64,000 bases of DNA from positions 3,410,001-3,474,000 of the forward strand of contig NC_134468.1 of assembly GCF_964194025.1 (NCBI RefSeq), written 5' to 3'. A model generated the notes under the pieces. That model was not told where the DNA came from. It saw nothing but the letters and a program-made list of their open reading frames with translations, and ran no database searches. The position numbers were made by a program, and so were the translations under genes. The DNA is from Convolutriloba macropyga. Lineage: Eukaryota. Below, piece by piece: positions 1 to 64,000 of the stretch; the first letter of the stretch is position 1; every line of letters begins with the position of its first letter.

Positions 1-630
1 AGATCTTGCAGGTCTTGGCCGCATGAATTAAGCTTCGTTTCACTGGGTTTGCAGTAACTCTCGACGAGTGCAGATTTTCTCACTGACTTCATAAGATTAA
101 CCTAACCTAAAAATCAATTACACATCAAAAATGTAGAAAAACTCCAAAAAAACCGTTCTCCATTACAGCCTCATCCCTCAAACTTGATTTGTGGGACCAG
201 AGCTAAAAACCTCTCTTACTGTAAATAAACTGTCATTGGGAAGCTTTTTAGGAAGTTTCAGTTCTCGTAGGGGCCATTATTTTAACCCCCCCCCCGTCAT
301 TTAAACCCGATTTAATAACTCCTGTCTGCGATCCACCTGGGTTGCCCATCATACAACTTTCCTTGATTTCATACAAGGTCATATATGATTTCCCCGTAAT
401 CATACAAGTTTCATACAAAAAATTAATAATTAAAAATTAATAATAATAGTTGTAAACTACTCTAATCGTAACAGCTATAACGCTCAATCGATAAAAAATA
501 CACCAGAGTAACCCAACAATGAGTTCTTGAGATTCATTTTCCCCGGTAATCATACAAAGTCAAGATCTATAAGAACGTATGTCGGTTCTGGAACCCTTGT
601 CTAGGGAACCTAGTCATACTGGTGCTTTCT

Positions 631-1022
631 AGGACAATAGATCGAAAAAATACAGATCGAAAGCAGAAATTGGGACAATAGATCGAAAATTTAATTGTTT
701 AAGTTGCGTTTTGGCCAATCAGATTTGAGCGCTCATTTATTATACAGCATATAATACAGTCGACGACGGTACGTTCTGTTGTGATATTTGTTCGGTTGTG
801 ATAGATTCATATCAAGTCCCACGGGCCGCTAAGGCATGGCAATGGCTCGCGAGGCATGGCCAGAATGTGGTAAATATATTGCAGCTCGCAGATAATGCTC
901 AATTTCAACCAATAAGAATAGAGATTGATTTCCGATCTATTGTCCCGATTTTTCTGTTTTCGATCTGTTGTCCTTTCGATCTATTGTCCGGTCGGGTCGA
1001 TCTATTGTCGATCTATTGTCCG
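631..1022. mobile_element. Foldback/MITE-like element with inverted arms built from tandem GGACAATAGATCGA motifs
   Basis: ggacaatagatcgaaa at 631-690 (2-3 copies) is mirrored by 4-5 copies of cgatctattgtcc at ~930-1022; exact termini and TSD not resolved. Confidence 0.55.
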
Positions 1023-1071
1023 TGGGTTTTTTTTCCAAAACCCGTCCGGTCACCAGTCATACTCTACTTAC

Positions 1072-1285
1072 TGTAAACTAGCGTCCTGACAGATGTTCTT
1101 TTGACTTTTGAGTGAGGGTAGAGTAGAGTGGGACATCCTACTATGCTGTATTTGTCATAGTGGTCTCCCACTAACAGTCTGTAGGCCAGAGTCCAGTTGA
1201 ATGCCTTGCCACACTTGTAGCAGAAGTCTGTCTTGCACCGTGAACACTTCATGTGTGTACAGCCACCGTCTCTCTGAATGTGGAT
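1072..1285 (-). CDS. RNF217: Internal exon of an RNF217-like RBR E3 ubiquitin ligase (RING2/Rcat domain)
   Basis: Translates IHIQRDGGCTHMKCSRCKTDFCYKCGKAF...GDHYDKYSIVGCPTLLYP, matching the RBR RING2 motif (GCxHMxCxxCxxxFCYxC) and the RNF217-type GDH..LSIFGC segment; acceptor ataatttag at 1286-1287, donor GTAAGT at 1071-1066. Confidence 0.8.
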
Positions 1286-1547
1286 CTAAATTATCAACAC
1301 ACAAACTTCAACATTGATTGCTTCTGCGGACCTAACTCCAAGTAGGATCAATTCTGTTTTGCCCCCCCCCAGTGTTTTTTACGCCCCCATGTACAAATTA
1401 CATGATGTAATGTACCACGTTACTATGTAAAAAAATCACGTGCGCTTGGGGGCGTAAAAGACGGTGGTGGTCAAGCAAGCCGATAGACAAGCAAGCCGAA
1501 TTTTGAAAATGACGTCAAGTAAGCCGAAAAATTTTGGGATACCGGTT

Positions 1548-1760
1548 TTTAATTGCTCTTGAACGAAGTGCATAGCAATTATTGTAAACGTGTGTGTCTT
1601 TTTACGACTCGAAGAGGAGTATTGAGATTCTACAGGTTTTTACGACTCGAAGAGGAGTAAGGATATTGTACAGGTTTTTTTTTAGCAGAAAGCAAGTTTG
1701 TTCATGACTTGAATTTTGACTTCTTTCTATTCCAGCTTTTACCTCCGTTTTTGATTGTTG
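1548..1760 (+). mobile_element. HINE/DINE-1-like element 5' end (plus orientation)
   Basis: ttaattgctcttgaacgaagtgcatagcaatt is the 5' subTIR plus partial IR also seen at 50932-50963; the internal ttttacgactcgaagaggagta (duplicated here) recurs inverted at ~13160-13185. Confidence 0.55.
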
Positions 1761-1885
1761 ACTTCTGTTTTCGAACATTGGAGTTTAACAATAGCTTAGT
1801 TTGTAATGTATAGCAATTGGTAACAAACTGTAATTCAAGGTGAAGAGGTCAATTTGAGAAAATTTGATCCCATTTAACTACCTAC

Positions 1886-2085
1886 NNNNNNNNNNNNNNN
1901 NNNNNNNNNNNNNNNNNNNNNNNNNNNNNNNNNNNNNNNNNNNNNNNNNNNNNNNNNNNNNNNNNNNNNNNNNNNNNNNNNNNNNNNNNNNNNNNNNNNN
2001 NNNNNNNNNNNNNNNNNNNNNNNNNNNNNNNNNNNNNNNNNNNNNNNNNNNNNNNNNNNNNNNNNNNNNNNNNNNNNNNNNNNNN
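1886..2085. other. Assembly gap (200 N)
   Basis: Run of N. Confidence 1.
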
Positions 2086-2087
2086 CG

Positions 2088-2219
2088 GTTAATCTAAAAC
2101 GGAAAAGTTCATCAACAAACATCAGTCGTCCGTCAAACCACACAAAACGCAGTCGCACTCTCTCACCATCATCAACATCAACCTCAGACATTCTTGCAAA
2201 TCTCAAATTCGCCCAATGA
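2088..2219 (+). CDS. C-terminal fragment of a basic, Ser/Arg/Lys-rich Polinton core-like ORF upstream of the MCP
   Basis: Open frame VNLKRKSSSTNISRPSNHTKRSRTLSPSSTSTSDILANLKFAQ* whose TGA overlaps the MCP ATG (caATGAg); basic tail with a DI(F/L) motif resembles the ORF that precedes the capsid gene in Polintons. Confidence 0.45.
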   Translation, partial: VNLKRKSSSTNISRPSNHTKRSRTLSPSSTSTSDILANLKFAQ

Positions 2220-2227
2220 GTGGAAGC

Positions 2228-2288
<61 letters not shown>

Positions 2289-3608
2289 TGTTCAAAAGCA
2301 GTGCCGCCGACATAGCAAATCCGGTAACACACACACTGCACTTGATTTCTTTGAAAAACCAAGTGTTCTAGTCAATTACGAGAGCGCTTTTGACCAGGAT
2401 GTGTTCCCTCAGGTGGGAGCCAGTGGACCCACTTTAGATTTTGTAGTGAGCGGTGACAACCGAAATTGTATAGACCAAATTACATCCATTTGTCTCTAGT
2501 GGCTGCTATCTACGATGAAGAGGGTCGCACTAAAATCAAAGCAAGCGATGGAGTTGGAGTCATCTTTGTTAATAACGCAATGCACAGACTCTTTTCACAA
2601 GTTGAACTTTACTTGAACGGTTCCCTGATATCTGACAGCAACAACAAATATCATCATCGGGCCTTAATAGAAACGGAGCTCACAACAAACCAAGACAGCA
2701 AATCAACGTGGGCTGCCTGCCAGGGTTACGCGTATAATCCGGATCCTGACGATAAGCGAAAAACAACTGAGTGGTACGCAAACAGACTAAAGCAAACTCT
2801 CGCAGCAGACTATCGGATGAATTTTTATGGCACTCTCTACGTTGATTTTTTCACTTGCGAAAGGCTTCTGCCGGAAGTCAATATGCGGATTAAGCTCTGT
2901 CGTTCCAGTAGCGAATTCAGTCTCATGGGCCTGGGAGATGACGCCAAAAATAAATTCACCGCAGTTGTCGAGAAGGCGTCAATATTTGTGCGCAAAGTCA
3001 CGCTAACAGAATCTGTTAAACTTTCGATAGAAAGAGCATTGTTGAAAGCACCGGCCCGGTATCCATACATTGAGAGCCATTGCAAGAGCTTTATTATACG
3101 ATCTGGACAGAACAGTTTTGTGAAGGAATCTATTTTTGGTACCGAACCTATTCGAAGGCTAACTGTTTGTATGATAGCCAACGCAAAATTCAGAGGTTCT
3201 TTGGCCACTGATCCTTTTCATTACATCAAATTTGGTTTAACACGCGTAGAAATCAGTCGGGGTAACGGGCTACCGATTGCCGGCACACCTGTAGACACTC
3301 GAAACAATACACGACTATATCACAACACACTAACAGCTCTGGGCTTTAAAAACGGAGGAAACGGGATTGAACTTGATGATTTTGATGACCATTTTATGTT
3401 GACATTTGATTCGACATCCTCGCAAGAGGCATCGAAGAGCCTGACACTTTTCCCCGAACTTACAGGGGCACCAATAACTTTGAAACTTTCATTGAATCCA
3501 GCACTTCCTGAAGCAGTTGAGCTTTACCTAATTAGAGAAAAATTTAGTCAAGTGTTTGTCAATAGTGCCCGCGACGTCTGCAAGAATCAATTAATTTTCA
3601 ATGGATAA
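2216..3608 (+). pseudogene. Polinton major capsid protein (PY / double jelly-roll hexon-like), frameshifted
   Basis: Reconstructed MSGS(N)n-VFKSSAADIANPV/THTALDFFEKP...GPTLDFVVSGDNRNCID/NYIHLSL...FVNNAMHRLFSQVELYLNG...Y..LIETEL...KASIFVRKV...ARYP; matches PY motifs (LDLF..P, GPIEF, NN.LHSLFSQV, A.L.VRKV); frameshifts at the (AC)n run ~2330 and a 1-nt deletion ~2476. Confidence 0.85.
2227..2286 (+). repeat. (CAA/AAC)n microsatellite, ~20 units
   Basis: Pure trinucleotide run; poly-Asn in the frame of ATG 2216. Confidence 0.95.
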
Positions 3609-4244
3609 CTACTCAATTACTAATGTTGTTAGCAAATTTAAAGAGCTAAAATTTGTTTTTCGAGGAGTTTGGTCGTCTGATAATTTTCCTATTTTGCCCC
3701 GAAACCGACCTTCTTTTCAAGTAATAAACACATCTAGAGCTAATACACTTGGCACACATTGGATTTTACTTATTGCATTACCATCTAGGCTGGCTTTATC
3801 TAACAAGTCTTACAGGGGCAGCCGGAAAACCGGAAAAAAACACAGTCCAAGAGAAAGAAAATGCAGATGCTCAATATTATAATTTGGAACAGTTTGAATA
3901 TACCTTTAAGCTTCTTTGATTATCTACATTCTCGAATACAAAGCTTGTACATTAATACTCATGTGTTCATTTTGCACGAAATGACATCAGAACCCTCAGT
4001 ACAATCTCTATCTTCTAATTTATGTGGTCTTTACTGTATATATGTAGCAACGCTCTTTTTCAGAAATTTTGGTCAATGCCCAATGAAAAAAAGTGAAACG
4101 CATAAAGACATTGAGAGCTTTATTACTGGTTTTCGTGCAAAATGTGTTGATATTCTTAAACAAGTTCGCCAAGTCAATGAGACTAGCTTAGTTCAATTTT
4201 TTAACTGCAGGTCCATTAGTAACTACAAATTACGTGTCGAATGA
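3601..4244 (+). pseudogene. Adenain-like (Polinton PRO) cysteine protease, split by a frameshift
   Basis: FRGVWSSDNFP...VINTS....GTHW (catalytic His), IIWNSL (FDS motif with D>N), VQSLSSNLCGLYC (oxyanion Gln and catalytic Cys); frameshift in the A-run ~3834-3840 joins ORFs 3601-3882 and 3861-4244. Confidence 0.85.
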
Positions 4245-4492
4245 TTTGTACGATTCTTCATTTGTTGTAACAAAACAAACCATTAGCAATGTCTTCATTT
4301 TACATTGGTTACAGTGTATTTAATGCTTTTTAATTATAGGTACAATTGAATCGTTGAAAGTCTGTTTTTTTCATCAAAAAATGAAGTGTCTGAGGAAAAC
4401 TGAAGGTAAATTAGAGTTTGATTAAACCCACGAGTAATCAGATTCAGGCGTACTCTTGGATAAACCAGCTACTCATATTGGTTGGGACTGAT

Positions 4493-7400
4493 TCAGTAAT
4501 TTTCTTCATGATAATCATCATCTTCTTCATCATCCACTTCCATCGCCTCGTCATCAATGTAGGGATTCTTTTGCCTCAATTCTTTTCTCTCCTGATAGAT
4601 TACACGGCTCCCCAATTCATTAAGATGAACGATATCACTACTTTCCCAAGGTCTTGCAGATGTGAAGAATTCAATAAAGAGCGACCATTCAGGGAAACCT
4701 CTGATAGACCGTCCGAAGAATCGTAGCTCTCCCCACCAGCGCTTCCATTTTCTTCATCTGAACTTGATGACGATGATGACGTGTCGTCTCCATCGTTCAC
4801 AAAGCTTTCATTTTCTTCATCGACTGCTCGGTTCTGCTCAAGCCAAAAGTGTCCGTGAGGCAGGGTGGTGATTCCATCGCTCAGAATGAAACGCTTATCA
4901 TCAAAGCTATTAAGGGCTACCTTGTTTGTCATAGAGATCTGGATCTGATGGTTCTCTGCGTGTATCCGTGTAATAGGTGCCCGCTGACTTGACTTCTCAA
5001 AAAGACAACTGCGGTATTTATCGTGATGGAGACTTTTTTTGACACTACGTTGAACGCCTTTTGCACTCTGCTTCACTCCATCCACATATTTAATGCTGTA
5101 CATCTTTGATCTCAGCAAAACGCATTCTTCCAAGACTTGCCCATTCAATTCGTCTGTCATAGTGAGTGGAACCTTTTTGTTCGTTGAATCATACAAAACG
5201 TGGTCTGATGGATAATCCGAAAGATCAAGCAGGTGCTTAAATTGCGCCATATCTTCGTAGAGATCATTCGTTTCAACCCGATAAAGTACAGAGTCGGTGT
5301 CCTTGTAAACAACTAGTATTCGATTACCGTATCTCGGCCTCATTCGATCATAGTCGAAACCATAGCGCGCCAATTTGGATAGATCTAAAATTGCTGCACC
5401 AACAGGAGTTGGTTTGTCCCACGTTATGACTGGTTCCGACATAAAAACCGAACATAAGTTCTCACTAATAATTTTGAACGACTTGAAATTTGGTTTTGAT
5501 GTCAGCTGTTCGGCTTTTCTTTCTGTTCCCACAAAATAAATTTGCCTACGATTGCGTTTGTTCTCCATTGTCTTTCCAAAACAGGCATTGGACATTAGCT
5601 TGTAGAAGTTTTTCTCAAATGTGGTTTTAGCTTGCTTCCTCATAACTGTGTTCTTTTCGATGTACGAACGTAGCCACTCAGATTGTTTGAAGCGAAGAGC
5701 TCGATGAATTTTCTTAATGATGAGGCCGTGCCGGACATAGAATTTCAAGTTGTTGATGTGACAAACATAGTGATTCTTATCAAACAGAGTTTCAACCAAC
5801 TTTGGAACCTGCTCAGATCGAGACCTATTCAGATTTAGTTGAGAGCTGTATGATGACAGCCAGTCGGTTTGAATACAAAGTTTTTCAGGTGCTAGAGGGA
5901 GATCTTGATGCGGAATATGCATGGATGCTGGATATTCTAAATCCACCTCAACAAAGTAAGCGTAGTCGTCATCTTCTCGGTATTTTAAAAGATCACTCTC
6001 GGAAATAGATTCAACCCAAGTACATTCACATAGAGGCAGGGATTTCATCATTATTCCAGCATAGAGAGACGTAACATCAAAGAAAGCTCCAAAAACTGAT
6101 GTCTCATCTTCATTAAAAGTATTCAAGTACTTGTTGTTTGCTTTGAAAAACCGCAAAGAGCCAACACCGTTCAAACCCCCTCTTATTGCTTTCTCACAAA
6201 ACAAGAGTTTCTCAATGTCATCAAGCAGCTCAATTTTCACTTTTGTTGTGATGAGCATTGCGTCCCAGCTGAGATTAGGTGCACTGTAGAAATGAGCAGG
6301 ATCTAGTTGGTACACTTTCATACAAACATCTCTGAACTTTTCAAAAACGTCAGCGAGAACAAAAACATCAATTTTAAGATATGCATCGTGATAGTCTCCA
6401 AAATCATTACAATCCAATAACTCATAAATTTGCATCGCTTCGTTATATTGCTGCTCTGAAATATCAATTTTGCCGGTTAGGGTGTTTCTCCACTCCATGC
6501 CAAATACAGGAAATGGGGCGTTGAATTTTTCGTGGCTGTCGAGGTAGCTATATGGGAAGTACGCTTTTTTCGCAATTTTTCTAAAATCATTGTCATTGAG
6601 ATGTTGAAACCCTGAGCGTAGTATTCGAAGATCTTCTTCTTCAAGAGTTTTACTGAGCGCGTCAAGGCTGGAAGCCATAAAGTTCATGCTGTCGAGAAAC
6701 CGTAGTTCATGTTTAATTGTTTTTTCTTTACCACGTTTGTCAAAATACGTTCGGATCGGAACCTTGATGGAGAAAGAAATAAACGTTTCTTCGGTGCGAG
6801 CTATCGCCGAAAGTTCTTCTTTGTCTTCAAGCGTCAAGTGTTTAATTATGTGATGCGAGTCGTAACGAGAAAAGTTGTGGAAAAAAATAGGAACAAAAGA
6901 ACCAGCAGTAACCATTAGGTTACATTTCGAGTGCGCTACACCTATAATTTTTCCCGTTAAATGACAGTGATGCACCACTTGGACCTCAACATCGTCGTCT
7001 GGAGAGAATTCATTTTCACAAATGCAACACGGTTCTGCCCAATTGTCAATCATTAACTGTCTTGCTATATCGGTCATCTCTAGCTTTCGATGCCGTTGTC
7101 GCTCTTCCGCTTTCCACCTCAACCAATGCCTCATTGTGTCCAAGAACTGTTTGATGCAATTTTCTCCTCTGTAAAACGTTTCCTTTGCAACTTTACCATC
7201 TCGAGCGTCAACCAGAACGGCTCCAAAACTGCACGGATATTGTTGTTCAATTACATGCGTAGCCGCAGCACCACTGTTGAGAGCACCGTGCTGGTAATTA
7301 GAAAGTACATCCTCGCAGTCATCTGTTTTAACATTGAACGCTTCGAGGTCGGCGTAAATTACAAATGGACATTTTGGTGTTTTGTGCCAGCTTGTAAACT

Positions 7401-8801
7401 CAGTGACGGCTCCTTTAGGTGGCATCTCAATCATTAGGGGTTGTTGGTCAAGGCAAAGCTGTCGGTGCTGTTGCATTTTTGTTCGCGCAACACTCTGCAG
7501 ACATCGCTCACAAAATTTTCTGAGACTGTTTTTAGAACTAGCTGTTCTCTCAGACCGCAGAATTGTCTTCAAAAGCCTGTCTAGATTTTTTATTAAACAA
7601 AAATGAGACTTTTTGTCGTCATTCAAAAGCAGAAGATTGATTGGTTTTCCTCCCCCTTTGATCTTTGTGAGATATGCTGGGTAAATAGTGCGAGGTTCTT
7701 CAAAAGCGTAAACGTTAATTTTCACTCTATTCTCTTTTTCAAAACGCGGTATTTGGCTGAGGGGCATTGGCATACGCTCTTTGTTGAACCTCAATTTTTT
7801 CAAATGACGAGTACATCTTTTCGGCCGTTCTTGATTGTTACGCAATGGAAATAGAGCCACCAGTACGCAATAAATGAAACAGAGACCATCTGCAAAATTT
7901 TTGATATTAAGAACAGTCCTTCGGAGAGGCTGAAGCAGCCTTGGTGTTGGAATAAAGCTAGCAGGACGCAGAGGTCGATAATTGCATAGCTTTATGTCAA
8001 TCAGTTGGAGCCTCCTAATAACCCATCCGCTCCCAGCTGTGCAAAATATTGATTTGCGTCAAAACTTGGTCAACATGCTGATAGTATTGATCAGAGTCCA
8101 AATGAGGTGAGACATTTTCCATGTTACTATTAAAAAAAACAAGACGTTTTGTCACCTTTAAGCGGCTTTTCGAACTCAATTTGAAGACAGAGTGAGAATT
8201 TCATAGGGTCAGAGGTCATCTTTGACTTCACAAATTCGCAAAACGCACTTTCATTTGTCACCAAAAATTCGAAGAGATCATAATTCTCCTCGTCGTTGAT
8301 AGCAAATCGAAACGTGCGGAAAAAACCTTTCACCGATCTCTTTTCATTGTGCAAATGACTTATTCCTAATGTCCTTGATTCGGTCGCTGGTTGTTGTCTG
8401 ACATTATGATTAACAAGTGAATATTCCCCCAACGCGTTTTGTGTGCCGAAAAAGCTCTGACAGCTCGATCATTTCAAGTATCGTGCAAAATTATGCTGCG
8501 TCTTTAGATGTCGCACTAAGTTACGAGCTAAGGAAAACACGCTTGTACAATGCCCGCAACAAAAATTTGTTGTTGGTTCGTTGGGATGCTGTTGACGTTT
8601 ATGAATAGTGAGTTTATAACGACTTGCAAAGGATTCATTACAATTTGTGCGTTTGTGCATCATATTGGAACAGTAGGTGGCCTGAAACAACCAAAATTTT
8701 AAGTTGAAGATAAGCATTCGTAACTTTAGACGGATTTTTTTAAAAAAATTATAAAGATGTAAAATACTGCCATCACTAGAATTTAGTCTATTATGGCTCA
8801 A
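4493..8801 (-). pseudogene. Protein-primed family B DNA polymerase with N-terminal C2H2 fingers and an inserted endonuclease VII-like domain
   Basis: 1086-aa ORF 4600-7860 with ExoI (IYADLEA), ExoII (FFHNFSRYD), ExoIII (YLKIDVFVL), PolA (FDVTSLY), PolB (KLMSNACFGK), PolC (YKDTDS) and CCIC..HHCHLTG...AHSKCNL; the same frame continues upstream (GSGWVIRR...SFIPTP...LNIKN..DGLCFIYCVL); frameshifts ~8045 and ~8135; TGA at 8469-8471 in finger 2; probable shift ~4640 to an acidic tail ending at 4493. Confidence 0.92.
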
Positions 8802-9855
8802 CGTCCGATGTGGACCTAATTTCTGAGCTAAGAGCAGTCACTGTCACTTCTCACAGGTAAATGACAACAGCCAGAGGACTTCTAAATTCATTGGATGGAC
8901 TCGTGCCAAGACACTAGGAGACATTCATCTCGAAAATCAAAACGGGTAAAAGAATACATCGCGCTTAGCCTGGCTGCTCCCTAAGCGAAATGGTTTCCAA
9001 ACCTGATTAACGAAATGGATGTCTTCCTGCCACTACTTTTAAATTGACGTCCAAAATGCTTGTCACAGGGAATTTGGCCCTAACTGAAGTTGAACGTCAA
9101 TCCTATCTGTAAGCGGCGGTCTTTAGAACTTTCTCTTTTTCAAATTTTACCTCATTCTTTTTTCCGTATTCAACTTTGTTTACATCAAACGTACCGTATC
9201 AATTTATTTCAAGGGAGAAATTTTATCACTTTAAAGTCTAGTTTGAAAGTCTTTCCTTGATAGATATCCCTCCAAAATGGCTATGCTTGGACTTTTTTGC
9301 TTCCATCTGTTATTTCAGATAAAACCACTGGGTTTTCCAAGCATGAACAAAGCCCTATTTTGTTAGATAATGCCTTTAGTTCAAACAGATGTTAAGAAAT
9401 TTAATCATTTCAGTAATTTTTCCTGTGTAATAATATCGTTTTCCACAAGTTTCTAGCGTTTATTAATTGAAAATCAAAGTTTTCCAGGCGTGAACGGCAT
9501 TACAAATTAGTAGATATTGTCACCTGCGGTTTACACAACAAATAGATTAGCATTATAAACTGCGCTTTAACCAGCCACACCAAAATCTAACAAATTTATT
9601 TTGTTTTAAGTACTTGCAATTTTATAGTAAAATAAGTTAAATTTCAATTCAAAATTGAACTCATAGAGAATGTTTAAATCGTTTGTAGACATTTGTTGTG
9701 GCTTTGTGTGGCACAGCAAAGTATTAGGCTTGATTTCGAGTCATTTGGTGCTCGAAAGACAAAATTTCAAAATGAGTCAAAAAGTGGGCGACAGACCCCC
9801 CATTTCTTACTACTAAGGTGCATCACTGATAACATTTCTGGGTGCAAAAAAATGA

Positions 9856-9923
9856 CAACGCAGAGGTTCGAACTCCAATTCACGGCTTAAGAGCCCGAAT
9901 TGTTAACCTCTCAGCTATCAGGC
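9856..9923 (-). pseudogene. tRNA-Lys(CTT)-like relic / tRNA-derived SINE head
   Basis: Minus strand reads GCCTGATAGCTGAGAGG...GGG CTCTTAA GCCG...GAGTTCGAACCTCTGCGTTG, with an A-box, a CTCTTAA anticodon loop and a B-box; stems imperfect. Confidence 0.5.
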
Positions 9924-11273
9924 TCTTGTCATCTCTTATCTTACAATCAATTTTGTTTTAGCAACAGACATAATTTCTAAAAGCCAGCAATTTAGGTCAC
10001 CCAAACAGCAAGAACGCAAGCGTGAAAAAATCACTCAAAACATAAAGCGAAAGAATATTCTAGAACAAATCTAAAATGAAAAAGAGCGTCAGACGAAATA
10101 AAAAATCCAAGAGATACGCTCAGCTTGCAGCTGCAAAAACAAGATAAACTGGTAAAACTCGCAAACTCGCAATTCATTCATTTTTGTGTAATCTAAAATC
10201 AACAATAATTGAAGGAGCCAAAAAAATAGCTATTTGCTAGAATTTTGAACTATCCAAATCATCCTTCACCGGGAACGCAAATGCCACTTTTATGAGTTCG
10301 ACTAATGGAACTTCATTAAAAACGTCATCAAAAACTTCATTAAATTAAGCTCTAACAGAACTGCACTGTAACATAAGGCCCCAGGTTTTAACAGTTTACT
10401 CTCTAACTGATGAACACTAAAATCGTTCAGAACCCAAATGAACAAAGATTTGAGTGAAAACGGCCAACAGGTCTATTTTGACTTGGCTGCGATGTATGAT
10501 AAAATATAAAATGCTAACGAAGGTAAACTGACTACCGTCGGACGAAAGGCAGGCCAGCGACGTGCCCTAATTAAGAAGTCCCTAATTATTAAGGGTGCCC
10601 CAATCAAAACATTTTGGTACAATTAAGAAAATTTTACGGGTTCAAAATTGCCGACCTATTTGGAGTTTGTACCCGCGGTCTCCGGACGAGATTGAGATGT
10701 TACCCACTCAGTTGTGTCGGCATTGAAACTTTGTGAAAATACCCAATTACTACCCTCGCTTTCAAATTTCTGAATGTGCGAAATTTACATTGCGCAAATT
10801 TCAATAAGTCAAGCGTGAAAATCTCACTCGAAAAATCAGACCACTCAAGCGAGGGAAAGAATGTTCTAGAACAAAAGCGCAAAAAACCAGTAAAAAAAAT
10901 TATACATAAAACACAGACGCTTAGATTACAAGAAACGACTAAAAGAGTCGTCCAATATCCGAGATATCAAGGAAAGCAAATTAATTGCCTAATAAAATTA
11001 TAGGACGTTTTTTTCTTAAAAATGCCGACGCAATTTACTATTTAATTGGTCAGTGTTGTTGGCGCGGAGAGGGGTTTCTGGTCGGGTGGGGGCAGTTTGT
11101 GCGATGAGTGGGGTAGGTAGGTTTGGAGTGCGCGGGGGGTAGGTTCTAGAGCTACGTAGTTTTTTTTTTGGGGGGGGGGGGGGGGAGGGTAGATAGTACG
11201 GTCGTGGGAGGTGTAAGTTGGGCCTGTTGGAAGGGTAGATAGGGAGAGACTGTTATACAATCAAAACTTCCCA

Positions 11274-11456
11274 AACATAACCGACTAACGTCGGGCGAAC
11301 TGCTCTTAAACGACTGGCGAGCGTATGGCTTTGTCAGTAGATAGCCACGGTATAGTGAGGCTAGCATTCGCTTAACTGAAGGGGAGTGAGGTGAGGGTAA
11401 TAAATGGTGACATCACGCCACAACAGCAGCTGAAGTGCGGCATCAACAAGAGTTAA

Positions 11457-11501
<45 letters not shown>

Positions 11502-12985
11502 TGTGCGAGAGATAACACGTGAACGAGAAAAACAAACGAAAGAAACCACAACCACGAGAGAGAGAGAGAGCTAGGAATATTTTGCATGATTAGATTTGCC
11601 TCTGCAACTTCTAGTTTTCTAGCCTTGTTAGTAATTAAATCATATAGAAAAAAATGAAAGTGCAAAATTCAAAAGTTTGCACATTTTGCAGTGAAAATGT
11701 TCAAAACCCTTTTTGTCTCTGTCAAAAACTCAAGAAAAGGACAAAACAATTCATAAAAAAAACTTTGAAAACAAAATCTTGCTAAGTCGTGATATTACTA
11801 TCTTCAGAACCCTTTCACTGTCTCAAGAGATTATTCAGTATCCCTATTTTAAGCCTTTGATAGTTTCACTGGCTCAAAGATCCATAAACTTGAACATGAT
11901 AGATTTTTAAAAATTTGAAAAGTTTAAATTTTATTAAAAAAATGCGAAAACGCGAGTCATTCAAATATTGATAACCATTCCAGTAACTCTAAAAACTACG
12001 CAGCAGCTTATTATCAAACCTCGGAGGAGGTCCCTGGGCCCCTGGTGCCGGAAAAAAATAAAATTGAAAAATATTCATAAAATTGAAAACATTATAAAAA
12101 ATTGCTGAAATTCGTGATATTATAACCTTGAAGAACATTACATTACATCTAAAACCTATGCAGTTAACTAATATCAAACCCCCGAAGAGGTTCATTGGCT
12201 CTTGAGGCTGGAGAAACCTAAAAAACGACGAAATTTCAAAAAAAACTTGAAAAAAATTGCAAGCTTTATCAAAAAATTGCTAAAAGTTCTATTCAATGGA
12301 ACTATTCGATGGCCAATAAAAATTTTTCAATAACTTATTATCAAACTCTTAAGGAGATTTTCTGACCCATGAAGCTGAAAAAAACCTGAATAATGACAAT
12401 AAATGAAAAATGAAAAATTTTGTCAAAAAATGCTAAAATTCGTGATCTAAAAAGGTTGAAAACCATTCCATTACCACTAGAACGTGTGCAGTAATATATT
12501 ATCAAACCCTAGAGGAGGTTACTTGACACCTAGGACTGAAAAACTCGTGAAATGACAAAAATTTTCAAAAAGCTTGAAAATTTGTGAAAATTAAGTATAA
12601 ATTTGCGTGTTTTTGTTTGGATTACCAAAACATATTGCTCTTAAAAAGGTCATAAAAAGAACTTATGGCTAGCAAAAGAACTCAATCAACTTTACCCAGC
12701 CTCAATTTCAGAGTGGTCCAACGAAAGAATTTGAAAAATGACGAAAAAAAAACACGAAAGATTGCAACATTTTGAGCCCAAAAAACTCCTAAAAACCTTT
12801 TAACCTTAGACTACGGCCTCCCCGGTGGCTTCATGAAACTTAATGCCTGCTGGGCACTACCTGTTTATCCCGTTTTTAAGGACGAAAAGTCAAATGGGTC
12901 AGACGAAATATCGGTCAAGCAAAAAATCGCATAAAGACCAACAGGAGTAATATAATTGCTACAAACTTCGTTTGAGAGCAATTAA
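11274..12985 (-). mobile_element. Non-autonomous Helentron (HINE/DINE-1-like), ~1.7 kb, with internal (AG)n
   Basis: Left end aacataa-ccgac taac gtcgg hairpin plus aactgctcttaaacg subTIR; right end aattgctacaaacttcgtttgagagcaattaa; (AG)n at 11459-11498; internal ~11790-12620 resembles ~34440-35275. Confidence 0.7.
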
Positions 12986-13286
12986 AAATACCTTTAGACC
13001 TAGAATTTTACCAGCAGTTCCTAATTACCATACATAAAAAACTAAGCTACTGTTAAAATCAAATTTTCGAAACCAAGTCAACGTTTTAAAAAAGAAGTAA
13101 AAATTCGAAACAAAAAAAGCCGAAGTTCAAGTCATAGCTAAAAAAAATCTTCATAATACCAATACCCCTCTTCGAGTCGTAAAAACACGCATTTTACAGC
13201 AAATTCTTCAAACTTCATTCGAGAGCAATCAAAGAGCGTTGCACTATTGCGGTACGATTTTGACAAACCGTGTCGTGTGAATGTAA

Positions 13287-14056
13287 CTAACCATCTGTTT
13301 CTGAGAACTCTCCTGAACAGATGCCTTCGTCCGTAGAAGACAGCGTCGTGACATCATCCTTCTTCCGAATGGATAGATCTGATGGCGGGCAGAGAATGTC
13401 TGGCAATAACTTGAAACCTGCTAAAACTAGCTGACGCTTGAACATCTCGTAACACACTCTGTGATATGTCTTGAGTGCCCTCTCACGCTTCTGAATTAGA
13501 TTGACCATACTGCGCACTTTCTCGAAATCTTGACGTAGCGCTACGAACATAGTTGCTCGATTACGCAGACTTTCTGCCGCATCTATTTGCTCTTGTTGTT
13601 CTGCAGTTAGACTTAAGTCTACCAGGCCGAAGTTAGTTTGCTCATTGGGTCGGATTTGTTCAGAAGGCAATGTGGAATTATTAGGCAATGATATTCTGTT
13701 ATGGAACAAAGCTCCAGATATTCGTTTTAGCTTCCAATATTCATAGAGTATGCTAGATATTAGGGGATTTACATTTAGCTTTCGACTGATTTCTTCGGAC
13801 GTTACGAGAGTGTGGAATTTGCACAATGCTTTATTAATACGATTTTTCATCATGGCATTTTCGTCCTTGGGTTGTTTATTAAAGGAAGGGCTTGTAGTCT
13901 GTGAATGTTTTGTGCTTGGCGAGTTCTTTTGAGGAGCTGCCCTCTGAGAGACAGAGTTGAGCCTCTGATGGTTTGTGGGTTGATTGGTGGCGCTGGCATT
14001 CTTTTTGCGTCTCTCCGCTGTGTGTTTAAGGCAGTAAGATTTGAATATTAGATCGC
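13287..14056 (-). CDS. JADE: JADE-like exon 7 (end of extended PHD2 plus C-terminal EPC-like domain II)
   Basis: Acceptor tttaag at 14057-14058; GDLIFKSYCLKH...YEYWKLKR...MFVALRQDFEKVRSMVNLIQKRER matches JADE KFKSYCPKH, YQYWKLKR and LRQDLERVRNL; ends at TAG 13287 or at donor GTTAGT 13291. Confidence 0.85.
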
Positions 14057-14533
14057 CTTAAACATTTACATTAGTTTGATGAACAGCTTTTAGTTTTAAA
14101 AACAATTTTATCAACAACTGTAATTAACTTAACTTGCACAGGAGCTGTTTGATTTTCCCCGAGTGGGTTAAATCATCCCCGATTGACATTTCTACACCCT
14201 TGTAATGGTAATTATTGATTGTAACGGCTAATCCCAACTCTTGTTAGGCTATGCAAACCCCCTATTGGTCCAAAAAAGCACATTAATTTGATCACACATG
14301 GTTACTGCAACGTAAATTTTGGTAATTGGGAAAAAGACTTAGCAGGATGACATTACGTCTCAAACTTCATTATGACGATTGTTCAATCTTCTTTAAAACA
14401 CAGTTCTTAAAGTTTTTCCAATTATTTGTTTAACGTCAACAAAATGTCCGTGGTGTTTTCGTGTGTTAAAAGACCCTGCGACATACAAATGCTACTGAAC
14501 TTTAGATGTAAGAAATGGAAGTATACTAATAAC

Positions 14534-14708
14534 CAGTGGTGGGGTGTTGGGTGGTAGTGATGTCGAGGTTGTGGTCAAATCCACAGGTGACGTGATATGA
14601 TATTGCACAGGTCTTGTAACTGCACTGGATACAGGCACCCACCTTCTCTCTACATAAAGTACACACTAGAGCCCACCTGGAGTCTGGGATGTTCTTCAGC
14701 TGCACCAC
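14534..14708 (-). CDS. JADE: JADE-like exon 6 (extended PHD2)
   Basis: VVQLKNIPDSRWALVCTLCREKVGACIQCSYKTCAISYHVTCGF; acceptor tgtgtag at 14709-14710; phase-1 donor GT at 14533 fits the next exon. Confidence 0.9.
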
Positions 14709-15704
14709 CTACACAACACAATCACTCCCAGTTAAATCATGAATTTCTTCTTGAGAAATTCTGATGGTTGAAATTTGTAGCATGAACGTATAAATATATC
14801 CGATGCACTTTGTAAAATATTATTTCTGTTTGCTCATTTGAAAACATTTATGGTTATTTAAATTAAATCTTGGAGCAGAAAAAGGAACGTATGGTTTATC
14901 GTACCCACAGCATCATGAAATATCTTGTTGAAAACAACACCTGATACCTGTAACTCGAACAAGTACCTTACTTAGATATTAAGAAATATTAGTATACGAT
15001 TGAATAGAAACAAGAGTTATAATACCGGACAAAACAAACTACTGTTGCTGTTAACCACAAATCGGTATCTTCATATAGAATTAAAATGTTCTCAATTGCT
15101 TTCAAATCGGCGCTTGCAACTCAACTATAAAAAGTTACATAGCCGATAGATTGCAAAATAGCCTTCATGAAATTGGCATAGACACAAGGGATACAAAACT
15201 GAGTTGAAAAATATTTTTCCGATACCATTAAAAAAAATTTGAATGATGATTTGAAAAATTAAAAACGAGAAGGAAGGCAGTAGTTGCACAGTCAATAGAA
15301 AACTAGGGAAAAGATTGATTTAAAAGCATAACCCACAAGCACCGGACGAATAAGTCAAAAACGACAAGATTTCAAAATAATTACGAATGGCATCGTTTCC
15401 GAGCAAACGAAACCAAGTTTTTTTTTGATTTCGCAGATTAATTGATTGTTACTACAGAGCTTAAATACAAAAAATTGGTATATATAACAACACAAGAAGG
15501 CTCGTGAAAGTCTGTGCGTAGCACAAAATGTTCATGTTCCAACAAACCTCTCAATGAGTCCGAAATAGTTTAGGTTCTGTCAGAAATGGTTGAGAGTATT
15601 CCAAAGCAACTTTTATCATATGGAGAATATTACTTATACCGTTTGAATTAAACCAAATGCAACCTTTTCCGAAGACGAAAACCTTTCAGAAAAAACCATA
15701 TAAA

Positions 15705-15890
15705 CACAAACACACAACCACACCCAGCCAGCCACCCACACACCCACATCCACATACACACACGTACATCCACCCACCCAATCACCCATCAACTCATCCC
15801 TCAATCCCCCCCACACACAAACACACACATCCACACAAACACAAAAACACACACACATCCACACACAAACCCACCCACTCACCACTCGAC
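15705..15890. repeat. Degenerate (CA/CCA)-rich simple repeat
   Basis: acacacaaccacacccagccagccaccc...; a related tract lies at 18476-18556. Confidence 0.8.
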
Positions 15891-17540
15891 ACTAAGAAAA
15901 AATTCTTTTAGGTAATTTGCATTAACTCAAGTTTCCTCGCCAATAATTTAGTTCTTTAGTGTCATTTCATTTTGAAAACGAGGCGTGTACTTCTTGAGGC
16001 ATTTGTATCAGTAATAGTAATTTTGACATCAAAGTTCATCGAAAATCTTGTCGTTGTTATGCTTCATGAGCTGAATTGGCCAATTTCCAAAATCTCGCAC
16101 TCGGTTACCAAATTGATTAAGCGAAAACAATTTTGTGTTCAAAAGATGTTAAAAACCAGAATTTGAAGCAAAAAATTGGTAATTTGTCTATCTTATAAAA
16201 AATAAAATTTGTTCAGATAAGTTTTATGTTTTGGCCCTATCGGTCTTTGGATTAAAATCTTTAAGAAATAGAAACATTTTTATTAGAAAAAAAATCACTT
16301 TTCAATCTTTCAAAAGAAAAATTCTTAGTTGTTAATTCTCGAGTTGCACGACCCATAAACTTTTTCAAATTTTTATTTAACAGAATTGCTCACAGACTTG
16401 AAAAGCAGAGTTCGAATAGCAATTCAAAATAAAGGGTAGTCAGAAAGAATTTTATTCTAATTCTCAAAAGAACTGAACTGAACATTTGTATTGAGTTTGT
16501 AAACCTGGCGATATGTTAAAAACATAGCTTTATTTTAACGACATTTTGTTTTTCATTAAAAAAAATTATTTTGGTGAGACAGTTTAAATCTTTTAATTTT
16601 TTGGCTTAAAACTGTGAAAAATACTCGTGAAAATCAAAACTCCATTTAATCTAACTATATTAACTACAATTTTCTCCATTTGTTTTAGCGTTGTCCCCCT
16701 GACATATTTTTTTTGCTTTTCCTTTCGTGCTCCCCTTTTTTCAAAATTCTGGATGGAAGCAAAATTTTTTATAAATCAAAACTAGATTATTAGAGCTCCA
16801 GAATGATGCTTTTTCCCCTACGACGATGCGTCAACAAAAACTGAAATTTGACTGAAGAAAAAGTCAGCCTCGCATATCTATTCCATTTTGCAAAGATGTT
16901 GGAACAATTAAATTCAGTTAGTAAAATATTATCCGATATAGTCAATTTATAACATCTCGCAAACAAAAATTCGCAAATAAAATGTGTAGCGTTGTGAGAA
17001 ATGTAAAAGCTTTGCTCAAAATTTCCCTGCGATATAAATTGGTCTCGATAAATGATCCAGGCCTTGGAAATCTATCATGTAAAACGATTCTGGCGCCTGC
17101 AGTGTTGAAGTGAATTCAGTGACCTATACGTTCTGCTGCCAGTTAGCCTCTAACAAGCCAGTCAATTGGATGTTTCCAACAGGTGCAACAGGAGAGTCGA
17201 CAATGCTAACTCAGTCGAGTCGTACGATGTACTTAAAGATACCTACTTGGCATCCCAACAAGCAGTTTGATATAAAACGCCTTTTCGGTACATTACTTCA
17301 GTTCTGTTAGTAACCGAACTGATGAGCTTGGTGCTCATCGCATTTCATGTAATGCAAAACTTGAGAGCTGCAGAAAGCACAGAATGTTCCACCATCTCTC
17401 AAGGACATCGAAATACCTTCTGTCAGAGAAATGGTTGGGAGCGTTCAAAAGCATCTTTTATCACCTGGAGAAAATTACTTTAACATTTGAATTAAACCAA
17501 ATGAAGCATTTTTCTTCAGACAACGAAAACCTTTCAGAAA

Positions 17541-18370
17541 AACATAGCCGGCAGATTGCCGGAATAGCTGCGAAAGAATAGACCTGCGTGCCATATAATA
17601 GATAGACACAGATACAGATCTAAATTGAAAAAAAAATTGACGCCGCTCAAAAAACTAGGCTAAAAAACATTCAGCGATAAAATAATAAAGCTTGTTAAAA
17701 TTTATCCCACAGAAGCCTCTTATTAGGGACCTTTACTGCACATATGAGTTCCGTTGACCTTAAACAAATTCAAATTAAACTTAAGTTTTAAAATGCAAAA
17801 GTCATTTTATTGAGTGAGGTAAGTCACGTATGATCAAAATCTAATCACGCAAATAACCTAAAAACTTTCGCTAAAGCGAGTGAGAAATGACGTCACGCGC
17901 GCAAATGCCGTTAGTGAGAGGAAGAAGTCATTCAGAAAATTTGACTTTTTCAGCTTTGCTGTGTGAACAAATGTAAAACGAAAAAAGAGCGTCAGACGAC
18001 GAAACAAAAAAACATAGCAGGACAAGTCCTGACGTACAATTCAAAGAATTTTCATTGACTAAACAGAAAACTAGACCTAGAACGGACTATGACTGGATTG
18101 GAAAAACCATTTAGAAAAAAATCCGATCCAAAAAATTGAAAAAAAAAACAGAAAATCAAAGTGAAATTGCCGCATGTGAACAAAAAACCACTACCGATGA
18201 AGCGAATTTTTGTTCAAACACCGTATTCTCACTCTACTTTACAATTAGAGCGAAAAAATTTCACGCCGCAAAACAACTCGCTTTTTCGCTCCATTTCCTG
18301 TTTCGGCGTGACCAAAATCACTACTCCAATTTGACTTCAAAAATCATGAAAATGTGTGAACAGATCTTAA
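17541..18370 (-). mobile_element. Second HINE-like dispersed repeat family (chain of two elements); related copy at 32544-33491
   Basis: Starts aacatag-ccggca gat tgccgg hairpin; internal second hairpin end caggac aa gtcctg at ~18018; colinear with 32544-33491; same hairpin end at 31698, 36821, 39623, 41872. Confidence 0.6.
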
Positions 18371-18505
18371 AAAAAAAAAGACAGCGCCCCAATACAATTC
18401 AAATTCTTTGAATTGTAAAAAACCAAGAGCACCGCAATATAGCTACGCTCAAGCTACAGCTTTGCAGCTATAAAAACACACACAAACACGCCAACCCCCC
18501 CCCCC

Positions 18506-18536
<31 letters not shown>

Positions 18537-19019
18537 CAAGCCAGCCACCCACACACAAAAAATTCAGAAAATTCTCATATCAGAAGTCGCGAATTTGATA
18601 TGGAGCAGGATACTGCTTCCGCGCAATGATTCCTTGTTTCTCGCACAGTTGCTTAAAATTAAAAGCCATGAGAGCACGACCGATACACACGGTAGCTTAT
18701 ACCATGACCAGGAGGCTCAGCAATGTGCGTTTGCACATAAATTTCCGACCCCGCTTATCCGCATTTTTGGCATAAATGTCTACCAAATGAGGAACAGATA
18801 GAAAACCCCCAAAAATTCAAGTATTTTTTAGAAAAAGTGTATGAACAACAAGATAGCATCCAACGCAAATAACTCAAATGCCGCATTAGATTGATGAGAG
18901 CAGCCATTATTAAGAAATCAAACCATGAAGAACAAAAAACTCAAACAACAATAACAACAACCTTTAATTAGATCCAAAACTTTATGTCCAACTTAAAAAA
19001 AAACAAACTTATTAACAAA

Positions 19020-20225
19020 GTCAAGTTAGAGTCAGATAAAGACGAAACTAAACACAACAATTTTAACTGCACTAGAAAAATATAGAACAATCCATTATAA
19101 GGCTCGGTAACATTTTAGACAAAGAACAAAAAACAGCAAAGTTAAAAAAGTAGCTTATTCTTTTTAACAATTAATTTCAAAACAATGAAAACCATTAGAC
19201 ATCAATTGAAGTTATCGATATGTTTTATGATCACAGGCGCCTAATTAACACCTGTCATTGTTTAAATTTTTTATGCGGTTACAGAACGAACAACAAAGAC
19301 AACAAAAATTAAATCAAAACTTGCGAGAAAACGCTGTCAAAGCCGTAAAGCCATATTCTGTCCCTCAACATATGTGTATTTGAGCCTTAGTTGGACGCTG
19401 ATGATGTGATATGCGACCTCTCACTGATGAGAATAGGTAACAATTAGAATAAAAAAAGAGAAAAAGGCAAAAATAAGTAAAATTTTTTTTTCGAAAAGAT
19501 ATAATTTCAAAGTCATGAAAACCATTAGCTACAAAATAAAAAAGATAAATAAGTTCATTGAATCGTACAAAGGAAGTGCTTGAGATCTGTAATTAATCAG
19601 AATATGTCTTACGTCTACAAAACCAACGTCAAATATGTACAAAAATCAAAAAGGTTTGTTTTTTTTGCGAAAAACTTGAGTCGAAGCCGGTAAACTCATA
19701 TAGAATTCTTTGAAAACAGTAGATTTACACTCGCACCTTCCCAAATTGTCACATGTGCTCTGCATTTAAAAACACTAGGTAAAAATGGACAGAATATAGA
19801 AAAGCGATGTTAAAGTGCTTTTTTATTTATTTTTGAAAACAATTGTTTTCAAAGTTATGAAAGCCATCAGCTATCTACTAAAATCATAATAAAGCCTCTT
19901 TCATTCCTCCACAAAAACCAATGATACCTGTAATTATGCAGGAAAATTCACAAGACTGAAGAATCAAAGTTGAACCGACAGTTGAAGACAAATGTAAAAG
20001 ATTCAATTAAATTCTTCGAGAAAGGGGTGTCGAAGCCGTGAAAACCATAATCCACGCCCTTAAAGACGCTTATGTAAATATTACATCTTTATTGAACGCC
20101 AATAATGTAATTACTGAACTGTCAAAAATGGGATAAAGTGACAAAACGAGAAAAAAAACGTGAAAAATGGGCTAATAAATAAAAAATTTGTGAAATCTAG
20201 TGGTATCGAAGCCAGGAAACCCTAA
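19020..20225. repeat. Ancient degenerate ~170-bp tandem repeat
   Basis: Motif (t/g)tc(a/g)aag(t/c)c(a/g)tgaaa(a)cc recurs at ~19178, 19338, 19508, 19682, 19850, 20031, 20207. Confidence 0.55.
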
Positions 20226-21029
20226 CTTAACGCTTTAAACTGCAAAAAATAAAATTACAAATGAGTAGACAAACGAGGAAGAAGAAGCATTCTTTTTTTG
20301 CTAACACTAAGCAACAACTTGACCAAATGAAGATAAAAATAGTGGCAAAGTTCAATATGCCATTGTTTAATAAAATATCAAAAATTTTCACAATGTTTCG
20401 AGAAATGAAACTCAATATATTGATTTGGAACTGCTCAAGAACCCAATTGGAACTATCAAAAGTGATATTTGATTTGAATTGTTCTTTCTTTATTAATGTT
20501 AAAAAGATCGAAATTTTAAAAAAGACCGACTGATTACAATTAAGAATTATTTTTGGATTGTAACAGTCCAAGACTGAATCAAAACTAGCCTTGCTTTTGC
20601 CGTTCATCCATTAACAACACTAAATTGTTTCGAATGTCATATGTCTCGATAATTTGTTAGATGAAAGATCAATAACTGCTGCGTTTTTGATAATCATAGA
20701 GTAAAGTTAGCAAAAAACGTTCAATTTGAATTTCAGACTACTCTCAAGGGATGTGGAAGTATGAATGGCTCCAATTGTATTGTACAATGATTGTGTTAAC
20801 ATTTTTGGTGTTTACTTCCGGTAAAGTTATTCAAAGTGGACTAAGTAAGCTTATTTCGGGCAATATTTGATGAAAACGTCTTAATTTTTTAAATATTTAG
20901 CCAAAATTTTAGCCAAAAAAATTATATCAAAATGGTCAATAAATTTTTTGTCTTTAAAAAAAGTCAACAGCACAATTGTTAACAATTTTTGCATATATTA
21001 GCAAAATTGATGAAAAATTGGTCAAAAAG

Positions 21030-24000
21030 TAAGAAAAATGTGAATAAAAACGACAGAATTCACTCTAATTTTCTCGAAAGTTTAAACCTCGATAACTGCC
21101 TGTAAGAAATCAAAATAAAAAAATCTCTTTAATTCCGTATTCTATGCTGGACCGGTTTTATAATGATACCAGTCTCAACTCTACGATGAAAATATCGATC
21201 GCTCAAAATTGTCTGAACAAAAAAAACCCAATTACTCGTTCAGATCCACCAGACAATAACGATTCGCAGACCATAACCGACCAAGTCCAGCAAATCTCTC
21301 TCAAAAGACTGGCGTGATGTGTTAGCTATGATAATCTGTAGCTTAAAACGGCCGAGGAGCGGTAACACAACAGAGTTTGGTGAGGAGCGTGGGGCGGGGC
21401 GGATGAGTGCGCGGGGCGTACGATACACTAAGAATTGCCCTTGACACCATATTTCATATCGACTCAGTCGTTTTTCGAACCTCATATTGACGCAAAATTG
21501 GTAAAAAATTACGAAAAAGGTGAAAAAGAACAGAATTTTAAGCTCGATGACACCCTGTAAAAAACCAAAATAAAAATCTTTTTAGTTCCGTATTCTACGC
21601 TGGACCAGCTTTCTAATGATACCAGTCTGAACTCTGTACCATGAACATATCGCTCGGCCAGAATTGTCTGAACAAAAAAACCCATTTGAGTATATAGTTC
21701 CCCCCCAAGACGGGTCGGAACAAACAACAGACGACTAGCAAGCAGATGGGGGGTGAAACTGTTAAGTTAAAACCGAAATCTATATCCGTTGAATTCCTAA
21801 AGCGATCAGTTTGCAAGCGACCGTGAAAAATCAAGGAAAGCGATTTTTCTGAACACATCACCCTCTCGTAAAAGTGAAAATCTGATGTAGCAAATTTCCA
21901 TTTTAATGGATACCCTCAGAAAGCTGGTCATCTACCAGAAACGAGTCAGCAAAATATGGGAAAAATATAAAATTGATCTTTAAGAGTGATATTGAGCAAC
22001 GGGATGAAACGATTCGTCAGTAAGATTCAGTACCAGAACCCATAGCTACACCATCAAAATGCTTGAATAAATTGCCTCCAGGGATCGAGAGTAATAGTTC
22101 TTTACAAACAAAGCGCAGTAGTTTCGTTTCTACTGGGCTCATAAAGATGGCACGAAAGCTGATTTCAAGTTTTTTAATGCCGTTCAAATTGCTTAATTGA
22201 CAAATATGTAACAGTCTAGGGTCAAATATGTATTAAACGCCACCTCAAAAATTAAAGAGTAAAGCCTTTTGATGAATAATCGGTAGTTTTGATGCAACTC
22301 CTAAAGTTGGCCAATAACTTTTGAAAACAGTACAATTACCAACTATCGTGGGGTAATTTTTTCTGAAAACCAACTTCAAATCTTTGTGCAGAACACTAAT
22401 CAGTTTAATATTACAAGAAAACGAAGGGCGAAAACAGTTCTATCAGATTTTGCACTTAACCTGTATTTGAGTTATTGGTAACTTGAAATTCTATATTGAT
22501 TTTAAAAAAGATCAAAAACAAATCCAAGCAAAAAATGGAAAGGCTGTCAAATTATCAGATAAATGGAACCATTTCCCGCAAGCTTGTGTACTGAACAATC
22601 TGTAAGCTAGGATTTTTGAAGTACTGAAAAATTCGTTCAGATTCACCAAACGCTAACGATTCGCAGACCATAACCGACCAAGTCCAGCAAATCTCTCTCA
22701 AAAGACTGGCGTGATGTGTTAGCTATGATAATCTGTAGCTTAAAACGGCCGAGGAGCGGTAACACAACAGAGTTTGGTGAGGAGCGTGGGGCGGGGCGGA
22801 TGAGTGCGCGGGGCGTACGATACACTAAGAATTGCCCTTGACACCATATTTCACATCGACTCAGTCGTTTTTCGAACCTCATATTGACGCAAAATTGGTA
22901 AAAAATTACGAAAAAGGTGAAAAAGAACAGAATTTTAAGCTCGATGACACCCTGTAAAAAACTAAAATAAAAATCTTTTTAGTTCCGTATTCTACGCTGG
23001 ACCAGCTTTCTAATGATACCAGTCTGAACTCTGTACCATGAACATATCGCTCGGCCAGAATTGTCTGAACAAAAAAAACCCATTTGAGTATATAGTTCCC
23101 CCCCAAGACGGGTCGGAACAAATAACAGACGACTAGCAAGCAGATGGGGGGTGAAACTATTAAGTTAAAACCGAAATCTATATCCGTTGAATTCCTAAAG
23201 CGATCAGAATTCCTAACAAATTTGCAATTTAATGAATACCCTCAGAGAGCTGGTCATCTACCAGAAACGAGTCGGCAAAATATGGGAAATATAAAACTGA
23301 TCTTTAATAGTGATATTGAGCAACGAGATAAACGATTCGTTAGTAAGATTCAGTAGAAGAACCCCTAGCTCTATCATCGATATGTTTGAATACATTGCCT
23401 CCAGGGCTCGAGAGTAATAATTTTAGCAACAAACCGCAGAAGCTCGTTTCTACTGGGTTCATAAAGATGGCACGAAAGCTGATTTCAAGTTTTTTAATGC
23501 CATTCAAATTGCTTGATTGACAAATATGAAACAGTCTAGGGTCAAATATGTATTAAACGCCACCTCACAAATTAAAGAGTAAAGCCTTTTGATAAATAAT
23601 CGGTAGTTTTGATGCAACTCCTAAAGTTGGCCAATAACTTTTGAAAACAGTACAATTACCAACTATCGTGGGGTAATTTTTTCTGAAAACCAACTTCAAA
23701 TCTTTGTGCAGAACACTCATCAGTTTAATATTACAAGAAAACGAAGGGCGAAAACAGTTCTATCAGATTTTGCACTTAACCTGTATTTGAGTTATTGGTA
23801 ACTTGAAATTCTATATTGATTTTAAAAAAGATCAAAAATAAATCCAAGCAAAAAATGGAAAGGCTGTCAAATTATCAGATGAATGGAACCATTTCCCGCA
23901 AGCTTGTGTACTGTAAGCTAGGATTTTTGAAGTACTGAAAAATTCGTTCAGATTCACCAAACGATAACGATTCGCAGACCATAATCGATCAAGCTCAGCA

Positions 24001-27000
24001 AATTGCTCATAAGACTGGCGATGTGTTAGCTATGATAATCGCTAGCAAAAAGGGAAATTATCTTCACTGGTTGATTGGCCGAGGAGCGGCAACAGAACAG
24101 TTTGGTGAGGAGGGTAGGGGCGGAGAGGATAGGTACGCGGGGGTACGATACACTAGGAATTGCCCTAGACATCATAATTCATGAAGATTCAGTGGTTTTG
24201 CGAATCTCATATTGCCGCAAAATTGGTCACAAATTACGAAAAATGTGAATAGAAACAACAGAAATCACTAACTTTTCTCAAAAGTTTAAAAATCGATAAC
24301 TCCCTTTAAAAAACGGAAATAAAAAAAAATAATTCCGTATTCTACGCTGGACCAGCTTTCTAATGATACCAGTCTCAACTCTGTACCATGAATATATCAC
24401 TCGGCCAAAATTGTCTGAACAAAAAAACCTATTTGAGTATATAATCCCCCCACCTCAAGAGGGGTCGGAACAAACAACAGACGACTAGCAACCGGATGGG
24501 TGTGAAACTATTAAGTTCAAACAGAAATCTATATCCGTTGAACTCCTAAAGCGATCAGTTTGCAAGCGACCAAGAAAAATCAAGTAACGCAATATTTCTT
24601 AACACATCACCCTCTCTCGTAAAAGTCAAGTTCTGATGTAATAAATTTGCATTTTAATGAATACCCTCAGAGAGGTGGTCATCTACCAGAAACGAGTCAG
24701 CAAAACATGGGAAAAATACAAAATTGATCTTTAAGAGTGATATTGAGCAACGGGATGAAACGATTCGTCAGTAAGATTCAGTACCAGAACCCATAGCTAC
24801 ACCATCAAAATGCTTGAATAAATTGCCTCCAGGGATCGAGAGTAATAGTTTTTCACAAACAAAGCGCAGTAGTTTTGTTTCTACTGGGCTCATAAAGATG
24901 GCACGACAGCTGATTTCAAAGTTTCTTAATGCCATTCAAATTGCTTGATTGACAAATATGTAACAGTCTAGGGTAAAATATGTGAAAAACACCACCTCAA
25001 AAATTGAAAGAGTAAAGCCTTTTTATGAATAATCGGTAAATAGATTTGATGCAATACCCAAAGTTGGCTAATAACTTGAAGACAGTACAATTAACAACTA
25101 CCGTCGGGTAATTTTTTCTGAAAACCAAACTTCTAATCTTTGTGCAGAACACGCACTAGTTAAGTATTAGAAGAAAACGAAGGGCAAAAACGGTTCTATA
25201 AGATTTTGCACTTAACCTGTATTTGAGTTATCGGTAATTTGAAACTCTATATTGATTTTAAAAAAGATCAAAAACAAGTCCAAGCAAAAAATGGAAAGGC
25301 TGTCAAATTATCAGATAAATGGAACCATTTCCCGCAAGCTTGTGTACTGAACAATCTGTAAGCTAGGATTTTTGAAGTACTGAAAAATTCGTTCAGATTC
25401 ACCAAACGATAACGATTCGCAGACCATAATCGACCAAGCTCAGCAAATTGCTCATAAGACTGGCGATGTGTTAGCTATGATAATCGCTAGCAAAAAAAGG
25501 GAAATTATCTTCACTGGTTGATTGGCCGAGGAGCGGCAACACAACAGAGTTTGGAGAGGAGGGTAGGGGCGGGGAGGATAGGTACGCGGGGGTACGATAC
25601 ACTAGGAATTGCCCTAGACATCATAATTCATGTCGATTCAGTGGTTTTGCGAATCTCATATTGACGCAAAATTGGTCAGAAATTACGAAAAATGTGAATA
25701 GAAACAACAGAAATCACTAACTTTTCTCAAAAGTTTAAACCTCGATAACTCCCTGTAAAAAACGAAAATAAATAAATAAATAATTCCGTATTCTACACTG
25801 GACCAGCTTTCTAATGATACCAGTCTCAACTCTGTACCATGAATATATCACTCGGCCAAAATTGTCTGAACAAAAAAACCTATTTGAGTATATAATCCCC
25901 CCCACCTCAAGAGGGGTCGGAACAAATAACAGACGACTAGCAAGCAGATGGGGGGTGAAACTATTAAGTTAAAACCGAAATCTATATCCGTTGAATTCCT
26001 AAAGCGATCAGTTTGCAAGCGACCGTGAAAAATCAAGGAAAGCGATTTTTCTGAACACATCACCCTCTCGTAAAAGTGAAAATCTGATGTAGCAAATTTG
26101 CATTTTAATGGATACCCTCAGAAAGCTGGTCATCTACCAGAAACGAGTCAGCAAAATATGGGAAAAATATAAAATTGATCTTTGAGAGTGATATTGAGCA
26201 ACGGGATGAAACGATTCGTCAGTAAGATTCAGTACCAGAACCCATAGCTACACCATCAAAATGCTTGAATAAATTGCCTCCAGGGATCGAGAGTAATAGT
26301 TCTTTACAAACAAAGCGCAGTAGTTTCGTTTCTACTGGGCTCATAAAGATGGCACGACAGCTGATTTCAAAGTTTTTTAATGCCATTCAAATTGCTTGAT
26401 TGACAAATATGTAACAGTCTAGGGTCAAATATGTAAAAAACGCCACCTCAAAAATTGAAAGAGTAAAGCCTTTTTATGAATAATCGGTAAATAGATTTGA
26501 TGCAACACCCAAAGTTGGCTAATAACTTGAAGACAGTACAATTAACAACTACCGTCGGGTAATTTTTTCTGAAAACCAAACTTCTAATCTTTGTGCAGAA
26601 CACTCATCAGTTTAATATTACAAGAAAACGAAGGGCGAAAACAGTTCTATCAGATTTTGCACTTAACCTGTATTTGAGTTAATGGTAACTTGAAATTCTA
26701 TATTGATTTTAAAAAAGATCAAAAACAAACCCTAGCAAAAAATGGAAAGGCTGTCAAATTATCAGATAAATGGAACCATTTCCCGCAAGCTTGTGTACTG
26801 AACAATCTGTAAGCTAGGATTTTTGAAGTACTGAAAAATTCGTTCAGATTCACCAAACGCTAACGATTCGCAGACCATAATCGACCAAGCTCAGCAAATT
26901 GCTCTCAAAAGACTGGCGATGATCAGATAATTAGAACCATTTCCCGCAAGCCGTGTACTACTCGTTCAGATCCACCAAACAATAACGATTCGCAGATCAT

Positions 27001-30000
27001 AACCGACCAAGTCCAGCAAATCGCTTTCAATAGACTGGCGTGATGTGTTAGCTATGATAATCTGTAGCTTAAGATGGCCGAGGAGCGGAAACACAACAGA
27101 GTTTGGTGAGGAGGGTGGGCGGGGCGGATGAGTGCGCGGGGCGTACGATACAATAAGAATTGCCCTTGACACCATATTTCATATCGACTCAGTCGTTTTT
27201 CGAACCTCATATTGACGCAAAATTGGTAAAAAATTACGAAAAAGGTGAAAAAGAACAGAATTTAAAGCTCGATAACACCCTGTAAAAAACGAAAATAAAA
27301 ATCTTTTTAGTTCCGTATTCTACGCTGGACCAGCTTTCTAATGATACCAGTCTGAACTCTGTACCATGAACATATCGCTCAGCCAGAATTGTCTGAACAA
27401 AAAAAACCCATTTGAGTATATAGTTCCCCCCAAGACGGGTCGGAACAAATAACAGACGACTAGCAAGCAGATGGGGGTGAAACTATTAAGTTAAAACCGA
27501 AATCTATATCCGTTGAATTCCTAAAGCGATCAGAATTCCTAACAAATTTGCATTTTAATGAATACCCTCAGAGGGCTGGTCATCTACCAGAAACGAGTCG
27601 GCAAAATATGGGAAATATAAAATTGATCTTTAATAGTGATATTGAGCAACGAGATAAACGATTCGTTAGTAAGATTCAGTAGAAGAACCCCTAGCTCTAT
27701 CATCAATATGTTTGAATACATTGCCTCCAGGGCTCGAGAGAAATAATTTTAGAAACAAAGCGCAGAAGCTCGTTTCTACTGGGTTCATAAAGATGGCACG
27801 AAAGCTGATTTCAAGTTTTTTAATGCCGTTCAAATTGCTTAATTGACAAATATGTAACAGTCTAGGGTCAAATATGTATTAAACGCCACCTCAAAAATTA
27901 AAGAGTAAAGCCTTTTGATAAATAATCGGTAGTTTTGATGCAACTCCTAAAGTTGGCCCATAACATTTGAAAACAGTACAATTGCCAACTATCGTGGGGT
28001 AATTTTTTCTGAAAACCAAACTTCAAATCTTTGTGCAGAACACTCACCTGTTTAATATTACAAGAAAACGAAAGGCGAAAACGGTTCTATCAGATTTTGC
28101 ACTTAACCTGTATTTGAGTTATTGGTAACTTGAAATTCTTTATTGATTTTAAAAAAGATCAAAAATAAATCCAAGCAAAAAATAGAAAGGCTGTCAAATT
28201 ATCAGACAAATGGAACCATTTCCCGCAAGCTTGTGTACTGTAAGCTAGGATTTTTGAAGTACTGAAAAATTCGTTCAGATTCACCAAACGATAACGATTC
28301 GCAGACCATAATCGATCAAGCTCAGCAAATTGCTCATAAGACTGGCGATGTGTTAGCTATGATAATCGCTAGCAAAAAAGGGAAATTATCTTCACTGGTT
28401 GATTGGCCGAGGAGCGGCAACACAACAGTTTGGTGAGGAGGGTAGGGGCGGAGAGGATAGGTACGCGGGGGTACGATACACTAGGAATTGCCCTAGACAT
28501 CATAATTCATGTCGATTCAGTGGTTTTGCGAATCTCATATTGACGCAAAATTGGTCACAAATTACGAAAAATGTGAATAGAAACAACAGAAATCACTAAC
28601 TTTTCTCAAAAGTTTAAAAATCGATAACTCCCTTTAAAAAACGGAAATAAAAAAAATAATTCCGTATTCTACGCTGGACCAGCTTTCTAATGATACCAGT
28701 CTCAACTCTGTACCATGAATATATCACTCGGCCAAAATTGTCTGAACAAAAAAACCTATTTGAGTATATAATCCCCCCCACCTCAAGAGGGGTCGGAACA
28801 AACAACAGACGACTAGCAACCAGATGGGTGTGAAACTATTAAGTTCAAACAGAAATCTATATCCGTTGAACTCCTAAAGCGATCAGTTTGCAAGCGACCA
28901 AGAAAAATCAAGTAACGCAATATTTCTTAACACATCACCCTCTCTCGTAAAAGTCAAGTTCTGATGTAATAAATTTGCATTTTAATGAATACCCTCAGAG
29001 AGGTGGTCATCTACCAGAAACGAGTCAGCAAAACATGGGAAAAATACAAAATTGATCATTAAGAGTGATATTGAGCAACGGGATGAAACGATTCGTCAGT
29101 AAGATTCAGTACCAGAACCCATAGCTACACCATCAAAATGCTTGAATAAATTGCCTCCAGGGATCGAGAGTAATAGTTCTTTACAAACAAAGCGCAGTAG
29201 TTTCGTTTCTACTGGGCTCATAAAGATGGCACGAAAGCTGATTTCAAGTTTTTTAATGCCGTTCAAATTGCTTAATTGACAAATATGTAACAGTCTAGGG
29301 TAAAATATGTGAAAAACACCACCTCAAAAATTGAAAGAGTAAAGCCTTTTTATGAATAATCGGTAAATAGATTTGATGCAATACCCAAAGTTGGCTAATA
29401 ACTTGAAGACAGTACAATTAACAACTACCGTCGGGTAATTTTTTCTGAAAACCAAACTTCTAATCTTTGTGCAGAACACGCACTAGTTAAGTATTAGAAG
29501 AAAACGAAGGGCAAAAACGGTTCTATAAGATTTTGCACTTAACCTGTATTTGAGTTATCGGTAATTTGAAACTCTATATTGATTTTAAAAAAGATCAAAA
29601 ACAAGTCCAAGCAAAAAATGGAAAGGCTGTCAAATTATCAGATAAATGGAACCATTTCCCGCAAGCTTGTGTACTGAACAATCTGTAAGCTAGGATTTTT
29701 GAAGTACTGAAAAATTCGTTCAGATTCACCAAACGATAACGATTCGCAGACCATAATCGACCAAGCTCAGCAAATTGCTCATAAGACTGGCGATGTGTTA
29801 GCTATGATAATCGCTAGCAAAAAAAGGGAAATTATCTTCACTGGTTGATTGGCCGAGGAGCGGCAACACAACAGAGTTTGGAGAGGAGGGTAGGGGCGGG
29901 GAGGATAGGTACGCGGGGGTACGATACACTAGGAATTGCCCTAGACATCATAATTCATGTCGATTCAGTGGTTTTGCGAATCTCATATTGACGCAAAATT

Positions 30001-31530
30001 GGTCAGAAATTACGAAAAATGTGAATAGAAACAACAGAAATCACTAACTTTTCCCAAAAGTTTAAACCTCGATAACTCCCTGTAAAAAACGAAAATAAAT
30101 AAATAAATAATTCCGTATTCTACACTGGACCAGCTTTCTAATGATACCAGTCTCAACTCTGTACCATGAATATATCACTCGGCCAAAATTGTCTGAACAA
30201 AAAAACCTATTTGAGTATATAATCCCCCCCACCTCAAGAGGGGTCGGAACAAATAACAGACGACTAGCAAGCAGATGGGGGGTGAAACTATTAAGTTAAA
30301 ACCGAAATCTATATCCGTTGAATTCCTAAAGCGATCAGTTTGCAAGCGACCGTGAAAAATCAAGGAAAGCGATTTTTCTGAACACATCACCCTCTCGTAA
30401 AAGTGAAAATCTGATGTAGCAAATTTGCATTTTAATGGATACCCTCAGAAAGCTGGTCATCTACCAGAAACGAGTCAGCAAAATATGGGAAAAAATATAA
30501 AATTGATCTTTAAGAGTGATATTGAGCAACGGGATGAAACGATTCGTCAGTAAGATTCAGTACCAGAACCCATAGCTACACCATCAAAATGCTTGAATAA
30601 ATTGCCTCCAGGGATCGAGAGTAATAGTTCTTTACAAACAAAGCGCAGTAGTTTCGTTTCTACTGGGCTCATAAAGATGGCACGACAGCTGATTTCAAAG
30701 TTTTTTAATGCCATTCAAATTGCTTGATTGACAAATATGTAACAGTCTAGGGTCAAATATGTAAAAAACGCCACCTCAAAAATTGAAAGAGTAAAGCCTT
30801 TTTATGAATAATCGGTAAATAGATTTGATGCAACACCCAAAGTTGGCTAATAACTTGAAGACAGTACAATTAACAACTACCGTCGGGTAATTTTTTCTGA
30901 AAACCAAACTTCTAATCTTTGTGCAGAACACTCATCAGTTTAATATTACAAGAAAACGAAGGGCGAAAACAGTTCTATCAGATTTTGCACTTAACCTGTA
31001 TTTGAGTTATTGGTAACTTGAAATTCTATATTGATTTTAAAAAAGATCAAAAACAAACCCTAGCAAAAAATGGAAAGGCTGTCAAATTATCAGATAAATG
31101 GAACCATTTCCCGCAAGCTTGTGTACTGAACAATCTGTAAGCTAGGATTTTTGAAGTACTGAAAAATTCGTTCAGATTCACCAAACGCTAACGATTCGCA
31201 GACCATAATCGACCAAGCTCAGCAAATTGCTCTCAAAAGACTGGCGATGATCAGATAATTAGAACCATTTCCCGCAAGCCGTGTACTACTCGTTCAGATC
31301 CACCAAACAATAACGATTCGCAGATCATAACCGACCAAGTCCAGCAAATCGCTTTCAATAGACTGGCGTGATGTGTTAGCTATGATAATCTGTAGCTTAA
31401 GATGGCCGAGGAGCGGAAACACAACAGAGTTTGGTGAGGAGGGTGGGCGGGGCGGATGAGTGCGCGGGGGATACGATACACTAAGAATTGCCCTAGACAT
31501 CATAATTCATGTCGACTCAGTCGTTTTGCA
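21030..31530. repeat. Intronic macrosatellite: 1.3-1.45-kb monomers in a 4327-4328-bp higher-order repeat
   Basis: Monomer starts (gttcagat(t/c)cacca) at ~21238, 22636, 23946, 25391, 26842(partial)/26964, 28273, 29718, 31170(partial)/31292; identical or near-identical spurious ORFs at 25848/30175 and 26966/31294 confirm the period. Confidence 0.95.
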
Positions 31531-32205
31531 AACGACTAAATGCCCTCTAGTTTCACCAATCCAGTTTCTTAGCACAAAAATTTTTGGTTAGCATAAAAAG
31601 CTATAAAACGAAGAAATCAGCAGAACACAGGAAAATATATACAGGAAAATGAGCGTTATGAAAAAGAAACTTATAGCGACCTACAAGTCTATTCTATAGC
31701 ATAGCTGGCAGATTGCCAGAAAATAGCCCCAATAGCTTCGGATAAATTAACACTAAGATTAGACATGAAGGTATTAAAAGATTTTCCCCCTCGTAGAATT
31801 TCCTCGCCATAATTACTGTTTCTCAAACTTAATCAAGGTAAAGTGAGAGCTTTACTAATGAACATTATCTGACCACACACACTAACATGGAAAGGAAATG
31901 CTAGTTACATAAACATTTCAAATTCCAATTTCAAGCCAGAACTATCCACCCAACTGAGGACATATGTGGAAGACTCCAGGATGAGCCAGACTTCTTCACT
32001 ATTTCTAGTTTATTGCAAATTTTTCATTTTTATTTTTAGGCAATTCAGCAAAAGAGTATACTTAAACCACAGCAGGACAAAAACAGCATTTCTAGGGCAA
32101 AATATTTGGATCTATTCCCGCCATCCAGTCTTTTTATATCCCCCACTTACACTTACACACTTACCATGTAAATAGATAGGGGGGATAGATCAAACTACTT
32201 TAATC

Positions 32206-32334
32206 GGGTCTTTCCCATTAAAGCCCCCCGTGAAAATATAGCCCCCCATTATGGTATATTTACCATGATTGGGGAGGCTATAGGTTATCTGACTACTAAG
32301 CTGGGGGGAGGGGGGGCTATAATGGGAAAGACCC
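32206..32334. mobile_element. 129-bp MITE with TIRs and a perfect 8-bp TSD
   Basis: TIR gggtctttcccatta(a/t)agccccc ... gggggctataatgggaaagaccc, flanked on both sides by CTTTAATC. Confidence 0.85.
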
Positions 32335-35300
32335 CTTTAATCGATAAAAATGAACAATACGACCTAAGTTATCCCAAACAATTGCGAATTATGCACGGGA
32401 CTAATTGTCAGTCACCAAATTCGTACTAGTAACTAGTTAGTAGAAAGACAGGCAATATGAAGTTAAGGCATCAGATATAAATTTATTTAATTGACGTTCC
32501 AGATACCAAATATGACACTCAAGAAACAAATTTAGAAAAACCGAACATAGCTGGCAGATTACCAGAAAATAGCCCCAATAGCTTCGTAGACCTGCAGTCT
32601 AAAAAAACAGTAAAAAGACAGACCAAAAAAAATTCGTTTCTTCATTGAAGGATATGTTATATTTTGATTAAAAATCTTTATAAGTTTTTGATACCTCTAT
32701 TAGCTGCTCTCAAATAACCTTCATTTAAAGTGACACACACCCATTTGACCTTATCTCTTTGAATTAGAGTAAATAAAATCAATTTCAAAGTGAGGAAGTC
32801 ATTTTTGAGAGAGAGGAAAGTCGAGTAACCAAAAATTTAATCACGCCAATGAAAAAAAAAGCTCGCTCCACCAAGAGCGAAAAATGACGTCACACACGCA
32901 CTTTAGAGGAAATTGCATGAACCAATGAACAAAAAGCAGATTTGAAAAGGTTGTGACGTCATAGGGTTGTAACAAAAATCGCGACGACGCAATAAAAAAA
33001 CATATCAGGACAAGTCCTGACGTAAATTCAAAAAATTTTCATTGAAACAACTAAAACTAGACCTAGAACGAACTATGAGTGAATTGGAAAACCATTTCCC
33101 AAAAATCAGACAAAAATCAAAAAAAAAATCAATGTCAAAATGCCGCATTTGAACAAAAAAAACAACTTGCGAGAAATTAAATTTGGTTCAAACAAAAAAC
33201 TAGGCCTGAAATGAACTATGAAAAGATTGAGAGAACCATTTAGAAAATCTGATCCAAAAAAATAAAAAAACAGTACAAATCAAAGTGAAATTGTCGCATG
33301 TGAACAAAAAACAACTAGCGAGAAAGCGAATTTCTGTTCAAACACCGTTCTCTCTCTACTTTAAAAATAGAGCGAAAAAAATTCACGCCGCCAAACCGCT
33401 CGCTTTTTTGCTCCACTTCCTGTTTCGGCGTGAACAAAATCCTTGCTCCAATTTGACTTCAAAAATCATGAAAATGTGTGAACACATCTTAAAAACATAG
33501 TCGGAAGAATTCCGGAACCGACTCGAAGTGAAAATCCAATTAAACGCCATCCAACTACTTATCGACAAAACGTGCTTACACTTACTTATGATTATCTTGA
33601 AACAGAACCATAAAACAAAAAATTAGAAACAGGAAAATCAAATCTGTTAAAAATGATAAAAAAAACTGATTGAATTTTGTCAAAAATTGAGATCCCAAAA
33701 CAACTAATTCTGCCCAAATAACTTCACCAAAAAACTAGTACCTACTAAAACCACTTATAAGAATTCTTTAAAAACACTTGAAGCCAAATCATGAAAAATA
33801 AGCTCTTACAAACAACTTGAACTAAAAAAACTGGAAATTATAAATTTTTTTAATTTTACAAAAGCACAAAAATCCAAAGAAAAAAATCCCTTTAGGCAAT
33901 AGGCAAGTCATAATTGGCGTACAAACTCGTCTAAAAAAAGAAAAAAACGAAAAACTGCAAAAAAATAAAAATAGTTTCAATTTTCGCCAATTTTTGTCAT
34001 ATTTCTCAACAAAAAAAAAAGCTTCATATCCACAAAACTGTAACCAATTGTTATCTATAAAAAAAAGTTAAAGGTGCCTTTTCAATACCCATTTGAGGCA
34101 GTAAAACAAAACAATCGTCCAAAAATCGCAAAAACTAGCCCAAAAATCAGCAAAATACATGAAAAACCACCGAATTTGAAGAAAACTCATATGAATTTCC
34201 AGAAACCTTCAAACCACTGCCAAATCCACCCTAAAATTAAAAAATCATAACAAAACCTCTTAACCAAAAAATTAAAAAAACTGCTTTAAAAGCCGCAAGT
34301 GAACAAAAAATTTCGCTCGCTTAGTTAGCCATATGCAAGACTTGAAAGGCTTCGTTGGCCATTAATGATCGTTAAACACAGAAAAGTACAAAATTATTCA
34401 AAAATTTTGAAAACAATCGCAAATTTTAACACAACCTTGAGAAAAATTCGAGATACTTAAATCTTCAAGACCACTTCATTGTCTCAAGAGACTATCCAGT
34501 ATCCCTATTTCAAGCTTTAAATAGTTTCACTAGCTCATAAAGATCCATAAACTTAGAACATTATAAAAAACTTTCCGAAAACATGAAAAACTTTATCAAA
34601 AAATTGCTAACACTGGAGTAATTGATATATTGATAACGATATAAGTAGCTCTATAAACTATGCAGCAGTTTGTTATCAGACCTTGGAGGAGGTCCCTAGG
34701 ACCCTGGTGCCGGAAAAAAAAACTCAAAAAGATTAAAAAAACTTGAAAAAAAATGCAAATATTTTTTAAAAAATCCTGATATTAAAATATTGAAAAAAAT
34801 CCATTACATCTAGAAGCTATGCAGTAACATACAATCAAACCCTAGAGGAGTGGCTCTTGAGGCTGGAGAAAACTGAAAAATTGACAAAAGTTTTCAAAAA
34901 AACTTGAAAAAAATGCAAGTTTTATAAAAAAACTGTAAAAATTTGTTATATCAAAAAGTTGAAAACTATTCCATGGCAAATAAAATTTTATCAATAACTT
35001 ATTATCAAACCCCTAACGACGTTTTCTGGCCCCTGCGTCCGGAAATAATGAAAAATGTCAATAAATTGAAAAAAAATCGCATTTTTTGTCAAAAAAGCTA
35101 AAATTCGTAATGTTGAAGTGTTGAAACCATTCCACTACCACTAGAAACTATGCAAGAACCTATGATAAAACTCTAGAGGAGTTTCCTTGACACCTAGAGC
35201 TGAATGAACTCAAAAAAGGCAAACTTTCAAAAAGCTTGAAAAAATTGTGAAAATTAGTATAAAATTGCGTGTTTTCAGCGATCAGTTGTTCGTCAGTAGC

Positions 35301-35449
35301 CACACGGGGGGGGGGGGGGGGGGGCAACATTGTAGTGGGGGGCAACAGCGCGGTGGGGGGTGGAGCAATCGTGGGGGGGGGGGTCAACAGTGGGTGTGTC
35401 TTCAATCTCTAAGAACCGCACTTCACACCATAAGTATAAGTCTTCAAAG

Positions 35450-35730
35450 CAGTTTGAGCTGAAACAGAGCTGAAAGGCTCCATTAGCACTTAATGCCCGA
35501 TTGGCGCTACCTGTTTTATCCCGTTTTTGAGGACGAAAAGTCAGAAGCGTCAGACAAAAAACCGGTCAAGCGAAAAATCGCATAAACAAGACCGACAGGA
35601 CTAATATAATTGCTACAAACTTCGTTTGAGAGCAATTAACCGGATAAATAGTCGGCAGCACAAAAAATCGTATAAAACACAAACCAGTAGAACTAATAGA
35701 ATTGCTACAACGTTCGTTTGAGAGCAATTA
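35450..35730 (-). mobile_element. HINE 5' end with a duplicated terminus
   Basis: Near-identical to 50770-50963; aattgctacaaacttcgtttgagagcaattaa ends at ~35639 and again at ~35731. Confidence 0.7.
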
Positions 35731-36288
35731 ATAAAGAAAAAAATCAGAGTATTAGAACTTGACTCCTACTAACCTAAACCCTAATTTCAAACAAAGGGCA
35801 GCAACAAACTAAGTATACTGGTGTTAATTCCACGCAAAAAGTTTTCTCTGGGTATTTTGAACGCTGACATCAACAAGAAGACAACGAATAGCGTTAGGCA
35901 GTCTAAAAGGTCCCATATTATTTCTACAAACTCTCATCAAGGCCAAAAAAGAGGCGAAACAATGGTTAGCTATATAATGATAATTGATGAACCAGAACAG
36001 CTATATTTATAAAGCGAAATCATATTTGAGTCTAAAGAACAGTTGCGGTAGTTAATGACAAAATATTCCTTCATTAAAAAAATAGATCTTTTCCAGTTAC
36101 AGAGCACGTGCCATTGCATAGTAAATCATCATGTAAGAATATGGCACGTGCGTCTGGGGGGTGCAAATAATATGCACCCACTAAGCGGGGGGGGGGGGGG
36201 GGGGTCACAAACGGAAAAGATCCAAAAGTGTATTATTCATATATACTGTGCATATATGTATACATATAATTCACAGTTTAAAACTCAC

Positions 36289-36489
36289 TGGTTCCATTTT
36301 GTAGAGGTCACCAAAACTAGTCTCAGGGATCCAGAGGACACATGATACATGGCACCACCTCTTCCCATTCAAGGTACTCTTCATTGCTCCTCCAGTCTGT
36401 GCACAGAGGAAGCAGCGTGGTTTGATACCCAAGTAACACGTGCGACACAACCAGTCCTCCTCTGGTACATTGAAGATACCATAGCAGCC
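36289..36489 (-). CDS. JADE: JADE-like exon 5 (PHD1 end, zinc knuckle, PHD2 start); not shown in frame in the ORF track
   Basis: [67 protein letters not shown]; 201 nt; acceptor tatag at 36490-36491, donor GTGAGT at 36288. Confidence 0.92.
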
Positions 36490-36494
36490 CTATA

Positions 36495-36700
36495 CCAAGA
36501 GACCTTTCAATAATTTCCATAGTTGGTTATTAAATTTTGTGCTAAAACCAAGAGACATTTCAATAATTTCCATAGTTAGTTATCAAATTTTGTGCTAAAA
36601 CCAAGAGACCTTTCAATAATTTCCACAGTTGGTTATTAAATTTTGCGCTAAAACCAAGAGACCTCTAGATATTGCCCACAGTTGGTTACTAACTTTTGTT
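36495..36700. repeat. 53-bp minisatellite, ~4 copies
   Basis: ccaagagacc... at 36495, 36548, 36601, 36654. Confidence 0.9.
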
Positions 36701-37130
36701 TTGTTTCATGCAAAATTGAGCTCAAGGCTTTTCAGTAGCAATTGCCCTTAACCTGAACCCTATTTTCTTAAATTAAAAATGTACCATTTTTCAAGACAAA
36801 GCGCGGCAGAAACACCTTAAAAACATAGCCGGCAGATTGCCGGAAAATAGCCGTGATAGACGCTTGTGGCCTTCCATGAATTGAAACAACTGAAGAAATA
36901 AGATAGACAGATTGACCACCAGTCCTTTAATAAACCACTAGAATTTTTGGTTAGATTAGGATTGTCATTTTTATGAGACTCATACGCTCTATAATGAAAA
37001 AGCCCTAAAGGAGCTTTTCAAAATTAATATTACAAGTGAAAAACTCAAGACTCTAATACTCAAGAATTAGGGCATATACGATTAAGTTATTACAAAAACT
37101 TGGAGAACACTAATTTACAGTGTCTTCTAC

Positions 37131-37243
37131 CTGATGAACTGCAATGTCGCATTTGTCACAAAATAGGATTTCATTCCCCTCTTCACATGTACCCTCTCTG
37201 CATACGTCACACAGTGTGTTCTCATCATACTCTATCCCATCAG
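37131..37243 (-). CDS. JADE: JADE-like exon 4 (PHD1 start)
   Basis: [38 protein letters not shown] vs JADE GIEYDEDVVCDVC...GNEMVFCDKCNICVHQ; acceptor tttcag, donor GTAGAA. Confidence 0.92.
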
Positions 37244-37773
37244 CTGAAATACAAACAATGCAAACAAACAAATAACCAAATACAACAAAAAATACAAACA
37301 AGCTTTACTTCGGAGTGAGAGCAATAGAGATTACTCAAAAATGATGAACGAAAGCGTGAAAAAGTCACTTGAGAAGCCAAAGAATGTTCTAGAAGAAAAG
37401 CGCAAAATTGTCAAGCAAAAAATTTGCATAAAAAAATACACACACGTTTACAACTTCGTTCAAGAGCAATTAACAAAATCACATCTATAAAAGAGGGGAC
37501 ACTTTCACAATTCCGTCAGCTAACCACGCCGGGTACTATCTTCCAGTACGACACGACTAATTTTTTGGACTAGCGCTAAGCGAAAAATCTGTAAAAAAAT
37601 GACATCTGTCGGAATTGCCGACAAGATTTTACCTTTTTGCTTCCATTCTTCTACAACTAACAACTCTTCTGGTTGTAGTATAGCTTCTTAACAATTTCCC
37701 CATTTCACTTTTTCAACAATTCCGTCCATATTGCGCTTTACTATTTATTGCAACTGCAGAAGTGAATATGTAC

Positions 37774-37940
37774 CTTTCTCGGAGTGCACTAATGACTGTA
37801 GACGTGCGTGTGTGGTCTCCTCCATGAAGTCGAACACGAACTCCAACAAAGTGTCTGATAGAGACAGACCACTCGCACATATTGTCAATTCTTCATTCAA
37901 ACTAGTGATCCATTGAAGGTCTTGCTCGTCGCAACTGTAT
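37774..37940 (-). CDS. JADE: JADE-like exon 3 (EPL1/EPC-N domain)
   Basis: YSCDEQDLQWITSLNEE...LLEFVFDFME vs RYDL..D..WL...N; acceptor ttttatag, donor GTACAT; phases 2 and 1 match neighbours. Confidence 0.85.
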
Positions 37941-38388
37941 CTATAAAACAAATTCTCTCATTAGAAAGCTGTTGGAACTGTCAAGCTGAATTTGTAAAGT
38001 TATCAAGATGAATTTTTACAGCTTCGTTAATCTTACTTTTTTGTCTTGAACTATAGAGAGCATTAAGAGCGAACGATACTTTAGTCTGGCTCACACAAGC
38101 GTAAATAAACAAAAATTTCGTCACTGTGAAATAAAGATTAGAGAGCGATCCGTGTTTTCCGTGTTGAAAGTCTGCAAAATTAAATTTTAACAGTTTTGTG
38201 GCTTTCATTAATAGAACTGCTAAAACACGGGAGATCCGTCGATGTCGCACAAAAATTTTGCGTTTTTGCTCTCCAGGCCTTTAGATCCAGTAGCTTCTCA
38301 TAATCAAATGCACTTTGTTTCAGCTATGTCACTTTGTTCCCTATAAACAGAAAAGTTGCCTCGATGTGTTAAATTTCATTGTACTAAC

Positions 38389-38720
38389 TTGGTCACTATA
38401 GGCGTGGCAGATTGCTCCATTAAGCCTACAACTTGTTGCTGCTGTTGTTCTCCAACCTCAAGACTCGTTGCCAAGTGCAACTGTGAACTCACATCATTAT
38501 TAATAGCATCTTCGCCTGCTGGTATTGTTTTGGTTTCATCAGCTGAAAAACCCGAAGGGTGTGCAGTTGTGATGGTGATACCTCCCTCCTCTTTTATGAG
38601 CCCTCTGCTGGAAAGACCTCCCCAGACTGAGTTGGAATATAAAAGTACATTGGAGAGGATGCAGTCCTCCGGTGCATCTGTCATCTCCAGCTCCCTCTCA
38701 AGCGTAGTTCGTCTCGTAAC
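38389..38720 (-). CDS. JADE: JADE-like exon 2 (poorly conserved EPC-N linker)
   Basis: Open frame VTRRTTLERELEM...PIVT; acceptor tttgag at 38721-38722 (phase 0, gives KPVQ|V), donor GTTAGT at 38388 (phase 2, fits exon 3). Confidence 0.65.
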
Positions 38721-39549
38721 CTCAAATTCAAAAACCAATACTTTGCAGACATGATACACTAGTGCACTTAACCGGGTTGTAAATGTACCAAGCTCAACAC
38801 TCTCATTTTCCCAAAAAAAGGCAAAAAAGGATTAGTGTTCATCAATAACTCATTGATGAACGAGCTTGTTAACAGATCGTTCAAACAATTAACACCATTG
38901 GCCTAAAACGCATGGAGAGTGATTAGCAAATGACACCTGCACAAAAATATTGCTGCCAATCTGAATAAATATTGCACAAGCCACTGAACAAAATTCCTGC
39001 TTAAAGTCTTGAGGAGTGATCGCAAATGGTCGTAATAAAGAAGAACGAGGACAAAGAATTACAGAACATAGTTGGACACGATTCAAAAAACAACTAATAA
39101 TTTTTTTGAAAAGGGATTTTAGAAGCAGAAACCAACGCCATGAGCTCAAGTCAAAAATTAGATTAACAGTAGCTGCGAACTGAAACAATCAAATCTGTCG
39201 TTTTGACTTTCATTAGCAACCAATGACTGTTTTGATGATTAATCAGATTGAGTTATGACAACAAAAGTTGCGAAATTAGAGGAAAAACACGAAAAACAAA
39301 AAAAATTGGCCAATACTTTTTAACAAACAGTGTCAAAGTCACGAAAAACACTTACTATGAGCTCAAAACATTAATTAGGTTAATATATTCTTCATTATTA
39401 AATGATGAGAACTGTCATTCATGAGACTAAGTGATAAAACATCCAAATATAGAAAGAAAAGATTAACAAAAACAAATATGGAACCACGTAGCAAAAATTG
39501 CAAATGCCGGCAACAATCAAACATTCAAAACTTTCGAAGGCAAATCGAT

Positions 39550-42500
39550 AGCTGAAAGTTCAGCACCAACGAAATCTGAGCCAACCGCATGAAAATTGCA
39601 TATTAGGAAGTATACTTACTTCTAACATAGCCGGAAAGTTGCTGAAAAATATCCACTATTGACTCGCTTGACGCACATAAAATTGAAATAGAAAAAAGAT
39701 TAAAAAATCGACAGAATTTGTTTGCAAGTGTCAGAAAGTGTTCTAAATTGAAGTGCCGCTTCTGTTACATTCTGAAGTTATACTTTATTCAGCTTCTAAA
39801 CTGAAGGCTATTCAGCTTGATGCTAATGCCAGCGGTAATAGCTCTTATGAACTTTGAGAAGTTATTGCACTATGGCTTCATGATCGAATTTCAATGGTGT
39901 GCCCCATATATAACTCTTCTGATCTTGCTCGAATTCACCACAATGCGTAATTCCATAACCAAAATTATCTTAAATCCATTCAGTTGAAAGAGTGAGTGAG
40001 GTACTTTCGAAAGCAAATCAATTGCAAACCAATAAAAATAATAGCAATAAACTGAAGCCTTTAAGTGGACTCAATTCTGCCTTATTTGGAAGAACATAAG
40101 AATTCTATGCGAAAGAACAACAAAAAGTACAAAAAAAGACAAACTCCAAGATAAACAAATTTTAGAACAAGTTGTCTCAAAGTCATGAAAACCCTTAACT
40201 AAGATACGGTAACACCTACATAGAATCAAATGTTAATCACTAGAAAACCTGAAGACCAGTCAATAGTGAGAATAAGAAACAGAACAACAACACCAAAAAA
40301 ATCGCGAAATAAAAAAACCCACAGATGTCTTCAAAAAACATGTGATGTCAAAGTCCCTAAAACTTTCGGTTTTGTATTGAAAAAATAGATCAGCTCAAAA
40401 AATCCTAACAAAGAGGTCAATTAGATCTATCAATAATGAGCCTAAATCACAGAAAAACCAAACGACAAAAAGCAAAATCCAAAAACAACTAAATCTTTTT
40501 AAAAGAAACTGATGTCATAATCGTAGAAAACGTCATATACAGAAAAAAATCGTTAAATTGATTGACACTTGGCTCATAAGAGAGCTACTTAGAGCCATTC
40601 ATAATGAGAAAAGGTGACAGAAAAAGAAAAACAACGATAACAGATGGAAAAAAATAAGATGCAACATTCAATTAAAAACAGGTAGTGTCAAATAGTAAGG
40701 AAGTGAGCGTTGAAACCTTTATATTTCAATTCGAGTCACTAAATTAATTCAAATTTACCACAAGAGAGAAACACTCAGACCCAACACTAATGATGCTTAA
40801 TAGTAGCACAACAAAGAGAAATAAAAAACCGACAAAATCCAAAAACTCTAGCTTTTAATTAAAAAACAAACCGACTAACGTCGGATAAACTTGAACCTGA
40901 CAGAGATTCAAACCCGGGAACTCCCAGAAAGTCAAACATGTTAACCACTAAGTCGCAATGGCGTTGTTACTCAACCGCTAACAATCCTTTTATATTACCA
41001 AAAACATCACTTCGGATTGAAATCAGTCAAAATAATGAAGTGTACCACAAAGAAGTCACTTGAGAAGTCAAAGATTACTCTAGAACAACAGCGCAAAAAT
41101 GAAGAGAAAAAAATACATTAAGACCGACACGTTTACCATAACTGCTTCAAACTTCGTTCGAGAGCATTTGAACATTAATTGCAGTTTCATGGTTTTAAAC
41201 AAATGCAACTAATTATTTCAGAAAATGCGAAAAAAGGCGTCAAATCGCCGCATATGAAAAAATGCTCTCAAAAACGAAAATATGTTTAAATACCATTATC
41301 TCACTTTACTTTCAAAGCAGTTTGAAAAAATGCCCGGCCTTAAAAGAACACGTTTTTCTCACCTTTTCCTACTCCAGCGTGATTAAAATCACTACTTGAA
41401 ATTGACTTCTCATTGACAGAAGGTGGAAAAAAGTTTGGACAAACCTTAAAAAACATAGGACAATTTGCCGCATGTGAAAAAATCACAAGCCAGAAAGCGA
41501 AGTTTCTTGTTCAAACACCATTTTCTCAAAAAACAACAATATAAGAGAGAATCTCCGCGCTGCAAAATCACTCGCTCTTTTGCTGTAAGCAGAATTCTAG
41601 AAACAATTCGAAGTAGATAATTGACCACCAGCCTAACTGACACAATGAACCTCCTAAAAAATAATCATTTTTGAAACAAAAAGTCACTGGAAAGGATGTT
41701 TATTTCATAGATGACAGATCAATAACACATCAAGCCTACCTATTTCTTCATTAAACTGCTCGCTTTTGTCTGTTGAAGTTATTTAAAATCACCCGTTCGA
41801 TATCTGAAAATTCAGCACCAACGAAATCTGAGCCAACAACACGAAAAATGCACATGAGGTAGTTTACTTCTAACATAGCTGGGAAATTGCTGGAAAATAT
41901 CCACAATTGACCCACTTGACGCATATCAAAATTGAACTAGACAAAAAATCGACAGAACTTAATTGCAAGCGTCAAAAAGTGTTCTAAATTGAAGTCCCGT
42001 TTCTGTTAGATTCTGAAGTTATACTTTATTCAGCTTCTAAACTGATGGCTATACAGCTTGATTCTAATGACAGCGTTAACCACTCTTAAAAACTTTGATA
42101 ATTTAATGCACTATGGCTTCATGATTGAGCTTCATTGGTGAGCCCCATATTCAGCTCTGCTGATCTTGCTTGTATTCACCACATTGCGTAATTCTAAAAC
42201 CAGAATTATTTAAAATCCATTCAATGGAAAGAGTGAGTGAGGTACTTTCAAAGGCAAATCGATAATATACCAATCAAACTGTTAGCAATAAACTGAAGCC
42301 TTCAAGTCAACTCAATTATGCCTTATTTGGAAGCAAATGAGGACTCGCCTCAAGGGCAAACTCCAAAAAATCACTAAAAATTTCAGAACAAGTCGTGGCG
42401 ATGTCATGAAAACTCTTAATTATGAACAATAACATTTACATAGAATCAAATTTTAATCACTAGTAAACCAGGAGACCAGTCAATAGTGAGAATAAATGAC

Positions 42501-43520
42501 AGAACAACAACAACCAAACGAAGTCACGCAATAAAAAATTTCGGTTGTATTAAAAAATTAGACTAGCTCAAAAATCCTAATAAAAAGGTCAATTAGATTT
42601 ATCAATAATGAGCCTAAATCACAGAGCAACAAACCGACAAAAAGCAAAATCCAAAATAACTTTTTTTAAAAAAAAAAAACTCGTGTCACAATCGGATAAA
42701 CCGTTATATAACACCAACAGATGGAAAAAAACAATAAGATTTAACTTTCATTTGAAAACAGGTAGTGCCAAATTCGTTGAAACCGTTATATTTCAATTCA
42801 AATCAGTGAATTAATTCAAATAAACCACAATAGGGGGACCTAACAACTAGCGTTCTATTCTTAAAAACCACAAACCGACTAGCGTCGGATAAATTGCAGA
42901 CAGACGGGGAGCAATTTAATTTAGGGGTGTAGCTTGGAATTTTTTGGGTGTACAATTCGGACCTGATAGGGTTCAAACGGGTGAACTCCCGGTAAGCAGA
43001 CGAGGTATGGCGTTGTTGCTACCCAGTAAGTCACAACGGCGTTGTTACTCAACCACTAACAATCAGTTTTATATAAGCAACAAAATCATTTCGGAATGAG
43101 GGAAAATGATTGAAATCAGTCAAAATGAAGAACTGTACCGTGAAAAAGTCACTTGAGAAGTCACAGAATATTCTAGAACAACAGCGCCAAATGGTGAAGC
43201 AAAAATTTTGCATAAAAAAGACGAACACGTTCACAATGATTGGTTCAAACTTCGTTCGAGATAAACATTAGTTGCCGTTTCATGGTTTTAAACTACTGCA
43301 ACTAAGTATTTTCAGAAACCACGTACCATCTCTCAGAAAATAACGGCACAGAAAAAGAAGAGCAAAACAGCGAAAAAAGCGTCAAATCGAGGTATATGAA
43401 AAAAATTTGCTCTCAAAAATGAAAATCTGTTTAAATACTATTATCTCGCTTTACTTACAAAGCAGTTTGAAAAAATGTCAGACCTTAAAATAACACGTTT
43501 ATCTCTCCTCTTACTACTCC
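39550..43520. repeat. Older diverged tandem duplication, period ~2.25 kb, of a repeat-derived intronic block
   Basis: ctgaaa(g/a)ttcagcaccaacgaaatctgagccaac at ~39552 and ~41804, colinear thereafter (ccgacta.cgtcgg at ~40871 and ~42874) with many substitutions and indels. Confidence 0.8.
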
Positions 43521-44311
43521 AGCGTGACTATAAATGGATTGGGACAATCAAAGTGAGATTGCCGCATGTGAACAAAAAAACACTACCGAGAAGCGAGAAG
43601 GCTAATTTTTGTACGGACTGCGTTTTCTTACTCTACATAAAAATCAGAGTGAAAAGAATCATGCCGCAAAACCACTTTCCTCTGTGCTGCACTTCCTATT
43701 TCGTGACTAAAATCATCGTTTCAATTATACTGTCGCAAAAACAAAGACCTGCAAAAACAATGTCTCGGGTCGGTAAAATCGACCGACAGTCAAAGTGCTA
43801 CAGTAAACGACTTACTGCACTCACTAAAGGCCAAATGATTTCAAAACAATTGGCATCGTAGCCACGTATATGGAAAATTAACATTTTCCGTAGATTCTTC
43901 TATTAAACCCTCTTGCTTCGCACATTATTGAACGGTGGATTAAGTGCTCTCGAATGACAAGCTGAGGCTACATTTAATTCCAGCCTGGGAGATTGTAGCC
44001 TAGAAAGGTGTCATTAGCACATTTTTAGACCACTAATTAGATTTAGAAGTAGCAAAAAATGAAACCAATTTTGTCGCACTTTTAATTGAGTAACTAGTAA
44101 ACTGCCGCAAATTAAGTTAGCGGTTTAAATTCTGAAACTTAGCTCTCGCAAAAATCAAAAATTGAAGCGTCACTTGAAAAATGAAATCACTCAAGCGAGC
44201 GAAAGGAGGGTCAGGGAAAATTTAGCATTATAAATCTACAATATCTGCTTCAGACCCAGTTCTGGAGCAATTAACTACGTGTACAAGAACAACATTCATG
44301 AGTCTTGTTAC

Positions 44312-44669
44312 CTGAACAGGTTTCTCCCACTCCGTTCTCCACGTATCTTCTAAAAAGAGCAATCCCCCCTCGTTGGTCAGATTGAGGGCATCTGTCACTT
44401 TCATGTCACTGATGTAGTCCATACAATACACCTCATCCGAGTGCACCTCGGGAGTCTCAGAGGGTGCCATTTGTACATTCATACTGCCATTCATCAAATG
44501 ACCTCCACTTACAACACTAGCAGACAAGGCACCCGTAGAGGTCATAGGGGTCAACATTGGGGATACAGATGGCGCCATCATGCCACTGTTTGATGGCGCA
44601 CGTAAACTGTTGTCCATCGAAAAATAATGATTATCTTGTAACTGCCGCCTACTAATTACATTTACATAT
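44312..44669 (-). CDS. JADE: JADE-like first detected coding exon (EPL1 N-terminus)
   Basis: EVYCMDYISDMKVTDALNL...LEDTWRTEWEKPVQ vs JADE EVFRTDLITAMKLHD...DPWRQEWEKGVQV; acceptor tttcag at 44670-44671; ATG at 44617; donor GTAACA at 44311. Confidence 0.85.
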
Positions 44670-45384
44670 CTGAAATAGAAGGACTAAATCATCATTGGTC
44701 ATTAACCGTCTACATTTCACCTGAACAACCATTCAAGCGCCAGGTTGCGCGGTTAAAATCTTCCAATGGAAACATCAAAATGAAAAACAAGTGTCCAAAT
44801 AAAAAAAATTGGGCATTGAAAATTCAGAGACCCACCCCCGACTAACATTTAATTTTAAGTTCTTAGTTGGTATTAAGGCCCAGTAACGACATAATATAAC
44901 AGCCTTCGTCTTTTGGTTGCGTTTTCGTTGATGTAAAGACCATATATGATGATTGGCTGTCCTTGTTTCTTAGCATTATCCTAACATGAAACAAAAAATA
45001 CATTTAGTACTTCTGATTACCAATTTTTCGTATATGACTCTTCTTAAAGGTCAAAGAAAAGAAATATTAAGATTCAATAAAGCATGATGCATGCTTCCAT
45101 TGCTAAAACTTGTATGAAGTGACATATCTCATACTGAAACCAAGAAATGAGCTGTCATTGCATCCAGACACCGAAAAAAATCATAATTTAAAAAAAAAAA
45201 ACAAAATGCATCAAATCTAAAGAAGATGTGAAGAATGTGGATGGGTGAAGCGTGCAGGGTTACGTGTCGAATGATGTGCAGGGGTGGACGAGGACGGGGG
45301 TGATGTGCCGGGGGATTGTGCGATGGTATTGGGAAGGGACTATTATATCTTTCAACCGACTTATAACCGAAGGGACTATTATAT

Positions 45385-46245
45385 TCAACCGACTAACGCC
45401 GGATGAATACCTCTAAAACAACTGGCGAGGGGCTGAGGGCAAAAACGAGGTGGGGGGGGGGGGGGGGTTCAAGCAGGCAGATGGTATTCAAACCACTTAA
45501 TATGGTCTAAACATCTTGAATTAACTAGAGTTTACACAGTAGAATGTGGTGGAAGCCGGGGGGGGGGGGGGGCTTCCATACTCAAAGAATTGCCCATCGC
45601 ATGAATTTACGTCTCCTTGACAGTTTCGGTGAGTCGCACGCATCGTGAATAGAACGGCACTTAGAGAAGTGCGTAGCAATTAAGTGCCACTGTTCTTTAC
45701 CAGTTAATCCAGTTTCAACACAAAAAAATCACAAAAGAACATGGCTATAATAATTGCCAAAAACTTTGTTTAAGAGCAAGTGGCAAAGCATGATTGAAAA
45801 TATTAACCCCATTAACCGAAAAAGCACATCCACGAGTTTCAATGACTTCCAATCAACTCAGTCATTTCACAAAAAAATAACAACTACGGTCGGCCCAATC
45901 GCCCTCAAACGCCAGACAGGTGGTCAATTTAGACTTATTTTAGCCGAGGAGGATGTATAATAGCAGTGAGGGGTTTAAAATACTGGCGTTATAGACCATT
46001 TCTATGATGAAAATAAGAAAGCAATTTTGGCGCATTTTTTATTAGATATTATTAGGAAAAAACATCGAATTAGGTTAGCGGCTAAATTATGAATGAGAGC
46101 AATATACATCACGCCAAGAATCAAGAAATAAGGCGCGAGTAAAAGTTACCCGAAACGTCGACGAAAAAGCGATCAAGGGAGAAATTGCATCAAAAAGACC
46201 ACAAGAATAATACAATTGCTGTAAACGTCGTCTGAGAGCAATTAA
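45385..46245 (-). mobile_element. Degenerate HINE copy
   Basis: aaccgactaacgccgg hairpin end at ~45387 and aattgctgtaaacgtcgtctgagagcaattaa at ~46214-46245. Confidence 0.55.
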
Positions 46246-46737
46246 CCAAGCATCTTTTCATTAAGATGAACTTGCTGAATAAATTAGCTACTTCTCTTTC
46301 ACCAGTTTGATGCTGGAAATGTCATATTAATACATAAAGATCAATGAACAAAATTTTTGTATACCTCAGTTAATCGACCGCCAACTCTTTAAATCAAATA
46401 GAAATAATCACTAACATTCCAATTGCTTGAACAGAAACTACAACTTTCATTTCATTTCATTAAAGAAGTTGCAACTCTTCAAATTTATTTCATTTATTAA
46501 AGCTAACAAAGATTGCACGTTACGATATAGCAGCAGCGTACTGAGGAAAATATATGTGGTAATCACAATAATCAACATAGATTAGATATGTGATAACAAG
46601 AACACAATCATTTGATTTGTTATTGATCCATAAGAACTAATTAATTAACAGAATTTCCATCAATAAAATTTGATTAAAAAAAATCGTTAAATGTAGTTTT
46701 TATAACATTACATCTCTTTGGCTTCATTGACTGCCTT

Positions 46738-48270
46738 TCAATAAGTGTCATAATAAGGATCGTATGACCCATCATTTCCAACAATTTTCTCGATCTTCTG
46801 GATGGCGCCAGGAATCCTGTAAAACATTCGACAGGATTCGTTCAACACAATAAAGGCTTCCTCTGGGGTCCCAGTTTCCATAACCATTGGAAATCCTTGA
46901 CTTTTGAGAGGCTCTGGGTTCAGAACTGCCCTCAGAAACACATCATTTTTATTCTCAATCAGTTGCATTATGTACTCCGCATGGCCAAGTTGCTCCTTCA
47001 AACTATTTTCTTTCTCGCCAAATATTCTTTCCTTGATTTTCGGCAGCAAATGAGAAATTTCAAGACCATCAATTTCAGAGAAAAATTTCTCAATGACATT
47101 ACATATTTTTATGTCTGCTTCATATTTCGCAACAATTCGCAATTTGAGAAGCAAAAGAGCTACCACATGCGCAAGAGAAACGTTTTCAGAGCTTTTTTCT
47201 AGTAAAAGCACAGGACTCTCATATCTATTCTCATTTTTTAGCCAAAGCCAATCACCTTGTTGGGTACTTTGAGGAACATCATCCCAATTATAATCGAAGT
47301 TTGGATCTATCGTGATCCACCATTTGACGAAGTTGTAGGCATCGTCATCTCTATTCAAATTAATCAATATGAACGGAACCTTTTCACGCAACCCCAGGGC
47401 ATCCCAGTGAATTAATCTTAATAGCTCAAAGTAGTGCGCCAGACCTGCTTCGTACATATGCTCATACTCCTCTTCATGGGCCATATCCAAGTATGAATTT
47501 GCTAAATAACGCCTAGTATTGCAATAATCCCTCAGAAACGGGTTGCTCCAAATACGTCCAACATTTTCTCCTTCAAAGGCTTCAATTCCTACTTGCCTAA
47601 CAGCTTTCTCCTTTTCCCGTCTCACTTGACCTTCCATGCGCTGGATTGCCCTACAATGTTTTTTGTGAATGCTCCAGTATTCTTTCTGACATTCCACAGA
47701 GCAGAATTTGACCATCCTACATCCAGTACATAGTCGTAGGGTTCCCGAATCACCACACGTAAAATTATCACCCATATAATTTTGACAACGATCCCGTCTC
47801 GTCTGCAGACTCATGTCCTTTCCATTATAAAGTTCCAACTCAAAGTTTACGCCAAAACTAGCTGCCTTGTTAGTGTTGTTTTTTGGCGCAGTATTATTCG
47901 AAGGAAACATAAATTTGATCTCGGACAACTTCTTTCCATCGCGCAAGTTGTCAATCTTATTGTAAATAGCCTCTGTAAGCTCGTCAATAACCAGGAAGTC
48001 CGCCACCTTTAGAAGTCGGAATAGCGACTCCATGTTGTCCGGTAATTTTTGATCACCAAACCACGTCTTAATCATTCTAGCTTCTTTTATCGCAACAAGA
48101 GGCAGCTCAATAGGCTCATCATTATTGCACCAGTCCAACTTTGAGAGCATTGCCTCTATGTTCTTACACATTGCACATTGGGCTTTGGTGAGATGGAACC
48201 TCTCGCCATCAGAAGAAAGGAATACGACGACATCTTGCGATACCTTCTTAACCTCAGGTTCCATCCCCAC
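46738..48270 (-). CDS. SKP1-like/zf-MYND/helical-domain fusion protein, paralog A (~510 aa)
   Basis: N-term VVFLSSDGERF...IEAML...PIELPLV...W...LFRLLKVADFLVIDEL...GKKLSEIKFMF aligns with SKP1 (LQSSDGEIF, PVPLPNV, LFELILAANYLDIKGL, GKTPEEIRKTF); MYND CTGCRMVKFCSVECQKEYWSIHKKHC; C-term HYFELLRL..D..GLRE.VP..LI.L.RDDD.YNFVKWW; intact ORF; ATG at 48264; acceptor tttcag at 48271-48272. Confidence 0.85.
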   Translation of the reverse strand: MGMEPEVKKVSQDVVVFLSSDGERFHLTKAQCAMCKNIEAMLSKLDWCNNDEPIELPLVAIKEARMIKTWFGDQKLPDNMESLFRLLKVADFLVIDELTEAIYNKIDNLRDGKKLSEIKFMFPSNNTAPKNNTNKAASFGVNFELELYNGKDMSLQTRRDRCQNYMGDNFTCGDSGTLRLCTGCRMVKFCSVECQKEYWSIHKKHCRAIQRMEGQVRREKEKAVRQVGIEAFEGENVGRIWSNPFLRDYCNTRRYLANSYLDMAHEEEYEHMYEAGLAHYFELLRLIHWDALGLREKVPFILINLNRDDDAYNFVKWWITIDPNFDYNWDDVPQSTQQGDWLWLKNENRYESPVLLLEKSSENVSLAHVVALLLLKLRIVAKYEADIKICNVIEKFFSEIDGLEISHLLPKIKERIFGEKENSLKEQLGHAEYIMQLIENKNDVFLRAVLNPEPLKSQGFPMVMETGTPEEAFIVLNESCRMFYRIPGAIQKIEKIVGNDGSYDPYYDTY

Positions 48271-49177
48271 CTGAAATACTTTTCAATGTCAATCAAGAGT
48301 AATCATGCAATTAACTTGTCTTGCTATGGTTTGACTTAAATCAAATGCCGGCCAAACCCTCTGGCGAAACTCATTAGACTCTAAACGAGATTATCAAGAC
48401 TATTGCAGCGAGATTCAAGAAGAAAAGGAAGAAATCAAACGAAAAGCCAGATTAAACCCTGAGCTGACAGGCCTTTAAAACATCCATTCAACAAAAAAAA
48501 ACTACTTCACATATTGAATTTGATCAGCATCGTCAAAAACAGAACCAACTCAGGTCGGAACAATTGCTCTCCGACGAAAGATTAGATAGGGCCTTATAAA
48601 TTAAAAATTAGACAACGGGTGATTTCACTTTTTACAACGGCTCGGCGCATTGCTGCAGTGTTTTGCCGCCAAATAGAGCACACAATAAGTTTGTATTGCA
48701 GAACACAGTCATTTATAGCATAAATAGAGCGCATAGACTACTGCTAATCGCCGAACTAATTTATTATCGGATTGAAACAAAAACAGGCCGATTGAACCGA
48801 TTCATTGATGACAAGTGTAGAAACCAAAAGTCTAATATTCTAAACATACAGTGTGCGAGCTGGCAAACAAAACTGCCCGTTAATACTATTAAAGATATTG
48901 AAGTCATCTATCCAAACTTAGCCACCATTATTGTACAGCTGACGTAATCAGTAACAATTTCATCGGATTCTTGACGCACCATTCGGAAAAACGGATATCT
49001 CTGCTCGCAGTTCTGCTATACTTGCAAATACCAAAATCTTGCATTTGTCGAAAACGCCAGAAAAACTGCCATTGCATAATTGTTTTATGTCTTCTCAGCA
49101 GCTCTGATTAGCAGCACGCTTAGAGACTAGCAGTTAAATTAAAGCGTCAAACAAAAAAGTGGTCAAGCAAAAAATCG

Positions 49178-49377
49178 GGATCTTTTCTGTTTTGCCTCCT
49201 CAGCCCTATATAACCAGTCGATTTGCACCCCCCAAATATGTATTTTTTGTTCCTTAGAGATCCGTACTTTTTAGTTTTTTAGTATACGAAAGTGTATAAA
49301 ATGCAAACAATATGCTATAAGATGCATAAGTGAGTTGGGAAGGCAAATAGAAATGGGGGCAATAGCAGAAAAGATCC
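49178..49377. mobile_element. 200-bp MITE (GGATCTTTTC TIR) nested in a HINE
   Basis: ggatcttttctgttttgcc ... ggcaatagcagaaaagatcc interrupts the HINE motif ggtcaagcaaaaaatcg|cataaaaagaccg, with an approximate 8-9-bp duplication. Confidence 0.75.
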
Positions 49378-50701
49378 AAAAAAATTGCATAAAAAGACCG
49401 CACGACTCATAGAAACGACAAACTTTGTTGAGATCACGAGCAATTAAATAATTAGATCTGAGAAACTTTAAAAAATTTCAGCTAGATGTTGAGATGTCCG
49501 CAATGTACTGCAAAGCTCCCCAAACAGCCTCCGAATAGGTTGAGACATTATTTTACCTTAATTTCTCATTAAAATAGTTTGATAAAAAAAGATTAGTGAG
49601 TAGTAAGGTAAGTAACAGGTGACAAAAAAATAATTACGCAAGATACAAGCAAATATTCCTCCGACGACGCAAGGCACGCAATTAAAAAAAAACAATTATG
49701 CATGGATTAGAGCTGATTTAAGTGTGTCATACGACGTAAAAAAAGTTGGGGACAAACGTCAAAAAAAGACTCGCGAAAAACAACCCAACTGCAACACTTG
49801 TGCGGCAAAATCTTGGCATTGGTTTATTTTTAATAAAATAGTTGAGCAATCAAATAATCACCCGAACATTAACTTAATTACAAAAAAAATTGAGGCCAAA
49901 ACCACTCAATTTATAGCGGAAACAAGTTCTCTGCAACGCAATAGCGAATTGAAATACACTACGAAAAATTTTTTACACATCTTAAAAATTAATATTGACC
50001 ATTGACGAAAAAAATGCAACCACTTACAAAACTCAAAAACAAAGTTCTTCAGAATTTATGCAAAAGTGATTCAAAAATGGCAACTAAAAATACTTGTGAG
50101 CAGAAACACTCGAATTCATTGGATACATATTATCAGGTAAACTTGGCAAATAGGCAAAGTAATCTGAATTTCTAAGACAGACAAACTGCTCATCGAGGAC
50201 TGATGATGACCGAAACTCCCTCAGAAAAATAGAAAAAAAACAGGAGAACCTCAAGCAAATGGAAAAGGATAATGTTGAAATAATTAATACAAAAATATCA
50301 ATTTATCAAATTTGAGAATTATTAAAAATTAAAACAAAAAAACAAGTAATTATTGAGGTTGAATAAATCGATGGCACAATTTAATTGAGACATCAACTTG
50401 TCAGGAAGAGAGACCAAAATCTAAATCCAAACACGAAATCGCCAAAACTGTATAATTGCTGCAAAAACTGACATTTGGAACCAATTAAATTTAATTCCAA
50501 AGCTTCACAAGAAAGTACACTGAGCAACCAACCACAAATTGAATAAGACCAATTTCTAATGAGAGCAAAAAAGGTATTCCAAAAAGATTAACAAAACCGA
50601 GGAGAAAAAATAAAGAAACTAAATTGGTTTAAAAATTGGCCGAAATTTTATAAATGTGTAAAAATTTCTCACAAAAATCCAAGAAATCAATGCAAGTATT
50701 C

Positions 50702-50963
50702 AACATAACCGACTAACGTCGGGCGAATTGCTCTCAAACGACCGGTGAGCGGTCATTTGAGAGTCTCCAAAAAGTTTGAGCTGTGAAACAGAGCTGAAAG
50801 GCTCTAAGAGCACTTAATGCCCGCTGGGCGCTACCTGTTTATCCCGTTTTTGAGGACGAAAAGTCAAAAGCGTCAGACGAAAAATCGGTCAAGCGAAAAA
50901 TCGCATTAAAAAAGACCAACAGGACTAATATAATTGCTACAAACTTCGTTTGAGAGCAATTAA
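50702..50963 (-). mobile_element. Complete ~260-bp HINE (non-autonomous Helentron)
   Basis: Perfect 15-bp subTIRs aattgctctcaaacg (50726-50740) and cgtttgagagcaatt (50947-50961); partial IR aattgctacaaac (50932-50944); terminal stem-loop ccgac-taac-gtcgg (50709-50722); TT ends on the minus strand. Confidence 0.85.
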
Positions 50964-51190
50964 AAAAGCACCTAACTTAATTAGATTACTAATAAGTCAC
51001 CAAAGATACAACCTTGCAGAAATTATTTTAAAAAACACACTATTATATCAAGGCATAGGGATATTTCTACTGCCTCGGTAAAATACCCATAACCACACAA
51101 TACAACCATAACCAAAAAAGCCAAAGGGACCAAAAGAACGATCAAATTCTAGTAGACATGCACATTATTTATCACGAAAAATCAACTCAC

Positions 51191-51306
51191 CTCAAATACG
51201 TTAATCATTAAACCTAGCGCGTGAAAAAAAGCGCAAGAATTTCCTTCAGTCCGTTAAATTTTTCCACTAGCAAATTTACTCTTTCGTTTTTGGATCAGAA
51301 CGCCGC
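51191..51306 (-). other. Candidate small upstream exon (5'UTR plus MINVFE), possibly spliced to paralog A
   Basis: Acceptor tttgtgttcag, strong donor GAG|GTGAGT at 51190; ATG at 51208 gives 6 codons in phase with GTG at 48270. Confidence 0.35.
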
Positions 51307-51795
51307 CTGAACACAAATTTCTTGTGGTAAAAACAAACAAATTTGAATTCATCCACAGAGAAAGAATTCTATTACTATAACTTGAACAATATTTTTGTAA
51401 GCTCGTTCAATCAAAATATAAGGCATCGCCACAACACTAGATCAACAAGTCCCAATTGATAAAAAATTTTACATACTAAAAAATATTAACTCTACATCAA
51501 TGCTCAAATATATTTCCAAACATACAACATTAGATTGTATGTTAAGCTGAAAAAAAACCAAATGAAATACTCGACGTACATTTCATATGCCTGCTAGATA
51601 TCCTCCGCAATTTATTAACTCCAATACAATCGGTCGGTCGATAAGAGCTGAACAAACAAAATAAACTACAACTAATAATTCTTACAAACTCTCAACAACC
51701 AAAACGGTGACTAAATAAATATCACTGAAATTATTTGAAACGAAAGGAAACAGAAAGGAATGGCGACGGATTGAAACATTTTTGCTTAATGTTCT

Positions 51796-53313
51796 TTAAA
51801 CGCTACCATAGGCAGGATCGTATGAATGGTCACTTCCAACAATTTTGGCAATCTTCTCCTTTGCGCCCGGAATGCTGGCCAATACTCGACATGAATCTTT
51901 TAGTACAAGAAACGCTTCCTCAGGTGTTCCAGGTGTGCTGGTCTTTGGATACTGTTGGCTAGTGAGAGGTAACGGATTTAGAACAGCCCTCAGAAACACC
52001 CTATTTTTGCTCTCAATCACCTGCATTATATATTCAGCGTGGCTCAGTTGATCTTTCAAAATGTCTTCGTCAGCTCCAAATATCCTTTCCCTAATTTTCG
52101 GAAGCAAATGAGAAATTTCCAGATTTTCAAATTGGGCAAGAAAATTTTCAACAGCGCAGCAGATTTTCAGGTCTGCTTCATACTTTGCAACAATCCTCAA
52201 CTTGAGTACCAGCAGTGCGACAACGTGCGCCGAAGAGTCGCTCCCTGGGTGACTTTCTAATAACAGCGAAGGATTCTCAAATCTATTTTGATTTGTGAAC
52301 CACAACCAATCACCTTCTTCACTATTTTCTCTATGACTCCAATCGTGTTCACCGTTTGCATCTTTTGACATCCACCATTTGACAAAATTGTAACAATCGT
52401 CATCTCTCTCCAATTTAATCAAAACAAAGGGAACAGTTTTACGCAGACCCTGAGCGTCCGTGTGGTTCAACCTCAACAACTCTAAGTAGTGGGCTAGACC
52501 TGTCTCATATATATGGTCATAGTCTTCTTCATGGGCCATCTCGAAGTAGGCGTCTGCCACAAAACGCCTAGCATAGCAATAAACTCGTCCAAATACGTTG
52601 CCCCAAACATTCCTAGCATTTTCTCCCTCAAAGGCGTCAACTCCCATCCGCTCAATAGCTTCTGCTCGCTTACTCTCCATCGCACTTTCCATCATTTGAA
52701 TCCCTTCACAATACTCCTTGTGTACACTCCAATACTCTTTCTGGCACTCCCGAGAGCAGAATTTGACCATTTTACAGCCATTGCACAGAAGCAAGACACC
52801 AGAATCACCACAATTGAGATTCTCACTCCTATAATTTTGGCATTGATTGCGGCCATTTCGCAGACTAATATCTTTCCCATTATACAGCGGAAGTTCAGAG
52901 CTAATTCCCACATCTACTTCACAACTACCGTTGCTGTTTGACGCAAATTCAGTTGTTGGAAAAATAGCTTTGATATCAGACAATTTCTTTCCATTGCAGA
53001 GAAAGCGAACCTTGCTGTAAATAGCATCAGTCAGCTCTTCAATCAAAAGAAAATCGGCAACCTTCAATAGACGGAATAGAGATTCAGGATTTTCTGGCAG
53101 TATACTTTCAGAAAACCATGTTTTAACCAACTTCACTTCTTCAATTGTAACAAGAGGCAATTGAAGTGGCGTATCATTGCACAGGTCCAACTTCGAGAGC
53201 ATTGCCGCTATGTTCATACACTTTGCACATTGGTCTTTGGTGAGACGGAACCTCTCGCCTTCGCACGAAACGAAGACTACATGATCTTCGAAGATAACTC
53301 TCTCCTGTTCCAT
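51796..53313 (-). CDS. SKP1-like/zf-MYND/helical-domain fusion protein, paralog B (~505 aa)
   Basis: Colinear with paralog A over its full length (VVFVSCEGERF, LFRLLKVADFL, CNGCKMVKFCSRECQKEYWSVHKEYC, RDDDCYNFVKWW, FLRAVLNP.PL.SQ, GTPEEAF); intact ORF; likely ATG at 53313. Confidence 0.85.
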   Translation of the reverse strand: MEQERVIFEDHVVFVSCEGERFRLTKDQCAKCMNIAAMLSKLDLCNDTPLQLPLVTIEEVKLVKTWFSESILPENPESLFRLLKVADFLLIEELTDAIYSKVRFLCNGKKLSDIKAIFPTTEFASNSNGSCEVDVGISSELPLYNGKDISLRNGRNQCQNYRSENLNCGDSGVLLLCNGCKMVKFCSRECQKEYWSVHKEYCEGIQMMESAMESKRAEAIERMGVDAFEGENARNVWGNVFGRVYCYARRFVADAYFEMAHEEDYDHIYETGLAHYLELLRLNHTDAQGLRKTVPFVLIKLERDDDCYNFVKWWMSKDANGEHDWSHRENSEEGDWLWFTNQNRFENPSLLLESHPGSDSSAHVVALLVLKLRIVAKYEADLKICCAVENFLAQFENLEISHLLPKIRERIFGADEDILKDQLSHAEYIMQVIESKNRVFLRAVLNPLPLTSQQYPKTSTPGTPEEAFLVLKDSCRVLASIPGAKEKIAKIVGSDHSYDPAYGSV

Positions 53314-53999
53314 CTTCAGCCGGAAATCATTTACATCGCATTCAATGTTCAGTGTGAGAATCAAAACTGCCCACAAACAAGTTATAACTAATCACAGCAA
53401 ACTATTTCTCATAATGTCAATCAAAAAAATTCATACAAAGCCACATAAACAAATGCTGCTGATAGGAAGGACAACAAATCTTGAGATGACATGCACAAAA
53501 ACATTCAAGAAAAACAATCTAGACTGTAATAGAAACAGAGAACACATTTCTCGGAACAAAGTTGAAGCAGATTTTGGAAATCGATGGCATCAATACGCTA
53601 ATGAACGTCAATCAAAATTTGAAAATATTTCTCAGAAGATTTTCCGGAGATAATAGATCCTTTTTTGATTTTTTCTATGACAAACAGTTTTCATACAGGC
53701 CGTAAAAAAGCATTTATTGTCTCCGGAAAGTCTTTTCGAAAAATTCGCCTCTAAATGTCCTTTAGACTTTAGGGTCCTCAATTGAAACAAAGTACTCCAA
53801 TCATGTAGAGTCAGAGTAACTATTTTGTCAAAATAATCGCACAAAAATACAAAATTGCTGAAATGAAATATACAGAATTCGATTCCAAAAAAAAGAATTG
53901 ATCAGTTGTAAAACGTTAAGTTTTCGTCGAATTAGAAAAAGGAGCTGCAAAAAAACTACATCGGAGATCAGAGACAGTCCGAGAAAACATCAAAAAAAA

Positions 54000-56900
54000 A
54001 GATTTATTAAACACAGTTGTTACCAACATGATCTGGCCAATTGAAATCAAGCAGAAACTCGGGAATAAGAGAACATGTAGCAAAAGGCATAACACTCATT
54101 CACATGACGAATCCAGTAAACTGGAAATTCAACACAATGCAACTCCCGATGAACATCCGAAAGGCCGTCTTATCTCTAATTACTTCCTGAAACGCTCTCA
54201 CAAAATGGTAAATCAATCAATACATACGCATTTCTTGACAATAGGAACGTTGAATAAATTATGTTAACTACAACTGGGAATACTGTTAACGAAAACACTT
54301 TACTTGGATTTGTAATACGCACCGAAAGTCCGACAACCGAGCTGCACAAGGGTACACACGGATCAAACTCACAACGATGGAATTCTTTCTAGAAAGAGTG
54401 CTCATCTCTAATGAGACGTATAAAATAGAAAATGTTCTTTCTGATATTGAGTTCCCTCAATAGAGGACGGCTCCGAAAAGTCTGTCAAAAATTTAAACAC
54501 AACTAAAATTAAAACATCATATAATAGGTTGTGACAAATTTGACGCTTTACTACACCAAAGAAAATTATTTATGGCCAAACACGGCGAGAGCTATTCAAA
54601 GAGAAATCAGATGTTCATAGTCACAGAAACTGATCTACAATCAGCTGTGACATGCCACTCTAAAAGTGAAATAGAAATCCTACGGTTGACGAACAGACTT
54701 ACTTACAATCTGCTTAATTGCTATAAAGTTGACCATTCAGCATCCAGCAAGGTATTGACAAAGTCAGAAAAAAGCGCACATTAAAAATATTGAGATCAAA
54801 TATCGAGTTCAGAGAAAAAAAAGTTAAAATAGTGGCTTTCAATGGAAGGGTGAACAAAAACTTCAACGGTTAAAAAAATCAAACTCAAAGTGTTCCGCTA
54901 TCCCGAAAACAACATTGCTATGCATACAGGAATCCCGGAACCATTTTTCAAGTTGCATCAGATTATATACAATTGCTATGCAATGAATTCGGTTGTTGGC
55001 ATAGAAAAATTGCCCGAAATTGTATATGGTTGACAAACTCTCCGTGACATCAAAAACATTCAAAAGGTTAAACAACTAATAAGAATCAGTTAAAACTGAC
55101 AATTTGGTCTTATTAAGTTAACAGAAAGTGCCTATTAATGAGCAGTTCATCTGGGAGCTGTAAATTAGTTTTCACTGTGTCACGTTTCTCTAAATCAACG
55201 TAGTCACTTTACAGCTTAACCTAACTTTTACTTTTCAAATGAACTAACTTAGAAATTCTGACACTTTCTTTTGAGGAACAAATTTCATAAGAGTAATTTT
55301 TCGCTTACTGTCTCTAACAATCCCCAGCCTATTTTCGTTTTCTCTTTATCGAAACGAATTGAGAACTAGATGCGATCCCGTACTTTTGTTTCTTCACAAA
55401 TCGAGTCAATTCTTGTTTTGATTGATGGTTCGGTCTACTACAAAGGACTTAACTTTTTCTATTTATAGTTTGCGTTATAAACCAAAACTCAAGGAAATTG
55501 TGATTGCGTCATCTTGGAACTATTTGGACATTCAAGCGAAGCAAAATGTTAGTTAGGAAAGCTGAATAATTAGTTACTCGAACAAAATTTCTATTGATTG
55601 GTTATCAAAACTAAACAAATCAGGAAAATGTCAACTGCGATATCAAGAAATCTAAAAAGATTCAAGGAATCTCAAGTTCTAAGGAATCTCAAAGGACCCG
55701 ATTCGATGCAAACCTTGTTTGGAAACATCTGTCGCTTCACCCAGAGAAAAGTGTCAAAAGCTGCGACAGAAGGCATCTTCGAACAAGTAGGCGTTCGAAC
55801 ACTGGTCTGATATGTCTGAGGTTTCTATGGAAAAAGAGGAGCGATTAGTTTACAACCAATTGAGGACACAAATCTTCGAAGCAATATGTTTATCATCGTG
55901 CTGCAGTTACGTCATACAGGAAACGGGCGAATGAGAGCATTCAGCAATACCCTTTAGCAGACAAGATTCATTCTACAAGCATGCTCTAACATGTAACAGA
56001 GAAAGTCGAAGATAAAAACCTATTTCGAAGGATCTGAAATGCCTGATGCAACTTGGTTTTAATTTAACCATATGGTCCTCTAATGCTCCAGAACTGATAA
56101 GTCTAATCTCCAAAAAAAATCTGAACTCTACGGAACTAAGCGAATCCTCAACAATTTTTCCTACCTGCCAATTCACAGAAGGCACTGAACAGTTAATACC
56201 AACCACAGAAAACGAGAGAGTCTCAAAAATACAATGATCAGTATAAAAACACTAAAACTTCTCGAAAAGTTAATCTCAAAAACCAAATTTTGCAAAGGCT
56301 TTCTAACAATCTATTAATCCAGTTTGGATCAGTTGAAATATTCATTGTGCAACCTAGAACTCAAGCAAGAGCTCTGGAGACTAAGGAAGCTATGCGATAA
56401 CGCAACAATTTTGAGTCCCATTTGAAAGGGCGAACGACGAAAAAATGAAAACACTCCAACCATCGAAAAATATTTCCTTCTCTTTTTCAAAGAGAAAATT
56501 GCAACGAAAGAATTCACTTTGCGCATCTTCTGTGAAACTCCCCTCAAAATACCGCTCACCGTAGCATATCTGAACAGTACACCAAATATATTATTTCAAC
56601 CATCTTCATTTTGGGAAAAGCAGAAGTTGCCCATATTTGTCAGCAGATTATACACCTAAACTGGAAATTAGGTGGATTAAACTGGATTATACACCTAAAA
56701 ACCGACAGCTCAACATTACAGTGGATCTACAACTAAAAAGAAAGATGCATAAAACATCTTGCCAATAATTGCAGAAATTCTCGAAAACTGCTCAAAGTCA
56801 CACAGATGACATGTACCAGGAGTTTTAAATCCAGCAGGCGGTGATTCTAGAGACTGAAAGTAGGGCCAATTTCAATTCTAAACGAAATGCCGCCTGATTA

Positions 56901-59900
56901 ATCGTCCCCAGTTTCTTAAAAAGTAGCCAACCAAATTGCCTCCAAAAAAGTTCCCAATTGCCGTTTTTTAGAGTATAGGGTTGTCTCTAAAAAAGATGTC
57001 TAGGGACATCTCTGACTGCATGAGATTTGAATTATTTGAAAAAACTCAAAGTTTTTACTTAGTCAGCCCTAGGAGATCCCTATCAAGAAGGACTGGATTG
57101 CCTCTACAAATATCAATTCATCCAAACACGCTCAGAATTGACGGTCTCAGTTTTTCATCACTGAAGGCGGAGCTCTAATAGCAAACGGATATCTATCTTA
57201 CCAATGCAACTGAACTTGATGTACACCTGCAGACTCAAACGTTCTCAGTGACACTAATGACAAAAATATTAACAGTCAAAAAGTACATTCAGGACTCAAC
57301 CACTCCCGATTCATTTTACTGCAAGTTTTGATTGATGGTTCGGTCTACTATAAAGGACTTAACTTTTTCTATTTATAGTTTGCGTTATAAACCAAAACTC
57401 AAGGAAATTGTGATTGCTTCATCTTGGAACTATTTGGACATTCAAGCGAAGCTAAATGTTAGTTAGGAAAGCTGAATAATTAGTTACTCGAACAAAATTT
57501 CTATTGATTGGTTATCAAAACTAAACAAATCAGGATAATGTCAACTGCGATATCAAGAAATCTAAAAGGATTCTCAAGGAATCTCAAGTTCTAAGGAATC
57601 TCAAAGGACCCGATTCGATGCAAATCTTGTTTGGAAACATCTGTCGCTTCACCCAGGGAAAAGTGTAAAAAGCTGCGACAGAAGGCATCTTCGAACAAGT
57701 AGGCGTTCGAACACTGGTCTGCTATGTCTGAGGTTTCCATGGAAAAAGAGGAGCGATTAGTTTGCAACCAATTTAGGAGACAAATCTTTGAAGCAATATG
57801 TTTATCAACGTGCTGCAATTACGTCATACAGGAAACAGCAAAGAAGAGCATTCAGCAATACCCTTTAGCAGACAAGATTCTTTCTACAAGCATGCTCTTT
57901 ATCATGCAACAGAGAAAGTCAGAGATAAAAACCTATTTCGAAGGATCTGAAATGCCTGATGCAACTTGGTTTTAATTTAACCATATGGTCTCCTAATGCT
58001 CCAGAAGTCATAAGTCTAATCCCCAAGAAAAATCTGAACTCTACGGAACTGAGCAAATCCTCAATAATTTTTCCTACCTGCCAATTCACAGAAGGCACTG
58101 AACAGTTAATACCAACCACAGATAACGAGAGAGTCTCAAAAATACAATGATCAGTATAAAAACACTAAAACTTCTCGAAAAGTTAATCTCAAAAACCAAA
58201 TTTTGCAAAGGCTTTCCAACCATCTATTAATCCAGTTTGGATCAGTTGAAATCTTCATTGTGCAAAATAGAACTCAAGCAAGAGCTCTGGAGACTAAGGA
58301 AGCCATGCGATAACGCAACAATTTTGAGTCCCATTTGAAAGGGCGAACGACCAAAAATTGAAAACACTCCAACCATCGAAAAATATTTCCTTCTCTTTTT
58401 CAAAGAGGAAATTGCAACGAAAGAATCCACTTTGCGCATCTTCTGTGATACTCCGCTCAAAATACCGCTCACCGTAGCATATCTGAACAGTACACCAATT
58501 ATATTATTTCAACCATCTTTATTTTGGGAAAAGCAGAAGTTGCCCACATTTGTCAGCAGATTATACACCTAAACTGGAAATTAGGTGGATTAAACTGGAT
58601 TATACACCTAAAAACCGACAGCTCAACAATACAGTGGATCTACAACTATAAAGAAAGATGCATAAAGCATCTTGCCAATAATTGCAGAAATTCTCGAAAA
58701 CTGCTCAAAGTCACACAGATGACATGTACCAGGAGTTTTAAATCCAGCAGGCGGTGGATCTAGAGACTGAAAGTAGGGCCATTTGCAATTCTAAATCAAA
58801 TGCCGCTGGATTAATGGTCCCCAGTTTCTTAAAAAGTTACCAACCAAATGGCCTTCAAAAAAGTTCCCAATTGCCGTTTGTCAGAGTATAGGATTGTCTC
58901 TAAAAAAGATGTCTAGGGACATCTCTGACTGCAAGAGATTTGAATTATTTGAAAAAAACTGAAAGTTTTTACTTAGTCAGCCCTAGGAGATCTCTATCAA
59001 GAAGGACTGGATTGCCTTTGCAAACTCATCCAAACACGCTCAGAATTGAAGGTCTTAGTTTTTATCACTGAAGGCGGAGCTCTAACAGCAAACGGATATC
59101 TATCTTACCAATGCAACTGAGCTTGATGTACAACTGCAGACTCAAACGTTCTCAGTGACACTTATGGCAAAAATATTAACAGTCAAAAAGTACATTCAGG
59201 ATTCGACCGTTTCATTTTACTGCAAGCTTTCAGCGTGATATGTTTACTTAACGAACAATCATTATTCAATGTTTTGATTGGCGATAAAAAAGGTAGCAAT
59301 TCCACTCCTGATTGTGTCTCACTCAAACTTCAGAATAAAATGTAATACGTGCCTCGAAAAAAAGACCAGCGAAGACGTATGTCCGAAACAATACGCCTGT
59401 TTCAAAACGAAAGCAGTCCAAGCTCAAGCTATATCCCAACAGTTCCGGACAAGAAGCTCATACCATAAATGTCTAAGATAACAAAACGAATAGCGAACCA
59501 AAACCTCTGAAAGTGGGTCACCTAGTATTGATATTAAAGACATGACAAAAAGGTATTTGGCCCGTCCAACTAGTTAAGAGTTGCTTAAAAGAGAACCGCT
59601 TAATAAAAAGTTACCAGATTATTGAAAACGCTTGAAGAATCAACAGCAAGTTTGTTTTCGTTACCCCAAAAAACACCAAAACGAGGAGGGAGACTGTTAC
59701 CAACATGATTGAGAATTGAATGGACAATAGAACTCACAGAAAAATCAGCAAAGACAACAAAAGGGCCAAAAACACACATAATCGTAACTATACTTCGGCT
59801 CAAAAGCTCTGATTCAGTTTCAACATATATTGTTACTATTTTTCTAACTGAAAACTGGTCTTCGCCAAAAAAGTCACACTTCAGCGTGAAAATCAGATGC

Positions 59901-60850
59901 TGGTTCAGTTTGAAAACCATTTTTCGACTTCTCCAAAAAGATGAAGCTGAAGACTTAATTTCACTTCCTTATAAGGGACATGTTTTTAAAAAGATAAACG
60001 CTAGACTTCAGGTAAAATTATCAGAATTGAAGAATCAAAAGAAACCAGAAAATACAAGCAAAATTGAAAACAAACAGCCAAGGATTGTCCCCATGAACAC
60101 AACAAGGTTTGAAACACAGATTCAAAAGAAGGAGAAGTAAAGACAGCTTTTCAAGTCCCATAACAAAATAAAAGCTAAAGCCTGTGCATTAGTTATACAC
60201 CGATAAATTAAAAACCTACTAAGAATTAACAACAAATTAAACAACCACAAAAGACCGTTGTTCATGTCTACAATTTTATTTTGCTAAACCTTGACAGATT
60301 TTGATTAATTTCCATAGCAGGGCTATGGTAAAGACAAAATTTATATAAAAATCTCATAATACACTAAGTTCCCAAAATCTATACAATTTCTCCCTATAAG
60401 TTATATTAAACTACTCTCGAGTTCTGTAAGTTTTCTTTCACAAATACAGTAAAAAAAATTGCCGGAAAAACATCGCCGTTGATCCCACTGGCCGGCGTTG
60501 GTGTTGAATCAGTTAAAGAAAAAGGGGAGGCTAATCAGCTTATTAATAGCAACATTTAGCAGTATACTTGAATGAACTTCGATAATTTAATTCACTGTCA
60601 TTAATATTAAGTCTTATAGACTTTTTTTTACTTATCCCGTCACTTGATTTCGCTATTTGACCTTGAACGCATTGGCGTCAGAAGTCAAACTTGAAAGTCG
60701 CACATTATGCAATACGAAAGACGTGATCGAAGGGTAAAACAATTTAAAAAAGGTATGAACTCAAAATTTCAGTCGGTTAAAACCAAGGAATTAAGTGAGA
60801 AGTCAAACGCAGTGACTAATTTAAAACGTATAAAAAACGAATATAACAGG
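54000..60850 (+). mobile_element. Heavily degenerate BEL/Pao LTR retrotransposon internal region (RT, RNase H/A17, integrase remnants)
   Basis: Fragments GPDSMQTLFGNICRF...EGIFEQVGV (GPDL..LFG.L.RF..DIE.MFLQV), IFEAICLSTCCNYVIQ (FGA.SSP..ANY), GFNLTIWSSN, LRIFCD, TDSSTIQWI, HVPGVLNPA and RWINGPQFL; outer limits approximate; no LTRs recognised. Confidence 0.75.
55415..59226. repeat. Direct tandem duplication, period 1910 bp
   Basis: gttttgattgatggttcggtctacta at 55415 and 57325; both copies end ttcattttactgcaag; highly similar but not identical. Confidence 0.95.
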
Positions 60851-61681
60851 AGAACTTCTGAAATACAATCCAAAGAACAGAATAAACAAACACCCTTCAA
60901 AACATTCAAATAAAGCATCGAGCGCACATAAATGAAAGTAATCGAAAAGAACAGAGAAAAATGCTTTAAAATGGAAAAAACATATGTGGAAAGGGATCGG
61001 TGTCAGAACTACCAAAAGGAAGCAATACAAGAAACCATTCGCATTGCGGAACAGACAAAACTAGAGGCAAACTGATAGTTTTCAGGCAACGAAAAACCAA
61101 TGAGAATTGATACAGATAAAATACAGAAATAAAGAGAAATCTGACCAAAAGGAACATTTTCAAAAACTGTCACGAAAATGATTAAAAGCACATTGCTACT
61201 TTGAAATGATTGAAATTAACAAAAAACATGACATATTACAATAACTCAACTCCAAAATAGAAAATATTCAACAATCATTTTTTAAAAAATGTATCCACGT
61301 CAATAGAAACTTCAGCTACAACTAAAACAAATCATTGGAAAACAAATTGCAGCATAGAAAGGGAGATGAGATCTGTCTTCATTGACAAAAACAATAATGG
61401 GTGACATTGAAAAATTCAAAAAATAATTGCGAAAACAATTAGTGTCAAATCACAAGAACCAAACGATATCAACTGGCTCATTAGATGGGTCACGTACGTC
61501 CCATTAGAAAGCCAAATCGACCTGCCTGTGATGAAACTAAATCCTAAAACCATAAAAACACAAAACGGCCAAACAAAAACAAATAAATTTTTATGAAAAC
61601 GCAGACAAAATGCAAGCCAAATAAAAATTTCATTTTGTCCGTTTGGAACAAAAGAAAACCAATGGAAGATAGAACAAAACA

Positions 61682-61860
61682 AGCATAGCAGACTAATGCC
61701 GGGCGAATAGCTCTCAAACGACAATCCTGCGGCTTCGTCAGTAGCTAGCGATGGTTTAGGTAAGCTGGCTTTAACTTTATTGAAGGGCGTGTGAGGTGAG
61801 CGCGGCCGGCGGGCATTGCTGTTTTTGAGGACGAAAAGTCAAAAGGGTCGGACGAAAAGA
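61682..61860 (-). mobile_element. Truncated HINE
   Basis: catagcagactaatgccgggcgaatagctctcaaacg end and the family-internal gtttttgaggacgaaaagtcaaaag motif. Confidence 0.55.
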
Positions 61861-63449
61861 ACAACAAATACGGGCAAAACTAAAAATCCACTAATTTGAT
61901 AAAGTCACAAAAAAAATTCCATGAACTCATACCATTAAATACTTTTATTTCTACCTCATTAGAAAACCAAAAATAAATGTCATAGTCAATCGCTAGAAAA
62001 AATAATAAAAGCAACAAATTCGGGTAAAACTCAAAAAATTACTCAAAAAAACTACAGGGGGACCCAGGGAACGAATTCATCAGTCACTAAAAATTAGAGG
62101 CAGAGAATATAGCTTGAAACATGGAACTTAGACTTACTGAAGGTAAAAGTCTACTTTTTTGCCATAAACTTAGGAGGGCAAAAAATAGACTTAGTTAGAA
62201 ATCTAACTTTTGACACTTGCAATTAAACCGCTATAAAAACTCGGCTGCTTCGCTATCGGAGACTGAGACATTTAGTTTATTTCAACTCTTGTATATTTTA
62301 AGAAGAAAACTTAGAACTTGGAACTCTTGTACTCTTAAATTCAATTTCAAATGAATTTGAGCACTTTCGTACCCTTCGGTTTTCTAAATACAATAGAATG
62401 AAATCTTAGCCCCCCTCGGGCGGCTAAGTATATGTTCTAACATATACTTAGCTGCCCATTGAGGGGTACACGAAATTGCATCTGTACACCATTAGAACAC
62501 ATGGGTGAAAATTAGTAGCATTCGTAGAAAAATTAGTCAACCAAATGGCAGTTCTGTCACTTCGGGCAGTTATTTAGCACTAAATATTACACACTCAAAA
62601 TTCTTCAACAGAATACCTAAATTTTAAATGGATGTGTGTCACTCTTTCTGTTCATCAAACTCACATTCTCTCAAAAAGACTTCTAGTCATAGCAAATAGA
62701 TTTTCAAATTATTCTTGACGATTTCGGTACGTAAAAGACTACACACTCCACAAACCGGGACATATTGAACATAAATCATAAACTGGAATTAGGTCTCAAT
62801 TTCAACGACAATTCCGACTAGTTAAAGCAAACGATGACTAGCTTAATATCATTTCTTTGCCATGTATCTCGAAAAACAAAGCCTCGCTAAGCTATTCAAC
62901 TTTTAAATATCCAAGAAAGAGTGGCAAGCAGGAACCAAGAAAGACCTATACCAGGCTGACAACCACCATCTAGCCTTGCTTTCCACTTTCATAACATTCC
63001 ACCTTTTAATAAGTTCTTGTTAACAAGTTATTTCAAAGAATATTGCGATATGGAAATTGCTTCTCACGTTAGTACTGAAGAAAGATAGAGCTGAAGCTCA
63101 GACTCAATCTCTGTATTTCAAATTGAAGCTCCGACTCAATCTGTATTTCAAATTACATAACTTCTGAAACATACAAGTACATCGAAAACAGCTCATTTGC
63201 CTCGATGCCAAAATTAATCAGAAACGGAAACAACAAAAGCAGAGGCTTGATGCAACTTTTATTCTATTCAATTTTATTAAATAGTAAACACTATCAAACA
63301 CCATAAGACTGGTCTGAAATTCTTATAATTGATATGTGAAGTCGTACTGATCCCAATACTAATCAAAGTGCCTAACTTGTCAGAATCAGAGTCCAAAGCA
63401 TGGCGACAATGATGTTCAAAATGGATACCACCATTACTATGAAAGAGTT

Positions 63450-63620
63450 GGATCCTTTCCGCTTGTGCCCCCAGTACGCTATGCACCCCCCAAGTTACAG
63501 AGCACGTGCCATTACATAGTAAATCATTATGTAAAAATATGGCACGTGCGTCTGTGGGCGCAAATAATATGCACCAACTAAGCTGGGGGGGGGGGGGGGG
63601 GGCACAAACGGAAAAGATCC
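63450..63620. mobile_element. 171-bp MITE (GGATC TIR family); related copies at ~36085-36222 and ~1346-1460
   Basis: ggatcctttccgcttgtgccccc ... gggggcacaaacggaaaagatcc, flanked by aaagagtt/aaagaatt (8-bp TSD, 1 mismatch); internal palindromic gcacgtgcca...tggcacgtgc. Confidence 0.8.
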
Positions 63621-64000
63621 AAAGAATTAGTAGCGTTACCAAACCAGAGTGACAAAAATACACCTAAAAGTATTCCTTCGTCAAGTGCAATTCGGTCACA
63701 GCTAAGCTATTACTTATTTTCCATACTAAATTTTCTCGTAAAACGACCTGCAAAAACGAAACGTTTCAGGGGCAGCCAATTGAAGGACCTTTAGAAAACA
63801 CCACAAATTTTTGACAAAAACCCGCCTGAGTGAATCTTTCAAAAAAATCGCGGCAAAATTTATGTTCTCCAGCAGCGAATCCGTTTTCGCCGATAAACTC
63901 GGGAAGGTTTAGATGGTCACTCTACATTACGCTCAGACAAAAAAATTCCGAACCAGACCATCGAAAACGCCATTAACGACCGACCCACTTACGTAGAGTC

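Follow-up and report, generated by a model that had tools for sequence, protein, structure and literature searches.

Two genes for SKP1-MYND-helical proteins

Two intact, intronless genes on the minus strand of the window (the whole 64,000-nucleotide stretch of Convolutriloba macropyga DNA that was analyzed) almost certainly share an anatomy in which an SKP1-like domain is followed by a MYND finger and a helical domain. Gene 1 occupies positions 46738 to 48264 (ATG at 48264, stop codon at 46738 to 46740) and encodes 508 aa; gene 2 occupies 51796 to 53313 (ATG at 53313, stop codon at 51796 to 51798) and encodes 505 aa, in agreement with the two intact ORFs of about 510 aa reported in the initial annotation. 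The ORF of gene 1 as listed, 46738 to 48270, starts with GTG, and the likely start codon is the ATG at 48264; the ORF of gene 2 extends upstream of its ATG to a TTG at 53376. Full-length identity between the two proteins is 59%, and the 1.18-Gb genome contains no further copy. The genes are best explained as old tandem paralogues.

The domain order given in the initial annotation was correct according to Pfam, sequence profiles, and structure models. In gene 1, a SKP1-family BTB/POZ domain (47905 to 48237; aa 10 to 120), which ends after the equivalent of helix H7, is followed by a linker (47794 to 47904; aa 121 to 157), a MYND zinc finger (PF01753; 47653 to 47793; aa 158 to 204), and a C-terminal ST7/TPR-like helical domain (46741 to 47652; aa 205 to 508). 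The corresponding positions in gene 2 are approximately 52954 to 53286 for the SKP1-like domain, approximately 52708 to 52848 for the MYND finger, and 51799 to 52707 for the helical domain. The AF2 model of full-length gene 1 had a pLDDT of 92.1 and a pTM of 0.91, with low pLDDT at residues 130 to 140 of the linker. After this low-confidence stretch comes a Y-x-G-x-D-x-x-L motif that, in the alignment, also precedes the MYND finger in SKP1-less relatives.

Transcription of both genes was observed in run X2, for gene 2 as a single-exon mRNA spanning all domain junctions. X2 is classed as RNA-like solely from its coverage, which falls to approximately zero in intergenic bins; X1, X3, and X4 cover those bins as well. 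A single X2 contig (51717 to 53342, minus strand; 1,626 nt; depth 125) was colinear with the entire gene 2, crossing all domain junctions without a gap or mismatch. The RNA-like contigs of gene 1 covered its 5' part, 47944 to 48272. The genome match of one of them ended at 48271 to 48272, the AG of a splice acceptor, "tttcag," on the minus strand 6 nt upstream of the ATG, and the approximately 21 unmatched letters beyond it probably derive from an upstream exon of the 5' UTR or from a spliced leader.

The N-terminal domain belongs to the SKP1 family and is cut short

The homology of the N-terminal domain to SKP1 is far beyond chance. All of the motifs quoted in the initial annotation were present in gene 1 (LSSDGERF, PIELPLV, KTW, LFRLLKVADFLVIDEL, and GKKLSEIKFMF). 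Taken alone, gene 1 scored 18.5 bits against Skp1_POZ (PF03931), below the cut-off of 21.9, and matched both halves of solved SKP1 chains with E values of 5e-4 to 5e-3; three relatives of the same architecture, P0005, P0012, and P0157, scored above the Pfam cut-off (25 to 37 bits). A profile built from eight N-terminal domains, whose match to SKP1 covered positions 12 to 119, detected solved SKP1 at an E value of 1.7e-21, Elongin C at 8e-7 to approximately 1e-5, and other BTB proteins at no better than 1e-6 (BTB-ZF and Kelch chains, 1e-6 to 1e-4), placing SKP1 14 to 15 orders of magnitude ahead. In a Foldseek comparison of the AF2 model with the PDB, all of the top 50 matches were SKP1 chains, with 23 to 27% identity in the structural alignments. 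Both the profile and the structure comparison answered in favor of SKP1 the question of whether the N terminus would match SKP1/BTB profiles and folds. Two candidate identities were rejected: a long-form BTB domain of the BTB-CUL3 type, since PF00651 (long dimeric BTB) was absent from the window proteins in the Pfam scan and their relatives scored 13 to 17 bits on it, below the cut-off, and a small stand-alone protein of the SKP1 type, since the ORFs of 508 and 505 aa contain two further domains.

A short acidic loop and a missing last helix, both noted in the initial annotation, were borne out by the alignment to SKP1. Helix H8 is truly missing, because the SKP1 match ends at GKTPEEIRKTF. Complete F-box-binding helices (PF01466, H5 to H8) were not present in the window proteins, in which the domain ends in IKFMF, followed by a Pro and then an unrelated linker; the best relative, P0005, reached 19.4 bits against a cut-off of 22.3 and matched approximately the first 28 of the 48 profile positions. 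The F-box-dependent function of SKP1 requires an Ile at the H7 end and a Trp in H8 (PMC10866564); neither residue has a counterpart in the proteins of the two genes, and a Pfam scan up to an E value of 1 found no F-box family (PF00646 or PF12937) in them. The loss of the H7-end/H8 portion of the F-box interface fits an F-box-independent protein.

The MYND-helical module is widespread, and its SKP1 fusion is rare

The MYND fingers of genes 1 and 2 scored 34.4 and 33.6 bits, respectively, against zf-MYND (PF01753; cut-off, 22.7). All eight zinc ligands were found in gene 1 (C160, C170, C179, C182, C188, C192, H200, and C204), with the first pair in an unusual C-x9-C spacing rather than the usual C-x2-C. 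The helical domain of approximately 300 aa was modeled with a pLDDT of 94. No Pfam family was assigned to it in any of the 134 relatives scanned, and its structure matches were TPR-like only; in the ESM Atlas, they included fungal MYND proteins (TM, 0.84) and bacterial ST7/TPR proteins (TM, 0.72). A MYND-helical profile retrieved 216 cluster representatives at an E value of <1e-30 and 987 at <1e-10, the named ones being fungal, oomycete, and diatom "MYND-type" proteins, and the alignments contained the conserved motifs LRL, NRD-DAY, NP-PL, and IPGA. Elsewhere, the module is joined to other domains, such as RNase H in fungi, and this variety of fusion partners fits a portable recognition unit.

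The layout with an SKP1-like domain was rare, with approximately nine clusters, including a ctenophore protein and several environmental sequences. The statement in the initial annotation that the architecture was not recognized from any characterized protein stood insofar as neither a paper on the SKP1-MYND-helical layout nor a characterized protein with it was found in the literature; the layout is nevertheless not unique to this genome. The ctenophore member, the Mnemiopsis leidyi hypothetical protein KAL5263974.1 (P0157), is encoded by a single-exon chromosomal gene located between ordinary host genes. In a tree of the MYND-helical module, the SKP1-bearing members clustered (3 label changes, versus 10.6 in shuffles), and the fusion may have had a single origin.

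A candidate one-chain cullin-1 receptor

In the scheme proposed here, the two genes belong to a small subfamily of the eukaryotic MYND plus ST7/TPR-like proteins whose members acquired, at the N terminus, a BTB/POZ domain of the SKP1 family truncated after H7. Ligand recognition would fall to the MYND/TPR module, which the SKP1-like domain would plug directly into the cullin-1 N terminus. By analogy with the BTB proteins of CUL3, each protein would be a one-chain, F-box-independent CRL1 substrate receptor, a proposal that we make tentatively and rate somewhat short of probable. In its favor are the SKP1 identity of the domain, the retention of cullin-side residues together with the loss of F-box-side ones, and a portable recognition module made up of a Pfam-passing MYND finger and a TPR/ST7-like domain. 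The fusion has also been maintained, judging by the tree clustering, the dN/dS values given below, the colinear gene 2 contig, and the Mnemiopsis single-exon gene. The host genome contains CUL1, with its N terminus split over several exons, and two canonical SKP1 loci; a partner therefore exists, and genes 1 and 2 are additional to SKP1.

The predicted cullin contacts gave a mixed picture. Mutation of two H5 residues of human Skp1 abolished Cul1 binding, and the corresponding residues are N-Y in SKR-1/2 (PMC10866564). This position reads D-F in gene 1 (D89-F90) and [N/D]-[Y/F] in 10 of 11 family members; Phe at the second position is native to the host, since its canonical SKP1 reads AANFLDI (N-F). 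The PxPN motif of strand B3, also named as a Cul1 contact (Stogios 2005; PMC1257465), is degenerate: its position is occupied by ELPL in gene 1 (aa 53 to 56), QLPL in gene 2, TLDR or TIDR in the ctenophore clade, and PLAT or PLTT in the closest relatives; P0005 alone has DLPN. This part of the Cul1 interface is thus not conserved across the subfamily, which speaks against a cullin adaptor. The conserved H5 dipeptide is part of a core helix, and folding alone may explain its retention. Furthermore, AF2 predicts one compact body, in which the SKP1-like domain may dock in cis.

The same observations lend themselves to a second explanation, possible but on balance doubtful, in which the SKP1 fold works independently of cullin and of any ubiquitin ligase, as a docking or dimerization module that either holds the MYND-TPR module in cis or uses its H5-H7 hydrophobic groove to bind another protein. 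H5/H6 showed the strongest conservation in the family (L91 and L96 invariant; F82, at the position of the SKP1 dimer/F-box-core Phe, mostly hydrophobic), and this, the degenerate PxPN site, and the fixed domain arrangement suggested by the pTM of 0.91 would all be accommodated. There is precedent in SKR-1/2, which dimerize and bind meiosis-specific proteins through SCF-forming interfaces independently of SCF (PMC10866564), but the documented cases concern canonical SKP1 rather than a dedicated paralogue. The cullin-independent explanation also leaves aside the retention of the Cul1-binding dipeptide in 10 of 11 members and the specific resemblance of the domain to SKP1, as opposed to BTB domains in general.

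Selection and null alleles

Each domain is under long-term purifying selection. In the comparison of the two genes, dN/dS was 0.19 overall, with a dS of approximately 1.4; the SKP1-like domain had a value of 0.21 and the helical domain one of 0.20. In other individuals, the cluster was found in disrupted forms, and its copy number varied. Gene 2 had a 1-nt deletion at 52226, which shifts the frame of the helical domain, in X3, X4, and an independent ENA contig (L002; CDS nt 1088), and a 2-nt deletion at 53078 to 53079, which shifts the frame of the SKP1-like domain, in X4 and the ENA contig (CDS nt 232). P0003 ends out of frame where the 1-nt deletion is located. In the ENA contig, gene 1 lacked approximately 28 nt and was broken after nt 1163 by approximately 1.9 kb including a FLYWCH ORF, and a third copy contained a stop and an out-of-frame MYND finger; all three copies thus look broken. 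Given these frameshifts and broken copies, loss is tolerated. Allelic differences (synonymous to nonsynonymous) were 8:9 in gene 1 and 12:20 in gene 2, a mild bias only.

The frameshift alleles and broken copies count against a cullin adaptor. Together with the mild allelic bias, they are what would be expected of lineage-specific genes that are heading for loss, transcribed in this species but without a present function. This explanation is improbable: the reference copies have remained intact over 1.5 kb despite their divergence and show a low dN/dS, both genes are transcribed in the reference individual (RNA-like X2), and the architecture has been kept in a ctenophore and several other clades. 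The null alleles of gene 2 are more in keeping with a dispensable, fast-turnover gene cluster than with a core subunit of a ligase. For the proposed one-chain receptor, such dispensability and turnover would recall adaptor families that are lineage specific, as in C. elegans and plants, not a housekeeping subunit. A competitor or decoy, in which the truncated SKP1 would tie up CUL1 (or residual F-box partners) but deliver no substrate and so damp SCF, would account for the kept cullin-side H5 residues and lost F-box-side H7 end and H8, with host canonical SKP1 genes to compete with, but is very improbable because the conserved 380-aa MYND-TPR module would be superfluous for a decoy, yet is selected like the SKP1-like domain.

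Should the one-chain receptor be borne out, truncated SKP1 plus MYND/TPR could define a class of F-box-independent CRL1 receptors that bind cullin-1 directly, a class whose age would be sufficient for ctenophores and the host animal to have it in common. By "Rosetta-stone" logic, this would also be a hint that the approximately 1,000 orphan MYND-TPR representatives from fungi, oomycetes, diatoms, and others work with SKP1/SCF in trans. This wider extrapolation is a speculative one and rather unlikely.

Comparison with known systems

The domain of genes 1 and 2 shares with SKP1 a BTB/POZ core with the SKP1-specific helices H5 to H7 and the motifs SSDGE-F, L-P-x-V, W, LF-L, [AS][ND][FY]L-I, and GK...EI...F. 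SKP1 is a stand-alone protein of approximately 160 aa, whereas the domain described here is fused to approximately 380 aa, lacks the H7 end and H8 with their Ile and Trp, has a short acidic loop, and carries ELPL or QLPL in place of PxPN and D-F in place of N-Y. Elongin C, which works with Elongin B and BC-box receptors, also stands alone, and its sequence relation to the domain is far weaker than that of SKP1. It is a cullin adaptor consisting of the BTB core fold alone, without the C-terminal helices of SKP1 (PMC1257465), and the domain of genes 1 and 2 likewise ends well short of the last SKP1 helix.

The MYND-type proteins of fungi, oomycetes, and diatoms, such as Pythium oligandrum TMW67641.1 and Fistulifera solaris FisN_28Lh054, have the same MYND plus approximately 300-aa helical module, but nearly all are without an SKP1-like domain; most are 350 to 390 aa long, some are RNase H fusions, and none of the MYND-helical relatives has a known function. 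In bacterial SEC-C plus ST7/TPR proteins, a different small zinc motif (SEC-C) is paired with an ST7-like TPR domain. The uncharacterized M. leidyi protein has the same domain order (Skp1_POZ, 36.7 bits; zf-MYND, 29.6 bits) and retains the H5 N-Y, but has TLDR at the PxPN site, is approximately 32% identical to gene 1, and falls in a separate clade. The CUL3 adaptors (MATH-BTB and BTB-Kelch) combine an N-terminal cullin-binding BTB domain and a C-terminal recognition domain in one chain (PMC4403949; PMC1257465), the same general plan as that proposed for genes 1 and 2; their BTB domain is of the long dimeric form, whereas that of genes 1 and 2 is an SKP1-type fold, for which the expected cullin would be CUL1.

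Domain organization of the two paralogous proteins

The two open reading frames described in the initial annotation are both present on the minus strand, gene 1 at 46738-48270 (first ATG at 48264, giving 508 aa) and gene 2 at 51796-53376 (first ATG at 53313, giving 505 aa), in AT-rich (GC, ~0.37), eukaryotic DNA belonging to a host animal genome of 1.18 Gb. The encoded proteins align end to end with 59% identity, and searching the whole genome in six frames returned only these two copies, both in the window.

The N-terminal domain of gene 1 scored below the Pfam threshold for Skp1_POZ (18.5 bits versus a cut-off of 21.9), and its first 127 aa, searched against all solved structures, matched the SKP1 proteins of several species over both SKP1 halves (E = 5e-4 to 5e-3). 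When 1.8 billion cluster representatives were searched exhaustively with a profile, relatives sharing the N-terminal extension were recovered, and several of these passed the Skp1_POZ cut-off alone, including P0005 (29.4 bits), P0012 (25.2 bits), and P0029 and P0157 (36.8 and 36.7 bits, respectively); P0005 additionally matched positions 1-28 of the Skp1 C-terminal family. When a profile built from eight N-terminal domains was compared with solved structures, positions 12-119 of the profile matched SKP1 at E=1.7e-21, with weaker values for Elongin C (8e-7 to 4e-5) and for BTB zinc-finger and Kelch proteins (1e-6 to 3e-4). The full-length gene 1 protein was modeled with AF2 from a 148-sequence alignment (pLDDT, 92.1; pTM, 0.91), and the 50 best Foldseek matches of this model in the PDB were all SKP1 chains (probability, 1.00; target TM, 0.52-0.76; identity, 20-27%). 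The SKP1-specific profile and Foldseek matches show that the N-terminal domain is a true SKP1-family BTB/POZ fold rather than a generic BTB domain. The match to SKP1 stops at the SKP1 sequence GKTPEEIRKTF, at which point the window proteins have GKKLSEIKFMF, then a proline and a low-confidence linker; the alignment bears out the earlier observation that the end of SKP1 is missing, with the last part of helix H7 and the whole of H8 absent.

Within this domain, a helical segment of gene 1 (aa 62-110, window positions 47935-48081, KTWF..LP..ESLF.LLK.AD) gave repeated weak matches to units of the Phytophthora RxLR effector PSR2. PSR2 was also the best single-sequence PDB match of the N-terminal domain, at an E value of 1.7e-6 that sums five weak repeat matches, each with an i-Evalue of at least 0.6. 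It was not among the best 60 matches in the profile search, so kinship with PSR2 was rejected and the resemblance is probably due to chance.

The MYND finger was significant in Pfam for both proteins (34.4 and 33.6 bits versus a cut-off of 22.7) and is followed by an all-helical domain (residues 205-508), which was modeled at a pLDDT of 94 in a prediction limited to this domain and the MYND finger. Together, Pfam for the MYND finger, the SKP1 profile, and AF2/Foldseek support the order of SKP1-like, MYND, and helical domains read initially from the sequence. Pfam returned nothing for the helical domain in the window proteins (E up to 1) or in any of 134 relatives (E up to 0.01), and comparison with solved structures gave generic TPR-like matches only, the best being a chain of the RQC complex (9ofv_v) with a Z score of 9.4, which is below the meaningful level for helical repeats. 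A likeness to ST7 was weak among Swiss-Prot models (E ~1e-2) and clearer in the ESM Atlas.

Searches of the ESM Atlas and AlphaFold DB placed the MYND-helical module in a large family of “MYND-type domain-containing proteins” (TM, 0.84 by the matched model), whose members in Ascomycota, Basidiomycota, oomycetes, and diatoms are uncharacterized. Approximately 1,000 cluster representatives carry the ~300-aa helical domain after a MYND finger, those with names coming from fungi, oomycetes, diatoms, and one ctenophore. More distantly similar are bacterial ST7/TPR proteins, in which a different small zinc motif, SEC-C, accompanies the helical domain. The MYND-helical module behaves as a portable module, since fungi also join it to RNase H.

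Distribution and age of the three-domain architecture

Most of the 987 representatives retrieved at E<1e-10 were 350-390 aa long and began at the MYND finger. An HMM of the N-terminal domain family showed that approximately nine clusters beyond the window genes carry this domain: P0002; P0158; P0005; P0012/P0155/P0156; P0029/P0157; P0048; P0159; P0007 (partial); and P0090. Only one of these has a name, the hypothetical protein KAL5263974.1 of the ctenophore Mnemiopsis leidyi, for which precomputed Pfam annotation lists Skp1_POZ and zf-MYND; its single-exon gene lies on a 17-Mb chromosome record, and the genes on either side are ordinary ones with introns.

In a maximum-likelihood tree calculated for 111 proteins from their MYND-helical part, SKP1-bearing rows clustered, with 3 label changes compared with 10.6 in shuffled labels (0 of 500 shuffles were as low). 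The window pair joined P0002 and P0158 with a support of 100, and the ctenophore-type group formed a separate starred clade; the starred branches are compatible with a single origin of the SKP1-bearing members, which may therefore have arisen once. Horizontal acquisition from fungi or diatoms need not be invoked, as the nearest relatives on the tree are other SKP1-bearing sequences, including the animal (ctenophore) gene, rather than fungal ones; with most relatives carrying no taxon label, it may nevertheless have occurred.

The initial annotation had regarded the architecture as one not recognized from any characterized protein. This holds in that full-text literature searches found no paper describing either the SKP1-MYND-helical architecture or the MYND-helical family, but the architecture is not unique. 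The approximately nine clusters, the ctenophore gene, the clustering on the tree, and the literature result indicate that it is old and maintained, rare, and uncharacterized. The proteins place a SKP1-family adaptor domain within a new fused architecture.

Expression and gene structure

The locus was present in four public sequencing runs of one study. Three of them (X1, X3, and X4) behave as DNA, because genes and spacers were covered alike. The small run X2 covered the genes only, with essentially zero depth in the spacers, and this coverage pattern, the library type not being on record, points to RNA. A single X2 contig of 1626 nt (depth, 125) was colinear with 51717-53342, spanning the whole of gene 2 and short untranslated regions, and hence the domain junctions, with no gap or mismatch; further X2 contigs lay on gene 1 at 47944-48272. 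If X2 is RNA, then both genes are transcribed, gene 2 is intronless, and the three domains are carried on one mRNA. At gene 1, the contig match ended at the AG of a tttcag splice acceptor on the minus strand (48271-48280), 6 nt 5' of the ATG, where the RNA-like contig diverged from the genome for ~21 unmatched letters, suggesting that the gene 1 mRNA carries a spliced-on leader or 5' exon; trans-splicing of a leader would fit.

Two other features of the window were noted. A minus-strand open reading frame of 1086 aa at 4600-7860 represents a Polinton/Maverick-like element; it matches PF03175 (organellar/viral type-B DNA polymerase, E=1e-19) and, weakly, endonuclease VII. The intergenic stretch 50700-51100 (also 49100-49500) had a word depth of ~0.5-1.8 million in the DNA-like runs, compared with 30-60 in its flanks, and of ~800-1100 in the RNA-like run, joints and A-rich loose ends being very numerous, and is a very high-copy, transcribed repeat. 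An Rfam search of the intergenic region 48300-51790, which holds this repeat, gave no match.

Selection and polymorphism

Between gene 1 and gene 2, dS was ~1.4 and dN/dS was 0.19 overall, with values of 0.21 for the SKP1-like domain and 0.20 for the helical domain; the MYND finger, for which dS is saturated, had the lowest dN. These substitution patterns indicate purifying selection on each domain for most of the history of the paralogues.

Gene 2 contained a 1-nt deletion at 52226 in runs X3 and X4 and a 2-nt deletion at 53078 in run X4, and an independent ENA contig (L002), which shares 97-99% identity with the window, has both frameshifts as well. Gene 1 of this contig is missing ~28 nt around codon 70 and is broken after nt 1163 by a ~1.9-kb insertion that includes a FLYWCH open reading frame, and a third paralogue (L002:17720-19210), ~54% identical to gene 1 and without counterpart in the window or the reference genome, contains a stop within a MYND finger that is out of frame. 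The gene 2 indels were confirmed by two data sets, and the lesions in gene 1 and the third paralogue come from a single assembly. The cluster thus varies in copy number and in the presence of null alleles, and some individuals of Convolutriloba macropyga can dispense with these genes.

Cullin and F-box interfaces

Exons of the host genome were recognized, by their resemblance to the human sequences, as those of CUL1, CUL2, CUL3, and CUL4. The N-terminal domain of CUL1 (C4:54.15 Mb) is spread over several exons, one of which covers only the region of the second contact helix, the first exon lying >2.5 kb away. Two canonical SKP1 loci were found, one at C3:19.43 Mb (L021:1489-1710) and one at C1:10.125 Mb. 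Given these four cullins and two SKP1 loci, the window genes are additional to the normal machinery.

In SKP1, a PxPN motif in strand B3 contacts Cul1, and two extra C-terminal helices form the F-box-binding surface (Stogios et al., PMC1257465). Mutation of two H5 residues in human Skp1, which are N-Y in SKR-1/2, abolishes Cul1 binding, and the C-terminal F-box-type interface depends on a Trp of H8 and on an Ile where H7 ends (PMC10866564). The H5 dipeptide was (N/D)-(Y/F) in 10 of the 11 members of the family alignment and D89-F90 in the window proteins. Phe at the second position is native to the host, since H5 of its canonical SKP1 (C3 copy) reads AANFLDI, with N-F where Caenorhabditis elegans SKR-1/2 have N-Y (PMC10866564). 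The PxPN position reads ELPL or QLPL in the window genes, DLPN in P0005, PLAT or PLTT in the nearest relatives, and TLDR or TIDR in the ctenophore-type clade. The position of F82, which corresponds to the Phe at the SKP1 dimer/F-box core site, was mostly hydrophobic across the family, and the H7-end Ile and H8 Trp had no counterpart in the alignment. As judged from the aligned residues, the F-box-side interface appears to be without its C-terminal half and the cullin side to be half kept.

Two readings of this pattern were weighed. In the first, the SKP1-like domain would bind CUL1 directly, making each protein a receptor without need for an F-box partner; the residues are compatible with such a candidate, without constituting proof, and we advance it tentatively. 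The function proposed in the initial annotation, a single-chain cullin substrate receptor, is plausible. The main rival, in which the SKP1 fold would serve as a cis-docking or partner-binding module independently of cullins, agrees with the pTM of the full-length model, which is high, and has precedent in documented SCF-independent uses of SKP1 (PMC10866564); we consider it somewhat less likely. A complex prediction of cis docking between aa 1-126 and aa 141-508 of gene 1 scored 0.21 against a mark of 0.34 and counts neither way.

Significance of the fusion

The fusion to SKP1 provides a first functional lead for an orphan MYND plus ST7/TPR-like family of ~1000 cluster representatives, and even without cullin binding, the family would add another case of the SKP1 fold outside SCF. 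Its importance is tempered, since some individuals can do without the genes and the adaptor role is a prediction from sequence. SKP1 is the textbook stand-alone adaptor, and CRL1 ligases use two chains, SKP1 and an F-box protein, where CRL3 ligases use one, a BTB protein. If direct binding to CUL1 is true, then a SKP1-fold protein with its own recognition module would blur this division between two-chain CRL1 and one-chain CRL3 systems and would show that single-chain cullin receptors arose a second time by an independent route.
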